Source: an uncultured Chloroflexia bacterium
GTDB taxonomy: Bacteria; Chloroflexota; Limnocylindria; Limnocylindrales; CSP1-4
Assembly (NCBI GenBank): GCA_963749705.1
Contig: CAVVNQ010000015.1
Span: 64,001 to 128,000, forward strand
DNA: 64,000 nucleotides
Direction of reading: 5' to 3'
Positions 1 to 64,000 of this stretch are shown here, in pieces. Position 1 is the stretch's first letter. Each line of letters starts with the position of its first letter. Both the position numbers and the translations under genes were made by a program. The notes beneath the pieces are model-generated. The model did no database searches and was not told the DNA's origin. It worked only from the letters and a program-made list of their open reading frames with translations.

Positions 1-522
1 CGCCGCGAGCGCCAGGAACTCGCGCTGCATCAGCGGATCGAGGCCGCTGGTCGGCTCGTCGAGGACGAGCAGGGGCTCGTGGCCCATGAACGCCGCGACC
101 ACGCCGACCTTCTGTCGATTGCCGCGGGACAGGCGGCGGATCCGGACCGTCGGGTCGAGCTCCAGCCGCTCCGCCAGTGGATGCCAGGCGGCTCGCGGCA
201 GGTGGCGCAACCGGGCGAGGTAGTCCAGCTGCTCGGCGCCGGTGAGCTCGCCCAGGAACCCGGGATCGCTGCCCAGGTAGCCGATCTGCCGGTAAATCCT
301 CGGCGCGTCCTCGAACGCGTCCCCGCCCAGGATGCGTACCGAGCCACGCGTCGCGCGCAGGAAGCCGAGCAGGAGGCGGATCGTGGTCGTCTTGCCCGCG
401 CCGTTGGGCCCCAGGAACCCGAACGCCTCGCCCTCGCGGACGTCGAGGTCGACATCCTCGATGCCCCGTCGGGAGCCGTAGTACTTGGTGAGACCGGTGG
501 TCTCGATGACCGGATCGGCCAT
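1..522 (-). CDS. ABC transporter ATP-binding protein (ABC-2 type), 3' end outside window
   Basis: Manual translation from ATG at 522: MADPVIETTGLTKYYGSRRGIEDVDLDVREGEAFGFLGPNGAGKTTTIRLL; Walker A present; LSRGNRQK signature and LVLDEPTSGLDP near window edge. Not in the ORF track because it runs off the window. Confidence 0.9.
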   Translation of the reverse strand, partial: MADPVIETTGLTKYYGSRRGIEDVDLDVREGEAFGFLGPNGAGKTTTIRLLLGFLRATRGSVRILGGDAFEDAPRIYRQIGYLGSDPGFLGELTGAEQLDYLARLRHLPRAAWHPLAERLELDPTVRIRRLSRGNRQKVGVVAAFMGHEPLLVLDEPTSGLDPLMQREFLALAA

Positions 523-667
523 CCCGCGCCTCCGTCACTGGTCCGGGCGCATCGCCGGATTGCCCGTCGCACACGCGCCGGGCGTGCGGGCTCCGGCAGG
601 CGGTCAGCCTGCGCCTGATCAGGGCTCATCGTCGGATCGGCCGACGCCGCCACGAAGGGTCGTTGGG

Positions 668-717
668 CCCGATCGGAGCGTCCCCCGGTCCCGATCGGGG
701 CGTCCCCGGTCCCGACC
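668..717. repeat. Tandem duplication, ~21-22 bp unit cccgatcggRgcgtcccc(c)ggt x2 plus a partial copy
   Basis: Read directly at 668-689, 690-710 and 711-717. Confidence 0.8.
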
Positions 718-915
718 TCAGTCGGCCACACAACGATGTGGTGCGTTGTATGACGCCGATCGACGCGCTGGGCGCTGCGTCGCGACCCGCGGCAGCACCA
801 GGTCACGTGGCAACCTGGCCAGCGAACGGTGGCGTGCGTCTTCGGCCAGTTGCAGGTGGCCAACGACGCACCCGGTCGTTGCCCGGCGAGGATCCGCATC
901 GATCGGTCCGGTTAG

Positions 916-984
916 CACGCGCCAGGTCGTTCCGTGGCCAGGTGCGGCGAGATAACACGCGCCAGGTCGTTCCGTGGCCAGGTG
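916..984. repeat. Perfect 29-bp direct repeat x2 (cacgcgccaggtcgttccgtggccaggtg), 11-bp spacer
   Basis: Copies at 916-944 and 956-984. Confidence 0.9.
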
Positions 985-1039
985 TGTCGAGGGCGCAGGT
1001 GTGGCGCCGGCGAGGGTGCCGGCGCTTGCCCAGCCCGCC

Positions 1040-3145
1040 CTACGCGACCGTGTCGAGCGGCTCGATCGCCTCCTCGAACTGGCTCGTGTACAGCTCCTGG
1101 TAGAAGCCTTTCGCGGCGAGCAGAGCCTCGTGCGTCCCGCGTTCGACGATCCGGCCCTCGTTCATGACCAGGATCATGTCCGCGTCGCGGATCGTGGACA
1201 GTCGGTGCGCGATCACGAACGACGTCCGGCCGCGCATCAGCCGGTTCATCGCGCGCTGGATCAGCACCTCGGTCCGCGTGTCGACCGACGACGTCGCCTC
1301 GTCCAGGATGAGGATCGGCGGGTCCGCGAGGAACGCGCGGGCGATCGTGAGCAGCTGCTTCTCGCCCGCCGAGACGTTGGTCGCGTCGTCGTCGAGCACG
1401 GTCTCGTAGCCGTCGGTGAGGGTGCGCACGAAGTGGTCGACGTGCGCCGCCTCGGCGGCCTCGACCATGTGGGCGTCGGCGACCTCGACATCGTCGGCCC
1501 CGTACTCGATGTTCTCGCGGATCGTGCCGTTGAACAGCCACGCATCCTGGAGCACCATCCCGAACGTCCGTCGCAGGTTGTCCCGCGTCAGCTGCCGGGT
1601 GTCGATGCCGTCGACGGTGATCCGTCCCGCGTCGACGTCGTAGAACCGCATCAGCAGGTTGACCAGCGTGGTCTTGCCCGCGCCGGTCGGTCCCACGATC
1701 GCGATCGTCTGGCCGGGTTCGACGGCCAGGTCCAGGTCCTCGATCAGCGGCTCGTCCGCCTTGTACCGGAACGAGACGCCCTCGAAGGTGACGCGTCCGG
1801 CGGCCGGCTCGGCGAGCACGGCCGGGGTCACCGGGTCGGGGATCTCCTCTTCCTCGTCGAGCAGCTCGAACACCCGCTCGGCCGATGCCACCGCGCTCTG
1901 GAGGACGTTGACGATGCTCGCCGCCTGGATGATCGGGAACGTGAACTGGCGGGAGTACTGGATGAACGCCTGCACGTCGCCCAGCGACATCTGGCCGCTG
2001 GCCACCCGCACGCCGCCGATCACCGCGATCGCGACGTAGCTGAGGTTGGAGATGAACATCATCGCGGGCTGGATGAGCCCGGAGATGAACTGCGCCTTGA
2101 AGCTCGACTGGTAGAGCTCCTCGTTGCGGCGGTCGAACTCGTCGATCGCCTCGTCCTGGCGCCCGAACAGCTTGACGATGGCGTGCCCCGTGTGCATCTC
2201 CTCGACGTGGCCGTTGAGCGACCCGGTCCGCTCCCACTGGGCCGCGAACTGCTTCTGCGACCGGCCGGCGATGAGCACGGTCACCACGAGCGACGCCGGC
2301 ACCGCGAGCAGCGAGACCACCGCCAGCAGGGGGCTGATGGTGAGCATCATGATCAGCACCCCGACGACGGTGAGCACCGACGTGATGAGCTGGGTCAGGC
2401 TCTGCTGGAGGGTCTGGCTGATGTTGTCGATGTCGTTGGTCACCCGCGACAGGATGTCGCCCCGCGACTCGCGGTCGAAGTAGGCGAGCGGCAGCCGGCC
2501 GAGCTTCTCGTCGACCCGGCGACGCAGCCGGTACACGGTGCGCTGGGTCACGCCGGCCATGATGTACGCCTGCCCCCAGCTGAACACCGAGCTCAGCAGG
2601 TAGATGCCGGCCACGATGGCCAGGATCAGGGTCAGGCGCCCGAAGTCGACACCGACCCCCGGCACGACGTTGCTCATGCTCGCGAGCATGTCGGCGAGGT
2701 TGTCCTGACCCTGCGCGCGGAGCCCCGTCACGATCTGGGACAGCGGGACATTGGTCAGGCCCTGCTGGCCCAGCAGCTTGCCGACCACGCCCTCGAACAG
2801 GACGTTGGTCGCGTTGCCCAGCAGCCGGGGCCCGAGAATGGCCAGCGTGACGCTGACGACGCCCAGGGCGAGGACGAACCCGATCAGCAGCCGCTCGGGC
2901 CGGAGCTCGCGCAGCAGTCGCCGGAACGAGCCCCTGAAGTCCTTGGACTTGGCCGCGGGCATCTGCATGAACATGTGCCCCGGTCCGCCGCCCGGGCCCA
3001 TCGGCCGTCGCGCGGGGGGACGCGCCCCGCCGCCGAACGCCCCCGGCCCGCCGCCGGGTCGGCTGCCGCCGCCGGCGCCGCCCGCGCCCGGCCCGCCCGC
3101 CGCGCCGCCCGAGCCGCCGCCCGGCCGGCCCGTCGACCCGCTCAT
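1040..3145 (-). CDS. ABC multidrug exporter, fused permease/ATPase subunit (heterodimer partner 2)
   Basis: TM domain plus GPTGAGKT, VSAGEKQ and ILILDEATSSVD; start MSGSTGRP overlaps the upstream stop (ATGA); Gly/Pro-rich N-terminal tail. Confidence 0.95.
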   Translation of the reverse strand: MSGSTGRPGGGSGGAAGGPGAGGAGGGSRPGGGPGAFGGGARPPARRPMGPGGGPGHMFMQMPAAKSKDFRGSFRRLLRELRPERLLIGFVLALGVVSVTLAILGPRLLGNATNVLFEGVVGKLLGQQGLTNVPLSQIVTGLRAQGQDNLADMLASMSNVVPGVGVDFGRLTLILAIVAGIYLLSSVFSWGQAYIMAGVTQRTVYRLRRRVDEKLGRLPLAYFDRESRGDILSRVTNDIDNISQTLQQSLTQLITSVLTVVGVLIMMLTISPLLAVVSLLAVPASLVVTVLIAGRSQKQFAAQWERTGSLNGHVEEMHTGHAIVKLFGRQDEAIDEFDRRNEELYQSSFKAQFISGLIQPAMMFISNLSYVAIAVIGGVRVASGQMSLGDVQAFIQYSRQFTFPIIQAASIVNVLQSAVASAERVFELLDEEEEIPDPVTPAVLAEPAAGRVTFEGVSFRYKADEPLIEDLDLAVEPGQTIAIVGPTGAGKTTLVNLLMRFYDVDAGRITVDGIDTRQLTRDNLRRTFGMVLQDAWLFNGTIRENIEYGADDVEVADAHMVEAAEAAHVDHFVRTLTDGYETVLDDDATNVSAGEKQLLTIARAFLADPPILILDEATSSVDTRTEVLIQRAMNRLMRGRTSFVIAHRLSTIRDADMILVMNEGRIVERGTHEALLAAKGFYQELYTSQFEEAIEPLDTVA

Positions 3146-4869
3146 GCGACCTCCTCCTCGGTGACCTGGGACAGCACGATCTCGCGATACGTCTGGCAGG
3201 TCCGCATCAGCTCGTCGTGGGTGCCGAGGCCCGCGATCCCGCCGGCCTCCAGGACCACGATCTGGTCGGCGTGGAGGATCGTTCCCACGCGCTGCGCGAC
3301 GATGATCACGGTCGCTCCGCGCAGCTCGCGCGCGATCGCGGCCCGCAACCGGGCGTCGGTGCGGAAGTCGAGCGCGGAGAAGCTGTCGTCGAACACGTAG
3401 ATGTCGGGCTGGTGCGCGAGCGCCCGCGCGATCGCCAGCCGCTGTCGTTGACCGCCCGACACGTTGGTGCCGCCCTGAGTGATCGGCGCCTCGAGCTGGT
3501 CCGGCATCTCGGTCACGAAATCGCGGCCCTGCGCGATCTCGAGCGCGCGCCACAGCGCCTCGTCGGTGGCATCGTCATCGCCCCAGCGGAGGTTGCTGGC
3601 CACCGTCCCGCCGAACAGGAAGGCGCGCTGCGGGATCATCCCGATCCGCTTCCACAGGTCGGCCCGGTCCATGTCGCGGACGTCCACCCCGTCGACCAGC
3701 ACCGTCCCGCCGGTCGCGTCGTAGAACCGCGGGATGAGGTTGATCAGGGTCGACTTGCCGCTGCCGGTCGAGCCGACGATGGCGGTGGTCTCGCCCGGCC
3801 GGGCCGTGAACGAGATCCCGCTGAGCACGGGCTCCTCGGCGCCCGGGTACCGGAACTCCACGTCGCGGTACTCGACCAGGCCGCCACGCTGCGGGGAGAT
3901 CGGGGTCGGCGGGTCGATGATCGCGGGCTGCGTGTCGAGCACCTCGCGCACCCGGCCCGCGGAGACCGCGGCACGCGGGACCATGACGAACATGATGACC
4001 GCGGTCATGACCGAGAACAGGACCTGCATGATGTACTGCAGGAACGCGGTCAGGTTGCCGATCGGCATGTCCCCGCTGTCCACGCGGTAGGCGCCGAAGA
4101 ACAGGACCGCGACCGTGGTCAGGTTCATGATCGCCATCAGGCTCGGGATGGTGACCGCGAACAGGCGGTTGACGGTCAATGCGGTGACCATCAGGTCCTC
4201 GTTCGCCGCGTCGAACCGCTCCTCCTCGTGGCGCGTCCGGACGAAGGCCCGGATGACGCGAACGCCGGCGAGCGTCTCGCGCATCACGAGGTTGATCCGG
4301 TCGAGCTTGCGCTGCATCGCCTGGAACAGCGGCACCGCACGGGTCATCACGAACCCGATCAGGAGGGCCATGATCGGCAGGATCACCAGCAGCAGCCCCG
4401 ACAGCGGCACGTCCTGGCGGAGCGCCATGATCACGCCACCGACGACCATGATCGGTGCGGTGATGATCATGTTGAGCGCCATCAGCACGAACATCTGGAT
4501 CTGCTGGACGTCGTTGGTGTTGCGCGTGATCAGGCTCGCCGCGCCGAACTGGTTGACCTCGACCTGGCTGAACGTCTGGACCTTGCGGAAGATCGCGCTG
4601 CGCACGTCGCGGCCGAACGCCATGGCGGTCCGGGCGCCGAAGAACACGCCGATGATCGCGGCGATGCTCAGCGCGAAGGTCACCACCAGCATGAACCCGC
4701 CGGTGCGCACGATGTAGTCGGTGTCCCCCTTGACGACGCCGTTGTTGATGATGTCGGCGTTGAGCTCGGGGAGGTACAGGTTGGCGATCGCCTGCACCAG
4801 CAGGAGCGCCAGGACGAGCACGATCGGCCACCGGTATGGGGCGAGATACGTGCGCAGCAGTCCGATCAT
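3142..4869 (-). CDS. ABC multidrug exporter, fused permease/ATPase subunit (heterodimer partner 1)
   Basis: TM domain, GSTGSGKS, VSGGQRQR and degenerate Walker B YVFDDSFSALD typical of heterodimeric exporters. Confidence 0.95.
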   Translation of the reverse strand: MIGLLRTYLAPYRWPIVLVLALLLVQAIANLYLPELNADIINNGVVKGDTDYIVRTGGFMLVVTFALSIAAIIGVFFGARTAMAFGRDVRSAIFRKVQTFSQVEVNQFGAASLITRNTNDVQQIQMFVLMALNMIITAPIMVVGGVIMALRQDVPLSGLLLVILPIMALLIGFVMTRAVPLFQAMQRKLDRINLVMRETLAGVRVIRAFVRTRHEEERFDAANEDLMVTALTVNRLFAVTIPSLMAIMNLTTVAVLFFGAYRVDSGDMPIGNLTAFLQYIMQVLFSVMTAVIMFVMVPRAAVSAGRVREVLDTQPAIIDPPTPISPQRGGLVEYRDVEFRYPGAEEPVLSGISFTARPGETTAIVGSTGSGKSTLINLIPRFYDATGGTVLVDGVDVRDMDRADLWKRIGMIPQRAFLFGGTVASNLRWGDDDATDEALWRALEIAQGRDFVTEMPDQLEAPITQGGTNVSGGQRQRLAIARALAHQPDIYVFDDSFSALDFRTDARLRAAIARELRGATVIIVAQRVGTILHADQIVVLEAGGIAGLGTHDELMRTCQTYREIVLSQVTEEEVA

Positions 4870-5354
4870 CGATGTGCCTCGGCGGGGGGATGGGGGAGCG
4901 TGGCATGGAGTCGTTCGCGAGCACGCCGGAGGGCGCGAGATCCGGACAGGAAGCCCCGGAGCTCGTCATCGGTGAGCTCGTCGAGGATCTTCGCGAGCCG
5001 CTCGCGGCGCTCGGTCGCGAGGCCCTCGATCATCCGCCGACCCGTCTCCGTGAGAGCGACCCGGATGACCCGCCGGTCCTCGTCGTCGCGCTGCCGGTGG
5101 ACGAGGTCGCGCTGCTCCATCCGATCGACGATCCCGGTCGCGCTGGCCTGCGAGACGTCGAGCGACTCGGCCAGGGCGCGCATCGCGATCGGACCGTCGA
5201 CGTCAAGCACCGCCAGGACGTGGAGGTGGACCAGGCTCAGCGGCCCGGCGGGCCACCGCCGCATGAAGCGCATCATCGACGATGGGGTATGGGACGTGAG
5301 CTCGCCGACGACCTCGCCCAGGAGCTCGGCGCGCGTGAGCGACCGCTCGGTCAT
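4866..5354 (-). CDS. MarR family transcriptional regulator
   Basis: wHTH: LAESLDVSQASATGIVDRMEQRDLVHRQRDDEDRRVIRVALTETG; translationally coupled to the ABC genes. Confidence 0.93.
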   Translation of the reverse strand: MTERSLTRAELLGEVVGELTSHTPSSMMRFMRRWPAGPLSLVHLHVLAVLDVDGPIAMRALAESLDVSQASATGIVDRMEQRDLVHRQRDDEDRRVIRVALTETGRRMIEGLATERRERLAKILDELTDDELRGFLSGSRALRRARERLHATLPHPPAEAHR

Positions 5355-5456
5355 GCGCTCAACGTCAGGTAGATGTTCAACACGGCATGAAGGATATAGG
5401 CCGCGGGGATGGCTGTCCAGCGAGGGTGGACAAGCGCCCGGATCACCCTGCGTCGA

Positions 5457-5506
5457 CGCCCTCGCCCGTCCGCGCGTCGTCGCGCCCTCGCCCGTCCGCG
5501 CGTCGT
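5457..5506. repeat. Tandem duplication, 24-bp cgccctcgcccgtccgcgcgtcgt x2
   Basis: Copies at 5457-5480 and 5483-5506. Confidence 0.85.
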
Positions 5507-5562
5507 GCCATCTACCGCGCGGTGCGGTGCAAGCGCGGAGGAATGGTCAGGCACCGCGAGAC

Positions 5563-5692
5563 CCGGTGATAGTCACGGTTCTGCCACCTCTCGCGGGTCA
5601 TCGGACGTCGGCCCGAGCGAAGCCACGTTCGGCGATTCGGTCCACCCGCCGGTCGAACGCGGATTTCCGGTCAAGACTTGGACTACCACCGG
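5563..5692. repeat. ~130-bp element bounded by 12-bp imperfect inverted repeats
   Basis: ccggtgatagtc (5563-5574) vs gactaccaccgg (5681-5692), 11/12 complementary. Confidence 0.5.
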
Positions 5693-5773
5693 CGACCGCG
5701 GTGCCTGACAACCGATTCGCCGATTCGCAGCGATAGCACCGCGATGCGCGGTATGTGGCAGCGGCGGGCGCCG

Positions 5774-5817
5774 ATGACCGGACGCCGAATGACCGGACGC
5801 CGATGACCGGACGCCGA
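5774..5817. repeat. Tandem repeat atgaccggacgccg(a) x3
   Basis: Three consecutive 14-15 bp units read directly. Confidence 0.85.
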
Positions 5818-5870
5818 CCACGAGGGCGGCAATCCGACGAGGAACGCGCGGCGCCGTCAGGCTTGCGTCC

Positions 5871-6671
5871 TCAGGCGCGCTTGCGCACCTTCCAGATCTC
5901 CTCGCACGGCCACTGTCGGGCCCACGCGTAGGGCATCCAGGGATAGCGCGTCGTCGCGCCCTCGGGGATCTGTGGCTCGACGAGGTCCTCGATCTCGAAG
6001 CCGCTGGCAGTCAGGAGCCGGATCCAGTCGCCGTGGCTGGGATGGAACTCGATCGCGCCGTTTGCGTCCGGCCACTCGGTCCGGCCCATCCCGAACATCG
6101 GGCGCACCAGGCGCTCCGTGACGGGCTCGTCCTCGAGGTCCGGGCTGCACAGGTAGGCCAGCACGTGATTGGTCAGGAACGACAGCCGGCCGCCGGGCCG
6201 CAGCAGCCGCGCGGCCTCCGGGACCCACGCCGCAGGATCCGCCCACAGGGCCGCGCCGTACTCGCTGATCGCGAAGTCGAACGACGCGTCGGGGTAGGGG
6301 ACTCGCTCCGCGTTGCCCAGCAGCAGCGGGAAGTCGATGCCGTGCTCCCGCTGGAGCCGGACCGCGGTCTCGAGCTGGCGTGGCGAGTTGTCGATGCCCA
6401 CCACGCGGGCGCCGCGCCGGGCCATCCAGGCGGAGACGTACGCGGTTCCGCAGCCCAGCTCGATGGCGTCCGTGCCGGCAAGGTCGTCGGGCAGCATGCG
6501 AGCCGACGACTCCGGGACGCCGTAGATGCCCCACGTCTCGTCGCCCGGCGCGATGGCCCAGGCCCGCTCTCCGGACGCGACGTACTCGGCCGCGTAGCCG
6601 TCCCACGCGGCCCGGTTCGCCGCGACGTGATCCGGCAGATCGCCATCGTCACCGGCGCCGGACGCGCTCAC
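5871..6671 (-). CDS. Class I SAM-dependent methyltransferase
   Basis: IELGCGTA motif I, GIDNS, DASFDFAIS, RLLRPGG; GTG start at 6671 overlaps the upstream TGA. Confidence 0.9.
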   Translation of the reverse strand: MSASGAGDDGDLPDHVAANRAAWDGYAAEYVASGERAWAIAPGDETWGIYGVPESSARMLPDDLAGTDAIELGCGTAYVSAWMARRGARVVGIDNSPRQLETAVRLQREHGIDFPLLLGNAERVPYPDASFDFAISEYGAALWADPAAWVPEAARLLRPGGRLSFLTNHVLAYLCSPDLEDEPVTERLVRPMFGMGRTEWPDANGAIEFHPSHGDWIRLLTASGFEIEDLVEPQIPEGATTRYPWMPYAWARQWPCEEIWKVRKRA

Positions 6672-7579
6672 CGCTCGCCGAGGTGCTTCGCCCTGGCGGC
6701 CAGCAGGATCTCGATCGTCCGCTCCGCCGCCGGACGCAGGTCCACCTGGACGTGCCCGACACCCAGGTCGCGCCATGCATCGAGCGCTCGCGCGACCTCG
6801 TCCACGTCCGGCGCGAGCGAATCGGCGGATCCTGGTCGGCCCCCGGCGGCGCGTTCCGAATCCAGGGTCACGCCCACCGTGACCTCGAGCGTCGCCGGGT
6901 CGCGACCCACGGCCTCGCACGCCGCGACGAGGTCCGCGCGACGCTCGTGGAAGCGATCGGTCGGGAAGCCGAACCAGGCCGCATTCCACGCGTCGGCGTG
7001 GCGGGCGGTGAGCCGCAGGACACGCTCTCCCCTCGCCGCGATCAGGATCGGGATCCGCCCCGGCAGCCGCGCCGGCCGCGGCGGCGGCGGGATCAGGACC
7101 GCGTCATCGACAGCGTGCCAGCGACCGTGGAACGTCACCCGCTCGCCACGCAGCAGCGGCAGGATGATCTGGAGCGCCTCGTCGAACCGGCCCGCGCGGT
7201 GGTCGAACGGGTAGCCGAACGCGGTGTACTCGGGCTCGTGCCATCCCGTGCCGAGGCCGAGGATCAGCCGGCCCGCCGCGACCTCGTCGAGGGTGGCGGC
7301 CATCTTGGCCAGCAAGGCCGGCGGGCGGAACCCCGTCCCCAGGACGATCGTGCCCAGCTCGGCCCGTTCGGTCGACGCGGCGAGCGCGGCGAGCAGCGTC
7401 CACGCCTCGTGGATCCCGTCCTCATCCTCGCCCGGCATCCGGAAGATGAAGTGGTCATAGACCCACAGGCTGTCGATTCCGCCCGTCTCTGCGAACCTCG
7501 CCAGGTGGCGAATCCGCGGCCAGCCGACGGCGCCAGGGCCGTCGGAATCGTTCATGGGGAGCACGATTCCGATCTTCAT
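6668..7579 (-). CDS. LLM class flavin/F420-dependent oxidoreductase
   Basis: GIDSLWVYDHF, RPPALLAKMAATLD, GRLILGLGTGW. Confidence 0.92.
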   Translation of the reverse strand: MKIGIVLPMNDSDGPGAVGWPRIRHLARFAETGGIDSLWVYDHFIFRMPGEDEDGIHEAWTLLAALAASTERAELGTIVLGTGFRPPALLAKMAATLDEVAAGRLILGLGTGWHEPEYTAFGYPFDHRAGRFDEALQIILPLLRGERVTFHGRWHAVDDAVLIPPPPRPARLPGRIPILIAARGERVLRLTARHADAWNAAWFGFPTDRFHERRADLVAACEAVGRDPATLEVTVGVTLDSERAAGGRPGSADSLAPDVDEVARALDAWRDLGVGHVQVDLRPAAERTIEILLAARAKHLGER

Positions 7580-7833
7580 CGAGCCATGGTACGGCGCGAG
7601 GCGGGCGAAGGAGTGCGGTGGTTGCGGGTCCGGTGATCTTGACGCGCCACCGATGCTTGGAACTGCCGACGCCCGCTCGGACTCGGGCGCTGCGGCATCG
7701 ATGTGACCGGGGCCGGGTTCTCGATGAGGCCCAACGGCGCATCGAACGCAATCCGACGGCCGGCGGTGACGCCGGTCGTCGCGATTCCCGACAATAGCGT
7801 CGCTGCCCGCGTCCGGGCGCTCGAAGGGGATCG

Positions 7834-8721
7834 ATGACGCTCCAGCTCCAGCTCCCGCGCCGCAGCCCGCAGCTCGTGGCCGGCATCGTCGTGGCGGTGC
7901 TGTTCTGGGTTGCGGTCATCGCGCTGTCGGACCCCGCGATCGACGTCAGCGAGCCGTTCTCTGGCCGGGTTGTCACGGCCCAGGACGCCCGCTCCTACTA
8001 CGGGTTCAACCTTGGTGACCTGTACGCGGGCCGGACCGAATGGAACACCATCGGCGCCTACCCGTACTCGCCCGCCTTCGCCCAGCTGGTGTACCCGCTC
8101 GACCTGCTGCCGTGGCCGGCGTTCGTCGGTGTCTGGACGGCGATCCTGATCGGGGCGGTGTTCGTGCTCACGGGTCCCGAGCTGTTCCTGTTCGGGTTGG
8201 TCGTGGGCGCCATGGAGATCGCCGGCGGCAACGTGTCGCTGGTCCTGGCCGTGGCGATGGTGGCCGGGTTCCGCTGGCCGTGGACCTGGGCGCTGATCCT
8301 GCTGACGAAGATCACCCCGGGCGTCGGGCTGCTGTGGTTCCTGCTCCGGCGCGAGTGGCGGCAGCTCGCGATCGCATTGGGAGCGACGGCGGCCATCGCC
8401 CTCGGATCCGCCGCGCTGATGCCCGATGCGTGGCGCGACTGGGTCTCGCTGCTCGCCTCGAACACGGGCAAGGGAGGGACGTGGGCGGCGGTGCCGATCC
8501 CGCTGCTCGTGCGGGGGCCGATCGGCGTGCTGCTCATCGTCTGGGGCGCGCCGCGCAACCAGCGCTGGGTGGTGCCGGTCGGCGCGATGCTCGCACTCCC
8601 GGCGCTGTGGTACGGATCGCTGTCGATCCTGCTGGCCGTGATCCCGCTCACGACGCCGGCCGAGCGGGAGCGAGCCCGGCAGCGGGTGCGGCGATTCGGT
8701 CGCGCGCCGATTCCCGCCTAG
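7834..8721 (+). CDS. Glycosyltransferase family 87-like (DUF2029) membrane protein
   Basis: Polytopic; YPYSPAF, GNVS and LTKITPG motifs of GT87/GT-C. Confidence 0.75.
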   Translation: MTLQLQLPRRSPQLVAGIVVAVLFWVAVIALSDPAIDVSEPFSGRVVTAQDARSYYGFNLGDLYAGRTEWNTIGAYPYSPAFAQLVYPLDLLPWPAFVGVWTAILIGAVFVLTGPELFLFGLVVGAMEIAGGNVSLVLAVAMVAGFRWPWTWALILLTKITPGVGLLWFLLRREWRQLAIALGATAAIALGSAALMPDAWRDWVSLLASNTGKGGTWAAVPIPLLVRGPIGVLLIVWGAPRNQRWVVPVGAMLALPALWYGSLSILLAVIPLTTPAERERARQRVRRFGRAPIPA

Positions 8722-9923
8722 GAGCCCAGGACGCTCCGCAGCGCGTCGGCGAACGGCTCGAGGTTCGCCTGGGTGAACCCGGCGACGTTGATCCGGCCGC
8801 GACCGACCACGTACACCCCGTGCTCCTCGCGCAGGCGCGCGACCTGGTCCGTGGTCAGCCCCAGCAGCGCGAACATCCCGCGCTGGGTTGCGATGCCACC
8901 CCAGTCGCCCGGGATCGAGCGGGCCTCGAGCGCCGCGACCAGCGCCCTCCGGTTGTCCTTGATCCGGTCTCGCATCCCGGCAAGCTCGACCTCCCAGCGC
9001 GCGCGCAGCTCGGGGTCGGCGAGCACCGTCCGCACGATGTCCGCCCCGTGCGCGGGTGGGTTCGAGTAGTTGACCCGGATCGCGATCCTCACGTGGCTCT
9101 GGACCGCCGCCGCGTCCTCCGCCGACCGGGCGATGACGACCATCGCGCCGACCCGCTCCGCATACAGCGAGAACGTCTTGGAGAACGAGGTCGACACGAG
9201 CAGCTCGGCGCCGGGTCGAACCAGCTCACGGAGCCCGGCGGCGTCCTCGGTCAGGCCGTCGCCGAACCCCTGGTAGGCAAGGTCGACGAGCGGCAGCAGG
9301 CGGTTGGCCTCGATCACGTCGCCGATCCTGCGCCACAGCCCGGGGGAGGGATCGACGCCGGTCGGGTTGTGGCAGGCGCCGTGGAGCAGCACGATGTCGC
9401 CCGGCGCCGCCTGGCCGAGCGCGTCGAGCAGCGCAGCCTCGTCGATCCGCCGTCCGGTCTGGTCGGTGTACGGGTAGGTGCGGATCCGGAACCCCGCCGC
9501 ATGGAACAGCTGGGGGTGGTTGGGCCACGTGGGCTCGCTCATCCACAGCGTGCCCCCGGCACCGGTCTGGCGCAGCAGGTCGGCTGCCACGCGGAGGCCG
9601 CCCGTCCCGCCGGGGGTCTGGGTGACGAGGGCTCGCCCGGACGTGACGGCCTCGTGATCCGCCCCCAGGACGAGGTCGCGAACGATGGAGCGGTAGGCCG
9701 CATCGCCGTCGATCGGCCGGTACAGCTTGCTGCCCGCGGCCGTGGCCAGCCGCCGTTCCGCCTCGATCACGGTGTCCAGGACCGGGGTCGTGCCGGTCGC
9801 ATCGACGAACACGCCGGACGAGAGGTTGATCTTCGCCTCGCGCGGGTCTGCGCGGTACGCCTCGGCAAGGCCGAGGATCGGATCCGGCGGGGCGGGAGTG
9901 CGGGCGAGCGACGGCAGCGACAC
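8718..9923 (-). CDS. tyrB: Aspartate/aromatic amino acid aminotransferase (class I, AspC/TyrB type)
   Basis: [52 protein letters not shown] (PLP lysine); start at GTG 9923 estimated. Confidence 0.9.
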
Positions 9924-10095
9924 GATGGACCTCGATCGGTTCAGGCGGTTCAGGGGCGCCGGCACCGACGATACACGCCCGAACGGGTTGCGGGCCGGTA
10001 GCGAGGGGGTCTGCCGCCCGAGCGCGCACCCGCTGCCGCGGCCGCGGGCAGGGTCAGCCCGGCGCCGACCGCGTCCGGCGGGCATCGCCCCTTCG

Positions 10096-10962
10096 TCAGC
10101 AGCAGCCGTCGGTCACCACCGGCAGCGCGCGCGCCGAGCGCAGCGAGGCCGGGATCCCCCGGATGGCCGCGCCCATGGCGACCTCGCCCACCGCGGGCCG
10201 GCGCGCCCGGATGATCGCCGCGTACATGCCATCGGCGACCGCGTGCGTGGCGGCGATCTCGACATCGGTCAGGCCGGCGCGCTCGAGGCCGGTCGCGTAC
10301 TCGCTGAACGACAGAGCACCGGCGATACAGCCCGCGAACGAGCCGCGCGCCTCACGTTCGGTCTCGGTCAGGCGGTCGTCGGCCACCACGTCGCTGACGC
10401 CCACCCGGCCGCCGGGGCGAAGCACCCGTGCGATCTCGGCGAACACCGCCGACTTGTCGGCCGCGAGGTTGATCACGCAGTTGCTGATCACGACGTCCAC
10501 GCTGGCGTCGGCCAGCGGCAGCGATTCGATCGTCCCCTGGAGGAACTCGACGTTGGTCGAGTCCGCTGCCGCGGCATTGCGACGGGCGAGCTCGAGCATC
10601 TCGTCGGTCATGTCGACGCCGATGGCGCGGCCGGTCGGCCCGACCCGCTGCGCGGACAGCAGGACGTCGATCCCGCCGCCCGACCCGAGATCGAGGACGG
10701 TCTCACCGGGCCGCAGATCGGCCACGGCGGCGGGGTTGCCGCAGCCCAGCGACGCGAGGACCGCCGGTCCCGGCAGGGCGGCGAGATCCAGGGGCGCGTA
10801 GCGGCCGGCGCCCCAGCGGCCGGAATCCTGGGTCAGGGTCACGGCCGCATCGCCGCATTCGCAGCCCGAGGCGCAGCACGCGTCGTCGGTCGACGCATCC
10901 AGCACCTCGCGGGCGGCGGCGGCGTAGTGGTCTCGGACGGTGGCGTGGATCTGCTCGGTCAT
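10096..10962 (-). CDS. arsM: Arsenite S-adenosylmethionine methyltransferase
   Basis: [35 protein letters not shown]; N-terminal CC/CxC and C-terminal CC. Confidence 0.93.
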
Positions 10963-11022
10963 GGGTGTCCTCGGCAGGGGATCGATCGCGGGGGGAATGG
11001 AGATGGGGCCGCGGGTCGCCGG

Positions 11023-11202
11023 TCAGCAGGCGACCGGCTGGCGGTGACCGCCGCGGACGGCGTCGACGAACAGCCGGACCGTGCTCGGTCCGTCCTTGGC
11101 TCGGCATCGCCGTGACAGCTCGGCGGTCCGGGACTGCCGGCTCCGTGCGGCTTCGGTGAGGATCTCGCGCTGGCGCGCGATGGCGTAGGTTGCGTCGTAC
11201 AT
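11023..11202 (-). CDS. Small hypothetical protein (59 aa), first gene of the arsM transcript
   Basis: MYDATYAIARQREILTEAARSRQ..., AAGGAG RBS upstream, lies between the promoter and arsM. Confidence 0.55.
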   Translation of the reverse strand: MYDATYAIARQREILTEAARSRQSRTAELSRRCRAKDGPSTVRLFVDAVRGGHRQPVAC

Positions 11203-11248
11203 CGTGGTCCTGGTGCTCCTTGCGAGGCTGTCGCCATCGGTCGTGGTA

Positions 11249-11290
11249 TTTATACTTGTCAATATAGATGGTTGTCAATAGGCTTGTCCA
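11249..11290 (-). promoter_or_regulatory. Divergent arsM/arsR promoter-operator
   Basis: AT-rich island; minus strand TTGACA-N18-TATAAA; ttgtcaata repeated at 11256 and 11272. Confidence 0.65.
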
Positions 11291-11291
11291 C

Positions 11292-11672
11292 ATGAAGCGC
11301 GCAACCGACCCGGACATCCGCCTGCTCCAGGCGGCCGCCGATCCGACCCGGCTCTCGATCCTCCGCCAGCTGCGCACCGCGGACTCCGTGTGCGCCTGCG
11401 ATTTCACGGCGTGCTGCGACGTGGCCCAGCCGACCGTCTCGCACCACCTCAAGGTGCTGCGCGAGGCAGGGTGGGTGACCAGCGAGCGGCGCGGCAGCTG
11501 GGTCTACTACTCGCTCAACCCCGAGGCGTCGGAGCGGTTCGGCGCGCTGGCCCGCGATGTTGCGCCTGCAGACGGCGGTCGGGCACCCGCGGACGGCGGC
11601 GAGCCACCGTCGATCCCGGCTGGCGGACCGTCCGGCCGGGCACGGCCATTGCGCGTGCTCGAGCGCGCCTAG
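11292..11672 (+). CDS. arsR: ArsR/SmtB family metalloregulator
   Basis: ADPTRLSIL, VCACDFTACC, AQPTVSHHLKVLREAG, RRGSWVYY; divergent from arsM. Confidence 0.9.
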   Translation: MKRATDPDIRLLQAAADPTRLSILRQLRTADSVCACDFTACCDVAQPTVSHHLKVLREAGWVTSERRGSWVYYSLNPEASERFGALARDVAPADGGRAPADGGEPPSIPAGGPSGRARPLRVLERA

Positions 11673-11753
11673 CGGGCTTCCGCCCGCGCCCCGGCGCGGC
11701 GCCCCGGCGCCGCCGCTGCACGCGAGTTGACGACCTGCCCGAGAATGGCGCCC

Positions 11754-12020
11754 ATGCCCGACATCCACCCGCTCCCGACCCCCGACATCGTCACCGTGTA
11801 CGGGGCCGACTGGTGCGCGGACTGCCGGCGGGCCAAGCGGTATCTCGAAGCGACGCAGATCCCGTACCGGTGGATCGACGTCGACGCGGATCCGTCGGCG
11901 CAGGCGCTGGTCGATGCCGCGGGCTACCGCGCGATCCCGGTCGTCGTCACGCCCACCGGCCAGGTGCTCATCGAGCCGTCCAACGACGAGCTCGCGAACG
12001 TGGTCGGGTCCGCCGCGTAG
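11754..12020 (+). CDS. Glutaredoxin/mycoredoxin-like protein
   Basis: VYGADWCADCRRAK, IDVD, IPVV, LIEPS. Confidence 0.85.
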   Translation: MPDIHPLPTPDIVTVYGADWCADCRRAKRYLEATQIPYRWIDVDADPSAQALVDAAGYRAIPVVVTPTGQVLIEPSNDELANVVGSAA

Positions 12021-12192
12021 GACACGATCGGGCGACAGACCACCCGGGGGGGACCTCGATCACCGTCCCGGAGCGCGCCGGTTGGGAGCGTGCGGCCCAC
12101 CGGACGACGGCCCGATGCTGGCCCTGATTGGCCCTCGACGCGTACACTCGTTCTGGCCGAAGGCCTTGCCGGCCCGGCAGAACGAGGTGTAC

Positions 12193-12444
12193 GTGACAAA
12201 GCGATCGAGGCGTGAGCGCGAGCAGCGCGCTCGTGAGACGGGACGGGTCAAGGAGATCGAGGCCGCGTGGTCGGCGAGCGTGCCGGCGGACGTCGCCAAG
12301 GCATTCGCGGCCTCCGTGGCAGCTGCCAAGGAGCGGGGACCGCTCCCGCCGCAACCCGACATGGCGCCCGGCACCGCACCCAACCCTCCGCGCCGCGAAC
12401 CGCGGCCGGTGAAGGTTGAAGAGCGTCCGAGGAGAGGCCGCTAG
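12193..12444 (+). CDS. Small hypothetical protein (basic, Pro-rich C-terminus)
   Basis: GAGGT RBS before GTG; coherent high-GC3 frame; stop abuts the next start. Confidence 0.6.
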   Translation: MTKRSRREREQRARETGRVKEIEAAWSASVPADVAKAFAASVAAAKERGPLPPQPDMAPGTAPNPPRREPRPVKVEERPRRGR

Positions 12445-12750
12445 GTGGGGGCGAAGAAGCGGCGGGTGTTCATCCCGCCCAAGCGGACGCCGCCGAGGGT
12501 GCAACCCGGAGGCGAGAACGGTGGCCGGCCGGCGGCGCTGTCCATCAACCTCACGGCGCTCGAAGGTCGCTCCGGCCTCGCCGTTGGCGACCGCGTCCGG
12601 ATCCTCGGTTCAGGGCTGTATGCGGGCGAGGTCGCCACGATCGAGCGGATCGCCGGTGGCGTCGTTCCGGCGGCCGCGGTCAGGACCGAAGCGGGCCGCA
12701 CACGCACGGTTCGCACCATCGACCTGGAGCCCATCGGCGCCAACGCCTGA
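12445..12750 (+). CDS. Small KOW/SH3-like domain protein
   Basis: LAVGDRVRILGSGLYAGEVATIERI resembles the KOW motif. Confidence 0.6.
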   Translation: MGAKKRRVFIPPKRTPPRVQPGGENGGRPAALSINLTALEGRSGLAVGDRVRILGSGLYAGEVATIERIAGGVVPAAAVRTEAGRTRTVRTIDLEPIGANA

Positions 12751-12848
12751 CGTCATCGGCGGGGTGAATGCCCCGGAACCGTGACGGACCGGTCGCCCCG
12801 GTCACGATGATCGAGGCCGGCGGTTGCGCCGTCCTGCCGGGGCGCGCG

Positions 12849-13208
12849 CTATTCGATCAATTCCTCGTCCAGCCGGACCAGCAGCGCGTAGGCGTCGTCG
12901 CCCAGGAACGCGCGAGCGGCGGCCTCGGTCTCGGATGCCGCCGCCTCGCCCTCCGCGTCCTCGGCCTCCACGTCGCCCCCGGCAAGGACGCTGAGCACGC
13001 GCGACGGGCCGGGCTCCACGGCCCACTCGTCGCCCGTGTCGGGGTCGACATCGAAGAACGTCACCGATTCGATCTCGTAGGTCGCGCCGTCCGGACGCGT
13101 GAGCGTGCACGCCCACGCGCCATCCTCATCATCGGCCGCGCGGATGGTGAGGGACAGGCCGAGCGAGCGGAACAGCTCGCCCAGCGAGTCGGGGGTCGCC
13201 GATGTCAT
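12849..13208 (-). CDS. Acidic hypothetical protein
   Basis: GAGGTG RBS before ATG 13208; typical codon bias. Confidence 0.65.
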   Translation of the reverse strand: MTSATPDSLGELFRSLGLSLTIRAADDEDGAWACTLTRPDGATYEIESVTFFDVDPDTGDEWAVEPGPSRVLSVLAGGDVEAEDAEGEAAASETEAAARAFLGDDAYALLVRLDEELIE

Positions 13209-13310
13209 GAACGTCACCTCGGGGGGCGTGGTCGGCTGCAACCGTACTACCCGGAGGCGACGCGCGAGCGGCCACCGCACGCGGGACCGGGCTCAACTAT
13301 CCTCAGCGCC

Positions 13311-14624
13311 ATGACGCACGACACGAGGGTGGCCGTGATCGGCCTCGGATATGTCGGGCTGCCGCTCGCGATCGCGTTTGCCGAGGCCGGTCTCGATGTC
13401 GAGGGCCTCGACGTGCTGCCCGCCCGCGTGGCCGAGCTCAACGCTCGCCATTCGCCGATCGACGACATCTCCGATGACCGGCTGGCCGCCGCGCTCGCCG
13501 GCAGGCTGCGGGCCGTCGGTCTCGATGACGCGCGGATCGGCGACGCCGACGCGGTGTTCGTGTGCGTCCCGACCCCGATCACCGGCACCAAGGATCCCGA
13601 TCTCGGGCCGGTGCTCGCGGCAGCAGCCGTCATCCGCGGGTCGCTGCGCAGCGGCCAGCTGATCGTGCTCCAGTCGACGACGTACCCCGGCACCACCAAC
13701 GGACCGTTTCGTGCCGTGCTCGAGGAGAGCGGCCTCGTCGCGGGCCGCGACTTCGACCTCGCATTCGCCCCCGAGCGCGTCAACCCGGGCGACCCGGCCA
13801 GCTCCGCGCGGGATGTGCCCCGGCTGGTGGGCGGGCTGACACCCTCGGCAACCGCGCGCGCCGCCGCGCTCCTGCGCCACGTCAACGACCGGGTCGTCGA
13901 GCTGTCATCGCCGGACGCCGCCGAGATGGCCAAGCTGCTGGAGAACACGTTCCGCAACGTCAACATCGCATTCGTCAACAACCTCGCCCTCCTGGCCGAG
14001 CGCATGGGCCTCGACATCTGGGAGGTCATCGACGCGGCTGCGACCAAGCCGTTCGGGTTCATGCGCTTCACGCCCGGCCCGGGCGTCGGCGGCCACTGCA
14101 TCCCCGTCGATCCCTACTACCTCTCGTGGCGCGCCCGCGAGTTCGACTTCACCGACCGGTTCATCGAGCTCGCCGGCGACATCAACCTCGCGATGCCACG
14201 GCACGTCGTCGAGCTGGCGGCCGAGGCGCTCAACGATCGAGGGCTGGCGCTCAAGGGCGCCAAGGTCGGGGTGCTCGGCGTGGCGTTCAAGCCGGACGTC
14301 CACGACGATCGCAACTCGCCGGCCGCGGCGGTCCTCGCCGGGCTCGCTGCCCGGGGTGCCGATGTCAGGTTCCACGACCCGCATGTCGGCCAGTTCGGCG
14401 ATGAGGACGGGGTCGTGCGGCAGAGCACGCCGCTCGACGCGCTGCTCGCCTGGGCCGACGTGATCGTCATCGTCACGGCCCACCGAGCCATCGACTGGGA
14501 CGTGGTGTTCGACCGCGCGGACCTGGTGCTCGACACGGTCAACCGCTCGGCGGGCCGGGTCACGCGTGAACGGCAGGTGCTCAGGCTGGGTGCCGGCTGG
14601 CTGGCCCCGGCGATCCCCGGCTGA
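13311..14624 (+). CDS. Nucleotide sugar dehydrogenase (UDP-GlcNAc/ManNAc 6-dehydrogenase family)
   Basis: VIGLGYVGLP, CVPTP, STTYPGTT, PERVNPG, KLLENTFRNVNIA, GVGGHCIPVDP. Confidence 0.95.
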   Translation: MTHDTRVAVIGLGYVGLPLAIAFAEAGLDVEGLDVLPARVAELNARHSPIDDISDDRLAAALAGRLRAVGLDDARIGDADAVFVCVPTPITGTKDPDLGPVLAAAAVIRGSLRSGQLIVLQSTTYPGTTNGPFRAVLEESGLVAGRDFDLAFAPERVNPGDPASSARDVPRLVGGLTPSATARAAALLRHVNDRVVELSSPDAAEMAKLLENTFRNVNIAFVNNLALLAERMGLDIWEVIDAAATKPFGFMRFTPGPGVGGHCIPVDPYYLSWRAREFDFTDRFIELAGDINLAMPRHVVELAAEALNDRGLALKGAKVGVLGVAFKPDVHDDRNSPAAAVLAGLAARGADVRFHDPHVGQFGDEDGVVRQSTPLDALLAWADVIVIVTAHRAIDWDVVFDRADLVLDTVNRSAGRVTRERQVLRLGAGWLAPAIPG

Positions 14625-14681
14625 CGGGACCTTCGCGACCGGGGGCCGGCCCGGAGGGCGGGCCGATGCTCCGCGACCCGC

Positions 14682-14713
14682 GCGCCGCAACGACCACGCG
14701 CCGCAACGACCAC
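14682..14713. repeat. Tandem duplication, 16-bp gcgccgcaacgaccac x2
   Basis: Read directly upstream of the FAD oxidoreductase. Confidence 0.85.
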
Positions 14714-14745
14714 GCGCCCGACCCGGCGGTCGATACCATGCCCAC

Positions 14746-16137
14746 GTGCGTGACCCCGCCTCCGTCTCGTTCTGGCTCGAGACCTCGCGCGACGACCTGA
14801 CGCCGCGTCCGTCGCTGGACGGTTCCATCGATGCCGACGTCGCGATCCTCGGCGCGGGCCTGACGGGCCTGTGGACGGCCCGCTACCTCAAGCGCCGGGA
14901 CCCGTCGCTCGACATCGTCATCGTGGAGCGCGAGGTCGCCGGGTTCGGGGCGTCCGGGCGGAACGGCGCCTGGTGCGCGCCGGATCTCAACATCTCGATG
15001 ACCCGCCTCGCGCGGCTGCACGGGGAGGACGCCGCACGCCGGATGCAGCAGGCGACGTACGACGCGGTCGACGAGGTCGGCCGGGCGTGTGCAGCCGACG
15101 AGATCGACGCCGGGTATCACCGGGGGGGCCAGATCGAGGTCGCTCGCGGGCCACAGGGCGTGCCCGCACTCGAGCAGGCGCTGGACGAGTACCGGCGGTT
15201 CGGGTTCGGTGAGCGCTACCGGCTGCTCGACGCCGGCGAGCTGTCGCAGCGGATCCGGATCGCCGGCGCGGTCCGGGCGCTCGTCTCCGACGACACCGCG
15301 GTGGTCCATCCCGGCCGCCTCGTCCGCGGCCTTGCGCGGGCCGTCGAGCGCCTGGGCGTCCGGATCGTCGAGGAAACCCCCGTGACAGGATTTCGAGCCA
15401 GGGGTGCCTCGGGTCGTGCCGCGCTGGTGACGCCGCGCGGCGACGTCCGGGCGCCGGTGGTCGTGCTCGCCGGTGAGGCGTACCTGACAGAGCTGCCGCC
15501 GCTCCATCGACAGCTGGTCCCGCTGTGGTCGCTGATCGTCCTGACGGAGCCGCTGTCCGAGGGCCAGTGGGCGGAGATCGGCTGGGCGAACCGCGAGGTC
15601 GTGGCCTCCACGCGGCTGTCGATCGACTACCTGTCGCGGACCGAGGACGGCCGGATCCTGTTCGGCGGTCGAGGGGCTCCGTACCGGTACGGCTCACCCA
15701 TCCGACCCGAATACGACCGCCACCCGCCGACCCACGAACGGCTCAAGGCGTTCGTGCGCGAGTGGTTCCCGGGTCTCGACGGGATTCGGTTCACGCACGA
15801 GTGGGGCGGGCCGCTGGGAATGCCACGCGACTGGCATCCGACGATCGCGTTCGACCCCGGCTCCGGCATCGCGACGGCCCGCGGGTACACCGGGCACGGC
15901 GTGTCGGCGACCAATCTCGCGGGCCGGACGCTGACCGACCTGATCACCGGCACGCGGAGCCCGCTCACCGAGCTGGCGCTGGTCAACCACCGGTCGCCCG
16001 ACTGGGAGGTCGAGCCGTTCCGCTGGATCGGCGTCAGGTACACGCAGTGGGCCATGGGCCGGCTCGACGACCAGTCCGCGCGCACGGGACGGGCCCCGAC
16101 CGGTCGCAGCATCGCCGAGCGCATCGCCGCGCACTGA
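14746..16137 (+). CDS. FAD-dependent oxidoreductase (DAO/PuuB family)
   Basis: DVAILGAGLTGLW, GFGASGRNGAW, VHPGRLVRGL, GYTGHGV. Confidence 0.92.
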   Translation: MRDPASVSFWLETSRDDLTPRPSLDGSIDADVAILGAGLTGLWTARYLKRRDPSLDIVIVEREVAGFGASGRNGAWCAPDLNISMTRLARLHGEDAARRMQQATYDAVDEVGRACAADEIDAGYHRGGQIEVARGPQGVPALEQALDEYRRFGFGERYRLLDAGELSQRIRIAGAVRALVSDDTAVVHPGRLVRGLARAVERLGVRIVEETPVTGFRARGASGRAALVTPRGDVRAPVVVLAGEAYLTELPPLHRQLVPLWSLIVLTEPLSEGQWAEIGWANREVVASTRLSIDYLSRTEDGRILFGGRGAPYRYGSPIRPEYDRHPPTHERLKAFVREWFPGLDGIRFTHEWGGPLGMPRDWHPTIAFDPGSGIATARGYTGHGVSATNLAGRTLTDLITGTRSPLTELALVNHRSPDWEVEPFRWIGVRYTQWAMGRLDDQSARTGRAPTGRSIAERIAAH

Positions 16138-16185
16138 CGAGACGCGCCCGGCACGCGTTGAGCGCCCCCCGGCCCGGTCCCGGAC

Positions 16186-16372
16186 CCCGTATGCGTAGCA
16201 CGCTTACCCGCCTTCGGAATTGCCCGCGACGGTCCGGCTCCAGGCCTCCCGAGCACTGTCCATTCGTGGTACGCATGCGGGCGATGCCACACGAGGTCTG
16301 GCGCGACGTAGGGCAGCGCCGGCGGGCGCGCCCTCGCGATCCTGCGGCCCGCCAAGCGTGGTACGCATAGGC
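16186..16372. repeat. Intergenic element with three related copies of cgtggtacgcat (one inverted)
   Basis: cccgtatgcgtagcacg (16186) is complementary (15/17) to cgtggtacgcatgcggg (16265); third copy at ~16358. Confidence 0.65.
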
Positions 16373-16495
16373 CGGCGGGCTGCCCGGCGAGCCGCCCGAA
16401 GCCCGGCGAGCTACCTGGCGGGCACGCGGTCGCGGCCCGAAGCCCGGCACGTCGCCCGAGAGGTGCCCGCGACCCGCTGATCCCCCTCGCCAGGC

Positions 16496-16987
16496 CTAGT
16501 ACGTGAGCTCGGCGATCAGCCTGCGCTCCGCCCGACGCACCAGCGAGTCCGGCGCCTCGCGCGACTTCGCGCTTGCCCAGCCGAAGCTGAAGCGCACGAT
16601 CCCGCGGACCTCGGGCAGGCCGCGCGGCGCCGCCTCGCGCACGCGCTCGACGAAGTTGATCGCCGCGATCTCGTCGGTCTCGGTGAGGACGATGCCGAAG
16701 CGACACACGTCGATCCGCGCACAGTAGTCGCTCGCCCGCGCCTCGCGCCGCAGCATCTGCGCCGTGTGCCGCAGGACCCGGCGCCCGACGTCCTCGCCAT
16801 ACGCCTCGACGACGGCGTCGATGCCTTCGACCTGGGCGACGCACACCGTGAGGTCGCGGCCGTACTTGGTGGTCCGTGCCGTCTCACTGATCAGGACACG
16901 CTGCCAGAAGCGCGGGCCTTCGAGGCCGGTCAATGGGTCATCCCAGCCGGCGGGCATGGGGACGAGGACATCATCCACGGCTGGCAT
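16496..16987 (-). CDS. Stand-alone degenerate GGDEF-domain protein
   Basis: DPLTGL, YGEDVGRRVL, RASDYCARIDVCRFGIVL (GGDEF replaced), VRFSFGWA. Confidence 0.85.
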   Translation of the reverse strand: MPAVDDVLVPMPAGWDDPLTGLEGPRFWQRVLISETARTTKYGRDLTVCVAQVEGIDAVVEAYGEDVGRRVLRHTAQMLRREARASDYCARIDVCRFGIVLTETDEIAAINFVERVREAAPRGLPEVRGIVRFSFGWASAKSREAPDSLVRRAERRLIAELTY

Positions 16988-17310
16988 GTGCTCCCTGTGC
17001 GGCGCGTGTGAGGGGACGCGGCGCGGCGATCCGCGGTCACGTCCCCGAAGCTCCCCCCGGCTACATGGTCCGGGTGGTGGTGCGGCGATGCCACGGGTCG
17101 AATGGGTGCCGGCCGATCGCCGAAGGTCACCCTCCGGCAGGGAAGCGCCGTCAAGCCCGTCCGTCCGCGCGGTGCGGTCCCGCCTGCGACGCCATCGGCC
17201 CGATGTGGGTGGAGGCCGCCCGGCCCGGTTTCGGGCCGCGAGATGGACGGTGCCGGACGGGCGGATCGAACCCTGCCGGACGTGACCGTCGGCCCGGGGC
17301 ACGACGGTCG

Positions 17311-17330
17311 ATGCGTAATACATTACGCAT
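17311..17330. promoter_or_regulatory. Perfect palindromic operator atgcgtaat-ac-attacgcat
   Basis: 9-bp perfect inverted repeat ending directly at the MarR start codon. Confidence 0.75.
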
Positions 17331-17939
17331 ATGCTCGATCCCACACCCGAGCGGCCCCCGGGACCCACCGCCGCCGACCCTCGCCCCGAGCTCTTCGGCT
17401 CGCTCCTGGTGCTCGTCCAGCACCTCACCCGCCGGCTCGACGAGGCGTTGATCCCGCTCGGGCTGACGTCCCGCCAGTGGTTGCTGCTCGCCGTCCTCGA
17501 GCGGTGGTTCGGCGATCGATCGGCCGCGTCCGTGGGGCAGGAGACCGGAGCCGCGTCCGTGGGGCAGGAGTCCCGGGCCCCGTCGTTGACCGAGGCCGCC
17601 GCCCGCTACGGGTCGTCGCGCCAGAATGTCAAGCAGGTCGCCCTCGGTCTCGAGCGTCGCGGCTTCCTGCGCCTGGTGACCGATCCGAACGACCGGCGCA
17701 CGACGCGCCTGGCCGTGACCGGGAAGGTCGGCCAGGTCTTCTCCGCCCCCGAGATCGTCGAGCAGGGCGACGTGCTGCTGCGCTCGTTGTTCGCCGACCT
17801 TGACGATGGCGAGCTCGAACAGCTGCACGCCCTGGTCGTCACGTGGCTTGCCCGCGTCGGCGATCACGCCCTCGAGGCATCCCCCGGCGAGCCCGGCTCG
17901 CCACCAACGCCCATTTCCTCGGAGGAGGCACGCCCATGA
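17331..17939 (+). CDS. MarR family regulator with internal 9-aa duplication
   Basis: GLTSRQWLLL, YGSSRQNVKQVALGLERRGFL, DPNDRR. Confidence 0.9.
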   Translation: MLDPTPERPPGPTAADPRPELFGSLLVLVQHLTRRLDEALIPLGLTSRQWLLLAVLERWFGDRSAASVGQETGAASVGQESRAPSLTEAAARYGSSRQNVKQVALGLERRGFLRLVTDPNDRRTTRLAVTGKVGQVFSAPEIVEQGDVLLRSLFADLDDGELEQLHALVVTWLARVGDHALEASPGEPGSPPTPISSEEARP

Positions 17940-18760
17940 CCTCGTCACGCATCGCCAACGGCCTCGCCGTCGGCGCCACCGCGCTCGCCGCGGTTGCCGC
18001 CGCCGCCGGTCTCGCCACCGACGTCTATCGCGACGTCCCCGCCATGGTCGACCAGGCGCGGGCCGCCGACCTCGCGACCCTGTTCCTCGCGGTCCCGACG
18101 CTCGCAATCGCCCTGTGGATGGCGAGTCGCGGTTCGGATCGCGCCCGGCTCGTCGCCGCGGGCTCGCTCGGCTATCTCGTGTACACGTACGCCATCTTCT
18201 CGTTCCAGGTGGTCGTGAGCCCCGTGACCCCGCTGCATATCGCGGTCCTCGGGCTCGCGGCATGGGCGCTCCTGCTCGGGGCACCGGCGCTCGCGCGCGA
18301 GACCACCGGGATCGGCGCGGGCCTGCCCCGGCGCACCACCGCCGGGTTCCTGGCCCTGGTCGCCGTCCTGTTCGCCGCCCTGTGGCTGGGCCAGATCGCC
18401 TCCGCGATCACGACCGGCGCGCTGCCGGCCGCCGTCGCGGACCTCCACCTGCCGACCAGCGCCGTGTATACCCTGGACCTCGCGTTCGCCCTGCCGCTGC
18501 TCGGGCTCGGTGCCTGGCGGCTGGCGCGCAACCCCGAGGCGGGTTACCCGCTGGCGCTTGCCGGCCTCGTGTTCGCCGTCCAGATGGCGATCAGCGTGTT
18601 CGCCCTGTTCCTCATCCAGGCCGCCAGCGATTCGCTCGGTGACCCGTCGGTGGCCGTCGTGTTCGCGATCATCGCGCTCATCGCGGCCGTCCTTGCCACG
18701 CTCGGCCTGATCGACCGCCCGGGCCGCCGATCGATGAAGCTCGCGGGGGCCGCCCGATGA
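17936..18760 (+). CDS. Polytopic membrane protein
   Basis: About 8 hydrophobic segments, ATGA coupling, GGAGG RBS. Confidence 0.8.
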   Translation: MTSSRIANGLAVGATALAAVAAAAGLATDVYRDVPAMVDQARAADLATLFLAVPTLAIALWMASRGSDRARLVAAGSLGYLVYTYAIFSFQVVVSPVTPLHIAVLGLAAWALLLGAPALARETTGIGAGLPRRTTAGFLALVAVLFAALWLGQIASAITTGALPAAVADLHLPTSAVYTLDLAFALPLLGLGAWRLARNPEAGYPLALAGLVFAVQMAISVFALFLIQAASDSLGDPSVAVVFAIIALIAAVLATLGLIDRPGRRSMKLAGAAR

Positions 18761-20250
18761 ATGGGACGAATCGGATCGTCGGAGCGCGGGGCTGGCTGGT
18801 CGCGGCGGTGCTGGCAGCGCTGACCGGCGCAGCGTGGGCATGGCTCATGCCGCGCGGCCCGATCACCGCGCCGCAGGCCGTCGGTTCGCTGGCCGGCACG
18901 TTCGTGCTGGGCGTCGCGGCCGGGCTCGTCACCGGCCGGCGGCGGAGCGGCCTGCTCGCCGCCCTCGCGTTCGCCGCGACGTTCGAGGTCGTGCGCCTCG
19001 TCGTGATCGGGATCACCGGCCCGACCGTCGGTGCCCTCAGCCTCGGCTCCACCTACGGGCTCATCGCGTTCGCGCTCGGCCGGGGTGTCGATGCCCTGCT
19101 GCTCCTCGCCCCCATCCTGGTGGGCGCCGTGTGGGGCGTCGAGGCCGGCGCCCGGATCGGGCTGCCGGGGGTCGCGCGGATGGGCCTGCCGGCCTTGGCC
19201 GTCACCGGGCTGGCGACGCTGGCCCTGGTCGCCCTGGGTGTCCAGCTCGCGCTCCCGGTGTCGACCGCGCCGGTGTTCACGGCGGACGGACGGCCGCTCG
19301 ACGGCAGCGTCGCCGAGATCGCGAACGTGAGGATCGGCGGCCATGACCAGGCGGTCATGATCCGCGGCCGGAGCACCGGCAACCCCGTGCTCCTGTACCT
19401 CGCCGGCGGGCCCGGCGGCACCGATCTCGGCGCGATGCGTGCGGATGTCGGGCTGGAGCAGGACTTCGTCGTGGCCACCTGGGAGCAGCGCGGCGTGGGC
19501 AAGTCGTATGCCGCGCTCGACCCGGTCTCGACGCTCACCGTCGACTCGATGGTCGCGGACACGCTCGAGCTCACCGACTACCTCCGTGACCGGTTCGGCC
19601 AGGACCGGATCTACCTCGCCGGGAACTCCTGGGGCTCGATCCTGGGCGTGCTCGCGGTCCAGCGCCAGCCCGACCGATACCACGCGTTCGTGGGCGCCGG
19701 CCAGATGGTCAGCCCGCGCGAGACGGACCGGATGTTCTGGGAGGACGCGCTCGCGTGGGCCGAGCGGACGGGGGACACCGCCCTCGGGGCCACGCTCCGT
19801 GGCAACGGTCCGCCGCCGTACGACGACCTGCTCGCCTACGAGCCGGCGATCTCGCACGAGCACGACTGGAACCCGTATCCGGAGCTGGATCTCGATCGCG
19901 AGATGCCGGCCAACCTGTTCGTGCCCGAGAACAGCGTGATGGACCGGATCAACGGCCTGCGCTCGTTCCTCGACACGTTCTCGGTGCTGTACCCGCAGCT
20001 CCAGGACATCGACTTCCGCACCGATGCGACCACGATCGAGGTGCCGGTGTACCTCGCCGTGGGCGCCCACGAGGCGCGGGGTCGAGCGGTTCTCGCCGAC
20101 GAGTGGTTCGCGATGCTCCAGGCGCCGGCCAAGGAGCGCGTGGTGTTCGAGCATTCGGGCCATCGGCCGCAGTTCGAGGAGCCGGCCGCATTCGCCGCGC
20201 TGATGCGGCGGGTGGCTGCCGAGACCGGCGGCGCGGTCAGCCTGCGATGA
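18757..20250 (+). CDS. Membrane-anchored alpha/beta hydrolase (proline iminopeptidase-like)
   Basis: N-terminal TMs; LAGGPG, WEQRGVGKS, GNSWGS nucleophile, HSGHRP. Confidence 0.88.
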   Translation: MNGTNRIVGARGWLVAAVLAALTGAAWAWLMPRGPITAPQAVGSLAGTFVLGVAAGLVTGRRRSGLLAALAFAATFEVVRLVVIGITGPTVGALSLGSTYGLIAFALGRGVDALLLLAPILVGAVWGVEAGARIGLPGVARMGLPALAVTGLATLALVALGVQLALPVSTAPVFTADGRPLDGSVAEIANVRIGGHDQAVMIRGRSTGNPVLLYLAGGPGGTDLGAMRADVGLEQDFVVATWEQRGVGKSYAALDPVSTLTVDSMVADTLELTDYLRDRFGQDRIYLAGNSWGSILGVLAVQRQPDRYHAFVGAGQMVSPRETDRMFWEDALAWAERTGDTALGATLRGNGPPPYDDLLAYEPAISHEHDWNPYPELDLDREMPANLFVPENSVMDRINGLRSFLDTFSVLYPQLQDIDFRTDATTIEVPVYLAVGAHEARGRAVLADEWFAMLQAPAKERVVFEHSGHRPQFEEPAAFAALMRRVAAETGGAVSLR

Positions 20251-20259
20251 CGTGGAGCA

Positions 20260-21453
20260 TCAGGCGCGGCGCCTCGCATCGGCCGCGTCGCCGTTCGCGG
20301 GGGCCGCGGCCGGCAGCGACGGCAGCATGATCCGGAACACGATCGGTGCCACCGTGGCCGTGGCCGCCGCGAGCAGGATGATCTCCGCCTCGAGCCGCGC
20401 GTCGAGCAGCCCCAGCTGGACGCCGAGCGAGGCCACCACGATGATCAGCGACAGCCGGGCGGACAGCAGCGCCCCCGCGGCGATGGCCTCGCGCAGCGTG
20501 TGGCGGCGCCCCACCAGCAGCAGCGCAGGCCCGATCTTGACCACGGCCGCGATCACGAACAACCCGAGCGTGAACAGGATCGCGGACGGGTCCGAGATCG
20601 CGTCCAGCCGGAACCGGATCCCGACGCTGATGAAGAAGATCGGGATCAGGAAGCCGTAGGCGAACCCGGTCAGCTTGCGATCCAGCCCGCCGCGGTTGCG
20701 GAACACCGCCGCAAAGCTCGTGCCCGCCAGGAACGCGCCCAGGATCGGCTCGATCCCCAGCACCAGCGCGAGGCCCACGAACACCAGCATCAGCGCGAGC
20801 GTGAACCGGATCCCGATCTCGTCGGGGTCGTCCGCGTCGAACAGGCGGCCGAAGCGCTCCGGATACCACCAGGCCGCGCGTCGGAGCGCGAGCAGCGCGG
20901 CCCCGGCGATGAGCAGGAACGCCGGCAGGGCCAGCAGCCGGACGCCGACCCCGTGCTGCGTGACCAGCGCGACGACCGTGACCGCCAGCAGGGTCAGGAA
21001 ATCTGCGAGCAGCGCGCTGACCAGGATGTCCTGGCCCAGCGGCGTCGAGATCCGCCGGGTTGCCCGGAGCGTTGGGACGACCAGGCCGACCGAGGTCGTG
21101 GACAGGACGAGGGTGATGAAGATGCTCAGACCCAGCAGCTGCGCGGCGACCCATGAGCACAGCACCGTGCCCCCGAACACCGCCAGCCCGACGGTGACCG
21201 GGCGAACGCCCTGGCGCTCGAACACCCGCAGGTCGATCTCGAACCCGGACAGGAACAGCAGCATCAGGAACCCCAGCTCGGCCAGGGCGGTCGTCAGCTC
21301 GTCCGGGTGCACGATGCCCAGCACGGGTCCGGCGATGATCCCGAACACGATCTCGAGCACGACCGCCGGCACGCGCAGCGCGCCAGCAGCAAGCGGCAGC
21401 GCGAAGGCCGCCGCGGCGATGATGATCAGCGTCGCGGCGCTCTCCGGGGTCAC
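20260..21453 (-). CDS. Cation:proton antiporter (CPA2/KefB-like)
   Basis: LGFLMLLFLSGFEID, STTSVGLVVP, ILGAFLAG, FLIPIFFISVG; GTG start overlaps the upstream TGA. Confidence 0.92.
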   Translation of the reverse strand: MTPESAATLIIIAAAAFALPLAAGALRVPAVVLEIVFGIIAGPVLGIVHPDELTTALAELGFLMLLFLSGFEIDLRVFERQGVRPVTVGLAVFGGTVLCSWVAAQLLGLSIFITLVLSTTSVGLVVPTLRATRRISTPLGQDILVSALLADFLTLLAVTVVALVTQHGVGVRLLALPAFLLIAGAALLALRRAAWWYPERFGRLFDADDPDEIGIRFTLALMLVFVGLALVLGIEPILGAFLAGTSFAAVFRNRGGLDRKLTGFAYGFLIPIFFISVGIRFRLDAISDPSAILFTLGLFVIAAVVKIGPALLLVGRRHTLREAIAAGALLSARLSLIIVVASLGVQLGLLDARLEAEIILLAAATATVAPIVFRIMLPSLPAAAPANGDAADARRRA

Positions 21454-22880
21454 CGGTGCTCGCGCTCCGGGATCACCACGACCGAGGTGTGGATGCGGGC
21501 GACGATGTGACCCGCGAGGCCGGGCATCAGGATGCTCAGCGCCCCGTCGCCCAGCCCGAGGACCACCAGCAGGTCGGGGTCGAGGGCCGCGAACACGCGG
21601 ACCGGGTTGCCGCTCTCGACCCGGCCGGTGACCGTGACGCCCTGGACCGAGGCCTCGGCGCGGATCCGCGCCACGGCCCGCCGGACGAGCGCCGCATCCG
21701 AGTTGCCGGCCACGAACGCGGGCGGCACCACGCCCAGCGCCTCGAGCGGCAGCTCCGCGCGGGCGGCGAGGTCGATCGCGGTCCACGCCGCGCGCCAGCC
21801 GCCGAGGCTGTCGCGCGCGGGCGTCACGATCCCGCGGTATGCGGGCCGGCCCGCCGCCAGCAGTGCCGGCATCCCCGCCTTGCGCAGCGCATCGAGCGTC
21901 CGCACGGTGCGGATCCGGCCATCGGGCTTGGGGAGCACGACGACGCCCACGCTCTCGCGGCCGGCAAGCTCGAGCAGGGCGGGCAGCCCCGACAGCCCGC
22001 GCGCCGCCGGCCGCGGCTCGATCTCCGCGCCCATGTCGGCAAGGCGGTCCAGCACCCCGGCCAGCTCGTGGGCGCGGTCGGGATCGAGCGTGGACGGATC
22101 GTCGTGGACGACGTACAGCGACGCAGCCGCGGTCGCCCGGGCGAATGCCAGGGCCTCGGCGATCAGCGATTCGGGGAGGGGACCGGCCCCGAGCGAGATG
22201 GCCGCGTTGCGCCCGTAGTTGAGCGGGAAGTGCGCCTGGCCCCCGGTGAACGTCTCGACCATCGCGCCGTGGTCCGCGGCCGCCCCGACGACGGTCACCA
22301 GATCGCCCTCCTGCAGCTCGGTGCCGCCGTGGGGGACGATCAACTGGTCGTCGCGCAGCACGGCAGCGACCAGCCACGGCATCCGGCCCAGCGCGTGCAG
22401 GGGCCGGTCGCGGAGCGGCGAGTCGGGGGAGATCCGGAACTCGACCGCCTCGGCGCGTCCGTTGGCGAACGCTGCCGACGACACGCGCCGCGGCTCAAGG
22501 TTGATCTCGACATGTCGTGCCGCGAGCCGCGTCGGCGATACGGCCACGACCCCCTCCCGCCGCAGATCGCCCAGCGAGTCCGGGTCCTCGACGATCGCGA
22601 CGATCCGGTCGACCTCGGCCTCGACCGCCAGCCGGCAGACCTCGCTGTTCACGGCGTCGTCACCGGTGGCGGCGATGACCGCATCGGCCTCGGCCAGGCC
22701 GGCCCGCTCGAGCACGACCCGGCTCGAGCCGTCGCCGAGCACCGGCGCAACCGCCCGGACCGCGGTGATCCGGTCGAGACGAGCGGCATCCGTATCGAGG
22801 ACCACGACGTCCCAGCGCTCGCCCAGTCGCGCGAGCACGGCACGCGCCGCGCTGCCCGCGCCAACCACGATCACCCGCAT
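21450..22880 (-). CDS. TrkA-family RCK protein with C-terminal USP-like extension
   Basis: VIVVGAG, GDGSS..LERAGL, ATGDDAVN (RCK_N); PHGGTELQEGD (RCK_C); C-terminal USP-like ESGNP...SVVVIP. Confidence 0.85.
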   Translation of the reverse strand: MRVIVVGAGSAARAVLARLGERWDVVVLDTDAARLDRITAVRAVAPVLGDGSSRVVLERAGLAEADAVIAATGDDAVNSEVCRLAVEAEVDRIVAIVEDPDSLGDLRREGVVAVSPTRLAARHVEINLEPRRVSSAAFANGRAEAVEFRISPDSPLRDRPLHALGRMPWLVAAVLRDDQLIVPHGGTELQEGDLVTVVGAAADHGAMVETFTGGQAHFPLNYGRNAAISLGAGPLPESLIAEALAFARATAAASLYVVHDDPSTLDPDRAHELAGVLDRLADMGAEIEPRPAARGLSGLPALLELAGRESVGVVVLPKPDGRIRTVRTLDALRKAGMPALLAAGRPAYRGIVTPARDSLGGWRAAWTAIDLAARAELPLEALGVVPPAFVAGNSDAALVRRAVARIRAEASVQGVTVTGRVESGNPVRVFAALDPDLLVVLGLGDGALSILMPGLAGHIVARIHTSVVVIPEREHR

Positions 22881-23105
22881 CCGCTTCTCCGTGCTCCGCC
22901 CACCGGCCGACCATCCGGGGGCCCGGGCGCCACCCGGGGTCCTGGCCAGGTGAGCGATGCCGATCGCTCGCCCGTCGGGCGTCCGGGGAGTCTACGGGTG
23001 CCGCCGGGCAGGCGTCGAATTGGCGATGCCGAATTCGGCCGCGCGGATGGATCCGGTGAGCCGGCTCGTGCCCTGCCGGTCACCGGCACCTGCCGGGGCT
23101 CCCCT

Positions 23106-24344
23106 TCATGGTCCCGCCGGACGAGTGAGCCGGACAAGGTGGACATCGCCGGCGATCCCCTGGAGGCGGGCCGGACCGGTGGGGATCGAGCTCACCAGGT
23201 CGGCCGGCAGGGTTCGTGCGAGGTCCGCGGTCGCCAGCAGCTGGCCGGCCTCGGCGACGTCCGCGATCCGCGCGGCACGGTTCACGGTTGCGCCGAACAC
23301 ATCGCCGTCGCGGACGATGAGCGGCCCCGACTCGACCCCGGCGTGCCCGGAGGGCAGATCGGATCGATCGAGCTCGTCGAGCACCTCGAGCGTTGCGTCG
23401 ACGGCATCCCGCGCGCTGGCGAAGCGCAGCAGCACGCCGTCGCCGAGCTGCTTGACCAGCCGCCCTTGCCGGGCGTCCGCGATCCCGCCGGCGAGGTCGG
23501 CCAGCTGGCCCGCGATCCGAGCCGCCACCCGGTCGCCCCGGACCTCCGTGAGCCGGGTGAAGCCCGCGAGGTCCACGAACGCAATCGCGGGATCGTCGAC
23601 GTTCCGGGCCGGAACGTAGCCGCTCGCGGCCAGCAGGCGTTCGGTCTCGGCGACGCTCCAGGAATCGATCGCGGTGCTGAGGTGACGCGCCTGGAGCCAG
23701 CCGGACATTTGCGGTGCGAGCCTGGCGATCCGCGCCCATGGCCGGAGGAACTCCGCGTACACCGCGTCCGGCGGGATCCCTGCAATGTCCTCGGTCGCGA
23801 GCTCCACGGCCTCGGCATAGACGGACATGGCGGCCTCGCTCGTCCGGCGCGCAGAGGCCCCGAAGATCTGGATCGCGCGGAGGACGAGGTCCTGGTCGCG
23901 GTTGATCTCGATCAGCTCGAGGATCTCGAGCAGCATCCGCTCATCGGCCGCTTCGAGGCGGTCCCGAGGCTCTGGCTCGGCAAGGCCGAGAGCCGTGTGA
24001 AGCCGTCGCAACCGACCGGCCCGCACCGGACCAACCTCGGCCAGCAGCGCTTCGTAGGTGTGATCCGCGACCGGTCCAGGGTCCTGGTGCAGCTGGTCGT
24101 AGTACGCGAAGCTGATGGCGCCCTGCTCGTTTGCCCGCGCCAGCGCCTCGATCGCGACGCCCGCCTCGACGAACCCTTCCGCAAGCCGAACCCGGTGAGC
24201 ATCGCCGGCCGCGTAGCCCTCTGGACCGGGCCGGATGAGGCCGAGGCGCTCGAGCTCGGCCACGCGGGCAGAGGTCGACCGGGCCAGGGCCGCGAGCTCG
24301 TCGGCGCTCAGGCCGCGCCCGCCAGCGCGGTCATCCCCGGTCAG
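23106..24344 (-). CDS. Class III adenylate/guanylate cyclase with N-terminal regulatory region
   Basis: FVDLAGFT, VKQLGDGV, GDVFGATVNRAARI; start uncertain (GTG 24263 or CTG 24344). Confidence 0.88.
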   Translation of the reverse strand: MTGDDRAGGRGLSADELAALARSTSARVAELERLGLIRPGPEGYAAGDAHRVRLAEGFVEAGVAIEALARANEQGAISFAYYDQLHQDPGPVADHTYEALLAEVGPVRAGRLRRLHTALGLAEPEPRDRLEAADERMLLEILELIEINRDQDLVLRAIQIFGASARRTSEAAMSVYAEAVELATEDIAGIPPDAVYAEFLRPWARIARLAPQMSGWLQARHLSTAIDSWSVAETERLLAASGYVPARNVDDPAIAFVDLAGFTRLTEVRGDRVAARIAGQLADLAGGIADARQGRLVKQLGDGVLLRFASARDAVDATLEVLDELDRSDLPSGHAGVESGPLIVRDGDVFGATVNRAARIADVAEAGQLLATADLARTLPADLVSSIPTGPARLQGIAGDVHLVRLTRPAGP

Positions 24345-24388
24345 GGTGAGGCCTCCGCCGGCCGGCTGTCGGATGCCGCCGCCCCCGG

Positions 24389-25183
24389 TCAGCTCGCATG
24401 CTGGTCGGCCGCGGCATCTGGCTCCGTGGACGTGTCGGCCGCCGGTGTCGTCCCAGTGGGCGCCGTCCCAGCCGATGCTCGAACCCCGTCGATCGCCGCG
24501 TCGATGCCGGCGGTCCAGGCCTCGCCGTGGCCGGGCAGCACGAACGCGGCCTCGAGACCGGCGAGCCGGTCGAGCGATGACAGGGCCTGGGCCGGGTCCG
24601 CCGTGAACGGTGCGATCCTCGGCCCGCTCGCTCCGGTGGTCACCGCGTACGTCGCAAGGGCATCGCCCACGAACAGCGCGGAATGGCCGGGGACGTGGAG
24701 GGCGGCATGGCCCGGCGTGTGGCCCGGGACGAGGATCACCCGCGGGCTGCCGGGCACGTCGAGCGTCGCGCCATCACCGAACGTCGCGACCTCGGCCACG
24801 ATCGGCCGGCGAAGCCCGCCCCGCAGGAGCCCGAACCACAGGAACCGGAGCAGCGGCGCGATCCGCACCGGACCGAGCCCCTGCGAGGGGTTCGGCACCT
24901 CGCCACGGGCCAGCGCCGCGTCCGCCTCGCCGATCCAGACCGGCACGCGTCGCTCACGACGAACACGGTCCGCGAACCCGATGTGGTCGGAATGCCCGTG
25001 CGTGAGCACGATCGCCCGCACGTCGCCGATCGACCGGCCCATGCGCTCGAGCTCGGCGGGCAGGGCCTTGTACAGGCCGGGCATCCCGGTGTCGATGATG
25101 GTGACCGCGCCGCCATCGTCGACGAGATACGAGTTGACGATGGGGTTCGATCCGAGGCGATGGAGTCCGGGGGCGATGTTCAT
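24389..25183 (-). CDS. MBL-fold metallo-hydrolase
   Basis: IIDTG, LTHGHSDHIG, PGHTPGH, FVGDA, LPGHG. Confidence 0.92.
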   Translation of the reverse strand: MNIAPGLHRLGSNPIVNSYLVDDGGAVTIIDTGMPGLYKALPAELERMGRSIGDVRAIVLTHGHSDHIGFADRVRRERRVPVWIGEADAALARGEVPNPSQGLGPVRIAPLLRFLWFGLLRGGLRRPIVAEVATFGDGATLDVPGSPRVILVPGHTPGHAALHVPGHSALFVGDALATYAVTTGASGPRIAPFTADPAQALSSLDRLAGLEAAFVLPGHGEAWTAGIDAAIDGVRASAGTAPTGTTPAADTSTEPDAAADQHAS

Positions 25184-25382
25184 CGAGCAGCTCCGGGCGC
25201 GGGTGTGCGACGACGCTCCGACGCGGGTCATGTCAAGCCCGCGGGCCAGCGCAGGATATCGCGCGCGGTCAGCCGGCAGCCGGGCGGGCCGTCCCCTTCC
25301 AGGGCTGACAGGGCGGATTCGGCATCGCCCCCTGCTGCCGCAGCAACACGCTGCCTCACCGGGGTCCACAATCGCTCCCGTG

Positions 25383-25448
25383 ATGGCGTCCCGGCTCCTC
25401 GAGACGAAGCTCCACGCTCCCCCGAGCCGGAACGGCCTCGTCGCGCGA
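25383..25448 (+). pseudogene. 5' remnant of a MalT-like LuxR regulator
   Basis: MASRLLETKLHAPPSRNGLVAR matches the typical MalT-family N-terminus, then the reading breaks off. Confidence 0.65.
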
Positions 25449-25761
25449 CGGCATCGGCACCGGGCTCATCCTCGGCTGGCTGCTCTACCGGTCCGGGCTG
25501 GTATCCCGCCGCATGGCGCTGTTCGGGGTCGTCGGCGGCCCGCTGCTCGCCGCCTCGGGCGGCGCGGTCCTGATGGGCCTGATCCCGCAGGGCTCCGCGC
25601 TGCAGGGGGTCGCGACCGTCCCGGAGGTCATCTGGGAGGTCTTCCTGGGCCTCTGGCTCACCTTCAGGGGGTTCAGCCGGACGACCGTCGCGAGCGACGA
25701 GGCACGCCCTCTCGGGGCGGGCGGCGCAGCGCGCGCGGCCTCCGCGAGTCCCGCGGGGTAG
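25449..25761 (+). pseudogene. 3' remnant of a DUF4386 membrane protein
   Basis: GIGTGLILGWLLYRSGLVSRRMALFGVVGGPL...VPEVIWEVFLGLWLTFRGF; N-terminal part missing. Confidence 0.7.
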
Positions 25762-25850
25762 CCCGCCAACTCGGCTCGCTGGCTTCGCGTCACGCCGGCG
25801 GAGGCGGCCCGGAGATCGAGCCGCCTCCGCCGATTGAGCGTCAGGTGTGG

Positions 25851-26795
25851 TCAGTGCGACCGGGTGCTGACCAGGATGTCCCCGTCGCGGCCGAAGTGGA
25901 GGCGCGTGCCATCCCACGACAGCGACGAGCGGGTCTCGTTGCCGGCCGTGTTGACGTTGGTGCCCAGGTTGACGGGCGCCGACCACGGGTCAGCCGTGCT
26001 CGCCCGGACGGCGGTGTAGACGTCCTGGCCGCCGTAGCCACCCGGACGGTTCGAGTTGAAGACGATCTCGCGGCCGTCCTTGCGGACGTTCGGCATGAAG
26101 TCGTTCGCCGCGGTGCTGAGCTCAGCGACGAGGGTCGGAGCGCCAAAGCTCCCGTCCTCCGCGCGCCGGCTCATGTAGATGTCCTGATCGCCACCGACGT
26201 CGAAGCCGTCGCTGGAGAAGTACAGGAACGTGCCCTCGGCGGTCTCGACCAACGACGGGCCGAACTCGCTGCCAGGGAAGTTCGGGCCGTCGCCGTCAGC
26301 TGCGCAACCCAGGTTGTCGACGCTCCAGCCGTGGGCCGGATTGTTCCTGGCGAGGTAGATGTCACCGCCCCCGCAACCGCCCGGGCGAGTGGACACGAAC
26401 AACAGGTACTTGCCCCGGAGCGGCGTCGGACAGTAGTCGGCCGACGTCGAGTTCACCGGCTGGCCGAGGTTCTGGGCCGGTCCCCAGGCCCCACCGATCG
26501 AGTCGCGGTGGAAGACCCAGATGTCGTTCGGATCAGGCGTGCCCGTCCCACCCGCACGGTTCGACGCGATGTAGAGGCTCAGGCCATCCGGCGACTCGAT
26601 CGGACAGCCCTCGGCCGCGCTGGTGTTGACGCCGGTCTCGGGGACCGCAAGCCCCCATTCGCCGAACGACTTGCCCGAGACGCTGGACGGTGCGATCAGG
26701 AGGATCGCCGCCGCGGCCGCGACGACCCGGACGAGACTGGTGTGCGCCGGTAGGCGGCGCCGGTGCGTGGATCGATCCGCTGCGTAGCCGGTCAT
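25851..26795 (-). CDS. Secreted PD40 (WD40-like) beta-propeller protein
   Basis: Signal-like hydrophobic stretch; repeats SPDGLSLYIASNR, DGREIVFNSNRPGGYGGQDVY, W..PVNLG..VN. Confidence 0.85.
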   Translation of the reverse strand: MTGYAADRSTHRRRLPAHTSLVRVVAAAAAILLIAPSSVSGKSFGEWGLAVPETGVNTSAAEGCPIESPDGLSLYIASNRAGGTGTPDPNDIWVFHRDSIGGAWGPAQNLGQPVNSTSADYCPTPLRGKYLLFVSTRPGGCGGGDIYLARNNPAHGWSVDNLGCAADGDGPNFPGSEFGPSLVETAEGTFLYFSSDGFDVGGDQDIYMSRRAEDGSFGAPTLVAELSTAANDFMPNVRKDGREIVFNSNRPGGYGGQDVYTAVRASTADPWSAPVNLGTNVNTAGNETRSSLSWDGTRLHFGRDGDILVSTRSH

Positions 26796-26885
26796 TGCTC
26801 TCCCTCCATCGGTAGAGGCGGAGCGGCGCCCCGCTGCATCCGGGAGAGAGGGTGGTCGTCACGTCGGCCGAACACATCGGGACGG

Positions 26886-26915
26886 TCCTTAGGCGGCGGT
26901 CCCTGGTTTCCTCAA
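26886..26915 (-). promoter_or_regulatory. Putative LuxR-type activator site upstream of the PD40 gene
   Basis: tccttag at 26886 and tcctcaa at 26909 (23-bp spacing), same layout as 27628-27657. Confidence 0.45.
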
Positions 26916-26930
26916 TTCTCGGGCCGTGCC

Positions 26931-27290
26931 TCAGAGGGTGTAGAGCGGCGCTCCGCTTACGAGCTCAGCGACGAAGTCCACCGCCGAGATGATCCGAGCG
27001 CCTTCGATCAGGTCCTCGTCGGTGATGCCGCGCGGCTTCGTGCAGGCATTGCAGGCCCAGATCTGCCCACCATTGGCCAGCAGCGAGTCGACAACCTCTC
27101 GGAGTGGCGGCAGTCCCGGGTGGTGGATGTCGTCGGCGTAGCGCTTCGTCGCCAACCAGACGCCCTCGATCGTCAGCAGGACGATCGCCTCCTGATCGGC
27201 CGATGCGGCGACGTTCGCGACGATGAACGGCAGCGTCGCTCGCTCCGGGTCATCGCGACCATGCGTGGATTGCGCCAGGAACTTCGGCAC
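26931..27290 (-). CDS. DsrE/DsrF-like protein
   Basis: THGRDDPERATLPF, LTIEGVWL, IWACNAC..RGI. Confidence 0.88.
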   Translation of the reverse strand: MPKFLAQSTHGRDDPERATLPFIVANVAASADQEAIVLLTIEGVWLATKRYADDIHHPGLPPLREVVDSLLANGGQIWACNACTKPRGITDEDLIEGARIISAVDFVAELVSGAPLYTL

Positions 27291-27306
27291 GTGTGGTCCT
27301 CCAAGC

Positions 27307-27558
27307 CTACTTTCGAGACAGGAAGTAGCGGGTCCTTCCCGGCCCGTCCTCGACCACGGCGACGATGGGGTTGCCGGTCAGCCTCGACCAGGCGGCCAGC
27401 CCGCTGCGCGCCGTGGGGTCGTCCGAGATCACCTCCAGGATCTGGCCGGAAGCCAGCTTGCGGATCTGTGAGGCGATCATCGGCGTCAACGTCGAGCATG
27501 CTTGCCCGACCATGTCCATCTGAACGTCCGCGATCGGGACACTCGATGCGTCGGTCAT
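27307..27558 (-). CDS. TusA/SirA-like sulfur carrier
   Basis: DMVGQAC, LASGQILEVISDDP..RSGLAAWSRLTGN. Confidence 0.82.
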   Translation of the reverse strand: MTDASSVPIADVQMDMVGQACSTLTPMIASQIRKLASGQILEVISDDPTARSGLAAWSRLTGNPIVAVVEDGPGRTRYFLSRK

Positions 27559-27627
27559 TGGCTGCTCCTGTTCGCTGGCATGTTCCCGGCAGCGTAGGGT
27601 CGGATGGCATGCACGGCAATGGGCGGC

Positions 27628-27657
27628 TCCTTAGAAATCGCCTATGGCCTTCCTTAG
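27628..27657 (-). promoter_or_regulatory. Putative LuxR-type activator site upstream of tusA-dsrE
   Basis: tccttag at 27628 and 27651 with cctatgg between. Confidence 0.5.
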
Positions 27658-27678
27658 GCCGATGGTCATAATCCGCGG

Positions 27679-30600
27679 ATGAACGCGCGGATCTCGAGTC
27701 CCGTGTTCGTCGGGCGTGGCGATGAGCTCCAGCGGCTGCAGGCCATCCTGGCGGACGCGCTCGAGGGGAACGTGGGAACGGTCCTCGTCGGCGGCGAGGC
27801 GGGGGTCGGGAAGACGCGGCTTCTCTCGGAGTTCCGTGCGCGTGCCCTGGCCGCCGGGCTTCGGGTTCTGGACGGCGGGTGCGTGGACCTTGGAGATGGG
27901 GCACGTCCGTACGATCCCTTCGTGGCCGCGCTTCGGCCGTGGCTGAAGTCGCTGGCGCCGGACGAGTTCGAGCGGATCGTCGGGCCGGCTCGTACCGCGG
28001 TGCTGCAACTGATTCCCGACCTGGAGACCGAGGGCCGTGATGCGGCTTCGGCCGACGCACCCACGTCGGCGATGCAGTCGACGCTCTACCTCCAGGTCCT
28101 GGGGCTCATCGAGCGCGTGGCCGCCGAAGCGCCGACCGTCATCGCGTTGGAGGACCTTCATTGGTCGGACCGATCGACGCGCGACCTCCTCCGGTTCCTC
28201 GTACGCAATCTCACCCGCGCCCGCGTCATGATGATCGGGAGCTACCGCACGGACGAGCTGAATGAGCGGCACCCGTTCTGGACGATGCTCGCGGAGCTGG
28301 CGCGCAGCGGGCAGGTGCACCGTGTTGAGCTCGCACGGTTCACGCGGGCCGAGGTCCACGACCAGCTCGCGGGCATCCTCGGCCAGTCCCCCGACCGCCG
28401 TCTCGTCGCCCGTCTCCACGACCGCGGGGGTGGCAACCCGCTATTCACGGAGGAGCTGGTAGCCATCGGCGAGCCCGGGGAGCAACGACTCGGCCTGACG
28501 CTGCGAGAGATGCTCCTCGCCAGGGTCGGCGCGCTGTCCGCCGCATCGCGAGAGCTCCTTGGCGTGGTTGCGGTCGCCAACCAGTCAGCGCGACACGATG
28601 TGCTGGCCATGGTCACCGGGATGGACCAGGCGGGGATCGCCGTCGCGCTGCGGGAGGCAATCGATCGTCATCTGCTGGTGACCGCCGAGGACGAGGTCAT
28701 GCGGTTCCGCCACGGGCTGATGCAGGAAGCGGTCTACGCGGAGCTGTTACCCGGCGAACGCGTGGCCCTGCACGCCGGGGTCGCAAGAGCCCTCGAAGCC
28801 CTGCACGCCGATCTCGACATGGATGCCACGGTCGCCACAGAGCTGGCCCACCATTGGTATGAGGCACGCGATGGACGCAGGGCGTTGGAAGCCCTGCTGC
28901 GCGCGGGCCAGGCGGCGGAGCGAATGTTCGCCTTCGGGAACGCGTTTGCGCACTACGACCTGGCGCTGGGCCTGTGGCCGGTCGACACGCCCTCGGTCGG
29001 CGGGATCACGCTTCCGGACCTGGGGGCGCGGACGGCAGAGGCGGCCGCCCTGTCCGGGGCATACGATCGGGCGATTGGCCTGGTGCGGGCTGCACTCGAA
29101 AGCGAACCGGCTGCCGAGGTCGATCCGATCCGCACCGGGACCCTGCTCGAACGGCTCGCCGCATACCACCTCGGGTGGGGCAACCCTGATGCCGCCCACC
29201 CGGCCGCGAGCCGCGCGCTCGAGCTGCTCCCGACTGCACCGCCGTCCGCGGCGCGCGCGCACGCGCAGGGCATCCTGGCCCAGGCGCTCGGACTGCAGTG
29301 CCACTTCGATGAGTCGAACCGACTGGCGGAGGAGGCGCTGGCGAATGCGCAGCTCGTCGGCTCGGCGGAGGCAGAGATCCGCGCGCTCGGCTGCATCGGT
29401 CGCAACGCAGCGGCGGTCGGAGATGCGGCCTCCGGCATTGAGACCCTGCGCCACGCATTGGCGTTCGCGCGCTCCGTAGCAGACTTCCCTGGCGCCGCCG
29501 AGATCTCCATCGAGCTGGTACTGGCACTCCACTGGGCAGGAGACCTCGAAGAGGCGTGCAGGGTCGCCGATGAGGGCATCGTCGAGAGTGGCCGCTGGGG
29601 AGCGGAGGGACTCGCCAACTCACTTCGCGCCCTGCGAGGGCAGTCTGCGTTCCTGCTCGGGCGCTGGGATGAGGCGGACGAATGGATCGCGAGCGCGCTC
29701 GAGAGGGATCCGGTCGGATCTCCGGGCGTCCTGGCACATGGTGCCCGCGCGCTCGTCGACGTGGGCCGCGGCGATTTGGACTCGGCCGCGGAGCACCTCG
29801 AAATCGTGTTGCTGATGTGCCGGCAATTCACCGCCAGCTTCTACGGATGGACTGATCTGTACTCGAGCATGGCCCTCCTCTCGATCGCCCGCCAGCAGCC
29901 GTCTCAGGCCATCGACACGGTGCGGGATGCCGTCGCGCTGTCAGCCGACCCCGACCACGAGGTCCACATGCGGGTGTGCCATCGGCTGGCGATCCGCGCC
30001 GCGGCCGACCTCGCGGAGGTCGCGCGACCTCTGGGCGACACGGCGGGCCTGGAGGAGGCGCTTGCGATCGGTCGCGAGTTCTACGACCGGCTGCAGCGCC
30101 ACTCGCAGGTCGTGCGGGCGCTGCCTGGTGGGGGCGATCCGCACCTGGCCCTCGACTCGGCGCTCGGCAAGGCCGAGCTGAGCCGGGTCACGGGTCAGCC
30201 GGACGCAGCAGCCTGGGCAGCTGTGGCGGCCGCAGCCGACGAGCTGCGACATCCCTACGAGGCCGCCTACGCCCATTTCCGCCAGGCCGAGGCACTCCTG
30301 CTCGCACGCGGGTCACGCGCGATCGCACTCGCAGCTGCCGTAAAGGCGCACGAGATCGCGCGCCGCCTGGGGGCTGCTCCCCTGGAACTGGAGATCGAAC
30401 GGCTGGCCCGACGGTCACGGCTCGACCTTGCCCGCCCGGCCGCGGCCCCCGAGCGAGTGGACGTCGGTCCGCCGGTCGGCCGTGCGATCCCGTTCCAGCT
30501 GACACGGCGCGAGCAGGATGTGCTGGAGCGCCTCACTCTCGGGTACACGAATCGCGAGATCGCCACCGAACTGTTCATCAGCGAGAAGACCGCCAGCGTG

Positions 30601-30756
30601 CATGTCTCGAACATCAAGTCGAAGCTGGCGGCGAACGGCCGCGCGGAGATCGCCGCGATCGCGGTTCGTCTCGGCCTCGTGTCCGACCCGGCTGAGGGGG
30701 ACGCGATGGCTGAACCGACGGAAGCTGGTTCGGTGCGCGCAGTGCCCGGGGCCTGA
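27679..30756 (+). CDS. Large ATP-binding LuxR regulator (AAA/STAND ATPase, TPR-like region, LuxR HTH)
   Basis: FVGR..EL, GEAGVGKTRL, LEDLHWSD, GGNPLF, LTRREQDVL..GYTNREIA..LFISEKTASVHVSNI. Confidence 0.95.
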   Translation: MNARISSPVFVGRGDELQRLQAILADALEGNVGTVLVGGEAGVGKTRLLSEFRARALAAGLRVLDGGCVDLGDGARPYDPFVAALRPWLKSLAPDEFERIVGPARTAVLQLIPDLETEGRDAASADAPTSAMQSTLYLQVLGLIERVAAEAPTVIALEDLHWSDRSTRDLLRFLVRNLTRARVMMIGSYRTDELNERHPFWTMLAELARSGQVHRVELARFTRAEVHDQLAGILGQSPDRRLVARLHDRGGGNPLFTEELVAIGEPGEQRLGLTLREMLLARVGALSAASRELLGVVAVANQSARHDVLAMVTGMDQAGIAVALREAIDRHLLVTAEDEVMRFRHGLMQEAVYAELLPGERVALHAGVARALEALHADLDMDATVATELAHHWYEARDGRRALEALLRAGQAAERMFAFGNAFAHYDLALGLWPVDTPSVGGITLPDLGARTAEAAALSGAYDRAIGLVRAALESEPAAEVDPIRTGTLLERLAAYHLGWGNPDAAHPAASRALELLPTAPPSAARAHAQGILAQALGLQCHFDESNRLAEEALANAQLVGSAEAEIRALGCIGRNAAAVGDAASGIETLRHALAFARSVADFPGAAEISIELVLALHWAGDLEEACRVADEGIVESGRWGAEGLANSLRALRGQSAFLLGRWDEADEWIASALERDPVGSPGVLAHGARALVDVGRGDLDSAAEHLEIVLLMCRQFTASFYGWTDLYSSMALLSIARQQPSQAIDTVRDAVALSADPDHEVHMRVCHRLAIRAAADLAEVARPLGDTAGLEEALAIGREFYDRLQRHSQVVRALPGGGDPHLALDSALGKAELSRVTGQPDAAAWAAVAAAADELRHPYEAAYAHFRQAEALLLARGSRAIALAAAVKAHEIARRLGAAPLELEIERLARRSRLDLARPAAAPERVDVGPPVGRAIPFQLTRREQDVLERLTLGYTNREIATELFISEKTASVHVSNIKSKLAANGRAEIAAIAVRLGLVSDPAEGDAMAEPTEAGSVRAVPGA

Positions 30757-30994
30757 ACACGATGCCGACGCCGGCGATGCTGGCCGGTCGTCCAACGCGT
30801 GCACTGACACCACCCTGTGCTCAAGGGCAGTCAGTCGAACGGCTCCGGAGACTCTGCGGCCACTCGACTTGGCGGGACGAACCTGTCGGGCGCGCCATCG
30901 CGGACTGCCTGTGGCTGGACTGCTGGTACACCACGAACGACAGGTCTGCGCAACGTCAGAGCCGACGCCTCTGGACGGACTCACGAGCTGGGGC

Positions 30995-31070
30995 TTGACA
31001 GGGATTCTTGTCAACCCCCAGGACCGGGGGTACCCTCGGCCTCGCGTGGCCTGTCAAGTCTTGACAGGCC
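30995..31070. promoter_or_regulatory. Two TTGACA-based inverted repeats upstream of dnaG
   Basis: ttgacagggattcttgtcaa (30995-31014) and perfect ggcctgtcaa-gtc-ttgacaggcc (31048-31070). Confidence 0.6.
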
Positions 31071-31120
31071 CTCAGTCGTCCCCGCCGGGGCTCCCCGGAC
31101 GGGTCGGGACAGGAGCAGCA

Positions 31121-33061
31121 TTGGCCGTCGGCGTCGTAGCCGAGATCAAGGGCAGGCTCCCCGTCGCGGATGTGGTGGGGGAGACCGTCCAGCTGAAGAA
31201 GGCGGGCACGACCCTCAAGGGCCTGTGTCCGTTCCACGGCGAGAAGACCGCGAGCTTCGTCGTGACGCCCGCCCGCGACACGTGGCACTGCTTCGGCTGC
31301 GGCAAGCACGGTGACATCTTCACGTTCCTGATGGAGCGTGACGGGATGTCGTTCCCCGAGGCGCTCCAGGCCCTGGCGGGTCGCGCCGGCGTCGAGATCG
31401 ACGAGCGGACCAAGCGAGAGGACGCGCACAACGCGCGCCTGCGCGAGGTCCTCGAGGCGGCGGTCGCGTTCTATCACGCGGTGCTGATGAAGTCCGAGGC
31501 CGGGGCGCCCGCGCTGGCATACCTCCGCGGCCGTGGCTTCACCGACGAGACGATCGAGAAGCACCAGCTCGGCTGGGCGCCCCGAGGCTGGGACCAGATG
31601 ACCCGGCAGCTGGCGTCCAAACGCCAGATCACGCCCGGTGAGCTGCTCGAGGTGGGTCTTGCCAGCTCGCGCCAGCGCGGCGGCGGGGTGTACGACCGGT
31701 TCCGCGAGCGCGTCATCTTCCCCATCCGCGACCAGAACGGCCACGCCGTCGGGCTCGGCGGACGTGTCCTGGGCAAGGAGGGCGTGGGCGAGGACGGCGT
31801 GGATCACGGGCCCAAGTACCTCAACTCGCCGGCGACGCCGCTGTTCGACAAGAGCCGGACGCTGTACCTCATCGATCGCGCCAAGACCGCGATCCGCAAG
31901 ACCGGCCAGGCCGTGATCGTCGAGGGCTACACCGATGCCCTCATGGCCCACCAGGCAGGCTTCGACAACGTGGTGGCCTCGCTGGGCACGGCGCTGACCC
32001 CGTTCCAGGTCGCGCTGGTCACCCGGTACGCCAAGCGGATCGCGCTCGCGTACGACGTCGACGCCGCGGGGCAGAAGGCGGGCACCTTCGGCGCCACCGC
32101 GCTCGAGGAGCTCATCCGCCAGCTGGCCCCGGACGATTCCGGCGTGGAGCTGGACGACGTCCGCGTGGTTGGGCTGCCCGAGGGCCGGGACCCCGACGAG
32201 GTCCTGCGCGACGAGCCGGACCGCTGGCGCGAGGAGGTCCGGACCGCCCGGCCGATCGTGGACCACCTGATCGACGTCCACGCCCGCGCGCAGGACCTGC
32301 GGACGCCGGGTGGGCAGGCCCGGTTCGTGGATGCGGTGCTGCCGATCATCCGCAACCTGCCCAACCCCGTGCTGCGCGACGCGTACCTGGGCCAGGTCCA
32401 CCGCATCTCGGGGGTCGAGGAGCGCACCCTGCTCGAGGCCATGCACCGGCGTGCGGGTCGCGAGCCGGACGGGCGCGACGGGCGCGACCGGTTCACGGCC
32501 CAGGCGGTGACGGGTGCTCCCGATGCCCTGCCGGTGACCGAGATCCTGCGCGGCGTGTCCCGGACCGAGCAGGAGCTGCTGCGGCTGGTGCTGCTCGTCC
32601 CCGAGACGCACGACACGGTCCTCGACGGGGTCGGGCCGGACCGGCTGCCATCACAGGTCGCCCGGGAGCTGTACCGCGCGATCGTCGTGGCCCGCGCCCG
32701 CGACGAGCATGGGGTCCGGCCCGCGTGGGCGCTGCCGGCGATCCTCGACGGGCTCGACGACGAGAGCCGCGCCCTCGGGCAGGCGCTGGTCTCGCGGCCC
32801 GGACCCAATCCGCGCCAGCTGGGCGATCGCGCCCTCGCCTACGAGATCGAGCGGCTCACGCTCGAGCTCGACGACGCCGAGTGGCAGGAGCGAAGCGCCT
32901 GGAACCACGATGCGACGGCCGAGGCCGAACGCGATGGCGACAACGAGACGGCCGAGCGGCTGACCCTCGAACGCCGACTCCTCAACGAGCAGCGACGGTC
33001 GCTCGACCGGCGCCGCGACCAGACACGACTCCTCGCCCGGACGGCCGTCGCCGCCGGCTGA
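31121..33061 (+). CDS. dnaG: DNA primase
   Basis: CPFH..CFGC zinc finger, [37 protein letters not shown]; TTG start with AGGAG RBS. Confidence 0.97.
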
Positions 33062-33110
33062 ACCCGACACCCGACCCGCAAGCCGAAGCCCAACGGAGGT
33101 ACCCGCGGAC

Positions 33111-34874
<1,764 letters not shown>

Positions 34875-34900
34875 GCGCCGCACACGGCACCGGCCGCGAG

Positions 34901-35991
34901 GTGTCTGTCCAGGGATCGGTCGATCCGGGGTTCGAGCCGGTCGCCGAGGCGTTCGCCGACGTGATCGCGGGCCAGGCCGGGCCCGGTGCGTCGCTGGCGG
35001 TGTGGCACGCCGGGAGCTGGGTCGTCGACCTGTGGGGCGGCTCGGCCGACGCGGGCGACGCGGGCGGCGCACGCCCCTGGCGATCCGACACCATCGCGAT
35101 GGTGTACTCGGTGACCAAGCCGTTCGCGGCGGTGTGCGCCCTGGTCCTCGCGGACCGTGGGCAGCTCGATCTCGATGCGCCGCTGACGACGTACTGGCCG
35201 GAGATGGCCGCCCGGACCACGATGCGCCAGGTGCTCGCCCATCGATCCGGCCACGTCGTGCTGGATCGGGCAGTCCCCGAGACGGCCTGGTACGACTGGG
35301 ACTGGATCTGCCGCCTGCTCGCCGAGCAGGTTCCGGCCTGGGAGCCCGGTACCGCGCACGGCGAGGCGGCGCTGTTCTACGGGCATCTCGTGGGCGAGGT
35401 CGTCCGGCGCGTCGACGGCCGGACGCTGGGACGGTTCCTGCGCGACGAGGTGTGCGAGCCGCTGGGACTCGACTTCCACGTCGGGTTGACCGACGCGGAG
35501 CTGTCGAGGGTCGCGGATCTTGGCGGGTTCGGCGACGCGTTCCGGCTCGCCAACGCGGGCGGGACGGACCTCTATCGGCGCGCCCTCGGCAACCCGCCTG
35601 GCGCGCGCGATCCCGGCGTGGTCAACGGCGAGCGTTGGCGCCGGGCGGAGATCCCGGCGATCAACGGCCACGGCACGGCCCGCGGCGTGGCGGGGCTGTA
35701 CGTCGCGCTCAAGGACCGGCGCGATCCTGTCACCCGCGAATGCTCGCCCAGGCGACGGCGGTCGCGGGCTCGGGCGTGGACCAGGTCATGGGCGACGAGC
35801 GCGAATGGGGCCTCGGGTTCGCGCTCGATCCCGATGGGTTCGGGATGGGCGGGCTGGGCGGCAGCGTGGGCTGGTGGAGCGAGGTCGGGCAGTACGCGTT
35901 CGGGTTCGTCACCGGCGAGATCGCGGGCTACGACCGCTCGGAGCGACTCGAGAATGCTGTCCGAGGGTGCCTCGGCCTGCCGCCGCTGTAG
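34901..35991 (+). CDS. Serine hydrolase (beta-lactamase/esterase family), two apparent +1 frameshifts near 35712 and 35739
   Basis: SVTK (SxxK), LDAPL..YWPE, WEPGT, PAING; C-terminus WGLGF..GMGGLGGS continues in another frame. Confidence 0.85.
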
Positions 35992-36016
35992 ATCCGCGCC
36001 GCCGCCGATAGGCAAC

Positions 36017-36036
36017 GTTCTCAGCAAGTTCTCAGC
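36017..36036. promoter_or_regulatory. 11-bp-period direct repeat gttctcagc (OmpR/MprA-like box)
   Basis: gttctcagc-aa-gttctcagc, i.e. TCTCAG-N5-TCTCAG. Confidence 0.5.
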
Positions 36037-36485
36037 GGCGTGGCACAACGTGCGGAACTCAGGGTCCTGACACGCGGACCCTCGCCGCTCCCAACGGATC
36101 TGCAGATCGTCGACGATCGCACCGAGAGGACGACCGCGACGCGACACCGATCCAGGCCGACAACTCCGGCCCCGATCGATCGCGGACCTGGATCCGATGG
36201 CGCAGGTAGCTGCAACCACGCCCGATCCGGGCCGAGCACGCCGAACTCGCGTGGCTCGGGCCGAACCTCCGGGGGCTGCCATCGACCCTGCCTGAGACGG
36301 CGGCCGCCAGGGGCGGCGACGTGCGCGTGTCCTGATCGGAAGGAGTGCGGTGCGGCCGTGCTCCGGTGGTAGATAGGCGGTGCGCCGAGATCGTTCTCGA
36401 TCGAAATTGCCCCTGCTCGCCGGCAGCCAATCTCGCTGCGTCTGGCCATGGCGGGGCTCCAGGCTTGTCCACAGGAGAAGAGCCA

Positions 36486-37772
36486 GTGAGAAGTCGTCCC
36501 ATCACCCTGTCCGCCGTGGCGCTGATCTCGGTCTTCGTCGCCGCGTGCGGTTCCTCTGCCGCCACGCCATCGCCGTCCGCCGCGCCCGCGTCGAGCGCGC
36601 CGGCCAGCGCGGCGCCCTCGGCAGCGGCCTCCGAGTCCCCGTCGTCGTCGCCTTCGGCGCTGAGCGTGGGTTCATTCAATTCGAGCTTCTCGGCAATGGC
36701 CGATCTTGCGTCGGTGACAGCTGCCGGCAGTGGGCTCGTCGGCGTGATCCTGCCGGACGCAACCACCTCGGCCCGCTACACCAGCTATGACCTCCCGTAC
36801 CTCAAGCAAGCCTTTGAAGCGGCCGGGTACGCCGCATCGGACTTCAAGATCGACAATGCCTCGGGCACGGCCACGACCGAGCTCGCCCTCGCCCAGGCCG
36901 ACATCACGGCCGGGGCCAAGGTCCTGCTGGTCGACCCGCTCGACAGCACGACCGGCAACCAGATCCAGGCGGCCGCGGCGGCCGCCGGCGTGGCGATGAT
37001 CAGCTATGACCGCGCCACGTTCCAGGGCACCAACACCTACTACGTCAGCTTCGACAACGTCCAGGTCGGCAAGCTGATCGGCCAGGGCTTCATGCAGTGC
37101 GTCACCGACTGGGGCGTCAAGAACCCCCAGGTGTTCACCCTCGACGGCGGCCAGGACACCGACCCCAACGCGATCGACTTCGCCAAGGGCTACAACTCGG
37201 TGATCTGGGGCCAGGAGGTCGCGCAGGTCCCGAAGGGCACGACCAACAGCGCCGGAATGAAGCTCATCGATGAGCAGATCGCCCCGGCCTGGAACAACAA
37301 GACGGGCGGCACGATCTTCCAGCAGGCCTACACGGCCAACCCGTCGATCAACGCCACGGTCGAGGCCAATGACGGCCTCGCCGGCGCGGCCATCGGCGTC
37401 CTCAAGTCAGCCGGGGTCCCGGCCAAGACGGTGCCCACCACCGGGCAGGACGCGACGCTCCAGGGCATGGAATACGTGCTCCAGGGCTACCAGTGCGGCT
37501 CCGTATACAAGCCGGTCTACCTCGAGGCCCAGGCGGCCGTCGCCCTGGCCACGTACCTGCGGGCCGGCCAGACGCCGCCCGCCACGCTGATCAACGGAAC
37601 CACGACCGATCCGACCAACTCGGCTGCCACGCAGCCGGCCGTGCTGCTGACCCCGTACTGGGTCAACGCCGCCAACATGGAATCGACGGTCATTCAGGAC
37701 AAGTTCGTGTCGGTGACGGACCTGTGCGCCGCCGTCGGCGCCGACCTCTGCCTGGCCTCGGGCATCAAGTAG
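36486..37772 (+). CDS. Sugar ABC transporter substrate-binding lipoprotein (XylF/ChvE-like)
   Basis: Lipobox VAAC, Ser/Ala/Pro linker, ISYDR, YVSFDNVQVG, ANDG, TGQDA, SVYKP. Confidence 0.92.
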   Translation: MRSRPITLSAVALISVFVAACGSSAATPSPSAAPASSAPASAAPSAAASESPSSSPSALSVGSFNSSFSAMADLASVTAAGSGLVGVILPDATTSARYTSYDLPYLKQAFEAAGYAASDFKIDNASGTATTELALAQADITAGAKVLLVDPLDSTTGNQIQAAAAAAGVAMISYDRATFQGTNTYYVSFDNVQVGKLIGQGFMQCVTDWGVKNPQVFTLDGGQDTDPNAIDFAKGYNSVIWGQEVAQVPKGTTNSAGMKLIDEQIAPAWNNKTGGTIFQQAYTANPSINATVEANDGLAGAAIGVLKSAGVPAKTVPTTGQDATLQGMEYVLQGYQCGSVYKPVYLEAQAAVALATYLRAGQTPPATLINGTTTDPTNSAATQPAVLLTPYWVNAANMESTVIQDKFVSVTDLCAAVGADLCLASGIK

Positions 37773-37780
37773 CCCGCGGC

Positions 37781-37824
37781 CCCGGCGACGGCAGCGGCCC
37801 GATGTGCACGCTGCCGTCGCCGGG
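37781..37824 (+). other. Intercistronic 16-bp perfect stem-loop after the SBP gene
   Basis: cccggcgacggcagcg ... cgctgccgtcgccggg. Confidence 0.75.
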
Positions 37825-37870
37825 ACACCTCCCCCCGCCCCGCCCCGCGCAGCCCACAGAGGACGAGCCA

Positions 37871-38722
37871 ATGGACCTGTCGGCGCAACGAGATCCCGTC
37901 CCTGTTGGCAAGGCCGGTGCGATCTCGAATCCGCCGGTCGCGCCGGGCTCCGAGCCGTTGCTCCGGCTTCGGGGCGTGAGCAAGCATTTTGGCGCGGTCC
38001 AGTCGCTGTATCGCGTCGACCTCGACCTGCCCGAGGCGCAGGTCACGGCACTGTGTGGCGACAACGGCGCAGGCAAGTCCGTGCTCACCAAGAGCATTGC
38101 CGGCATTCACCAGGTCGACGAGGGCGAGATGTTCTGGGAGGGCCGCCCCGTCCACATCCGGAACCCCAACGACTCAGCGGCGCTGGGGATCGAGACCGTC
38201 TACCAGGACCTCGCCCTCGCCGACAACCTCGACATCGTCCAGAACATGTTCCTCGGACGCGAGCGCCTCTCGCGGGGCCTGCTCGACGAGGACAGCATGG
38301 AGCGCGCGGCGGCCGAGACGCTCGCGAGCCTGCGGGTCACCACCGTGCGCTCGATCCGGCAGCCCGTCGCAACCCTGTCCGGCGGCCAGCGCCAGGCGGT
38401 CGCGGTAGCCAAGGCCGTCATGTGGAACTCGAAGCTCGTGATGCTCGACGAGCCGACGGCCGCCCTGGGCGTTGCGCAGACGAGGATGGTGCTCGATCTC
38501 ATCCGGCGGCTGAAGGACCACGGCCTCGCGGTCATGGTCGTCTCGCACAACCTCAACGACGTGTTCGAGGTAGCGGACCGGATCGCGGTGCTCCGCCTCG
38601 GGCGAATGGTCGCCCAGGATCGGATCTCGGCATTCGATCGCGAGAGCGTCGTCGACTACATGACCACCGGCAGGTCGAACCGCGACGTCGCGGGGCCTGC
38701 CACCAGCGACGGACTGGACTGA
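37871..38722 (+). CDS. Sugar ABC transporter ATP-binding protein
   Basis: GDNGAGKS, VYQDLAL, LSGGQRQ, LDEPTAALG. Confidence 0.95.
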   Translation: MDLSAQRDPVPVGKAGAISNPPVAPGSEPLLRLRGVSKHFGAVQSLYRVDLDLPEAQVTALCGDNGAGKSVLTKSIAGIHQVDEGEMFWEGRPVHIRNPNDSAALGIETVYQDLALADNLDIVQNMFLGRERLSRGLLDEDSMERAAAETLASLRVTTVRSIRQPVATLSGGQRQAVAVAKAVMWNSKLVMLDEPTAALGVAQTRMVLDLIRRLKDHGLAVMVVSHNLNDVFEVADRIAVLRLGRMVAQDRISAFDRESVVDYMTTGRSNRDVAGPATSDGLD

Positions 38723-38725
38723 CCC

Positions 38726-40078
38726 ATGACCCCCAACGAACCCGAGCCGGCAGCCGCGGCACCGAACGAGATCGGGATCGACGACGAATCTGCGCCGGAC
38801 CTGACCGCGGCGGCTGTCGAGGCGATTCCCCCGGCGATCGCGGCGCAGTCACTGCGCGAGTACCTGCGGGCGTGGGTCGCGCGGGTGCGAGGTGGCGACG
38901 CCGGCGTCCTGCCGGTGGCGCTCGCCCTGGTCGCGGTGGGGGTGGTGTTCACCGTGGTCAGCCCCAACCACGTCTTCCTGTCCGCTGGCAACCTGGTCAA
39001 CCTGTTCGACCAGAGCGCGGTGTTCATCGTGCTCGCGATGGGCGAGGGATTCGTGCTGCTGCTGGGCGAGGTCGACCTCTCGATCGGCTACGTCGCGGCG
39101 ATCGGCGGGATCGTGGCGGCCCAGCTGGTGCAACCCAACGTGAACCTTCCCTGGGGCCTGGCGATCCTGGCGGCGCTTGCGGCGACGGCCGCCATCGGGG
39201 GCATCCAGGGGCTGATCATCACCAAGCTGGGTATCCCCGCCTTCGTGGTCACGCTGGCGGGCTACCTGATCTGGTTCGGCGTCATGATCGTCCTGCTCGG
39301 AGCCGCCGGCGGCGTGGGCATCACCAGCACGGTGCTGCCGAACCAGCAGGCGCTGTACGGAATCGTCTACAGCTACATCGACCCCACGCTCGGCTGGATC
39401 GGGCTCGTCGTGATCGTCGGCGTGGTGGGTGCCATGATGTGGCGGCGGGACGCAGGGCGGCGGCGAAGCGGCCTGGTCGCCCCTCCGGTCGGGCTGACCG
39501 TCGCGAAGATCGTGGCCGTGGCCGTGGCCGGCATCGCGGTCGTCGCCATCTGCAACCTGAACCGCGGCAGGTTCCTCCCGATCATCGGCACCCCCTGGGT
39601 CATCCCGCTCGTCCTGGCAGTGCTCGTGCTCTGGGCGACCCTGCTCGAGCGGACCCAGTTCGGGCGCCACGTGTACGCCGTGGGGGGCAACCCGGAAGCG
39701 GCCCGCCGGGCGGGCATCAATGTCTCCCGCGTGCGCACCCTGGGCTTCGTCCTGTGCTCGATGACCGCCGGGATCGCCGGCATCATCTATGCCTCACAGC
39801 TGGGCGGCATGACAACCAACATCAACGGCGGCCAGCTCGTCCTGTACGCAATCGCAGCGGCCGTCATCGGCGGCACCAGCCTGTTCGGCGGCCGGGGCCG
39901 GGCGATCCACGGCCTCCTCGGCGGCCTCGTCATCGGGGCCATCTACAACGGCCTGTACCTGCTGGGGCTCCCGATCCAGTACCAGCTGATCGTGACCGGG
40001 CTGGTGCTGCTCGCCGCCGTCAGCGTCGACTCGCTGTCGCGCCGCGGCGCCGGCTCGGGAAGCCTCGTCCGCGCCTGA
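38726..40078 (+). CDS. Sugar ABC transporter permease (XylH-like)
   Basis: GEVDLSIG, IPAFVVTLAG, FGRHVYAVGGN.EAARRAGI, IAAAVIGGTSLFGGRG. Confidence 0.95.
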   Translation: MTPNEPEPAAAAPNEIGIDDESAPDLTAAAVEAIPPAIAAQSLREYLRAWVARVRGGDAGVLPVALALVAVGVVFTVVSPNHVFLSAGNLVNLFDQSAVFIVLAMGEGFVLLLGEVDLSIGYVAAIGGIVAAQLVQPNVNLPWGLAILAALAATAAIGGIQGLIITKLGIPAFVVTLAGYLIWFGVMIVLLGAAGGVGITSTVLPNQQALYGIVYSYIDPTLGWIGLVVIVGVVGAMMWRRDAGRRRSGLVAPPVGLTVAKIVAVAVAGIAVVAICNLNRGRFLPIIGTPWVIPLVLAVLVLWATLLERTQFGRHVYAVGGNPEAARRAGINVSRVRTLGFVLCSMTAGIAGIIYASQLGGMTTNINGGQLVLYAIAAAVIGGTSLFGGRGRAIHGLLGGLVIGAIYNGLYLLGLPIQYQLIVTGLVLLAAVSVDSLSRRGAGSGSLVRA

Positions 40079-40264
40079 CGGGAGGTACGGAGGGCGATCG
40101 GCCGCGTCGACCTTTGGCACCCGGGTTCGCCGACCATTGCCCCTCGACCCGCCCACGATCGAGAGGGACGCTCCGGAGTGACGCCGATCCCAACCGGATC
40201 TCGCGGCCCCGGCGCCGGGCGAACCAGCCCAACTGCTGATTCCCGGGGGAGAAGAGGGATCGCC

Positions 40265-41530
40265 ATGTCGCCCATCCGCAGGCTGCTCCTCGCAGCCGGT
40301 TCCGTCGGCTTGCTATCCGTTGTGTTCGGGGCGGCCGCGGTCGCCGGCTCACCGTCGTCGATGGAGGCGCTGGGCAAGGCGATCTTCTTCGACGAGAACC
40401 TCTCGATCAATCACAACGAGTCATGCGCGACCTGCCACGGGCCCGACTACGGCTTCACCGGGCCGACTGACCTCATCAACGCGCACGGAGCGGTGTACGA
40501 GGGCTCGATCGCGGGCAGGTTCGGGAACCGCAAGCCCCCCAGCAGCGCGTATGCAGCGCTCAGCCCGATCCTCCATCTCGACCGCCATGGCACCTGGGTC
40601 GGCGGCAACTTCTGGGATGGGCGGGCGACCGGCGAGAAGCTCGGCAACCCCGCCGCGGACCAGGCCCAGGGACCGTTCACCAATCCCGCGGAGCAGGCCC
40701 TGCCGGATTCGGCCTGCGTCGTGTACCAAGTGTCCATGGCCGCGTACGCCGACGACTTCACGTCGGTCTGGAAGATCGACCTGAGCTCGGTGGTCTGGCC
40801 ATCGGGCATCGAGACCACCTGCTCGACCGAAGGCGGGGAGGTCCTCCTGTCCGACGCGGACGAGGCGACCGTCTCGACCGCCTTCGACGACATCGCGCTT
40901 TCGATCGCGGCCTACGAGGGATCGCCGGAGGTCAACGCGTTCTCGTCCAAGTACGACCTGACCTTCGGCGGCAGGGCCAGGCTCACGAAGGAGGAGCAAC
41001 GCGGCCTCGCGCTGTTCCGGGGCAAGGGCGGCTGCACGGCCTGCCATCCGGCCAACGGCAAGCAGGCGCTGTTCACGGACTTCACGTTCGACAACCTCGG
41101 CGTTCCCGCAAACCCCGAGAATCCGGCGCTGCTCGCGGATTCCTCGTACGTCGACGACGGCCTGGGTGCGTACCTCGAGAGCGCCGGCTACCCCGAGTCC
41201 GTGTACCAGGATGAGATGGGCAAGCAGAAGGTCCCCACGCTGCGGAACGTGGGCCTGAGCCCATTGGAAACGTCCACCAAGGCCTACACCCACAACGGGT
41301 ATTTCAAGACGCTCGAGGGGATCGTCCACTTCTACAACACGCGCGACGTCCTGCCGCGATGTGACGGCGCCTACACCGAGGCGGAGGCACTGGCAGCCAA
41401 CTGCTGGCCGGCGCCCGAGGAGTCGATGAACGTCAACCATGACGAGCTCGGCGACCTCGGCCTCAGCGTGGACGACGAGGCCGCGATCGTGGCCTACCTG
41501 AGGACGCTCTCGGACGGCTACGGGAACTGA
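40265..41530 (+). CDS. Secreted di-heme cytochrome c peroxidase / MauG-family protein
   Basis: Signal peptide, LGKAIFFD, CATCH, FWDGRA, CTACH, KVPTLRNV, YTHNG. Confidence 0.92.
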   Translation: MSPIRRLLLAAGSVGLLSVVFGAAAVAGSPSSMEALGKAIFFDENLSINHNESCATCHGPDYGFTGPTDLINAHGAVYEGSIAGRFGNRKPPSSAYAALSPILHLDRHGTWVGGNFWDGRATGEKLGNPAADQAQGPFTNPAEQALPDSACVVYQVSMAAYADDFTSVWKIDLSSVVWPSGIETTCSTEGGEVLLSDADEATVSTAFDDIALSIAAYEGSPEVNAFSSKYDLTFGGRARLTKEEQRGLALFRGKGGCTACHPANGKQALFTDFTFDNLGVPANPENPALLADSSYVDDGLGAYLESAGYPESVYQDEMGKQKVPTLRNVGLSPLETSTKAYTHNGYFKTLEGIVHFYNTRDVLPRCDGAYTEAEALAANCWPAPEESMNVNHDELGDLGLSVDDEAAIVAYLRTLSDGYGN

Positions 41531-41537
41531 CCACCTG

Positions 41538-41574
41538 CGGCGGCGGGAGTCCGATGAGACGGTTCCCGCCGCCG
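41538..41574 (+). terminator. GC-rich hairpin, probable terminator
   Basis: cggcggcggga ... tcccgccgccg directly after the stop codon. Confidence 0.6.
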
Positions 41575-41622
41575 TTCTCCCGAGCGGCGGCTCGAACCGG
41601 TGATCCGGGCTAGATTCGGGGC

Positions 41623-41949
41623 ATGCCCCCGCAGGCGTATGCCCTCGTCACGCTGTTCGCGCTGTGCTCGGTCGCGCTGGGCTGGGCCGCGACCCGGATC
41701 GCGGCTCGCATCGGCGGTCCGGCGACGCGCGCGGCCTACATCATGCCGATCGCGGCCGGCTTCCTCGCCTTCTACCTGATCGGGCACAAGCTGGGGATCG
41801 CCGTGGGACCGGAGGTCTCGCTGTTCGGCTTCCAGGTGTCGCTGTTCGGCGACCTGGCGATCGGCTTCGCGGCCGCGTTGCTGGCGGCGCTGGCCCAGGC
41901 GGGCTGGCTGCGGGTGCGGGCGTCGCAGCGCCCGGACCCCGCGCGCTGA
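41623..41949 (+). CDS. Small membrane protein (3 TM)
   Basis: Hydrophobic ORF with typical codon bias; TAGATT -10 just upstream. Confidence 0.75.
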   Translation: MPPQAYALVTLFALCSVALGWAATRIAARIGGPATRAAYIMPIAAGFLAFYLIGHKLGIAVGPEVSLFGFQVSLFGDLAIGFAAALLAALAQAGWLRVRASQRPDPAR

Positions 41950-41965
41950 CCGGCAGCCGGCAGCC

Positions 41966-42808
41966 TCAACGCCGCAGCGACGGGGGGACTTCGCCGGGAT
42001 CATCGCCGGTGGCGACCGGCAGGCCGGACCGCGACCAGTCGCTGTACGACCCCGGGTAGAGCAGGGGATCGGGCAGCCCGGCGACCCGCATCGCAAGCGC
42101 GTCATGGCAGGCGTTGACACCGCTGCCGCAGGCGACGACGACATCGTTGCCGAGCGCCTCGAAGCGGTCGCGAAGATCCGCGGCCGCTCGAAATCGACCG
42201 CTGGCGTCGAGATTGCCGGCGGTGGGCCGGCTGAGCGCGGTCGGGATGTGGCCGGCGACGGGATCGATCGGCTCGACGTCGCCGCGATAGCGCTCCCGCG
42301 CCCGAGCATCGACGATCGCGAAGTTGCCGAGCCTCGACATCAGCGCCGCCTGGTCGATCGTCCGGGACCAGCGCTCGCGCAGCTGGAGCTTCCCCGGTGC
42401 GGGTGCCGGCACGGTCGTCGTGAGCCCGCCACCGGCCGCGATCCAGGCCTGGATCCCGCCGTCGAGCACCTGGACCTGGTCGTGCCCGAGGTCGTCGAGC
42501 ATCCACCACAGGCGGGCGGCGACCGTGCCGCCGGCATCGTCGTAGGCGACGATGTGGCTCGACGAATCGAAGCCGAGCGCCTCCATCCGCCGGAGGAAGG
42601 TAGCCGGATCCGGCAGCGGGTGACGACCGGGTCCTTCGCTCGCGACGATGTCCGTGTCGAGGTCCACGAATACGGCACCCGGGAGGTGTCCCGCGTCGTA
42701 GTCGCGGCGGCCCTTCGACGGGTCGGACAGCCACCAGCGAACGTCGGCGAGGCGGAGCTCCGGATCGTCGATCCGGGCAAGCAGCTCGCCGGCGGAGATC
42801 AGGCTCAT
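41966..42808 (-). CDS. Tandem-rhodanese sulfurtransferase (SseA/3-MST family)
   Basis: GHLPGA, GRHPLP, AARLWW, LDGG, CGSGV active loop, LYPGSYSDW. Confidence 0.93.
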   Translation of the reverse strand: MSLISAGELLARIDDPELRLADVRWWLSDPSKGRRDYDAGHLPGAVFVDLDTDIVASEGPGRHPLPDPATFLRRMEALGFDSSSHIVAYDDAGGTVAARLWWMLDDLGHDQVQVLDGGIQAWIAAGGGLTTTVPAPAPGKLQLRERWSRTIDQAALMSRLGNFAIVDARARERYRGDVEPIDPVAGHIPTALSRPTAGNLDASGRFRAAADLRDRFEALGNDVVVACGSGVNACHDALAMRVAGLPDPLLYPGSYSDWSRSGLPVATGDDPGEVPPSLRR

Positions 42809-42982
42809 GGCCGGACAGTCTAGGGGAGTGCGGCGGCGGGGCCGTGGTTCGGCGGCGACGAAGCCCTGGTTGAGCGGCGCCGGGTACGCGTTGGAACGGG
42901 CGCGCCGGCTCCTGCTATCCTCTGCCGCGGCGCCGCGACGGCGCCCCCGGCGGGTCGGGTCTTCGCCTCGGCCGCCATTCGC

Positions 42983-43057
42983 TCCGGCGTAGCTCAGTGG
43001 TAGAGCGGGTGACTGTTAATCACTTGGTCGTAGGTTCGAATCCTACCGCCGGAGCCA
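42983..43057 (+). tRNA. tRNA-Asn (GTT)
   Basis: TCCGGCG acceptor stem, AGCTCAGTGGTAGAGC D arm, GGTGA-CTGTTAA-TCACT anticodon arm, GGTTCGAATCC T arm, encoded CCA; extended -10 TGcTATCCT upstream. Confidence 0.97.
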
Positions 43058-43234
43058 ACTTGCTCACCCTGTCCGATCGGCCAACAACAACACACCGTTG
43101 TCGGATCCTCGTCCGCCAGAGGGCGGCGGCGTGCTCCTCGCTGCCGTCTACCGTGTCCCGGTCGAGCAGGTCGCGCACCCAGGCGACGCACGCCGGCATG
43201 TGACGGGCACCCCCCGGACGCTCCGCAACGCTTC

Positions 43235-43849
43235 TCAGCAGTAGTCGGTGAAGCCGTGGAGGGGCTGCCGGCCGGTCAGCACCAGGTAGCCCGCCAGGAG
43301 ATCGTCGCAGCTGTTCTGGTAGATGCGGACCATCGCGATCGGCCGGTCGATGAGGCCCCACACCATGATCTCCGCGGCCTGCTCGGTGCCGTTCTCGTGC
43401 CACGGGGCCTTCTCATAGTCCCGCCAGTAGGTCCAGCCCCGCAACGCCCGGAACCGCGCCCTGGTCTCCTCGGTGAGGGTGTGGTCGGCCCAGGCATGGG
43501 CGGTCTCATGGAGGATCATCACCTGGGTGCCGAAGTCCAGGCTCGTGGTGCACAGCTCGATCACGTTCAGCGCGCCGTCGGGGTGCTGCAGGCCGTCGCG
43601 GCCGTTGCACGGCGACATGTTGCCGTCGTGGTAGCGGTAGCGAATGGGAGGAAGCTCCAGGCCGGCCTCGGCGAACAGGGCGACCGCCCAATGCGCCCAG
43701 GTGGCAAGCTGGTCGGGCATGTCGACCAGCTCGAGCGAACCGGGTTGAGGGGCCGCAGGAGCTACGGCAGCGGCCGTGGCGCCGGTGCCGAGGGCGACGA
43801 GGGCGACGAGGGCGATGATGGCAACTGCGCGTGTGAGATGGTTCCGCAT
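43235..43849 (-). CDS. Secreted protein with HExxH zinc-metallopeptidase motif
   Basis: Signal peptide AIIALVALVALGTGATA; ILHETAHAW and downstream E..AE. Confidence 0.7.
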   Translation of the reverse strand: MRNHLTRAVAIIALVALVALGTGATAAAVAPAAPQPGSLELVDMPDQLATWAHWAVALFAEAGLELPPIRYRYHDGNMSPCNGRDGLQHPDGALNVIELCTTSLDFGTQVMILHETAHAWADHTLTEETRARFRALRGWTYWRDYEKAPWHENGTEQAAEIMVWGLIDRPIAMVRIYQNSCDDLLAGYLVLTGRQPLHGFTDYC

Positions 43850-43980
43850 GGCGCGGACCATCCGACCGGCGACTTCATGCCCACGTGTGAAGCGCTCAAG
43901 GGAAGCTTTGCGAGCCTAAAGGCGGCCTTAAGTCGCGGGTTCCAGGCTCTGCGACTCGGTTCGTGAGAGGAAGCGGGATC

Positions 43981-46900
43981 GTGGAGTTCAGGGTTCTCGG
44001 ACAGCTCGGGATCGTCGACGGTCATCGTCCGATCACACTTGGTTCGCACAAGCAGCGGTCGTTGCTCGCCCTCCTCCTCATCAACCACGGCTCCGTGCTG
44101 TCTGCGGATCGGCTCCTCGACGAGCTGTGGGGTGACGAGGCCTCGGATCGTCAGAACGCACTGTGGGTGCACGTCTCCAACCTGCGGACGGCGCTGGAGC
44201 CGGATCGGGAGGCCAGGTCGGAGGGGTCCATCGTTCGCACCCGAGCGCCCGGGTACATCCTCGACGTCGACGGGGAGCAGATCGACGCGGTTCGGTTCGA
44301 GCACCTGGTCGACGACGGGCGCGCACTGTTGGGCGAGGACCCGGAGGCGGCGTCGGCGACCCTGCGCGGCGCCCTGGAGCTGTGGCGGGGACGGGCCTAC
44401 GAGGAGCTCACCTACGAGGCGTTCGCCCAGGCAGAGATCAGCCGGCTCGACGAGCTGCGTCTCGAAGCCGTCGAGGCTCGTATCGAGGCGGATCTCGCAC
44501 GAGGGCGCGACCGCGAGCTGGTGTCGGAGCTCCAGAGCCTGACCAGGCAGCATCCGTTGCGGGAACGGTTCACCGCCCAGCTCATGCTCGCCCTGTATCG
44601 CGCTGGTCGCCAGTCCGAGGCGCTGCGCGCCTATCAGGAGCTGCGGTCGCGGCTGGGGAGAGAGCTCGGCATCGACCCTTCCCCCGAGGTCAAAGGATCT
44701 CGAGGGCAGGATCCTCACCGAGGATCCCTCGCTGCTGGGCGCGAGTCGCCGATCGGCGGTCGGGGTCGAGCCGGGGCTGGTCATCCGCGGCTACGAGATC
44801 CGGGAGCAGCTGCCGCTGGGCGGCGTGGGCACGGTGTACCGGGCGTTCCAGCCGGCCGTGGGACGGGAGGTGGCGATCAGGGTCATCCCGTCGGCGCTCG
44901 CCGACGATCCCGGATTCATCAGGCGCTTCGAGGGTGACGCCCGGCTCGTCGCCGCACTCGAGCACCCGCACGTCGTGCCGCTCTACGACTTCTGGCGCGA
45001 GCCCGGCGCCGCCTACCTCGTGACCCGGCTCACGCACGGCGGCACGCTGGCCGACGTCGTGGCCCGCAGCGCGCTGCCCGAGGCCGACGCCGCTGGGGTT
45101 CTCGGACAGGTGGCCGGCGCCCTGCGCGCCGCCCACGATGGTGGCGTCGTCCATGGCGCCATCGGGCCTGAGCAGGTGGCGCTCGATGCCGACGGCAACG
45201 CCTATCTGGCCGGTCTCGGGCTGCGGGCGGCGGCTACGGCCGCGCACGCGGTGGGGCCGACCACCGCCCCGGAGGTGATCGACGGATCGCCGCCGACGCC
45301 TGCTTCGGATGTGTATGCGCTGGGCGTGGTGGTCGCCCAATGCCTGACGGGCCTCACCGGGCGCATCGAGCAGGTCGAGGGCGCGTTGCCGCGCTCGGTG
45401 GCCGCGGTGGTCGCATCCGCAACCAACCCCGATCCTGCACGCCGACCGTCGGCCATCGACTTCGCTATGGCCTTCGCAACGGCCACCCAGCCGGGCGCCG
45501 CAACGGCGCCGTTGCCCGACGTCGAGGTGGAGAACCCGTACCGCGGCCTCGCCGCATTCGCCGCCGCGGATGCCGCCGTGTTCCTCGGCCGGCAACGAGT
45601 CGTCGACCGGCTGGTGGCTCGCCTCGGGCAACCGGGGGCGGCGGGGCAGATCATCGCCCTGGTTGGTCCCAGCGGGAGCGGGAAGTCGAGCGTGGTTCAG
45701 GCCGGGCTGCTGCCTGCCCTGGCGGACAACGCCCTCCCCGGCTCCGCACAGTGGTTCGTCACGTCGGCGGTGCCGGGGCGGCAACCGTTCGAGGCACTGG
45801 AGGCGGCATTGCTGCGGGTGGCGATCGATCCGCCGCCAACGCTCTACGAGCAGCTCTCGTCCGGGGAGAACGGGCTGCGCCGGGCGGTGCGCCGGGTCCT
45901 CCCCGATGACGGCTCGCAGCTGCTGCTCGTCGTCGATCAGTTCGAGGAGCTGTTCACGCTGACCGACCCGCAGGAGGCGGCGGCGTTCCTCGATGCCCTG
46001 GCCGGGGCCGTCGCCGACGCCCACAGCAGGGTGCGGGTCGTCGCCACGCTCCGTGCCGACTTCTACGACCGGCCGCTCCAACACCGGCGCTTCGGCGAGC
46101 TGCTGCGCGAGGGAACCGAGGTCATCACCCCGATGTCCCCGGAGGAGCTCGAGCAGGCCATCAGCGGTCCGGCGGAGCCGCTCGGCGTTCACTTCGCACC
46201 TGCCGTCGTCGCCGACATCGTGCACGAGGTCGAGGGCCGCCCAGGCGCCCTGCCGTTGCTCCAGTACGCCCTCACCGAGCTGTTCGAAGCGCGGGCCGGG
46301 TCGATCATCACCTCGGAGACCTATCGCCAGATCGGCGGCGTCACCGGTGCGCTGGCGTTGCGGGCCGAGGCGCTGTTCGCCGAATGCGACGAGCGCGAGC
46401 AGCTGGCCGCCCGGCAGGTGTTCCTCCGCCTCGTCACCCTCGGCGAGGGCGCCCTCGACACGAGGCGGCGGGTGCTGGTCTCCGAGCTCGACGACCTGCC
46501 GCTCCATCCGCTCGCGGTGCGGGCGGTGCTCGATCGGTTCTCCGCCCACCGGCTGCTCACCTTCGACCGGGACCCGGTGACGCGTGGACCGACGGTGGAG
46601 ATCTCCCACGAGGCGCTGCTGACCGAGTGGGACCGGCTGCAGGGATGGATCGACGGCGCCCGCGAGGACGTGCGCAACCAGCGCCGCCTCGCCGACGCCA
46701 TGGGGGAGTGGGCCGGCTCGGGACGACGCGACGACCTGTTGCTCTCCGGCGGCCGGCTCGCCCGCTTCACCGCCTGGGCGGCGGACGCCGATGTCCAGCT
46801 CGCCAGCGGGGAACGGGGATTCCTCGATGCCAGCATCGAGCTCGCCGAACGGGCCGAACGCCTCGAACTGGAGCGTGAGTCGCAACGGGTCGCCGCCCAG

Positions 46901-48706
46901 CGCCAGGCTCGGCAGCGGCTGCGGCTGACGGCGGTCGCCGGCGTGGCCGCGGTGATCGTCGGTGCGCTCGCCGTCGTCGCCTTCCTCCAGCGACAAGCCG
47001 CCCAGGGCTCAGAGCGCCAGGTCACCGCCACCCTGCGGGCGAACGATCTCGCCACGTCGTCACGACTCGTGCTCCGGGACGACGTGCGCCTCGCCCTGCG
47101 CCTGGCGATCGAGTCGGCCGGGGCCACCACCGAGTTCGGGGTGGTCACCCCGGAGGCGATGGATGCCCTCCACTGGGCGGTCCAGGAGGCCAACATCGTG
47201 TACCCGGCCGGCGACACGACGCCGGTCGCCGTCCGTCCCGGGCCGCGCAGCCTCACCGGCGTGTATGCACTGCCACCCAACGAGCTCATCGCGCTCGCCC
47301 AGTCGGGCCCGGTCGGGTCATACCTCGGCGATCAGTGCCCGACCTACCTCGGCACCGAGGAATGTCCGGACCCGCTGCGCAGCTTCCCGGCCGGGTTGTC
47401 GATCGCCGGCGGCGACGAAGCCTATGGGGTGGTGCAACCCAAACCGGGGACCCTCACCGGGGCGAAGGTGGAGCTCGTCTCCGACTTCACGGTGAGCAAC
47501 GAGGACCTGGCATCCGAGCTGAGGTCGCTCGAAGGCCTCACCGGCATCGTCGTGTCACACCGCGCCGCACCCGTGTGGGACGAGCTCAGCTCGCGAAAGG
47601 ACGCCAACGACCCGTTCCCCGATCTGATCATGGGGGGGTATCCCACGCAGCTCGCCGATTGGCGGTCCGACGGGCTGATCGACCTCTCGTCGTACCTTGA
47701 CATGAGCCGGATCCGGTCCGACTTCGGGGCGAACCAGGTGAAGCTGGGCTCCATCGACGGTGGCTACTACATGCTGCCCGTCGCCAGCGACATGAAGGGC
47801 ATGGTCTACTACCCCAAGGCCGCGTTCGAGGCGGCCGGCTACCGCGTCCCGCAGACGTGGGACGAGCTGCTGGCGCTGTCGCGGCAGATGGTCGCCGACG
47901 GGCGCACGCCGTGGTGCTTCGCCTGGGAGGACGGCGGGGGTTCGGGCTGGCCGGGCACCGATCTGCTGGAGACCCTCGTGCTCCGCGTGGGGGGGACCGA
48001 CGCCTACGACGCGTGGATCGCCCACACGATCCCGTTCGACGCCCCGGTCATCCGCCAGGCCGGCCAGATGGCATCGACCCTGCTCCTCAGCGACGGGTTC
48101 GTGCGCGGCGGAGCGGGGGCCATCAGCAGCACGCCCGTCTTCGACAGCCTCGCTCCACTCCTGGAGGACGAGCCCGGGTGCTGGATGGTGCTCCAGTCGA
48201 GCCTCATGCTGACGACCCGACCCGACGTCAACAGCGTGGCCGGCAGGAGCCTCGATTGGTTCCCGTTCCCGCCGATCGAGCGGGGCTCGGACGTCATGCC
48301 GCAGTACGGGGGCTCCAGCTACGTGCTGGCATTCAACGACCGTCCCGAGGTGCGTGCGTTCATCTCGCACGTCGCCTCGCCACAGTGGGGCCGGGTGTGG
48401 GCTGCGACGGCGACCACGTTCGTCTCGCTGAACGACCGCTTCGACGTCCGGCAGTACGGAGGGGCGGTCTCGGCGGCGCCGGCCGGGGTCCTCCGGTCGA
48501 TCGGCGAGGCCGCGCGGGAGGCGATCGCTGCCGGGGTGTGGCGCTACGACGCCTCCGACCTCATGCCGGGCGCGATCGGGCTGTACGACGACAACGGCAA
48601 CCCCGGTGCGTTCTTCACCGGCATGCTCGATGTCGTCGACGGCCGCAGGACGATGGACCAGATGCTCACCGACGTCGAGGCGAAGTGGCAGTCGCTCGGC
48701 GGGTGA
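43981..48706 (+). CDS. SARP/BTAD regulator fused to pseudokinase, STAND NTPase, TM helix and sugar-binding domain; one apparent +1 frameshift at 44692-44694
   Basis: FRVLGQL..KQRSLLALL (wHTH), ALELWRG..HPLRE..LYRAGRQSEAL (BTAD), kinase-like GGVGTVYRA, NPYRGL..GPSGSGKSS..VVDQFEELF (nSTAND1), TM, TWDELL..TPWC..GWPGTD (SBP). Confidence 0.9.
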
Positions 48707-48800
48707 CCAGGCGACGAACCGGCCAGGGGCGACCGCACCCGGCTGAGCGGTTGACCACTGCAAGGGGCAAGGCACGCGCCGCTGGCCACATCCTCCATGC

Positions 48801-48814
48801 GACACCTATGTGTC
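48801..48814. promoter_or_regulatory. Palindromic operator of the TA promoter
   Basis: gacac-ctat-gtgtc ~25 bp upstream of the antitoxin start. Confidence 0.5.
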
Positions 48815-48839
48815 CACATCACTGTGCTAGTGTGTCCTC

Positions 48840-49100
48840 ATGGCTGACGTCGGGATCCGGGAGCTGAAGCAGCACCTGTCCGAGTACCTGGATCGGGCGG
48901 AACGGGGCGAGACCCTGCGCGTCACCGACCGGGGGCGACCGAAGGCGATGCTCGGACCGGTGCCGGGGCGTGGGCGTATCGAGGACGGGATCCGCACCGG
49001 CTGGATCACGCCCGGCTCCGGCGCGCCGCTCGGTCGGGTGCAGCGCTCGAAGGCGGCGAGTCGGGTGCTGGACGTGCTGGCCGAGGACCGCGGCGAGTGA
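48840..49100 (+). CDS. Type II antitoxin, Phd/YefM family
   Basis: VGIRELKQHLSEYL..GETLRVTDRGRPKA. Confidence 0.92.
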   Translation: MADVGIRELKQHLSEYLDRAERGETLRVTDRGRPKAMLGPVPGRGRIEDGIRTGWITPGSGAPLGRVQRSKAASRVLDVLAEDRGE

Positions 49101-49501
49101 GCACCTACGTTGACTCGAGCGCCTTGCTCAAGCGCTACGTGGAGGAGGCCAATTCGGCCGCCGCGGACGCCCTGCTGCGAGCCGGAGGTGAGCTCCTGAC
49201 GGCCCGACACACGATCGTCGAGGTCCGCCGCAACCTCGCTCGCCTGCTGTCGGGCGGCCCGCTTGCCACGGCCAGACGCGCGTTTGCCGAAGACCTGCGT
49301 TCCTTCTCGATCATCGAGCTCGACGAGGCGACCTGCGAGTCGGCCGCCACGATCGCGGAGACCACCGGCGTCAGAACGCTCGATGCCCTCCATCTCGCAG
49401 CCGCGCAACGCGTCTCCGCACCCGGGGTCGGCTTCCTGACCTTCGATCTGCGCCAGGCGCAGGCAGCCCGCGGCCTTGGCCTGACGGTCGTGACTGCCTG
49501 A
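49097..49501 (+). CDS. vapC: Type II toxin, VapC PIN domain
   Basis: YVDSSALLKRYVEE, RTLDALHLAAA, FLTFD; GTGA overlap with the antitoxin. Confidence 0.93.
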   Translation: MSTYVDSSALLKRYVEEANSAAADALLRAGGELLTARHTIVEVRRNLARLLSGGPLATARRAFAEDLRSFSIIELDEATCESAATIAETTGVRTLDALHLAAAQRVSAPGVGFLTFDLRQAQAARGLGLTVVTA

Positions 49502-49630
49502 CCGAAGCAGGCGCCTGGACGGACGCGGAGAAGCCACCTCGCGCGGGTAGACCGCCGATCAGCAGGCGACTCCCTCGACTGTCACTGATCGAGGCGAGCC
49601 CAACTGCCTCCCGGATCTGGAGCAGACCGC

Positions 49631-50278
49631 TCAAGCCCCTGCGCGCGTGAAGGTCATATGGACAACGCCACCCGGCGAGGCCGTGGCCTCGACCGCGTAG
49701 TCGTCCTCGAGCTTCTCGAGATCGTCCCACAGGCGCACGCCCCGACCGAGGAGGATCGGCACCACGACCACGTGCAAGTGGTCAACAAGTCTCGCGGCGA
49801 GGAACTCGCGAATGGTGGTGGGGCCCCCGCCGATCCGGACGTCCTTGCCACCTGCCGCCGCACGTGCCGCCCTGAGTGCCTCTGCCGGTGTCGCGTCGAG
49901 GAAATGAAACGTCGTGCCGCCCTCCATCTCGATCGGCGGCCGTGAGTGGTGGGTCAGGACGAACACGGGGGTGTGGAACGGCGGGTTCGGACCCCACCAA
50001 CCCTTCCAATCGGGGTCGTCGTGCCATCCCGGATAGCCGTACTTGCCGGCCCCCATGATCTCGGCCCCCACACCGACGTCGTGCAGCCGCAGGAATGCGT
50101 CGTCGATGCCGCGGCTTCCGCCCGGCTCGCCGACCAGCTCGTGCCACCACCGTGTCCGGAACATCCACTCATGGAGCCGCTCGCCGGCATGCCCGAACGG
50201 GGCGTCGCGGCTCAGCCCCTCACCGGTGCCGAAGCCATCGAGCGAGATGGAGAAGAACTGGACCCGCGCGAGCGACAT
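49631..50278 (-). CDS. Dihydrofolate reductase-like (RibD C-terminal) protein
   Basis: SISLDGF, IMG, PVFVLTH, IGGGPT, PILLGRG. Confidence 0.9.
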   Translation of the reverse strand: MSLARVQFFSISLDGFGTGEGLSRDAPFGHAGERLHEWMFRTRWWHELVGEPGGSRGIDDAFLRLHDVGVGAEIMGAGKYGYPGWHDDPDWKGWWGPNPPFHTPVFVLTHHSRPPIEMEGGTTFHFLDATPAEALRAARAAAGGKDVRIGGGPTTIREFLAARLVDHLHVVVVPILLGRGVRLWDDLEKLEDDYAVEATASPGGVVHMTFTRAGA

Positions 50279-50361
50279 GACGCGTGCTCCTTGCTTCGGG
50301 TAGCCGTCGGGTGGCGTGGGATGACGCTATACTGAGTGAGCGTCCATACTTATACTGGAGT

Positions 50362-50964
50362 ATGAACTTGTCAAGCAGCCCGGGTCGCCGCGAGCGGAAG
50401 AAGCGCGAGACGCGGCAACGCATCCTTGACCGCGCGGTTGCCCTGTTCGCGGCCCAGGGCTACGACGCCACGACGATGGACGAGATCGCGGCGTCGGCGG
50501 ACTTCGCGCGGGCCACCGTGTTCAACTTCTTCCCCCGCAAGTCGGACCTGGTCCTCGCCTGGTTCGAGGACCGCCGCGCCGAGCTGGCAAGCCGTATCGC
50601 CGCAGGCACGGCGGATGCGACCCAGACCTCGACGCAGCTGGCATTCGCGCTCCGGGTGATCGCGCAGATGTTCGAGCATGATCCCCGAACCGGGCGCGCG
50701 ATGGCCCGAGCGTGGCTCCAGGCCGGCGGCGCGCTCCTGGCCCCGGAATCCGACACGTCACGGATGTTCGCGGACATGATCCGGGCAGGCCAGGAGCGGG
50801 GTGATGTCGACCCCCGGATCGACGCCGACCGAGCCGGACTCGTGCTGTTCGACGCGTACCTCGGCGTGCTCTACCGCTGGGCATCGCGCGAGGAGGGGAT
50901 GGCCGGACTCGGTTCCGACCTGGATGCCACGCTTGATGTCCTCATGACCGGCATCTCGAGGTAG
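50362..50964 (+). CDS. TetR family regulator
   Basis: RERKKRETRQRIL..LF..GYDATTMDEIA..ATVFNFFPRK; atact-gg-agtat palindrome at the start. Confidence 0.93.
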   Translation: MNLSSSPGRRERKKRETRQRILDRAVALFAAQGYDATTMDEIAASADFARATVFNFFPRKSDLVLAWFEDRRAELASRIAAGTADATQTSTQLAFALRVIAQMFEHDPRTGRAMARAWLQAGGALLAPESDTSRMFADMIRAGQERGDVDPRIDADRAGLVLFDAYLGVLYRWASREEGMAGLGSDLDATLDVLMTGISR

Positions 50965-51104
50965 GCGGCGATCCGCCGGCCACGCTCCCGTTCCCGCGAG
51001 AGCTTGCGCCACCGTCGGGGCTCTGCTTCATGACCCTGGGTACGGAAGGGTGCTGCGCCCGCGGCGATGCCGGTGCTCGCCGCGCCGTCGTTGGCGTTCC
51101 CTGC

Positions 51105-52407
51105 TCAGGCGGCTCCCAACCGGGCACCCATCTCGACACCGGCGCCGGCATCCTGCGGGATGCGGAGCCCCATCCCGGCCGCGAGATGCGGGCCGTCGAG
51201 GGTCGGCCCGATCAGGGTGGCGGACGCCTGGCTGTGCTGCCACAGCAGCCCGATGAAGTAGAGACCCGGGATCTCGCTCACCCCGCGCCGGTTGCGCGGG
51301 ATCCCCTGGGCATCGACGGATCGGCGCATCGATCCATGAATGGTCCATCCGGTACCCGGTGGCCCACACGATGGACGTGACGCCCGCCGCCTTGAGGTCA
51401 AGCTGCGTGTGCTCCGGCGGGTCATACGGTTCGTGATCGACCGTGCCGGGCGGCGCATCGATGCCCGCCCGGGCGATGTACGTGTCGATCGGCGGCCGCA
51501 CGATCTCGTCAAAGAACGCCTCGGAGCGGCGCAGCCGGGCGCCGAGATCGGCCGCGATCGACAGGCGATGCCCGGCAACCGCCTCGAGGTGACCGAGGAG
51601 GGTGAGCCCATCGCGCGCAGCCATCCGGCGCAGGTTGACGTCCCGCCCGCCGTGGTGGCCGGACAGCTGGGGCGTTCCCATCAGGCGCCGGCGCGGATCG
51701 GGGAGGGTGTCCGCCTTGGGCGTGACGACCCCGTGGGCCTCACCGTCGACCTCGAGGGCGGCGAGCCACCCGAAGATGTCGCGACCGCGATAGCGGCGCG
51801 GAGCCCACCCGTTGCTGCCGACGGCGAGGTAGACCCGTCGCCCGGCCGCCAGCAGCTCGTCGGCCAGCTGGACGCCGGTCTGGCCGGACCCGACCACGAG
51901 CACGGCACCGGGCGGCAGGGCGCTCGCGTTGCGATAGGCATGCGAGTGGACCTGGTGGATGTCCCCCGGAACGCGCGTCGCGAGTTCGGGGACGCGGGGG
52001 AGGTGGAAGCTGCCGGTGGCCACCACCACGGCCTGCGCCTCCATCATCCCCGCGCTGGTCTCGAGTCGGAAGCCGCCGTCCCCGGGCGTCAGGCGCTCGA
52101 CCGCGGTCCCGGTCATCACCGGCGCGCGGACCTGCTCCGCGTAGCGCGCCACCCGGGCCACGATCTCGTCCCGCGGCATGTACCCGTCAGGATCCGTGCC
52201 GTCGTAGGGCTGGCCCGGAAGCGATGCAATCCAGTTTGGCGTGACCAGCCGGAACGAATCCCAGCGGTCCTGCCAGCCGCCGCCGAGGGTCGTGCGGCGT
52301 TCGAGCACGAGGTGGTCTGTTCCGGCAAGGGTGAGGAGCCGGCTCATCGCAAGGCCGGCCTGGCCGGCGCCCACGACGACCACCGGCATCCGGCGTGTGT
52401 CGTTCAT
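51105..52407 (-). CDS. Flavin-dependent monooxygenase (CzcO-like), one apparent +1 frameshift at ~51318
   Basis: VVGAGQAG, HSHAYRN, VVGSGQTG, IVWATGY; C-terminus PGLYFIGL in the adjacent frame. Confidence 0.88.
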
Positions 52408-52494
52408 GGGCCGCACCCTACGTGTCGCTCACCGGCAGGGGAAGTCTCGATCTCGAACTCGTGCCGGCCTCGCCAGGGGTGGGAAAATCGGTCC

Positions 52495-53163
52495 ATGGGC
52501 GACTACTGCTCGTTCTCCAAGGCCGTCGAGCAGCTCGGGGATCGCTGGAGCCTGGTGATCGTCCGGGAGCTGCTGATGCACGGGTCGCGCACCTACAGCG
52601 ACCTCCTCGCCGGGGCATCCGGGATCAGCCGCTCGGTGCTCGCGGCACGGCTTCGCAAGCTGCGTGACCTGGGCCTCGTGGAGCGCGTCCGACCGGCAGG
52701 CGACGACCACGCGCCCGAGCATTACGAGATCACGTATGCCGGGCGGGAGCTGCTGCCGGTCCTCGAGGCGCTCCGCGGCTGGTCGGAACGGTTCGTGCCC
52801 GAGGATCCCGCGATGGCCGAGCGGGACCCGGACATCGTCGTGCGCTGGCTGGGCGAGCGCGTGAACCCCAGCCGGCTCCCGCCCCGCCCGGTGGTGCTGG
52901 ACATCGCGCTCGACGGCGCCCGGCGACCCCGGTTCTGGCTCGTGCTCGAGCGCGGCACGGGCTCGTCGGTGTGCATCGAGGATCCCCGCATCGACGAGGA
53001 CCGCTACGTGTTTCTCGAGACATCGGTCGGCGCGCTGATGCCCCTCGCTCGCGGGGCGGGCGACTGGCGGCGGGCGATCGAGGGTGATGCGATCGAGGTG
53101 TTCGGCAACCCGCGGCTGGTCAGCCAGCTGCCGAGCTGGTTCGGCGGGTTGCCCGCCGCGTAG
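52495..53163 (+). CDS. HxlR-family wHTH regulator with SCP2-like C-terminus
   Basis: YCSFSKAVEQLGDRWSLVIVRELL, GISRSVL..RL, Y.IT.AG.EL. Confidence 0.9.
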   Translation: MGDYCSFSKAVEQLGDRWSLVIVRELLMHGSRTYSDLLAGASGISRSVLAARLRKLRDLGLVERVRPAGDDHAPEHYEITYAGRELLPVLEALRGWSERFVPEDPAMAERDPDIVVRWLGERVNPSRLPPRPVVLDIALDGARRPRFWLVLERGTGSSVCIEDPRIDEDRYVFLETSVGALMPLARGAGDWRRAIEGDAIEVFGNPRLVSQLPSWFGGLPAA

Positions 53164-53269
53164 CGCGACCGCGGCGGCGGGGGCAGGAACGACATCCGCC
53201 GCCCATGGCCGTCGAGTACACTCGAACCAAGGGCCGAGGGGGCCGCGATCAGACCGCTCGAGGGGCAGC

Positions 53270-54208
53270 TTGACCACGAATCCTGTCGATGTCCGCCCGG
53301 TCATCGAGGTCACCGACCTACGCAAGCGCTACGGCGACGTGCAGGCTGTCGACGGCATCACCTTTGAGGTCCAACGGGGCGAGATCTTCGGGCTGCTCGG
53401 ACCCAACGGCGCCGGCAAGACGACCACGGTCGAGATCCTCGAGGGGCTCCGCAAGCCGGACTCCGGCCGCGTGGACGTGCTGGGCATCGACGCGGCGCAC
53501 CAGCCGGCCGGGATCAAGGAGCGGATCGGCGTCCAGCTCCAGACCGCCGCGCTCTACCCCTACCTCACGGTCGCGGAGCTGCTCGACCTGTTCCGGACCT
53601 TCTTCATCCGCAGCCGGTCGACCGAATGGCTGCTCGATGCCGTCGACCTCGGGGAACGCCGGAATGCGCAGACGCGCCACCTGTCGGGCGGCCAGCGCCA
53701 GCGGCTGTCGGTCGCCCTCGCGCTGGTCAACGAGCCGGAGCTCGTGTTCCTCGACGAGCCCACGACCGGCATGGACCCGCAGGCGCGGCGGTCGCTGTGG
53801 GACCTCGTCCTGAAGCTTCGTGACGACGGCTGCTCGGTGCTGCTGACGACGCACTACATGGAGGAGGCAGCCCAGCTGTGTGACCGGGTGGCGATCATGG
53901 ACCACGGCCACATCCTGGAGCTGGGCACCGTCTCGGAGCTGGTGAGCCGGCGGTTCCGCGAGCGTGCCGTCCATTTCGACACGGTGCCAGAGCTCGAGCT
54001 CGAGCGGCTCGGTGCGTTGCCCGCCGTCACGCGCGCGATGGTCGAGGACGGCGAGACCGTCCTGTACACGGGGGACGTCGCCGTCACGATCGGAGCCCTG
54101 ATCGAGCTGACCGAATCGCTGGGGCGCGAGCCGGGCAACCTCGGGATCCGGCGTGCCACGCTCGAGGACGTGTTCCTCGACCTGACCGGCCGCGCGCTGC
54201 GGGAGTGA
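53270..54208 (+). CDS. ABC-2 transporter ATP-binding protein
   Basis: GPNGAGKTT, LSGGQRQR, FLDEPTTG, TTHYMEEA. Confidence 0.95.
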   Translation: MTTNPVDVRPVIEVTDLRKRYGDVQAVDGITFEVQRGEIFGLLGPNGAGKTTTVEILEGLRKPDSGRVDVLGIDAAHQPAGIKERIGVQLQTAALYPYLTVAELLDLFRTFFIRSRSTEWLLDAVDLGERRNAQTRHLSGGQRQRLSVALALVNEPELVFLDEPTTGMDPQARRSLWDLVLKLRDDGCSVLLTTHYMEEAAQLCDRVAIMDHGHILELGTVSELVSRRFRERAVHFDTVPELELERLGALPAVTRAMVEDGETVLYTGDVAVTIGALIELTESLGREPGNLGIRRATLEDVFLDLTGRALRE

Positions 54209-54212
54209 CGTG

Positions 54213-55322
54213 ATGCATGCCCTCACGACGTTGACGGTCGCCAACATCCGCAGCTTCATCCGGGATCGGAACGCGCTGTTCTGGACGATCGCCTTCCCGG
54301 TGATCTTCATCCTGCTGTTCGGCGCCATCTTCTCGGGCAACGGCGGCACGACCTACAAGGTCGGCTGGGTCGACGAGGACGGCACGCCGGCGGCGGGCCA
54401 GCTCCGTCAGGTGTTCGCGCAGGTGTCGCTGCTCGAGCTCGAGGATGGCTCCCTCGCCGGCTCCCGCGACGCGATGCAGAAGGGCGACCTGCGCGGGATC
54501 GTCGTCGTCCCGGCCGGCTACGGCGATGCGATCGCGGCGGCTCAGTCGGGGGGGACGGGAGCCGGTGGCCCGACGGTCAGCCTGGAGGTGTACACGGACC
54601 CCAGCCAGCAGACCAGCAGCGGCACGATCAGCCAGGTCGTGTCGCAGGTCGTGTCGTCGCTCAACGTGGCGATGACCGGGCGATCGCCGATCCTGGGCGT
54701 GACCACCCATTCGATCCAGACCCAGGACCTCACCAACGCCGCGTTCCTGGTCCCGGGCATCCTGGGGATGGCGTTGATGCAGCTCGGCATCTTTGGCGCG
54801 GTGCCGCTGGTCGCCCAGCGCGAGAAGCTGATCCTCAAGCGGCTCGGCGCGACGCCGCTGCCGCGCTGGACGCTGGTGGGCAGCAACGTCGTCCTGCGGC
54901 TGCTGATCGGGCTGGTCCAGGCGGCGCTGATCGTCGGGATCGGGATCGCGGCGTTCGGCGTCCAGGTCCTGGGTGCGCTGTGGCTGATGGCCGCCATCGT
55001 CATCCTGGGCGCAATGTCGTTCATCGCCATCGGGTACCTCGTGGCCGCCTTCGTGCGCACCGAGGAGGCGGCCAACGGGGTCGTCCAGGTGATCCAGTTC
55101 CCGATGATGTTCCTGTCGGGGGTGTTCTTCCCGATCGAGATCATGCCCAGCTTCCTGCGCCCGGTCGCGGCGTTCCTGCCCCTGACCTACCTGGGTGACG
55201 CGCTCCGCCAGGTGATGGTGAGCGGCACGGCCTTTGCGCCGCTGCCGGTGGACCTTGCCGTCCTCGGTGGCTGGCTCGTGGTGTGCCTCGCGATCTCGGC
55301 CCGCTTCTTCCGCTGGGAATAG
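54213..55322 (+). CDS. ABC-2 transporter permease
   Basis: FWTIAFP, LVPGILGM, FLSGVFFP, LPLTY. Confidence 0.93.
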   Translation: MHALTTLTVANIRSFIRDRNALFWTIAFPVIFILLFGAIFSGNGGTTYKVGWVDEDGTPAAGQLRQVFAQVSLLELEDGSLAGSRDAMQKGDLRGIVVVPAGYGDAIAAAQSGGTGAGGPTVSLEVYTDPSQQTSSGTISQVVSQVVSSLNVAMTGRSPILGVTTHSIQTQDLTNAAFLVPGILGMALMQLGIFGAVPLVAQREKLILKRLGATPLPRWTLVGSNVVLRLLIGLVQAALIVGIGIAAFGVQVLGALWLMAAIVILGAMSFIAIGYLVAAFVRTEEAANGVVQVIQFPMMFLSGVFFPIEIMPSFLRPVAAFLPLTYLGDALRQVMVSGTAFAPLPVDLAVLGGWLVVCLAISARFFRWE

Positions 55323-55353
55323 CGCCCGAGACGTTCGAGGCGGCCGCGGCTGC

Positions 55354-56478
55354 TCAGCGAGGCGCGACGCTCACCTCGCTCGCCCCGCCCAGGACCTCGA
55401 TCTCGTACCGGTCCGGCTGTTCGGCGAAGCCCTCGCCTACGAACCGCTGGTCGCCACCGACCGTGGACCGCCGCTGCGAATCGAGCCGGACCCGCGACAC
55501 CCCGCCGGCGACCCGCAGCGCCACCGGGACCGCACCGGGCCGCCGGAAGCTGGCGCTGCTGACCACGCCGCCGATCCGCACCGAGGCCGTCCCCGAGGGC
55601 ACCGGCAGGTCGAGCCGGATGTGGTTCGCACCGCCCGCGACGTCCAGCCGCTCCAGCGCGACGCCCTCCAGGGTGCCGGTCAGGTCGGTGATGCCGCCCT
55701 CGAGCTCGATGGTCCACGGGATCGATCCGTTGAGCTTCAGCTGCGCCCTGCGGGTCGAGAACGCGTCGATGGCCTGGCGCCGGTAGCGGACCGTGACGGT
55801 GCCGGCCGACGCGCGAACGTCCGGTCGCGGTCCACCGAAGGTCGCCACCACCAGCTCGCCGCTCGTGGTTGCGCCGCCGAACTGCAGGCGCGATGCGCTG
55901 GTCTCCATGATCATCCGCGCGTTCGCCCGTGGGCCGAGCGGCGCGACGTTGAGCGCGAGCCGTGGCGCACCCGATACGAACATGAGGCGGCCCCGGGTGA
56001 CCCCACCGAGCGGTGCCCGGAACTCGGCGCCCACGAAGCCGCCGCGGGCATCGGCGTTCAGCCTCGATGTCGCGTCGGCGACGAGCCGGCCGGCGGTCGC
56101 GATGAAGTCGGCGATTGCCGCTCGCTCGGGTGCCGGATGTGCGTCCAGGGCGCCCGCCAGGGCGGCGTCGAGCGGGGACACGAGGTCCAGCAGCCGGGTG
56201 GCCTGCGCCTCGACGGGGTGAACGCCGACGCTCCGCCGGTCGGCCGGATCGGGCCGGCGCGCCACGAACCCGGCCTTCTCGAGACGGTCGATGACGCCCG
56301 TGACGGCACCGGTGGTGAGCCCTGACAGGGTGGCCAGGCGACCGGGCGTCACGCCGGGCTCGGCGATGACCAGCTCGAGGCACCGCAGGTCCGTCGGGTT
56401 GACCCCGAGATGGGCCGCCAGCGCATCGTCGAACTCCGGGTTGCGGATCGCTTGACGGATGGCGTCGATGTCACTCAT
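55354..56478 (-). CDS. MarR regulator fused to a beta-rich C-terminal domain
   Basis: LGVNPTDLRCL, TPGRLA..GLTTGAVTGVIDRLE, DPADRR; C-terminal repeats with GG motifs. Confidence 0.88.
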   Translation of the reverse strand: MSDIDAIRQAIRNPEFDDALAAHLGVNPTDLRCLELVIAEPGVTPGRLATLSGLTTGAVTGVIDRLEKAGFVARRPDPADRRSVGVHPVEAQATRLLDLVSPLDAALAGALDAHPAPERAAIADFIATAGRLVADATSRLNADARGGFVGAEFRAPLGGVTRGRLMFVSGAPRLALNVAPLGPRANARMIMETSASRLQFGGATTSGELVVATFGGPRPDVRASAGTVTVRYRRQAIDAFSTRRAQLKLNGSIPWTIELEGGITDLTGTLEGVALERLDVAGGANHIRLDLPVPSGTASVRIGGVVSSASFRRPGAVPVALRVAGGVSRVRLDSQRRSTVGGDQRFVGEGFAEQPDRYEIEVLGGASEVSVAPR

Positions 56479-56520
56479 GATGGAAATATCTTAGCACACG
56501 AGATACTTAGGAGAAGCCAG

Positions 56521-57513
56521 ATGTCTGGTGGCGATCATACACCGCCGCGCGGGGCGATCGAGGCGCGGGATCTCGTCAAGGTGTACCCGGGCGACATCCG
56601 GGCCGTCGACGGGATCAGCCTCGACGTCCAACCCGGATCCGTGTTCGGGCTGCTCGGCCCGAACGGGGCAGGGAAGTCCACCGTGGTCAAGATCCTGTCG
56701 ACGCTGTCCCGGCCCACGTCGGGCGGCGCGTGGGTGGCCGGTCACGACGTGCTCCGCCATCCCGACCGCGTGCGCCGCTCGATCGGCGGGGTCGGGCAGC
56801 AGTCGGCGGTCGACGCCGATGCGACCGGCCGCGAGAACCTCCGGCTCCAGGGCCGCCTGTACGGCATCGATGGCCGGGAGCTGCGTGGCCGGATCGACAG
56901 CCTGCTCGAGCGGTTCGACCTCACGGATTCCGCGGACCGGCTGGTGAGCACCTGGTCGGGGGGCATGCGCCGCAAGCTCGATGTCGCGATGGGCCTGATC
57001 AATCGACCGAGCGTGCTGTTCCTGGATGAGCCGACCACGGGGCTCGATCCCGATGCGCGCGCCAGCCTGTGGGCGGAGATCGAGACGCTGTCGAGCGACG
57101 GGGGGATCGCCATCCTGCTCACGACCCACTACCTCGAGGAGGCCGATCGGCTGGCCGGGCGCCTTGCCATCATCGATCACGGCCGGGTCGTGGCCGAGGG
57201 CACACCCGACGCCATGAAGGCCGAGCTTCGCGGCGACGCGATCCACATCGACCTCGGTGAGGCAGGGGCCGCCGAGGGTGCCGCGACGCTCCTGGCGGGG
57301 ATCGACGGGATCGGCCGCCCGGTCATCGAGGGCGTGCGGATCTCCGCGCGCGCCGACGGGGCCGCGTCGCGGGTGCCCGCGGTGCTGTCCGTCCTCGAGG
57401 CTGCGGGCATCTCCGTCGCCGCCGTCACCGTCGCGCGCCCATCGCTCGACGACGTCTACCTGCGCCATACCGGCCGGTCGTTCCGGCCCGATGCCCTGGA
57501 GGCCACCCGATGA
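56521..57513 (+). CDS. DrrA-like ABC ATP-binding protein
   Basis: GPNGAGKST, WSGGMRRKLD, LDEPTTGLDP, TTHYLEEAD. Confidence 0.95.
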   Translation: MSGGDHTPPRGAIEARDLVKVYPGDIRAVDGISLDVQPGSVFGLLGPNGAGKSTVVKILSTLSRPTSGGAWVAGHDVLRHPDRVRRSIGGVGQQSAVDADATGRENLRLQGRLYGIDGRELRGRIDSLLERFDLTDSADRLVSTWSGGMRRKLDVAMGLINRPSVLFLDEPTTGLDPDARASLWAEIETLSSDGGIAILLTTHYLEEADRLAGRLAIIDHGRVVAEGTPDAMKAELRGDAIHIDLGEAGAAEGAATLLAGIDGIGRPVIEGVRISARADGAASRVPAVLSVLEAAGISVAAVTVARPSLDDVYLRHTGRSFRPDALEATR

Positions 57514-58286
57514 CTGCCATCGCCCAGACCGCCTACGTCACCGAACGCCACCTGCGGTGGTTCATTCGCCAGCCATGGTTCGTCCTGATGGCGATCATCC
57601 AGCCCGTGATCTGGCTGCTCCTGTTCGGAGCGCTGTTCCAGAACGTGACCCGGATCCCGGGCTTCGCGTCGAGTGGCAGCTACCTCGACTATCTCGTCCC
57701 CGGGGTGCTCGTGATGACCGCCCTGTTCTCGTGCGGATGGAGCGGGATGTCGATCATCGAGGACCTCGACCGATCGATCGTCGACCGGATGCTGATCACG
57801 CCGATCCATCGGAGCGCGATCATCAGCGGCCTGACCATCTACCAGCTGGTGTCGCTGCTGATCCAGGCCGCGATCATCGGCGGCCTGGCGCTCCTGCTCG
57901 GCGCCCATTTCGACGGCGGCCTGCTGGGCTTCCTCGCGCTGACCGCGTGCGCGATGCTCGTCGGCGCCGCCGTCGCCTCGCTCTCGGACGCGATGGCGCT
58001 GGTCCTGCGCCAGCGCGAGTCCGTGATCGGGATCAACACCCTGATGACGCTGCCGCTCACGTTCCTGTCGGCCGGGTTCATGCCGCTGGCGCTGGCGCCC
58101 GACTGGATCCGGACGGTCGCCCAGGTCAACCCCGTGAACTGGGCCGTCGAGGCCGGCCGCGAGGCGATGACCGCGACGCCGGACTGGATGTTCGTGCTGC
58201 CGCGGATGGGGGCGCTGCTCGCGCTCGCGCTCCTGGCGACCGCCTGGGCGACGCGGACGTTCCGGTCCTACCAGCGGTCGATCTAG
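57510..58286 (+). CDS. DrrB-like ABC-2 permease
   Basis: QPVIWLLLFG, YLVPGV, NPVNWAV; ATGA coupling. Confidence 0.93.
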   Translation: MTAIAQTAYVTERHLRWFIRQPWFVLMAIIQPVIWLLLFGALFQNVTRIPGFASSGSYLDYLVPGVLVMTALFSCGWSGMSIIEDLDRSIVDRMLITPIHRSAIISGLTIYQLVSLLIQAAIIGGLALLLGAHFDGGLLGFLALTACAMLVGAAVASLSDAMALVLRQRESVIGINTLMTLPLTFLSAGFMPLALAPDWIRTVAQVNPVNWAVEAGREAMTATPDWMFVLPRMGALLALALLATAWATRTFRSYQRSI

Positions 58287-58352
58287 GCGCTCCGCGGCTG
58301 GGGTGCGCTTCGGCCGCCGCCAACCGGCCGCCGCCCCCGCTGGTCGCGTCGC

Positions 58353-59060
58353 TCAGGAGGGGCTCTTGGGCGAGAAGTAGTCCGGGCCGGGGGCTTCGAT
58401 CGTGCTGTCGTCCTCGGACCACTTGACGTCCGTGGTCACGGCGATGATCCCGGGGAGCATCTCGATCATCGGCTCGATCATGGCCGCCGTCGACCGGCGC
58501 CGCACGCGTCCCGTCACGGTGGCGATGCCGTCCACGACGTCGACCGTGAACCCCGCCGGATCCATCCACAGCGCGCGTACGAGCACCTCTTCGCGGATCG
58601 CCTCGGCCAGATCCTCGTCGGACCGCACGAAGGTCCTCACCACGTCCGCGCGGGTGACGATCCCCGCCAGGCGCCCGTCCTCGGTGACCGGCAGGCGGTT
58701 GACCTTGTGCTCCACCATCAGCGTCGCAGCGGCGTTGACCGGTCGCCCGGCGTCGATGGTGATCGCGGGGGTCGTCATCGCATCGCCGGCGGTTCGGGCC
58801 TCCACCTTGGCGAGCACCCGACGGGTCTCCTCGGACTCCCCGAAGATCCGCGCGAGCGGCCGGTGGTGGACGGCGCCGTGGTCCTGGTTCTTCATCAGGA
58901 GGTCGCCCTCGGACACGACGCCCAGGACCTTGCCGCCATCGTCCACGACGGGCAGGCCGCTGATCCGCCGGTCGATCAGCAGGCGGGCAACCTCCTTGAG
59001 CGGCGTTTCCGGTCGGACTGATTGGACCGGGTGGGTCATGATGTCTCGAACGGTCTTCAT
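58353..59060 (-). CDS. CBS-pair plus BON domain protein
   Basis: VRDIMT, ISGLPVVD..GVVSEGDLL, VNRLPV..GIVTRAD; BON VDVVDGIATVTG. Confidence 0.92.
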   Translation of the reverse strand: MKTVRDIMTHPVQSVRPETPLKEVARLLIDRRISGLPVVDDGGKVLGVVSEGDLLMKNQDHGAVHHRPLARIFGESEETRRVLAKVEARTAGDAMTTPAITIDAGRPVNAAATLMVEHKVNRLPVTEDGRLAGIVTRADVVRTFVRSDEDLAEAIREEVLVRALWMDPAGFTVDVVDGIATVTGRVRRRSTAAMIEPMIEMLPGIIAVTTDVKWSEDDSTIEAPGPDYFSPKSPS

Positions 59061-59234
59061 CGGCGGTGGGCTCCTGTAGCAGGGCGCGCCAGTCTCGCGT
59101 ACGTCGATGATCGGCCATCCGGCTGCCTCGATGCCAGAGGCAATTGGCGCGTGCCGGGGCAGGTCGACGACGATGCCCGATGACCTCCGGCCCTCCGGAT
59201 CACGCACGGGACGCAGTCAACGAGGGAGGTCTCC

Positions 59235-60431
59235 ATGGACGCCGACCCGGTCATCGAGATGCTTGGCCGCCCGGTTCGCCTGGCCGTCGTCGGCGGCGGG
59301 CCGGGCAGCTTCATCGGGGCGACGCACCGGAGGGCCGCACGGCTCGACGGTCGGTACACGCTCGTGGCGGGGGTGGTGTCGACCGATCCCGAGCGATCGC
59401 GCAAGGCTGCCGCAGGCATGGGGATCGATCCCGATCGCGCCTACACCGATGCGCTTGAGATGCTCGATGCAGAACGGGGACGCGAGGACGGTGCCGAGGT
59501 CGTCGCGATCATGACCCCCAACGACAGCCACCACCGCTATGCCGTTGCGGCCCTCGATCGTGGGTTCGACGTCATCTGCGACAAGCCGATGACCAACACG
59601 CTCGACGAGGCGCTGGATATCGTCCGCAGGGTCGAGGCAGCCGGGCTCGTCTTCTGCCTCACCCACAACTACACGGGCTACCCGATGGTGCGCCAGGCCC
59701 GCGCCCTGGTCGAGGACGGGCAGGTCGGGGAGATCCGGCTGGTCCAGGTCGAGTACGTGCAGGGCGGCAAGGCCGACGAATCGGATCCTGACCCGGCTGC
59801 CGGGCTACCGTGGCGCTACCACCCCGTGCGTGGCGGGCCGTCGCTCGTGATGGGCGACATCGGGACCCATGCCCACAACCTGGTCCGGTTCGTGACCGGT
59901 CTCGAGGTCGCCGAGGTCGCCGCCGAGATCGGCCACGTGATCCCGGAACGGCTGGTCGACGACTATGGCGGCGCCATGCTGCGCTTCGACAACGGCGCGC
60001 GCGGGACGTTCTGGGTCACGCAGACCGCGGCCGGAGTCGAGAACAGCCTGGGGATCCGCGTGTCGGGCACCAGGGGCAGCCTCGAGTGGCACCAGGAACG
60101 GCCGACGCGGCTGACCTTCAAGCCGCTGCAGGGACCGGTTCGCGTCTACACGCCCAACGGGCCCGGGGTGCTGCCGCCCTCGGCGCGGGCGTGCCGGATC
60201 GCCGCCGGGCACCCGGAGGGCTTCCACGAGGCCTTCGCCAACATCTACTCGGACGCTGCCGAGGCGATCGCCGCACGGCGGTCGGGCCGGGATCCCGATC
60301 CATTGGCCCTGTGGTTCCCCAACCAGCGCGACGGCGCCGTCGGGGTGCGCTTCGTCGAGGCCGCCGTTGCGTCGAGCCGTGCCAACGGCGCCTGGACCGA
60401 TGCCAGGCTGTCGCTCGAGGAGACATCGTGA
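59235..60431 (+). CDS. Gfo/Idh/MocA family oxidoreductase
   Basis: VGGGPGSFIG, TPNDSH, ICDKP, GDIGTH, GHPEGF. Confidence 0.93.
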   Translation: MDADPVIEMLGRPVRLAVVGGGPGSFIGATHRRAARLDGRYTLVAGVVSTDPERSRKAAAGMGIDPDRAYTDALEMLDAERGREDGAEVVAIMTPNDSHHRYAVAALDRGFDVICDKPMTNTLDEALDIVRRVEAAGLVFCLTHNYTGYPMVRQARALVEDGQVGEIRLVQVEYVQGGKADESDPDPAAGLPWRYHPVRGGPSLVMGDIGTHAHNLVRFVTGLEVAEVAAEIGHVIPERLVDDYGGAMLRFDNGARGTFWVTQTAAGVENSLGIRVSGTRGSLEWHQERPTRLTFKPLQGPVRVYTPNGPGVLPPSARACRIAAGHPEGFHEAFANIYSDAAEAIAARRSGRDPDPLALWFPNQRDGAVGVRFVEAAVASSRANGAWTDARLSLEETS

Positions 60432-60847
60432 TGCCTGCGCGAAGGGAGATCGGACATGCCGAGGCCCGCAACCTGGTCGCGATGGTCGCGGACCGGCTCG
60501 AGTCCAACGGACAGGGTGCTGCCGTTGCCATCGTCGACGCACACGGCGAGCTCGTCGCGTTCCTTCGCACCGACGGGTGTGGGCTGGCGTCGATCAACAT
60601 CGCCATCCACAAGGCGTTCACGGCGGCCCGGGAACGCGTCGAGTCCAGCGTGCTCGGCGAGCGGTCCCGAACCGAGGGGTTCCCGCTCACCAACTTCGGG
60701 GACGCTCGCTACGTGGGCTGGGGTGGCGGCGTCCCGATCCGCGTGGCCGGCGAGGTGATCGGCGCCATCGGGGTGAGCGGCCTGCCGGAAGCGGACGACG
60801 TCGAGCTCGCCCGCTGGGCGGCCGCCAGCGTGGCTGCCACGGGTTGA
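60431..60847 (+). CDS. GlcG/HbpS-like heme-binding protein
   Basis: AIVDAHG.L, IAIHKAFTA, GGGVPI, GAIGVSG. Confidence 0.9.
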   Translation: MPARREIGHAEARNLVAMVADRLESNGQGAAVAIVDAHGELVAFLRTDGCGLASINIAIHKAFTAARERVESSVLGERSRTEGFPLTNFGDARYVGWGGGVPIRVAGEVIGAIGVSGLPEADDVELARWAAASVAATG

Positions 60848-60881
60848 TCCGCGGCGGCGAACGGTCAGCGCCGCGGCCCGG

Positions 60882-61208
60882 CTACCGGACCGTTCCCGGC
60901 GCGTCGCTCGTCCGGCCACCCCGGGTCGGAGGCGCCAGCGCGACGTCCAGGTGTGCTCGCCAGTCGTCATTCTCGAGACCGGTACGGACGAGCACGTCCC
61001 GCCAGTCGATCTCTGCCGCCGCCGCCGCTTCGATCAGTCGATCAATGTCGCCGTCGGCGATGATCACCAGCGCGCCGCAGATCCGCTCGTCACCGTCGGG
61101 CGAGGTCCCGCCGAGCTCGAGGTCGGCCAGGAGGTCGACGGCCTGCGCGACGTATACGCCCTGGAAGTCGCGGGCGATCCGGCCGGCAACGCGCTGCGAA
61201 ACGAGCAT
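60882..61208 (-). CDS. Hypothetical protein
   Basis: MLVSQRV..ERICGALV..DWRDVL..GLENDDW; TAGATT just upstream of the ATG. Confidence 0.7.
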   Translation of the reverse strand: MLVSQRVAGRIARDFQGVYVAQAVDLLADLELGGTSPDGDERICGALVIIADGDIDRLIEAAAAAEIDWRDVLVRTGLENDDWRAHLDVALAPPTRGGRTSDAPGTVR

Positions 61209-61216
61209 CCGGGAAT

Positions 61217-62095
61217 CTAGTCCACGGGAGCGGCCGCGACCGACGCCTGGGGCGTCATACGCGCATACGCGACGAGCGCGAGCAGCGCCGCGAGGCAACC
61301 CAGGAACGAGTTGATGGTCACGGTCGGCACGAACAGGACATTCGACTGCGTCGATGTCGCGACGATCGTCGCCAGCAGCGTGAGGAGTCGCGAGAGCACG
61401 CCGATGGGCAGCGCCACCGCGAGGAGCCCCCAGAACGCCGGCGGCGCGTCCGACTCCAGCCACGCGGCAGCCGGCACCCATACCGCGACCGCGGCGGCCG
61501 ACGGGACGATGATCATCAGGGTGGTGTCGTAGGCGTCGACCGTGGCGGACCCCGATCCGATCAGGTGGGAAGCAACGCCGATCCCCACGTACACCGCGAC
61601 GATGGTGGCAAGCACCGGCAGCCGGATCGGCCCGGTTCGCAGCCGCAGCAGCCCGAGCCCGATCAGGACGCCGCCCGCAGGCAATAGCCATGGCCCCGCG
61701 AGACCGACGGCGCTCCGTGTCCCGTCGTCGTTCTGGATCATCGGCCACAGTTGGTTCAGGGCCAGGACCAGCCGGTCAACGGCGACCAGCGCGAGTCCCA
61801 AGAGGAGCACGGTATCGGTCCGGAGCGCCTCGTGGGCCCGCCACAGGAGGGCCGCGGGCAGCGCAACGATGACGGCCGCCTCGACCGCCGACAGCAGGAT
61901 CGTGGGGACGATGTCGAGCGGGGCTCCGCCGAGCGCGCGCAGACGGACGACACCGACGAACAGGGCGACCGCGACGAACACCCACCCCAGCGGTGGCAAT
62001 CCCAGCCGGGCGAGGTCGATCGCCGGCCACGATCCGACGGCGTCCGTTGGGGTGTCAGGATCGTCAGCCACCGATGGCGCGATGTCGGTGTTCAC
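61217..62095 (-). CDS. Polytopic membrane protein
   Basis: About 8 hydrophobic segments; start uncertain (62095-62137). Confidence 0.7.
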   Translation of the reverse strand: MNTDIAPSVADDPDTPTDAVGSWPAIDLARLGLPPLGWVFVAVALFVGVVRLRALGGAPLDIVPTILLSAVEAAVIVALPAALLWRAHEALRTDTVLLLGLALVAVDRLVLALNQLWPMIQNDDGTRSAVGLAGPWLLPAGGVLIGLGLLRLRTGPIRLPVLATIVAVYVGIGVASHLIGSGSATVDAYDTTLMIIVPSAAAVAVWVPAAAWLESDAPPAFWGLLAVALPIGVLSRLLTLLATIVATSTQSNVLFVPTVTINSFLGCLAALLALVAYARMTPQASVAAAPVD

Positions 62096-62257
62096 ATCGC
62101 GGATCATCGCCCCGCCAACCCGCCTGTCAAGGGTCACCGGACCTGCGTTCCTCGTCCGCGGGCCGGGCAGAAATTCGGGGGCTGTATGGCGCTGAGCCGG
62201 CGTCCGCTCGGCTCAGCCGGATGCGACCGGAGTCGGTCGGGCAAGCGGCAGGTCGGT

Positions 62258-62911
62258 CTACGCCTTGACCCCGACCCCGATCGGGCACGCGATCCCGGTC
62301 GCCGTGTGGCAGTCGTACCCGTCCGGGTTCTTTGCCAGGTACTGCTGGTGGTAGTCCTCGGCGAAGTAGAGCTCCGGCGCCTCGACGATCTCGGTCGTGA
62401 TCGCCCCGTGGCCGGCCTTCGCGAGCTCGCCCGCGTACAGGTCGCGTGAGGCGGTTGCCGCGGCCAGCTGCGCGGGCCCGTGTGCGTAGATCGCGGAGCG
62501 GTACTGCGTGCCGACGTCGTTGCCCTGACGGTAGCCCTGGGTCGGGTCGTGCGACTCCCAGAACGTCTTGAGCAGGTGCTCGTAGGACACGACCGACGGA
62601 TCGAACACGACCCGGACGACCTCGGCATGACCGGTGTGCCCGGTGCAGACCTCGCGGTATGTCGGGTTCGGCGTGGCGCCGCCCTGGTAGCCGACGAGCG
62701 TGACCCACACCCCGGGGATCGACCAGAACTTCTTCTCGGCGCCCCAGAAGCAGCCCATCGCGAAATCGGCGACCTCGAACCCGTCGGGGTAGGGGGGCGC
62801 CAGCGGATGGCCGTTCACGAAATGGGTGCCGGGCTGGACGATGGGATCGGCGCGCCCCGAAAGGACCTCGTCGGCACGCGGCATGGATGGCTTGTGGAAC
62901 AGGAACTGCAT
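62258..62911 (-). CDS. msrA: Peptide methionine (S)-sulfoxide reductase
   Basis: [36 protein letters not shown]. Confidence 0.97.
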
Positions 62912-62992
62912 GGGACCTCCGTGTGCTCCAGAGTCTACGGCCGCCCGGTGACGGATCGGTGACCAGGGCCGGAGCGGCCACACGGATGATCG

Positions 62993-63589
62993 TCAGCCGG
63001 CGCGCAGCTCCGCGGGCGGCCGCTCGCGCTCGTCCTCGTCGGTGGCGAAGAAGTCAGCGGGCAGCCAGCCGAACACGCCCGCGAACAGCTTCGCCGGCAC
63101 CTGCGCAATGCGCGTGTTGTAGCGGTACACCTGGTCGTTGTAGAGCTCGCGCCGGTCCGCGATCACGTCCTCGAGCCGGGCGATCTCCGTCTGCAGAGCC
63201 CGGACGTTGGCGGCGGACTTCACCTCCGGGTAGCGCTCGACGACGGCGAACAGGTGGCGGACCGCCGAGCTGGTTGCGGCGCTGGTCGCCGCCTGGCGCG
63301 GGATCGGGTCCCGGTCCGAGTAGGCGGCCCGCCGCTCGGCGACCTCGCGCAGAACGTCCTGCTCGAAGGCCATGACGTCGCGGACGGCCTCGACGAGGTT
63401 CGGCAGCTCGTCGTAGCGCTGCTTGAGCGAGACATCGATGTTGGCCCATGCCTTCTCGATCCGCAGCTTGAGCGCGACGATCGCGTTGTACGTCGTCACA
63501 CCGAGAAACCCCACGATGACGGCGAGCAGCGCGACGGCGAACAGGGCAGCGACGGCGGACGAGCTCATGGTCGGACCATCATCGGCCAT
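62993..63589 (-). CDS. LemA family protein
   Basis: TM, YN..V.L, AWANID..LKQRYD.LPNLV, VERYP, YN..V..YN. Confidence 0.92.
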   Translation of the reverse strand: MADDGPTMSSSAVAALFAVALLAVIVGFLGVTTYNAIVALKLRIEKAWANIDVSLKQRYDELPNLVEAVRDVMAFEQDVLREVAERRAAYSDRDPIPRQAATSAATSSAVRHLFAVVERYPEVKSAANVRALQTEIARLEDVIADRRELYNDQVYRYNTRIAQVPAKLFAGVFGWLPADFFATDEDERERPPAELRAG

Positions 63590-63625
63590 GGGACGGCGCG
63601 CGACACGCTCACTCGCCCGACACGC

Positions 63626-64000
63626 TCAGGCGCCCGACAGCAGGGTCGCCGCCGCCACCGCCGAGCCGATCGCCAGGAGCGCGCCCAGGAGCCCCACGAG
63701 GAACTGTCCCTCCTGCCGCTCGGCGGCTTCCCCCGGTTGCCCGAAGGCGACGAGCAGCGGTCGGTCGGGCATCGTCGCGATCACGAGGAGGTCGGGCTCG
63801 AGATCGAACGTCCGGCCGATCGTCGCGGCCTCGTCTGCGCCGGCGAGCTCCGGCGGACTGGCCCGAGCATCGAGCTCTGGCTCGATCACCGGCCGGCCCA
63901 CCCCGAACCCCGGGATCGCCGCGTTGCCCCAGGCCTCCTCGGGGGTGAGCAGCTCGCCGGCGGCCCGTGCCTCGGCGATCTCGGCCGCGACCGTCGGATC
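63626..64000 (-). CDS. Hypothetical membrane protein, C-terminal part (5' end outside window)
   Basis: Frame open from the window edge (DPTVAAEIAEARAAG...) to a C-terminal TM helix; upstream of lemA. Confidence 0.65.
   Translation of the reverse strand, partial: DPTVAAEIAEARAAGELLTPEEAWGNAAIPGFGVGRPVIEPELDARASPPELAGADEAATIGRTFDLEPDLLVIATMPDRPLLVAFGQPGEAAERQEGQFLVGLLGALLAIGSAVAAATLLSGA

Follow-up and report, generated by a model that had tools for sequence, protein, structure and literature searches.

Transcription activators of the ToxR and CadC type consist of a cytoplasmic N-terminal OmpR-type winged helix, a single transmembrane (TM) helix and an extracytoplasmic sensor, and bind DNA while tethered to the membrane, a plan that they have in common with the protein described here, whose gene occupies positions 43981..48706 of the 64,000-nucleotide stretch of DNA that was analysed (the window; features are on the forward strand unless otherwise stated). 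On the other hand, the ToxR/CadC proteins are 300–500 amino acids long, contain neither BTAD nor kinase nor STAND module and have sensors that are not solute-binding proteins (SBPs) of the ABC type, in all of which they are unlike the window protein.

In Streptomyces, AfsR and the further members of the large SARP class (SARP + NB-ARC NOD + TPR) begin with the same N-terminal combination of OmpR-type winged helix and BTAD, behind which a STAND NTPase controls activation; however, the NTPase of the window protein belongs to the nSTAND1 and not to the NB-ARC clade, TPRs are absent and the sensor lies beyond a TM helix, outside the cell. A resemblance also lies in the kinase: AfsR receives its phosphorylation from a Ser/Thr kinase (AfsK), and here a kinase or kinase-like domain is fused in cis. 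The accessible parts of reviews and of a 2026 survey list only cytoplasmic SARP classes, namely small, medium, large and SARP-LAL (PMC10972967; bioRxiv 10.64898/2026.09.02.748808). MalT and GutR are STAND activators that, according to the available portion of the source, are switched by ATP together with an inducer that is a sugar or a polyol (PMC10936776), so that in them too transcription activation is coupled by a STAND NTPase to a small carbohydrate signal; unlike the window protein, they are wholly cytoplasmic, carry a C-terminal DNA-binding domain of the LuxR type and receive the inducer on a sensor arm inside the cell.

The use of a transporter-type SBP as an extracytoplasmic ligand receptor is likewise documented, in the available sections of an article, for GltB-GtrS, LuxP-LuxQ and TorT-TorS (PMC8050422), and the accessible text of another article describes a kinase and an extracellular SBP in Streptomyces coelicolor (PMC1262709). 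The outputs of the SBP-dependent or SBP-fused sensors covered by this material are histidine kinases, chemoreceptors, GGDEF/EAL domains or Ser/Thr kinases; neither a SARP nor a STAND NTPase is combined there with an SBP, and the terms “Trans_reg_C” and “transcriptional regulator” are both absent from the main text of the first article (PMC8050422; 0 occurrences each). As for nSTAND1, the accessible part of its description (Kaur et al. 2021, PMC8195603) defines it in conflict (immunity) systems and not in metabolic regulation; those proteins share the NTPase clade and the tripartite head/NTPase/sensor logic, with kinase heads being known, whereas in the present case a transcription activator serves as head and an SBP past a TM helix as sensor. 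The initial annotation knew of no experimental characterisation of this architecture, and our literature searches found no paper reporting one.

The gene and its reading frame

As assembled, the gene is divided between two open reading frames, 43963-44937 (324 amino acids) and 44825-48706 (1293 amino acids), whose frames lie one base apart. The break coincides with an AAA run (44691..44693) that is one base longer than in related environmental contigs. Frame 1 ends its sense at ...LGIDPSPEVK and continues as nonsense for ~80 codons past the break; frame 2 reads ...KDLEGRILTEDPSLL and stays open. If AAAG 44691-44694 is taken as a single step, an unbroken frame of 1580 codons results from the GTG at 43963. 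The GTG at 43981, with GAGAGGAAG 8 nt upstream, agrees with the N-termini of the homologues; from this start the gene comprises 1574 codons, with one A of the run skipped, and ends at the stop at 48706, which is the single ~1574-residue frame noted in the initial annotation upon removal of one A.

The cytoplasmic modules

The order of the modules is OmpR-type winged helix (wHTH), BTAD, kinase-like domain, nSTAND1 NTPase, one TM helix, a 140-residue juxtamembrane module and an SBP of the CUT1 type, all five domain matches being above the curated Pfam cut-offs. The winged helix (Trans_reg_C, PF00486; 44044..44262, residues 28-100) scores 56.4 bits (cut-off 26.2) and the adjoining BTAD, the SARP activation domain (PF03704; 44281..44715), 154.9 bits (cut-off 22.1), so that the two Pfam signatures of the SARP family are both present at the N-terminus. 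The BTAD spans the frameshift site: positions 1-139 of the 146 in its profile are matched ahead of the break, and on both sides of it the domain agrees with the homologue consensus. An assignment as AfsR orthologue (NCBIfam NF053617) was rejected, the score being 158.1 bits versus an equivalog cut-off of 1430 and the match being limited to residues 7-261.

The protein-kinase-like domain (44792..45469; Pkinase, 71.3 bits) is degenerate, with VAIR, HGAIGPEQ and AGLG in place of the canonical motifs; the catalytic positions K, D, N and D read R, A, Q and G and, all four being replaced, an active Hanks-type Ser/Thr kinase can be dismissed for the window protein. The earlier description of this domain as a pseudokinase thus stands for the present protein and fails for its family, in which 57 of 117 members keep all four residues. 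In the mechanism proposed below, the domain would probably be an active kinase in roughly one half of these proteins and a non-catalytic scaffold in the present one.

The nSTAND1 NTPase (PF20703; 45536..46732) is matched over profile positions 1-378 of 379 with 397.8 bits (E 1e-118) and contains the P-loop GPSGSGKSS (45665-45691) and the Walker B motif VVDQFEE (45929-45949). In all 117 family proteins the G, S, G, G, K, S and S of Walker A and the D, Q, E and E of the DQFEE box are invariant. Indeed, every motif previously quoted for the protein (REVAIRV, VVHGAIGPEQ, AGLG, GPSGSGKSS and VVDQFEE) was found again. A Pfam profile search of the protein detected neither effector-associated nor death-like domains.

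Membrane topology and the ectodomain

The sole hydrophobic segment, AVAGVAAVIVGALAVVAFL (46931..46987; Kyte-Doolittle 2.73), corresponds to the helix that had been placed near 46920-46990 and represents a single TM helix predicted to be oriented N-in/C-out. At least one TM helix is present in 117/117 family proteins; the mean K+R content is 5.26 ahead of it and 2.22 behind it, being higher ahead in 112/117, while cysteine accounts for 0.83% of the ectodomain and 0.11% of the cytoplasmic part (117 proteins), and the number of ectodomain cysteines is even in 117/117, four of them being invariant. Because of this charge bias and of these cysteine counts, the SBP is predicted to lie outside the cell, as the earlier reading of the protein as a receptor for an external signal requires, and domain order, single TM helix and charge/cysteine statistics together predict a ToxR-like plan with cytoplasmic N-terminal wHTH and extracytoplasmic C-terminal sensor. 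The helix is followed by an extracytoplasmic juxtamembrane module of ~140 residues (46988..47407), made of a long helix continuous with the TM segment and of a small α/β unit with two invariant cysteines.

The remainder of the ectodomain (47408..48703) is a complete CUT1-type solute-binding fold (SBP_bac_1, PF01547, 48.7 bits), so that the sugar-type SBP domain is borne out that the initial annotation placed behind the helix, in a position that it took to be the usual one of WD40 repeats in nSTAND1 proteins. Its AF2 model (pLDDT 95.5, pTM 0.93) matches AcbH (E 1e-16, target TM-score 0.79), ppGBP (0.82), RafE and NagB in a Foldseek comparison with the PDB, the target TM-scores of 0.76–0.82 over ~430 columns for AcbH, ppGBP and RafE indicating a complete two-lobe SBP fold; phmmer relates the domain to AcbH with an E-value of 5.7e-16. 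Free SBPs with 33–40% identity bear the automatic JGI label alpha-glucoside SBP. The ligand appears to be sugar-like on the strength of fold and sequence similarity to carbohydrate SBPs of the CUT1 class, which amounts to 15–20% identity with solved SBPs, and of that automatic label. None of the 35 BPD_transp_1 matches of the genome is in the window, in keeping with the absence of an adjacent permease remarked upon at the outset; the nearest of them is ~70 kb away, and no permease is kept beside the gene across 28 loci. A CUT2-type ABC system (Peripla_BP_4, ABC_tran, BPD_transp_2) is located 4–8 kb upstream of the gene.

Family, paralogues and the neighbouring gene

Among the 119 homologues listed (the window's own protein left out), 116 are single proteins of 1500–1700 amino acids with the same Pfam set, the fused homologues showing 45–64% identity over ~99% coverage; the halves are therefore not separate in homologues, whereas their separation would have spoken against the one-protein design first proposed. 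Uncultured Acidimicrobiia commonly carry this design. The present genome has three nSTAND1 genes that exceed the Pfam cut-off, all of them SARP-fused and with a TM segment; the two paralogues lack the kinase, and one carries an SBP_bac_1, the other an SBP of the Bmp/PnrA type, the latter protein belonging to a likewise large family. Since one paralogue has Bmp/PnrA instead, the outside module can be regarded as swappable. Forms of ~730 amino acids with SARP, TM and SBP and without STAND also exist (P0505 and P0514: BTAD + TM + SBP) and are nearer to the ToxR/CadC plan than is the full-length protein.

Divergent from the gene is a conserved neighbour (43235..43861, reverse strand) encoding a secreted protein of 208 amino acids with a zincin-like HExxH...E signature and two invariant cysteines. 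It adjoins the gene in 16/28 loci, mostly divergent just upstream and, in 2, co-directional just downstream. Across 73 proteins of the neighbour's family, E119, H122 and E160 never vary and H118 is near-invariant; in the 15 locus copies none of the four residues (H, E, H and E) varies. The neighbour itself matched no Pfam family; in its family the best Pfam E-value is 3.7e-05, reached in 5/73 members, and the weak resemblances are to zincin peptidases (M78 in 7/73, SprT-like in 5/73 and M76 in 4/73). The best PDB match of its model is 4l7a (E 0.04), and 0/500 among the structure matches listed reach E <= 0.001.

The promoter and a putative SARP box

Upstream of the gene, a putative SARP box (43905..43933) consists of the heptamers GCTTTGC (43905), CTAAAGG (43916) and CTTAAGT (43927) with a period of 11 nt, a fourth heptamer (CTCAAGG at 43895) being one base out of register; the -10-like hexamer CAGGCT (43943..43948) begins 9 nt past the last heptamer. 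A heptamer pair with a 4-nt spacer is present in 14 of 37 related upstream regions, the remaining 23 being without the pattern, while the other spacers from 0 to 11 are found in 0–1 regions each and 500 shuffles gave a mean of 0.11 and a maximum of 2; the pattern was derived post hoc from 8 loci, and 6 of the 14 positive regions are outside the derivation set. In 12 of the 14 loci nAnnnT follows exactly 9 nt downstream of the heptamers; at the other offsets from 0 to 20 its count is 0, save for offsets 2 (4) and 20 (1).

When the hexamer is set at -12..-7, the heptamers occupy -39..-33 and -28..-22. The available text on AfsR reports that the afs box (-40..-19) comprises two 11-nt direct repeats, that a SARP dimer binds them and that it contacts the first 8 bp of each (PMC10936776); compared with this account, the heptamers lie inside the first 8 bp of each repeat, i.e., in the AfsR register. 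The recurrence in this register of repeats and -10-like hexamer suggests autoregulation. The heptamer core CTTAAG is palindromic, so that the strand, and hence the direction regulated, is not fixed by sequence alone. The box pattern has 11 matches in its own genome versus 1–7 for control spacers, and since 3 of the 11 are at this locus no regulon beyond it is evident.

Proposed mechanism and alternatives

From the anatomy, the family conservation, the predicted topology, the SBP fold and the conserved promoter architecture established above, we infer a chain of ligand binding, transmembrane relay, oligomerisation, DNA binding and promoter activation. With a probability of about 0.6, the locus is a single gene for a membrane-tethered, self-contained signalling protein that leads from an extracellular SBP to its own promoter via a STAND switch; the interpretation given in the initial annotation, an SBP acting as a receptor that relays through an NLR-like switch to DNA, is supported. 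The CUT1-type domain would bind a small carbohydrate-like ligand outside the cell, and binding would be relayed through the juxtamembrane module and the continuous TM helix to the cytoplasmic nSTAND1 NTPase, which, as other STAND/NLR switches, would exchange nucleotide and self-associate, thereby gathering the SARP modules (wHTH + BTAD) on the 11-nt-spaced direct repeats overlapping the gene's own -35 region, where they would recruit RNA polymerase in a positive autoregulation. In such a mechanism the signal must pass through a single TM helix, and for a STAND switch that is controlled from the cell's exterior no precedent was found. The kinase-like domain, placed between the SARP and STAND modules, would be the cis-fused counterpart of the AfsK-AfsR pairing, and the zincin-like gene, sharing the intergenic region or an operon, would be the likeliest co-regulated or co-acting gene.

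A real frameshift in this strain, leaving either a free small SARP of ~240 residues plus a kinase-like/STAND/TM/SBP protein of ~1290 residues or a dead gene, is unlikely, although the extra A is present in the assembly, the gene caller's product for the window has 1290 amino acids (P0006) and none of the four environmental runs compared (X1, X2, X3, X5) need be the source sample, the best containing 0.54 of the sampled words. In all four runs the alignment leaves out one base at 44692; none of their contigs across the site carries the extra A, and it is missing from 4/4 contigs that bridge the site strictly, i.e., with at least 31 letters on each side (two from X1, one each from X3 and X5, from three studies; a fifth contig, from X2, has 26 letters on one side and is outside this set), including the near-identical ones of X1 (5 differences/603 letters) and X3 (3/427). 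The fused homologues, the ~80 nonsense codons of frame 1 and the position of the break within the BTAD likewise argue for one frame, and the extra A would be an assembly or sequencing error or a private mutation; the gene being broken in this assembly, it might be non-functional in this particular strain. It is somewhat less probable still that the ectodomain is mainly a tethered substrate-binding protein for an ABC importer encoded elsewhere, with regulation as a side function reporting transport activity: it folds as a complete transporter SBP of the CUT1 class, its free relatives are transporter SBPs and the genome offers 35 BPD_transp_1 matches, but a CUT1 permease within ~70 kb and a conserved one adjoining the gene in the 28 loci are both lacking, the same SARP-STAND-TM chassis carries two different SBP families, and transport hardly accounts for ~990 cytoplasmic regulator residues.

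Release of the SARP head by regulated proteolysis, the neighbour trimming the ectodomain (site-1-like) and an intramembrane step then freeing the cytoplasmic part, would give a role to the secreted HExxH...E protein of 16/28 loci and to the weak zincin-peptidase likeness of its model and of some of its relatives; however, this protein belongs to no peptidase family at a significant level and is absent from 12/28 loci, no site-2 protease is kept nearby in the 28 loci, and activators of the ToxR and CadC type function while tethered; such a scheme is about as improbable as the importer reading. Most improbable is that the protein belongs to a conflict (immunity) system, its outside domain sensing an invader or a competitor's product. 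The accessible sections of the literature do name nSTAND1 in counter-invader systems, where the heads are of the kinase, FHA, TIR or peptidase kind (PMC8195603), and nSTAND1 proteins as targets of diversity-generating retroelements (bioRxiv 10.1101/2023.09.22.558884), but the N-terminal output is here a transcription activator and not a toxic effector, the sensor is a small-molecule SBP whose core is strongly conserved (invariant and near-invariant residues) and not diversified, and a conserved promoter box precedes the gene itself.

Implications

A broader generalisation of the autoregulated SBP-STAND-SARP reading, somewhat short of even odds, is that we are dealing with a class of “outside-in NLRs,” in which a STAND switch is gated across the membrane by interchangeable SBPs of ABC transporters (CUT1 sugar, Bmp nucleoside) and a SARP head acts directly on DNA with positive autoregulation; the secreted product of the zincin-like gene could then make or destroy the ligand. 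If so, a single polypeptide would make up the entire pathway, possibly a bistable one, that connects a metabolite outside the cell with a promoter, while elsewhere STAND NTPase switches are known as intracellular receptors only; a switch of the STAND/NLR type would thus be operable from outside the cell via one membrane helix. AfsR-like SARP-STAND regulators have been studied intensively without their natural activating signals being known; in the present case the sensor arm can be recognised as a binding protein for small molecules and purified alone, and the chain from ligand to STAND to promoter is therefore directly testable. The predicted cognate promoter could also serve anew in a one-protein biosensor. 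For the Acidimicrobiia, abundant and largely uncultured bacteria of soil and water, the finding, if true, would provide an assignable sensory system.

Integrity of the sensor gene

The region of the sensor gene (43981–48706, + strand) has a G+C content of 71–73% and contains two + strand open reading frames in different frames, one of 324 aa (43963–44937) and one of 1293 aa (44825–48706). The first encodes the SARP portion through ...RELGIDPSPEVK and thereafter runs into about 80 Gly/Arg/Pro-rich nonsense codons; the second frame is open from ~44600 and reads ...KDLEGRILTEDPSLL..., the BTAD domains of the homologs ending likewise in the family consensus. The frame switch occurs at GAG GTC AAA GGA (44685–44696) and, if AAAG is taken as one step, an unbroken frame of 1580 codons (protein P0005) extends from the GTG at 43963. 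The GTG at 43981 is the likely start, since GAGAGGAAG is found 8 nt upstream and the N-termini of the homologs, (M/V)E(F/Y)RVLG, begin at the same point; read-through from this codon yields 1574 codons, the size proposed in the initial annotation for a single frame after removal of one A.

The stretch 43900–45500 was compared with Logan contigs of four metagenome runs (X1, X2, X3 and X5; marsh and soil, three studies), which need not include the source sample (best share of sampled words, 0.54). All four runs have one base fewer than the window at 44692. The site is bridged with at least 31 letters per side by four contigs (X1 records 5 and 6, X3 record 15 and X5 record 19), two of which match the window almost perfectly (5 differing letters in 603 and 3 in 427), the remaining two representing more distant strains; X2 record 10 also crosses the site, its left side being 26 letters only. 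The additional base is not seen in any metagenome contig that crosses the site; an X2 contig that stops at 44693 is uninformative. Because all bridging contigs lack it, the extra A is either an error of the source assembly (3.6 Mb, 22 contigs, 88% complete) or a private mutation, and the gene is whole in the population. Programmed frameshifting was rejected, relatives and environmental contigs being plainly in frame, and the two halves, whose separation in homologs had been considered, are fused there.

Domain organization and family

All Pfam matches of the sensor protein exceed the curated cut-offs, namely Trans_reg_C (56.4 bits), BTAD (154.9 bits), Pkinase (71.3 bits), nSTAND1 (397.8 bits, E 1e-118, profile positions 1–378 of 379) and SBP_bac_1 (48.7 bits), and every motif originally quoted for the protein is present. 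The matches in NCBIfam are only partial; the AfsR equivalog model reaches 158 bits versus a cut-off of 1430 and covers the SARP head alone. In AfsR, NB-ARC and TPR domains stand behind the SARP.

A full-length search identified 120 family proteins among the matches listed, one being the window's own 1290-aa call. As many as 116 of the other 119 are 1500–1700 aa long, with 45–64% identity, ~99% coverage and the same Pfam set, the outliers being shorter, apparently partial forms and one protein of 1851 aa. The listed relatives bear automatic names such as "extracellular solute-binding protein" or [quoted passage not shown] and the taxon labels Acidimicrobiia, Acidimicrobiales and Ilumatobacter, labels that recur with rare exceptions in 36 loci from species-representative genomes. 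Three pairs of full-length members (P0011/P0017, P0023/P0080 and P0071/P0075) derive from contigs of equal size (57016, 418337 and 34779 bases, respectively), which suggests paralogs on one contig.

In an alignment of 117 full-length members, the window's included, neither the P-loop nor the Walker B DQFEE varies. The kinase-like domain is less uniform: 57 of the 117 proteins keep the complete catalytic set (VAIK Lys, HxD Asp, catalytic-loop Asn and DFG Asp), and 16, among them the window's protein, lack the Lys and both Asp. Thus, the term "pseudokinase" holds for this protein but not for the family.

Topology and ectodomain

The only strongly hydrophobic segment of the protein is AVAGVAAVIVGALAVVAFL, encoded at 46931–46987, where a hydrophobic helix had been placed (46920–46990). 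At least one segment with a Kyte–Doolittle value ≥1.6, aligned to that of the window, is present in 117/117 proteins, and exactly one in 102. The 15 residues before the helix contain on average 5.26 K+R vs 2.22 in the 15 residues after it (before > after in 112/117), and the share of Cys rises from 0.11% before to 0.83% after the helix. The number of Cys after the helix is even in every one of the 117 proteins (4 in 77, 6 in 31, 8 in 8 and 10 in one), four ectodomain Cys being invariant across the family alignment. From the charge bias and the paired cysteines an N-in/C-out protein with a disulfide-bonded ectodomain is predicted, in accordance with the extracytoplasmic location on which the receptor interpretation of the initial annotation depended.

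The 572 residues beyond the helix were modeled confidently (pLDDT 95.5, pTM 0.93, 45-row alignment) as a long helix emerging from the membrane, followed by a module of ~140 aa and by a complete two-lobe SBP. In Foldseek comparisons with the PDB, ~430 columns of the ectodomain were aligned, the top matches being AcbH (E 1e-16, target TM-score 0.79; also matched by phmmer, 5.7e-16), ppGBP (0.82), RafE, the chitin-oligosaccharide binding NagB and the xylobiose binding BxlE. Free-standing SBPs of 420–470 aa are 33–40% identical to the ectodomain and carry the JGI automatic label of alpha-glucoside transport SBP, which is at most a hint of the ligand class.

Interchangeable outside modules

In this genome, nSTAND1 matches above the Pfam cut-off occur in three genes, the sensor gene included, each of which combines a SARP head with a TM helix. 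A 1306-aa paralog (L002:715-4632, contig C16) consists of SARP, nSTAND1, TM and SBP_bac_1 without the kinase insert and is 39% identical over the STAND–SBP part. Another paralog (P0127, 1053 aa; L004:421-3579, contig C15, ~140 kb downstream of the sensor gene) has SARP, nSTAND1 and TM joined to a Bmp/PnrA-type (nucleoside-type) SBP (PF02608, E 6e-36). The Bmp-type family counts 120 proteins among the matches listed, nearly all of 1040–1110 aa with PF00486, PF03704, PF20703 and PF02608, and its labels extend beyond Actinomycetota to Methylomirabilota, Limnocylindrales and a Patescibacteria-group MAG. Finally, among the shorter relatives of the SBP, three proteins of 706–747 aa (P0499, P0505 and P0514) combine BTAD and SBP_bac_1 without STAND or kinase; in two of the three a clear TM separates these parts, a minimal ToxR-like SARP–TM–SBP plan. 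The occurrence of two unrelated SBP families on one chassis, together with this minimal form, would be difficult to account for if the SBP were not the receptor of the regulator.

A putative SARP box upstream of the sensor gene

The pattern [CG][TC][TA][AT][AT]G[TCG], taken twice with a 4-nt spacer, was written from CTAAAGG-cggc-CTTAAGT and similar pairs in eight loci and searched for in 37 upstream regions, i.e., the 220 nt ahead of each SARP N-terminus that tblastn located in the window and the 36 loci. The pattern was devised post hoc and its core, CTTAAG, is palindromic. The pair occurs in 14 of the 37 regions, six of them independent of its derivation, whereas other spacers from 0 to 11 give 0 or 1 and 500 shuffles average 0.11 and never exceed 2. 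Some of the 23 regions without it are those of more remote subfamilies or of other SARP genes within these loci. Exactly 9 nt past the second heptamer, nAnnnT is present in 12/14 cases, other offsets between 0 and 20 giving none except offset 2 (four cases) and offset 20 (one). The A and T of nAnnnT are the two best-conserved positions of an actinobacterial −10 element. The distance from the hexamer to the start codon is 32–57 nt in 13 of the 14 regions and 86 nt in the relatives' locus L024.

In the window, the heptamers GCTTTGC (43905), CTAAAGG (43916) and CTTAAGT (43927) are followed by the −10-like hexamer CAGGCT (43943–43948), and CTCAAGG (43895) lies one base off register. With the hexamer placed at −12 to −7, the heptamers of the pair occupy −39 to −33 and −28 to −22. 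SARP sites are generally heptamer repeats of classical 11-bp period overlapping the −35 region (PMC10972967), and in the AfsR transcription initiation complex two repeats of 11 nt make up the afs box, which extends from −40 to −19, with one SARP protomer on the first 8 bp of each repeat (PMC10936776). The positions of the heptamers relative to these repeats put them in the same register as the afs box, and we infer from the conserved putative box that the sensor gene is positively autoregulated.

A scan of the whole genome gave 11 matches to the heptamer pair (three at the sensor locus, one within 23S rRNA), vs 1–7 for other spacers; none precedes the paralogs, and the pattern is not clearly enriched in this genome as would mark a regulon beyond the sensor locus. 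The stricter TAAG-N7-TAAG gave five matches, one in 23S rRNA, vs 0–3 for other spacings. The sites at C2:195957(+), C3:644744(-), C10:79317(+) and C17:18759(-), two of which have TAAGTCGCAG(G/A)TAAGCGG in common, might be boxes of another SARP. Among the few genome-wide matches to the heptamer pair is CCTATGG-cctt-CCTTAGG (27641–27658), with a CATAAT hexamer 8 nt past it; a LAL-type regulator of 1025 aa (27679–30756, + strand; AAA_16 and GerE) starts 6 nt after CATAAT and is therefore apparently leaderless. The SARP sensor might thus have another target here, or the match could be due to chance.

A conserved, putatively secreted neighbor

All-against-all comparison of the ORFs in 28 loci (the window and 27 fetched loci >12 kb, nine shorter loci being excluded) identified a single conserved neighbor, a protein of ~210 aa found in 16/28 loci, no other cluster outside the span of the sensor gene being present in more than seven. 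It is mostly divergent and directly upstream, co-directional right after the sensor stop in two loci, and located elsewhere in locus L043, whose sensor match is only a fragment. The window's copy occupies 43235–43861 (− strand) and has an N-terminal hydrophobic, signal-like segment. Farther upstream, 36345–42808 holds a CUT2-type sugar ABC system (Peripla_BP_4, ABC_tran, BPD_transp_2) and, on the − strand, a di-heme cytochrome c peroxidase (CCP_MauG) and a rhodanese, none of which is kept beside the sensor in the other loci compared.

The neighbor has an invariant HExxH, a Glu ~40 residues later and two invariant Cys; across 73 members E119, H122 and E160 never vary and H118 is near-invariant, these four residues being constant in the 15 locus copies. 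At E ≤ 0.001 its relatives number 1563 cluster representatives, of which 526 reach ≤ 1e-30; eight relatives (P0247–P0252, P0254 and P0257; 345–420 aa) contain two matched stretches and are tandem doublets. Pfam, NCBIfam and PDB searches placed the family nowhere, weak zincin-family matches occurring in a minority of 73 members (M78 in seven, SprT-like in five, M76 in four). The best PDB match of its model (pLDDT 86) is a putative zinc metallopeptidase (E 0.04), none of 500 matches reaching E ≤ 0.001. The neighbor is regarded as a putative secreted zincin-like protein, linked functionally to the sensor by adjacency, for which target gene, ligand-processing enzyme and partner are candidate roles. 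An uncontrolled prediction of a complex between the ectodomain and the mature neighbor (residues 36–204) scored 0.29 (mark 0.32), which speaks neither for nor against an interaction.

Proposed mechanism and alternatives

The favored reading, to which we assign a probability of about 0.6, is a pathway that remains tethered throughout. An extracellular ligand would close the SBP, the resulting change would travel through the membrane along the continuous helix, the nSTAND1 NTPase would switch and self-associate, and the SARP heads would dimerize on the putative box and recruit RNA polymerase with the protein still anchored in the membrane. ToxR-type activators act while tethered, and the sensor might do so by analogy. 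In AfsR, ATP binding lifts the inhibition exerted by the NOD and TPR domains, phosphorylation raises the ATPase activity, and a mutant mimicking phosphorylation by AfsK forms more oligomers and binds the afs box more strongly (PMC10936776). An AfsK-like role could be served by the fused kinase in those members, about half, that retain the catalytic residues, the kinase-like domain of the window's protein having presumably a structural role only.

Four other explanations have to be weighed. A split of the gene that is real in this strain, as the extra A would imply if it were a private mutation, is unlikely; the two contigs closest to the window read through the site. That the SBP serves primarily transport, the task for which its free-standing relatives are labeled, appears quite improbable: none of the 35 genomic BPD_transp_1 matches is inside the window and the nearest is ~70 kb off, in line with the earlier remark that no permease is adjacent as far as CUT1-type permeases are concerned, and the ABC system 4–8 kb upstream is of CUT2 type with its own Peripla_BP_4 protein. 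Liberation of the SARP head by proteolysis is given an equally low probability, the ToxR precedent showing that tethered activation is feasible. A role in immunity, nSTAND1 having been linked to conflict systems (PMC8195603; bioRxiv 10.1101/2023.09.22.558884), seems very improbable for a chassis that ends in a SARP head on one side and a solute-binding ectodomain on the other.

Relation to known regulators

SARPs have been classified as small, medium, large and SARP-LAL (PMC10972967), and a 2026 survey preprint (bioRxiv 10.64898/2026.09.02.748808) deals with AfsR-like NB-ARC + TPR proteins and SARP-LAL; the combination SARP + nSTAND1 + TM + SBP is absent from the accessible portions of both classifications. 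In the main text of a review on SBP signaling (PMC8050422), "Trans_reg_C" and "transcriptional regulator" have no occurrences. Literature searches returned no paper on a SARP–STAND–SBP fusion, in agreement with the initial annotation, which knew of no experimental characterization, although it may appear in the supplementary architecture tables of PMC8195603 or of the 2026 survey of AfsR-like proteins. The component parts, namely SARP–STAND regulators, tethered wHTH activators, receptor SBPs and kinase–SARP pairs, are already known; the sensor family that unites them is uncharacterized, widespread and readily testable.
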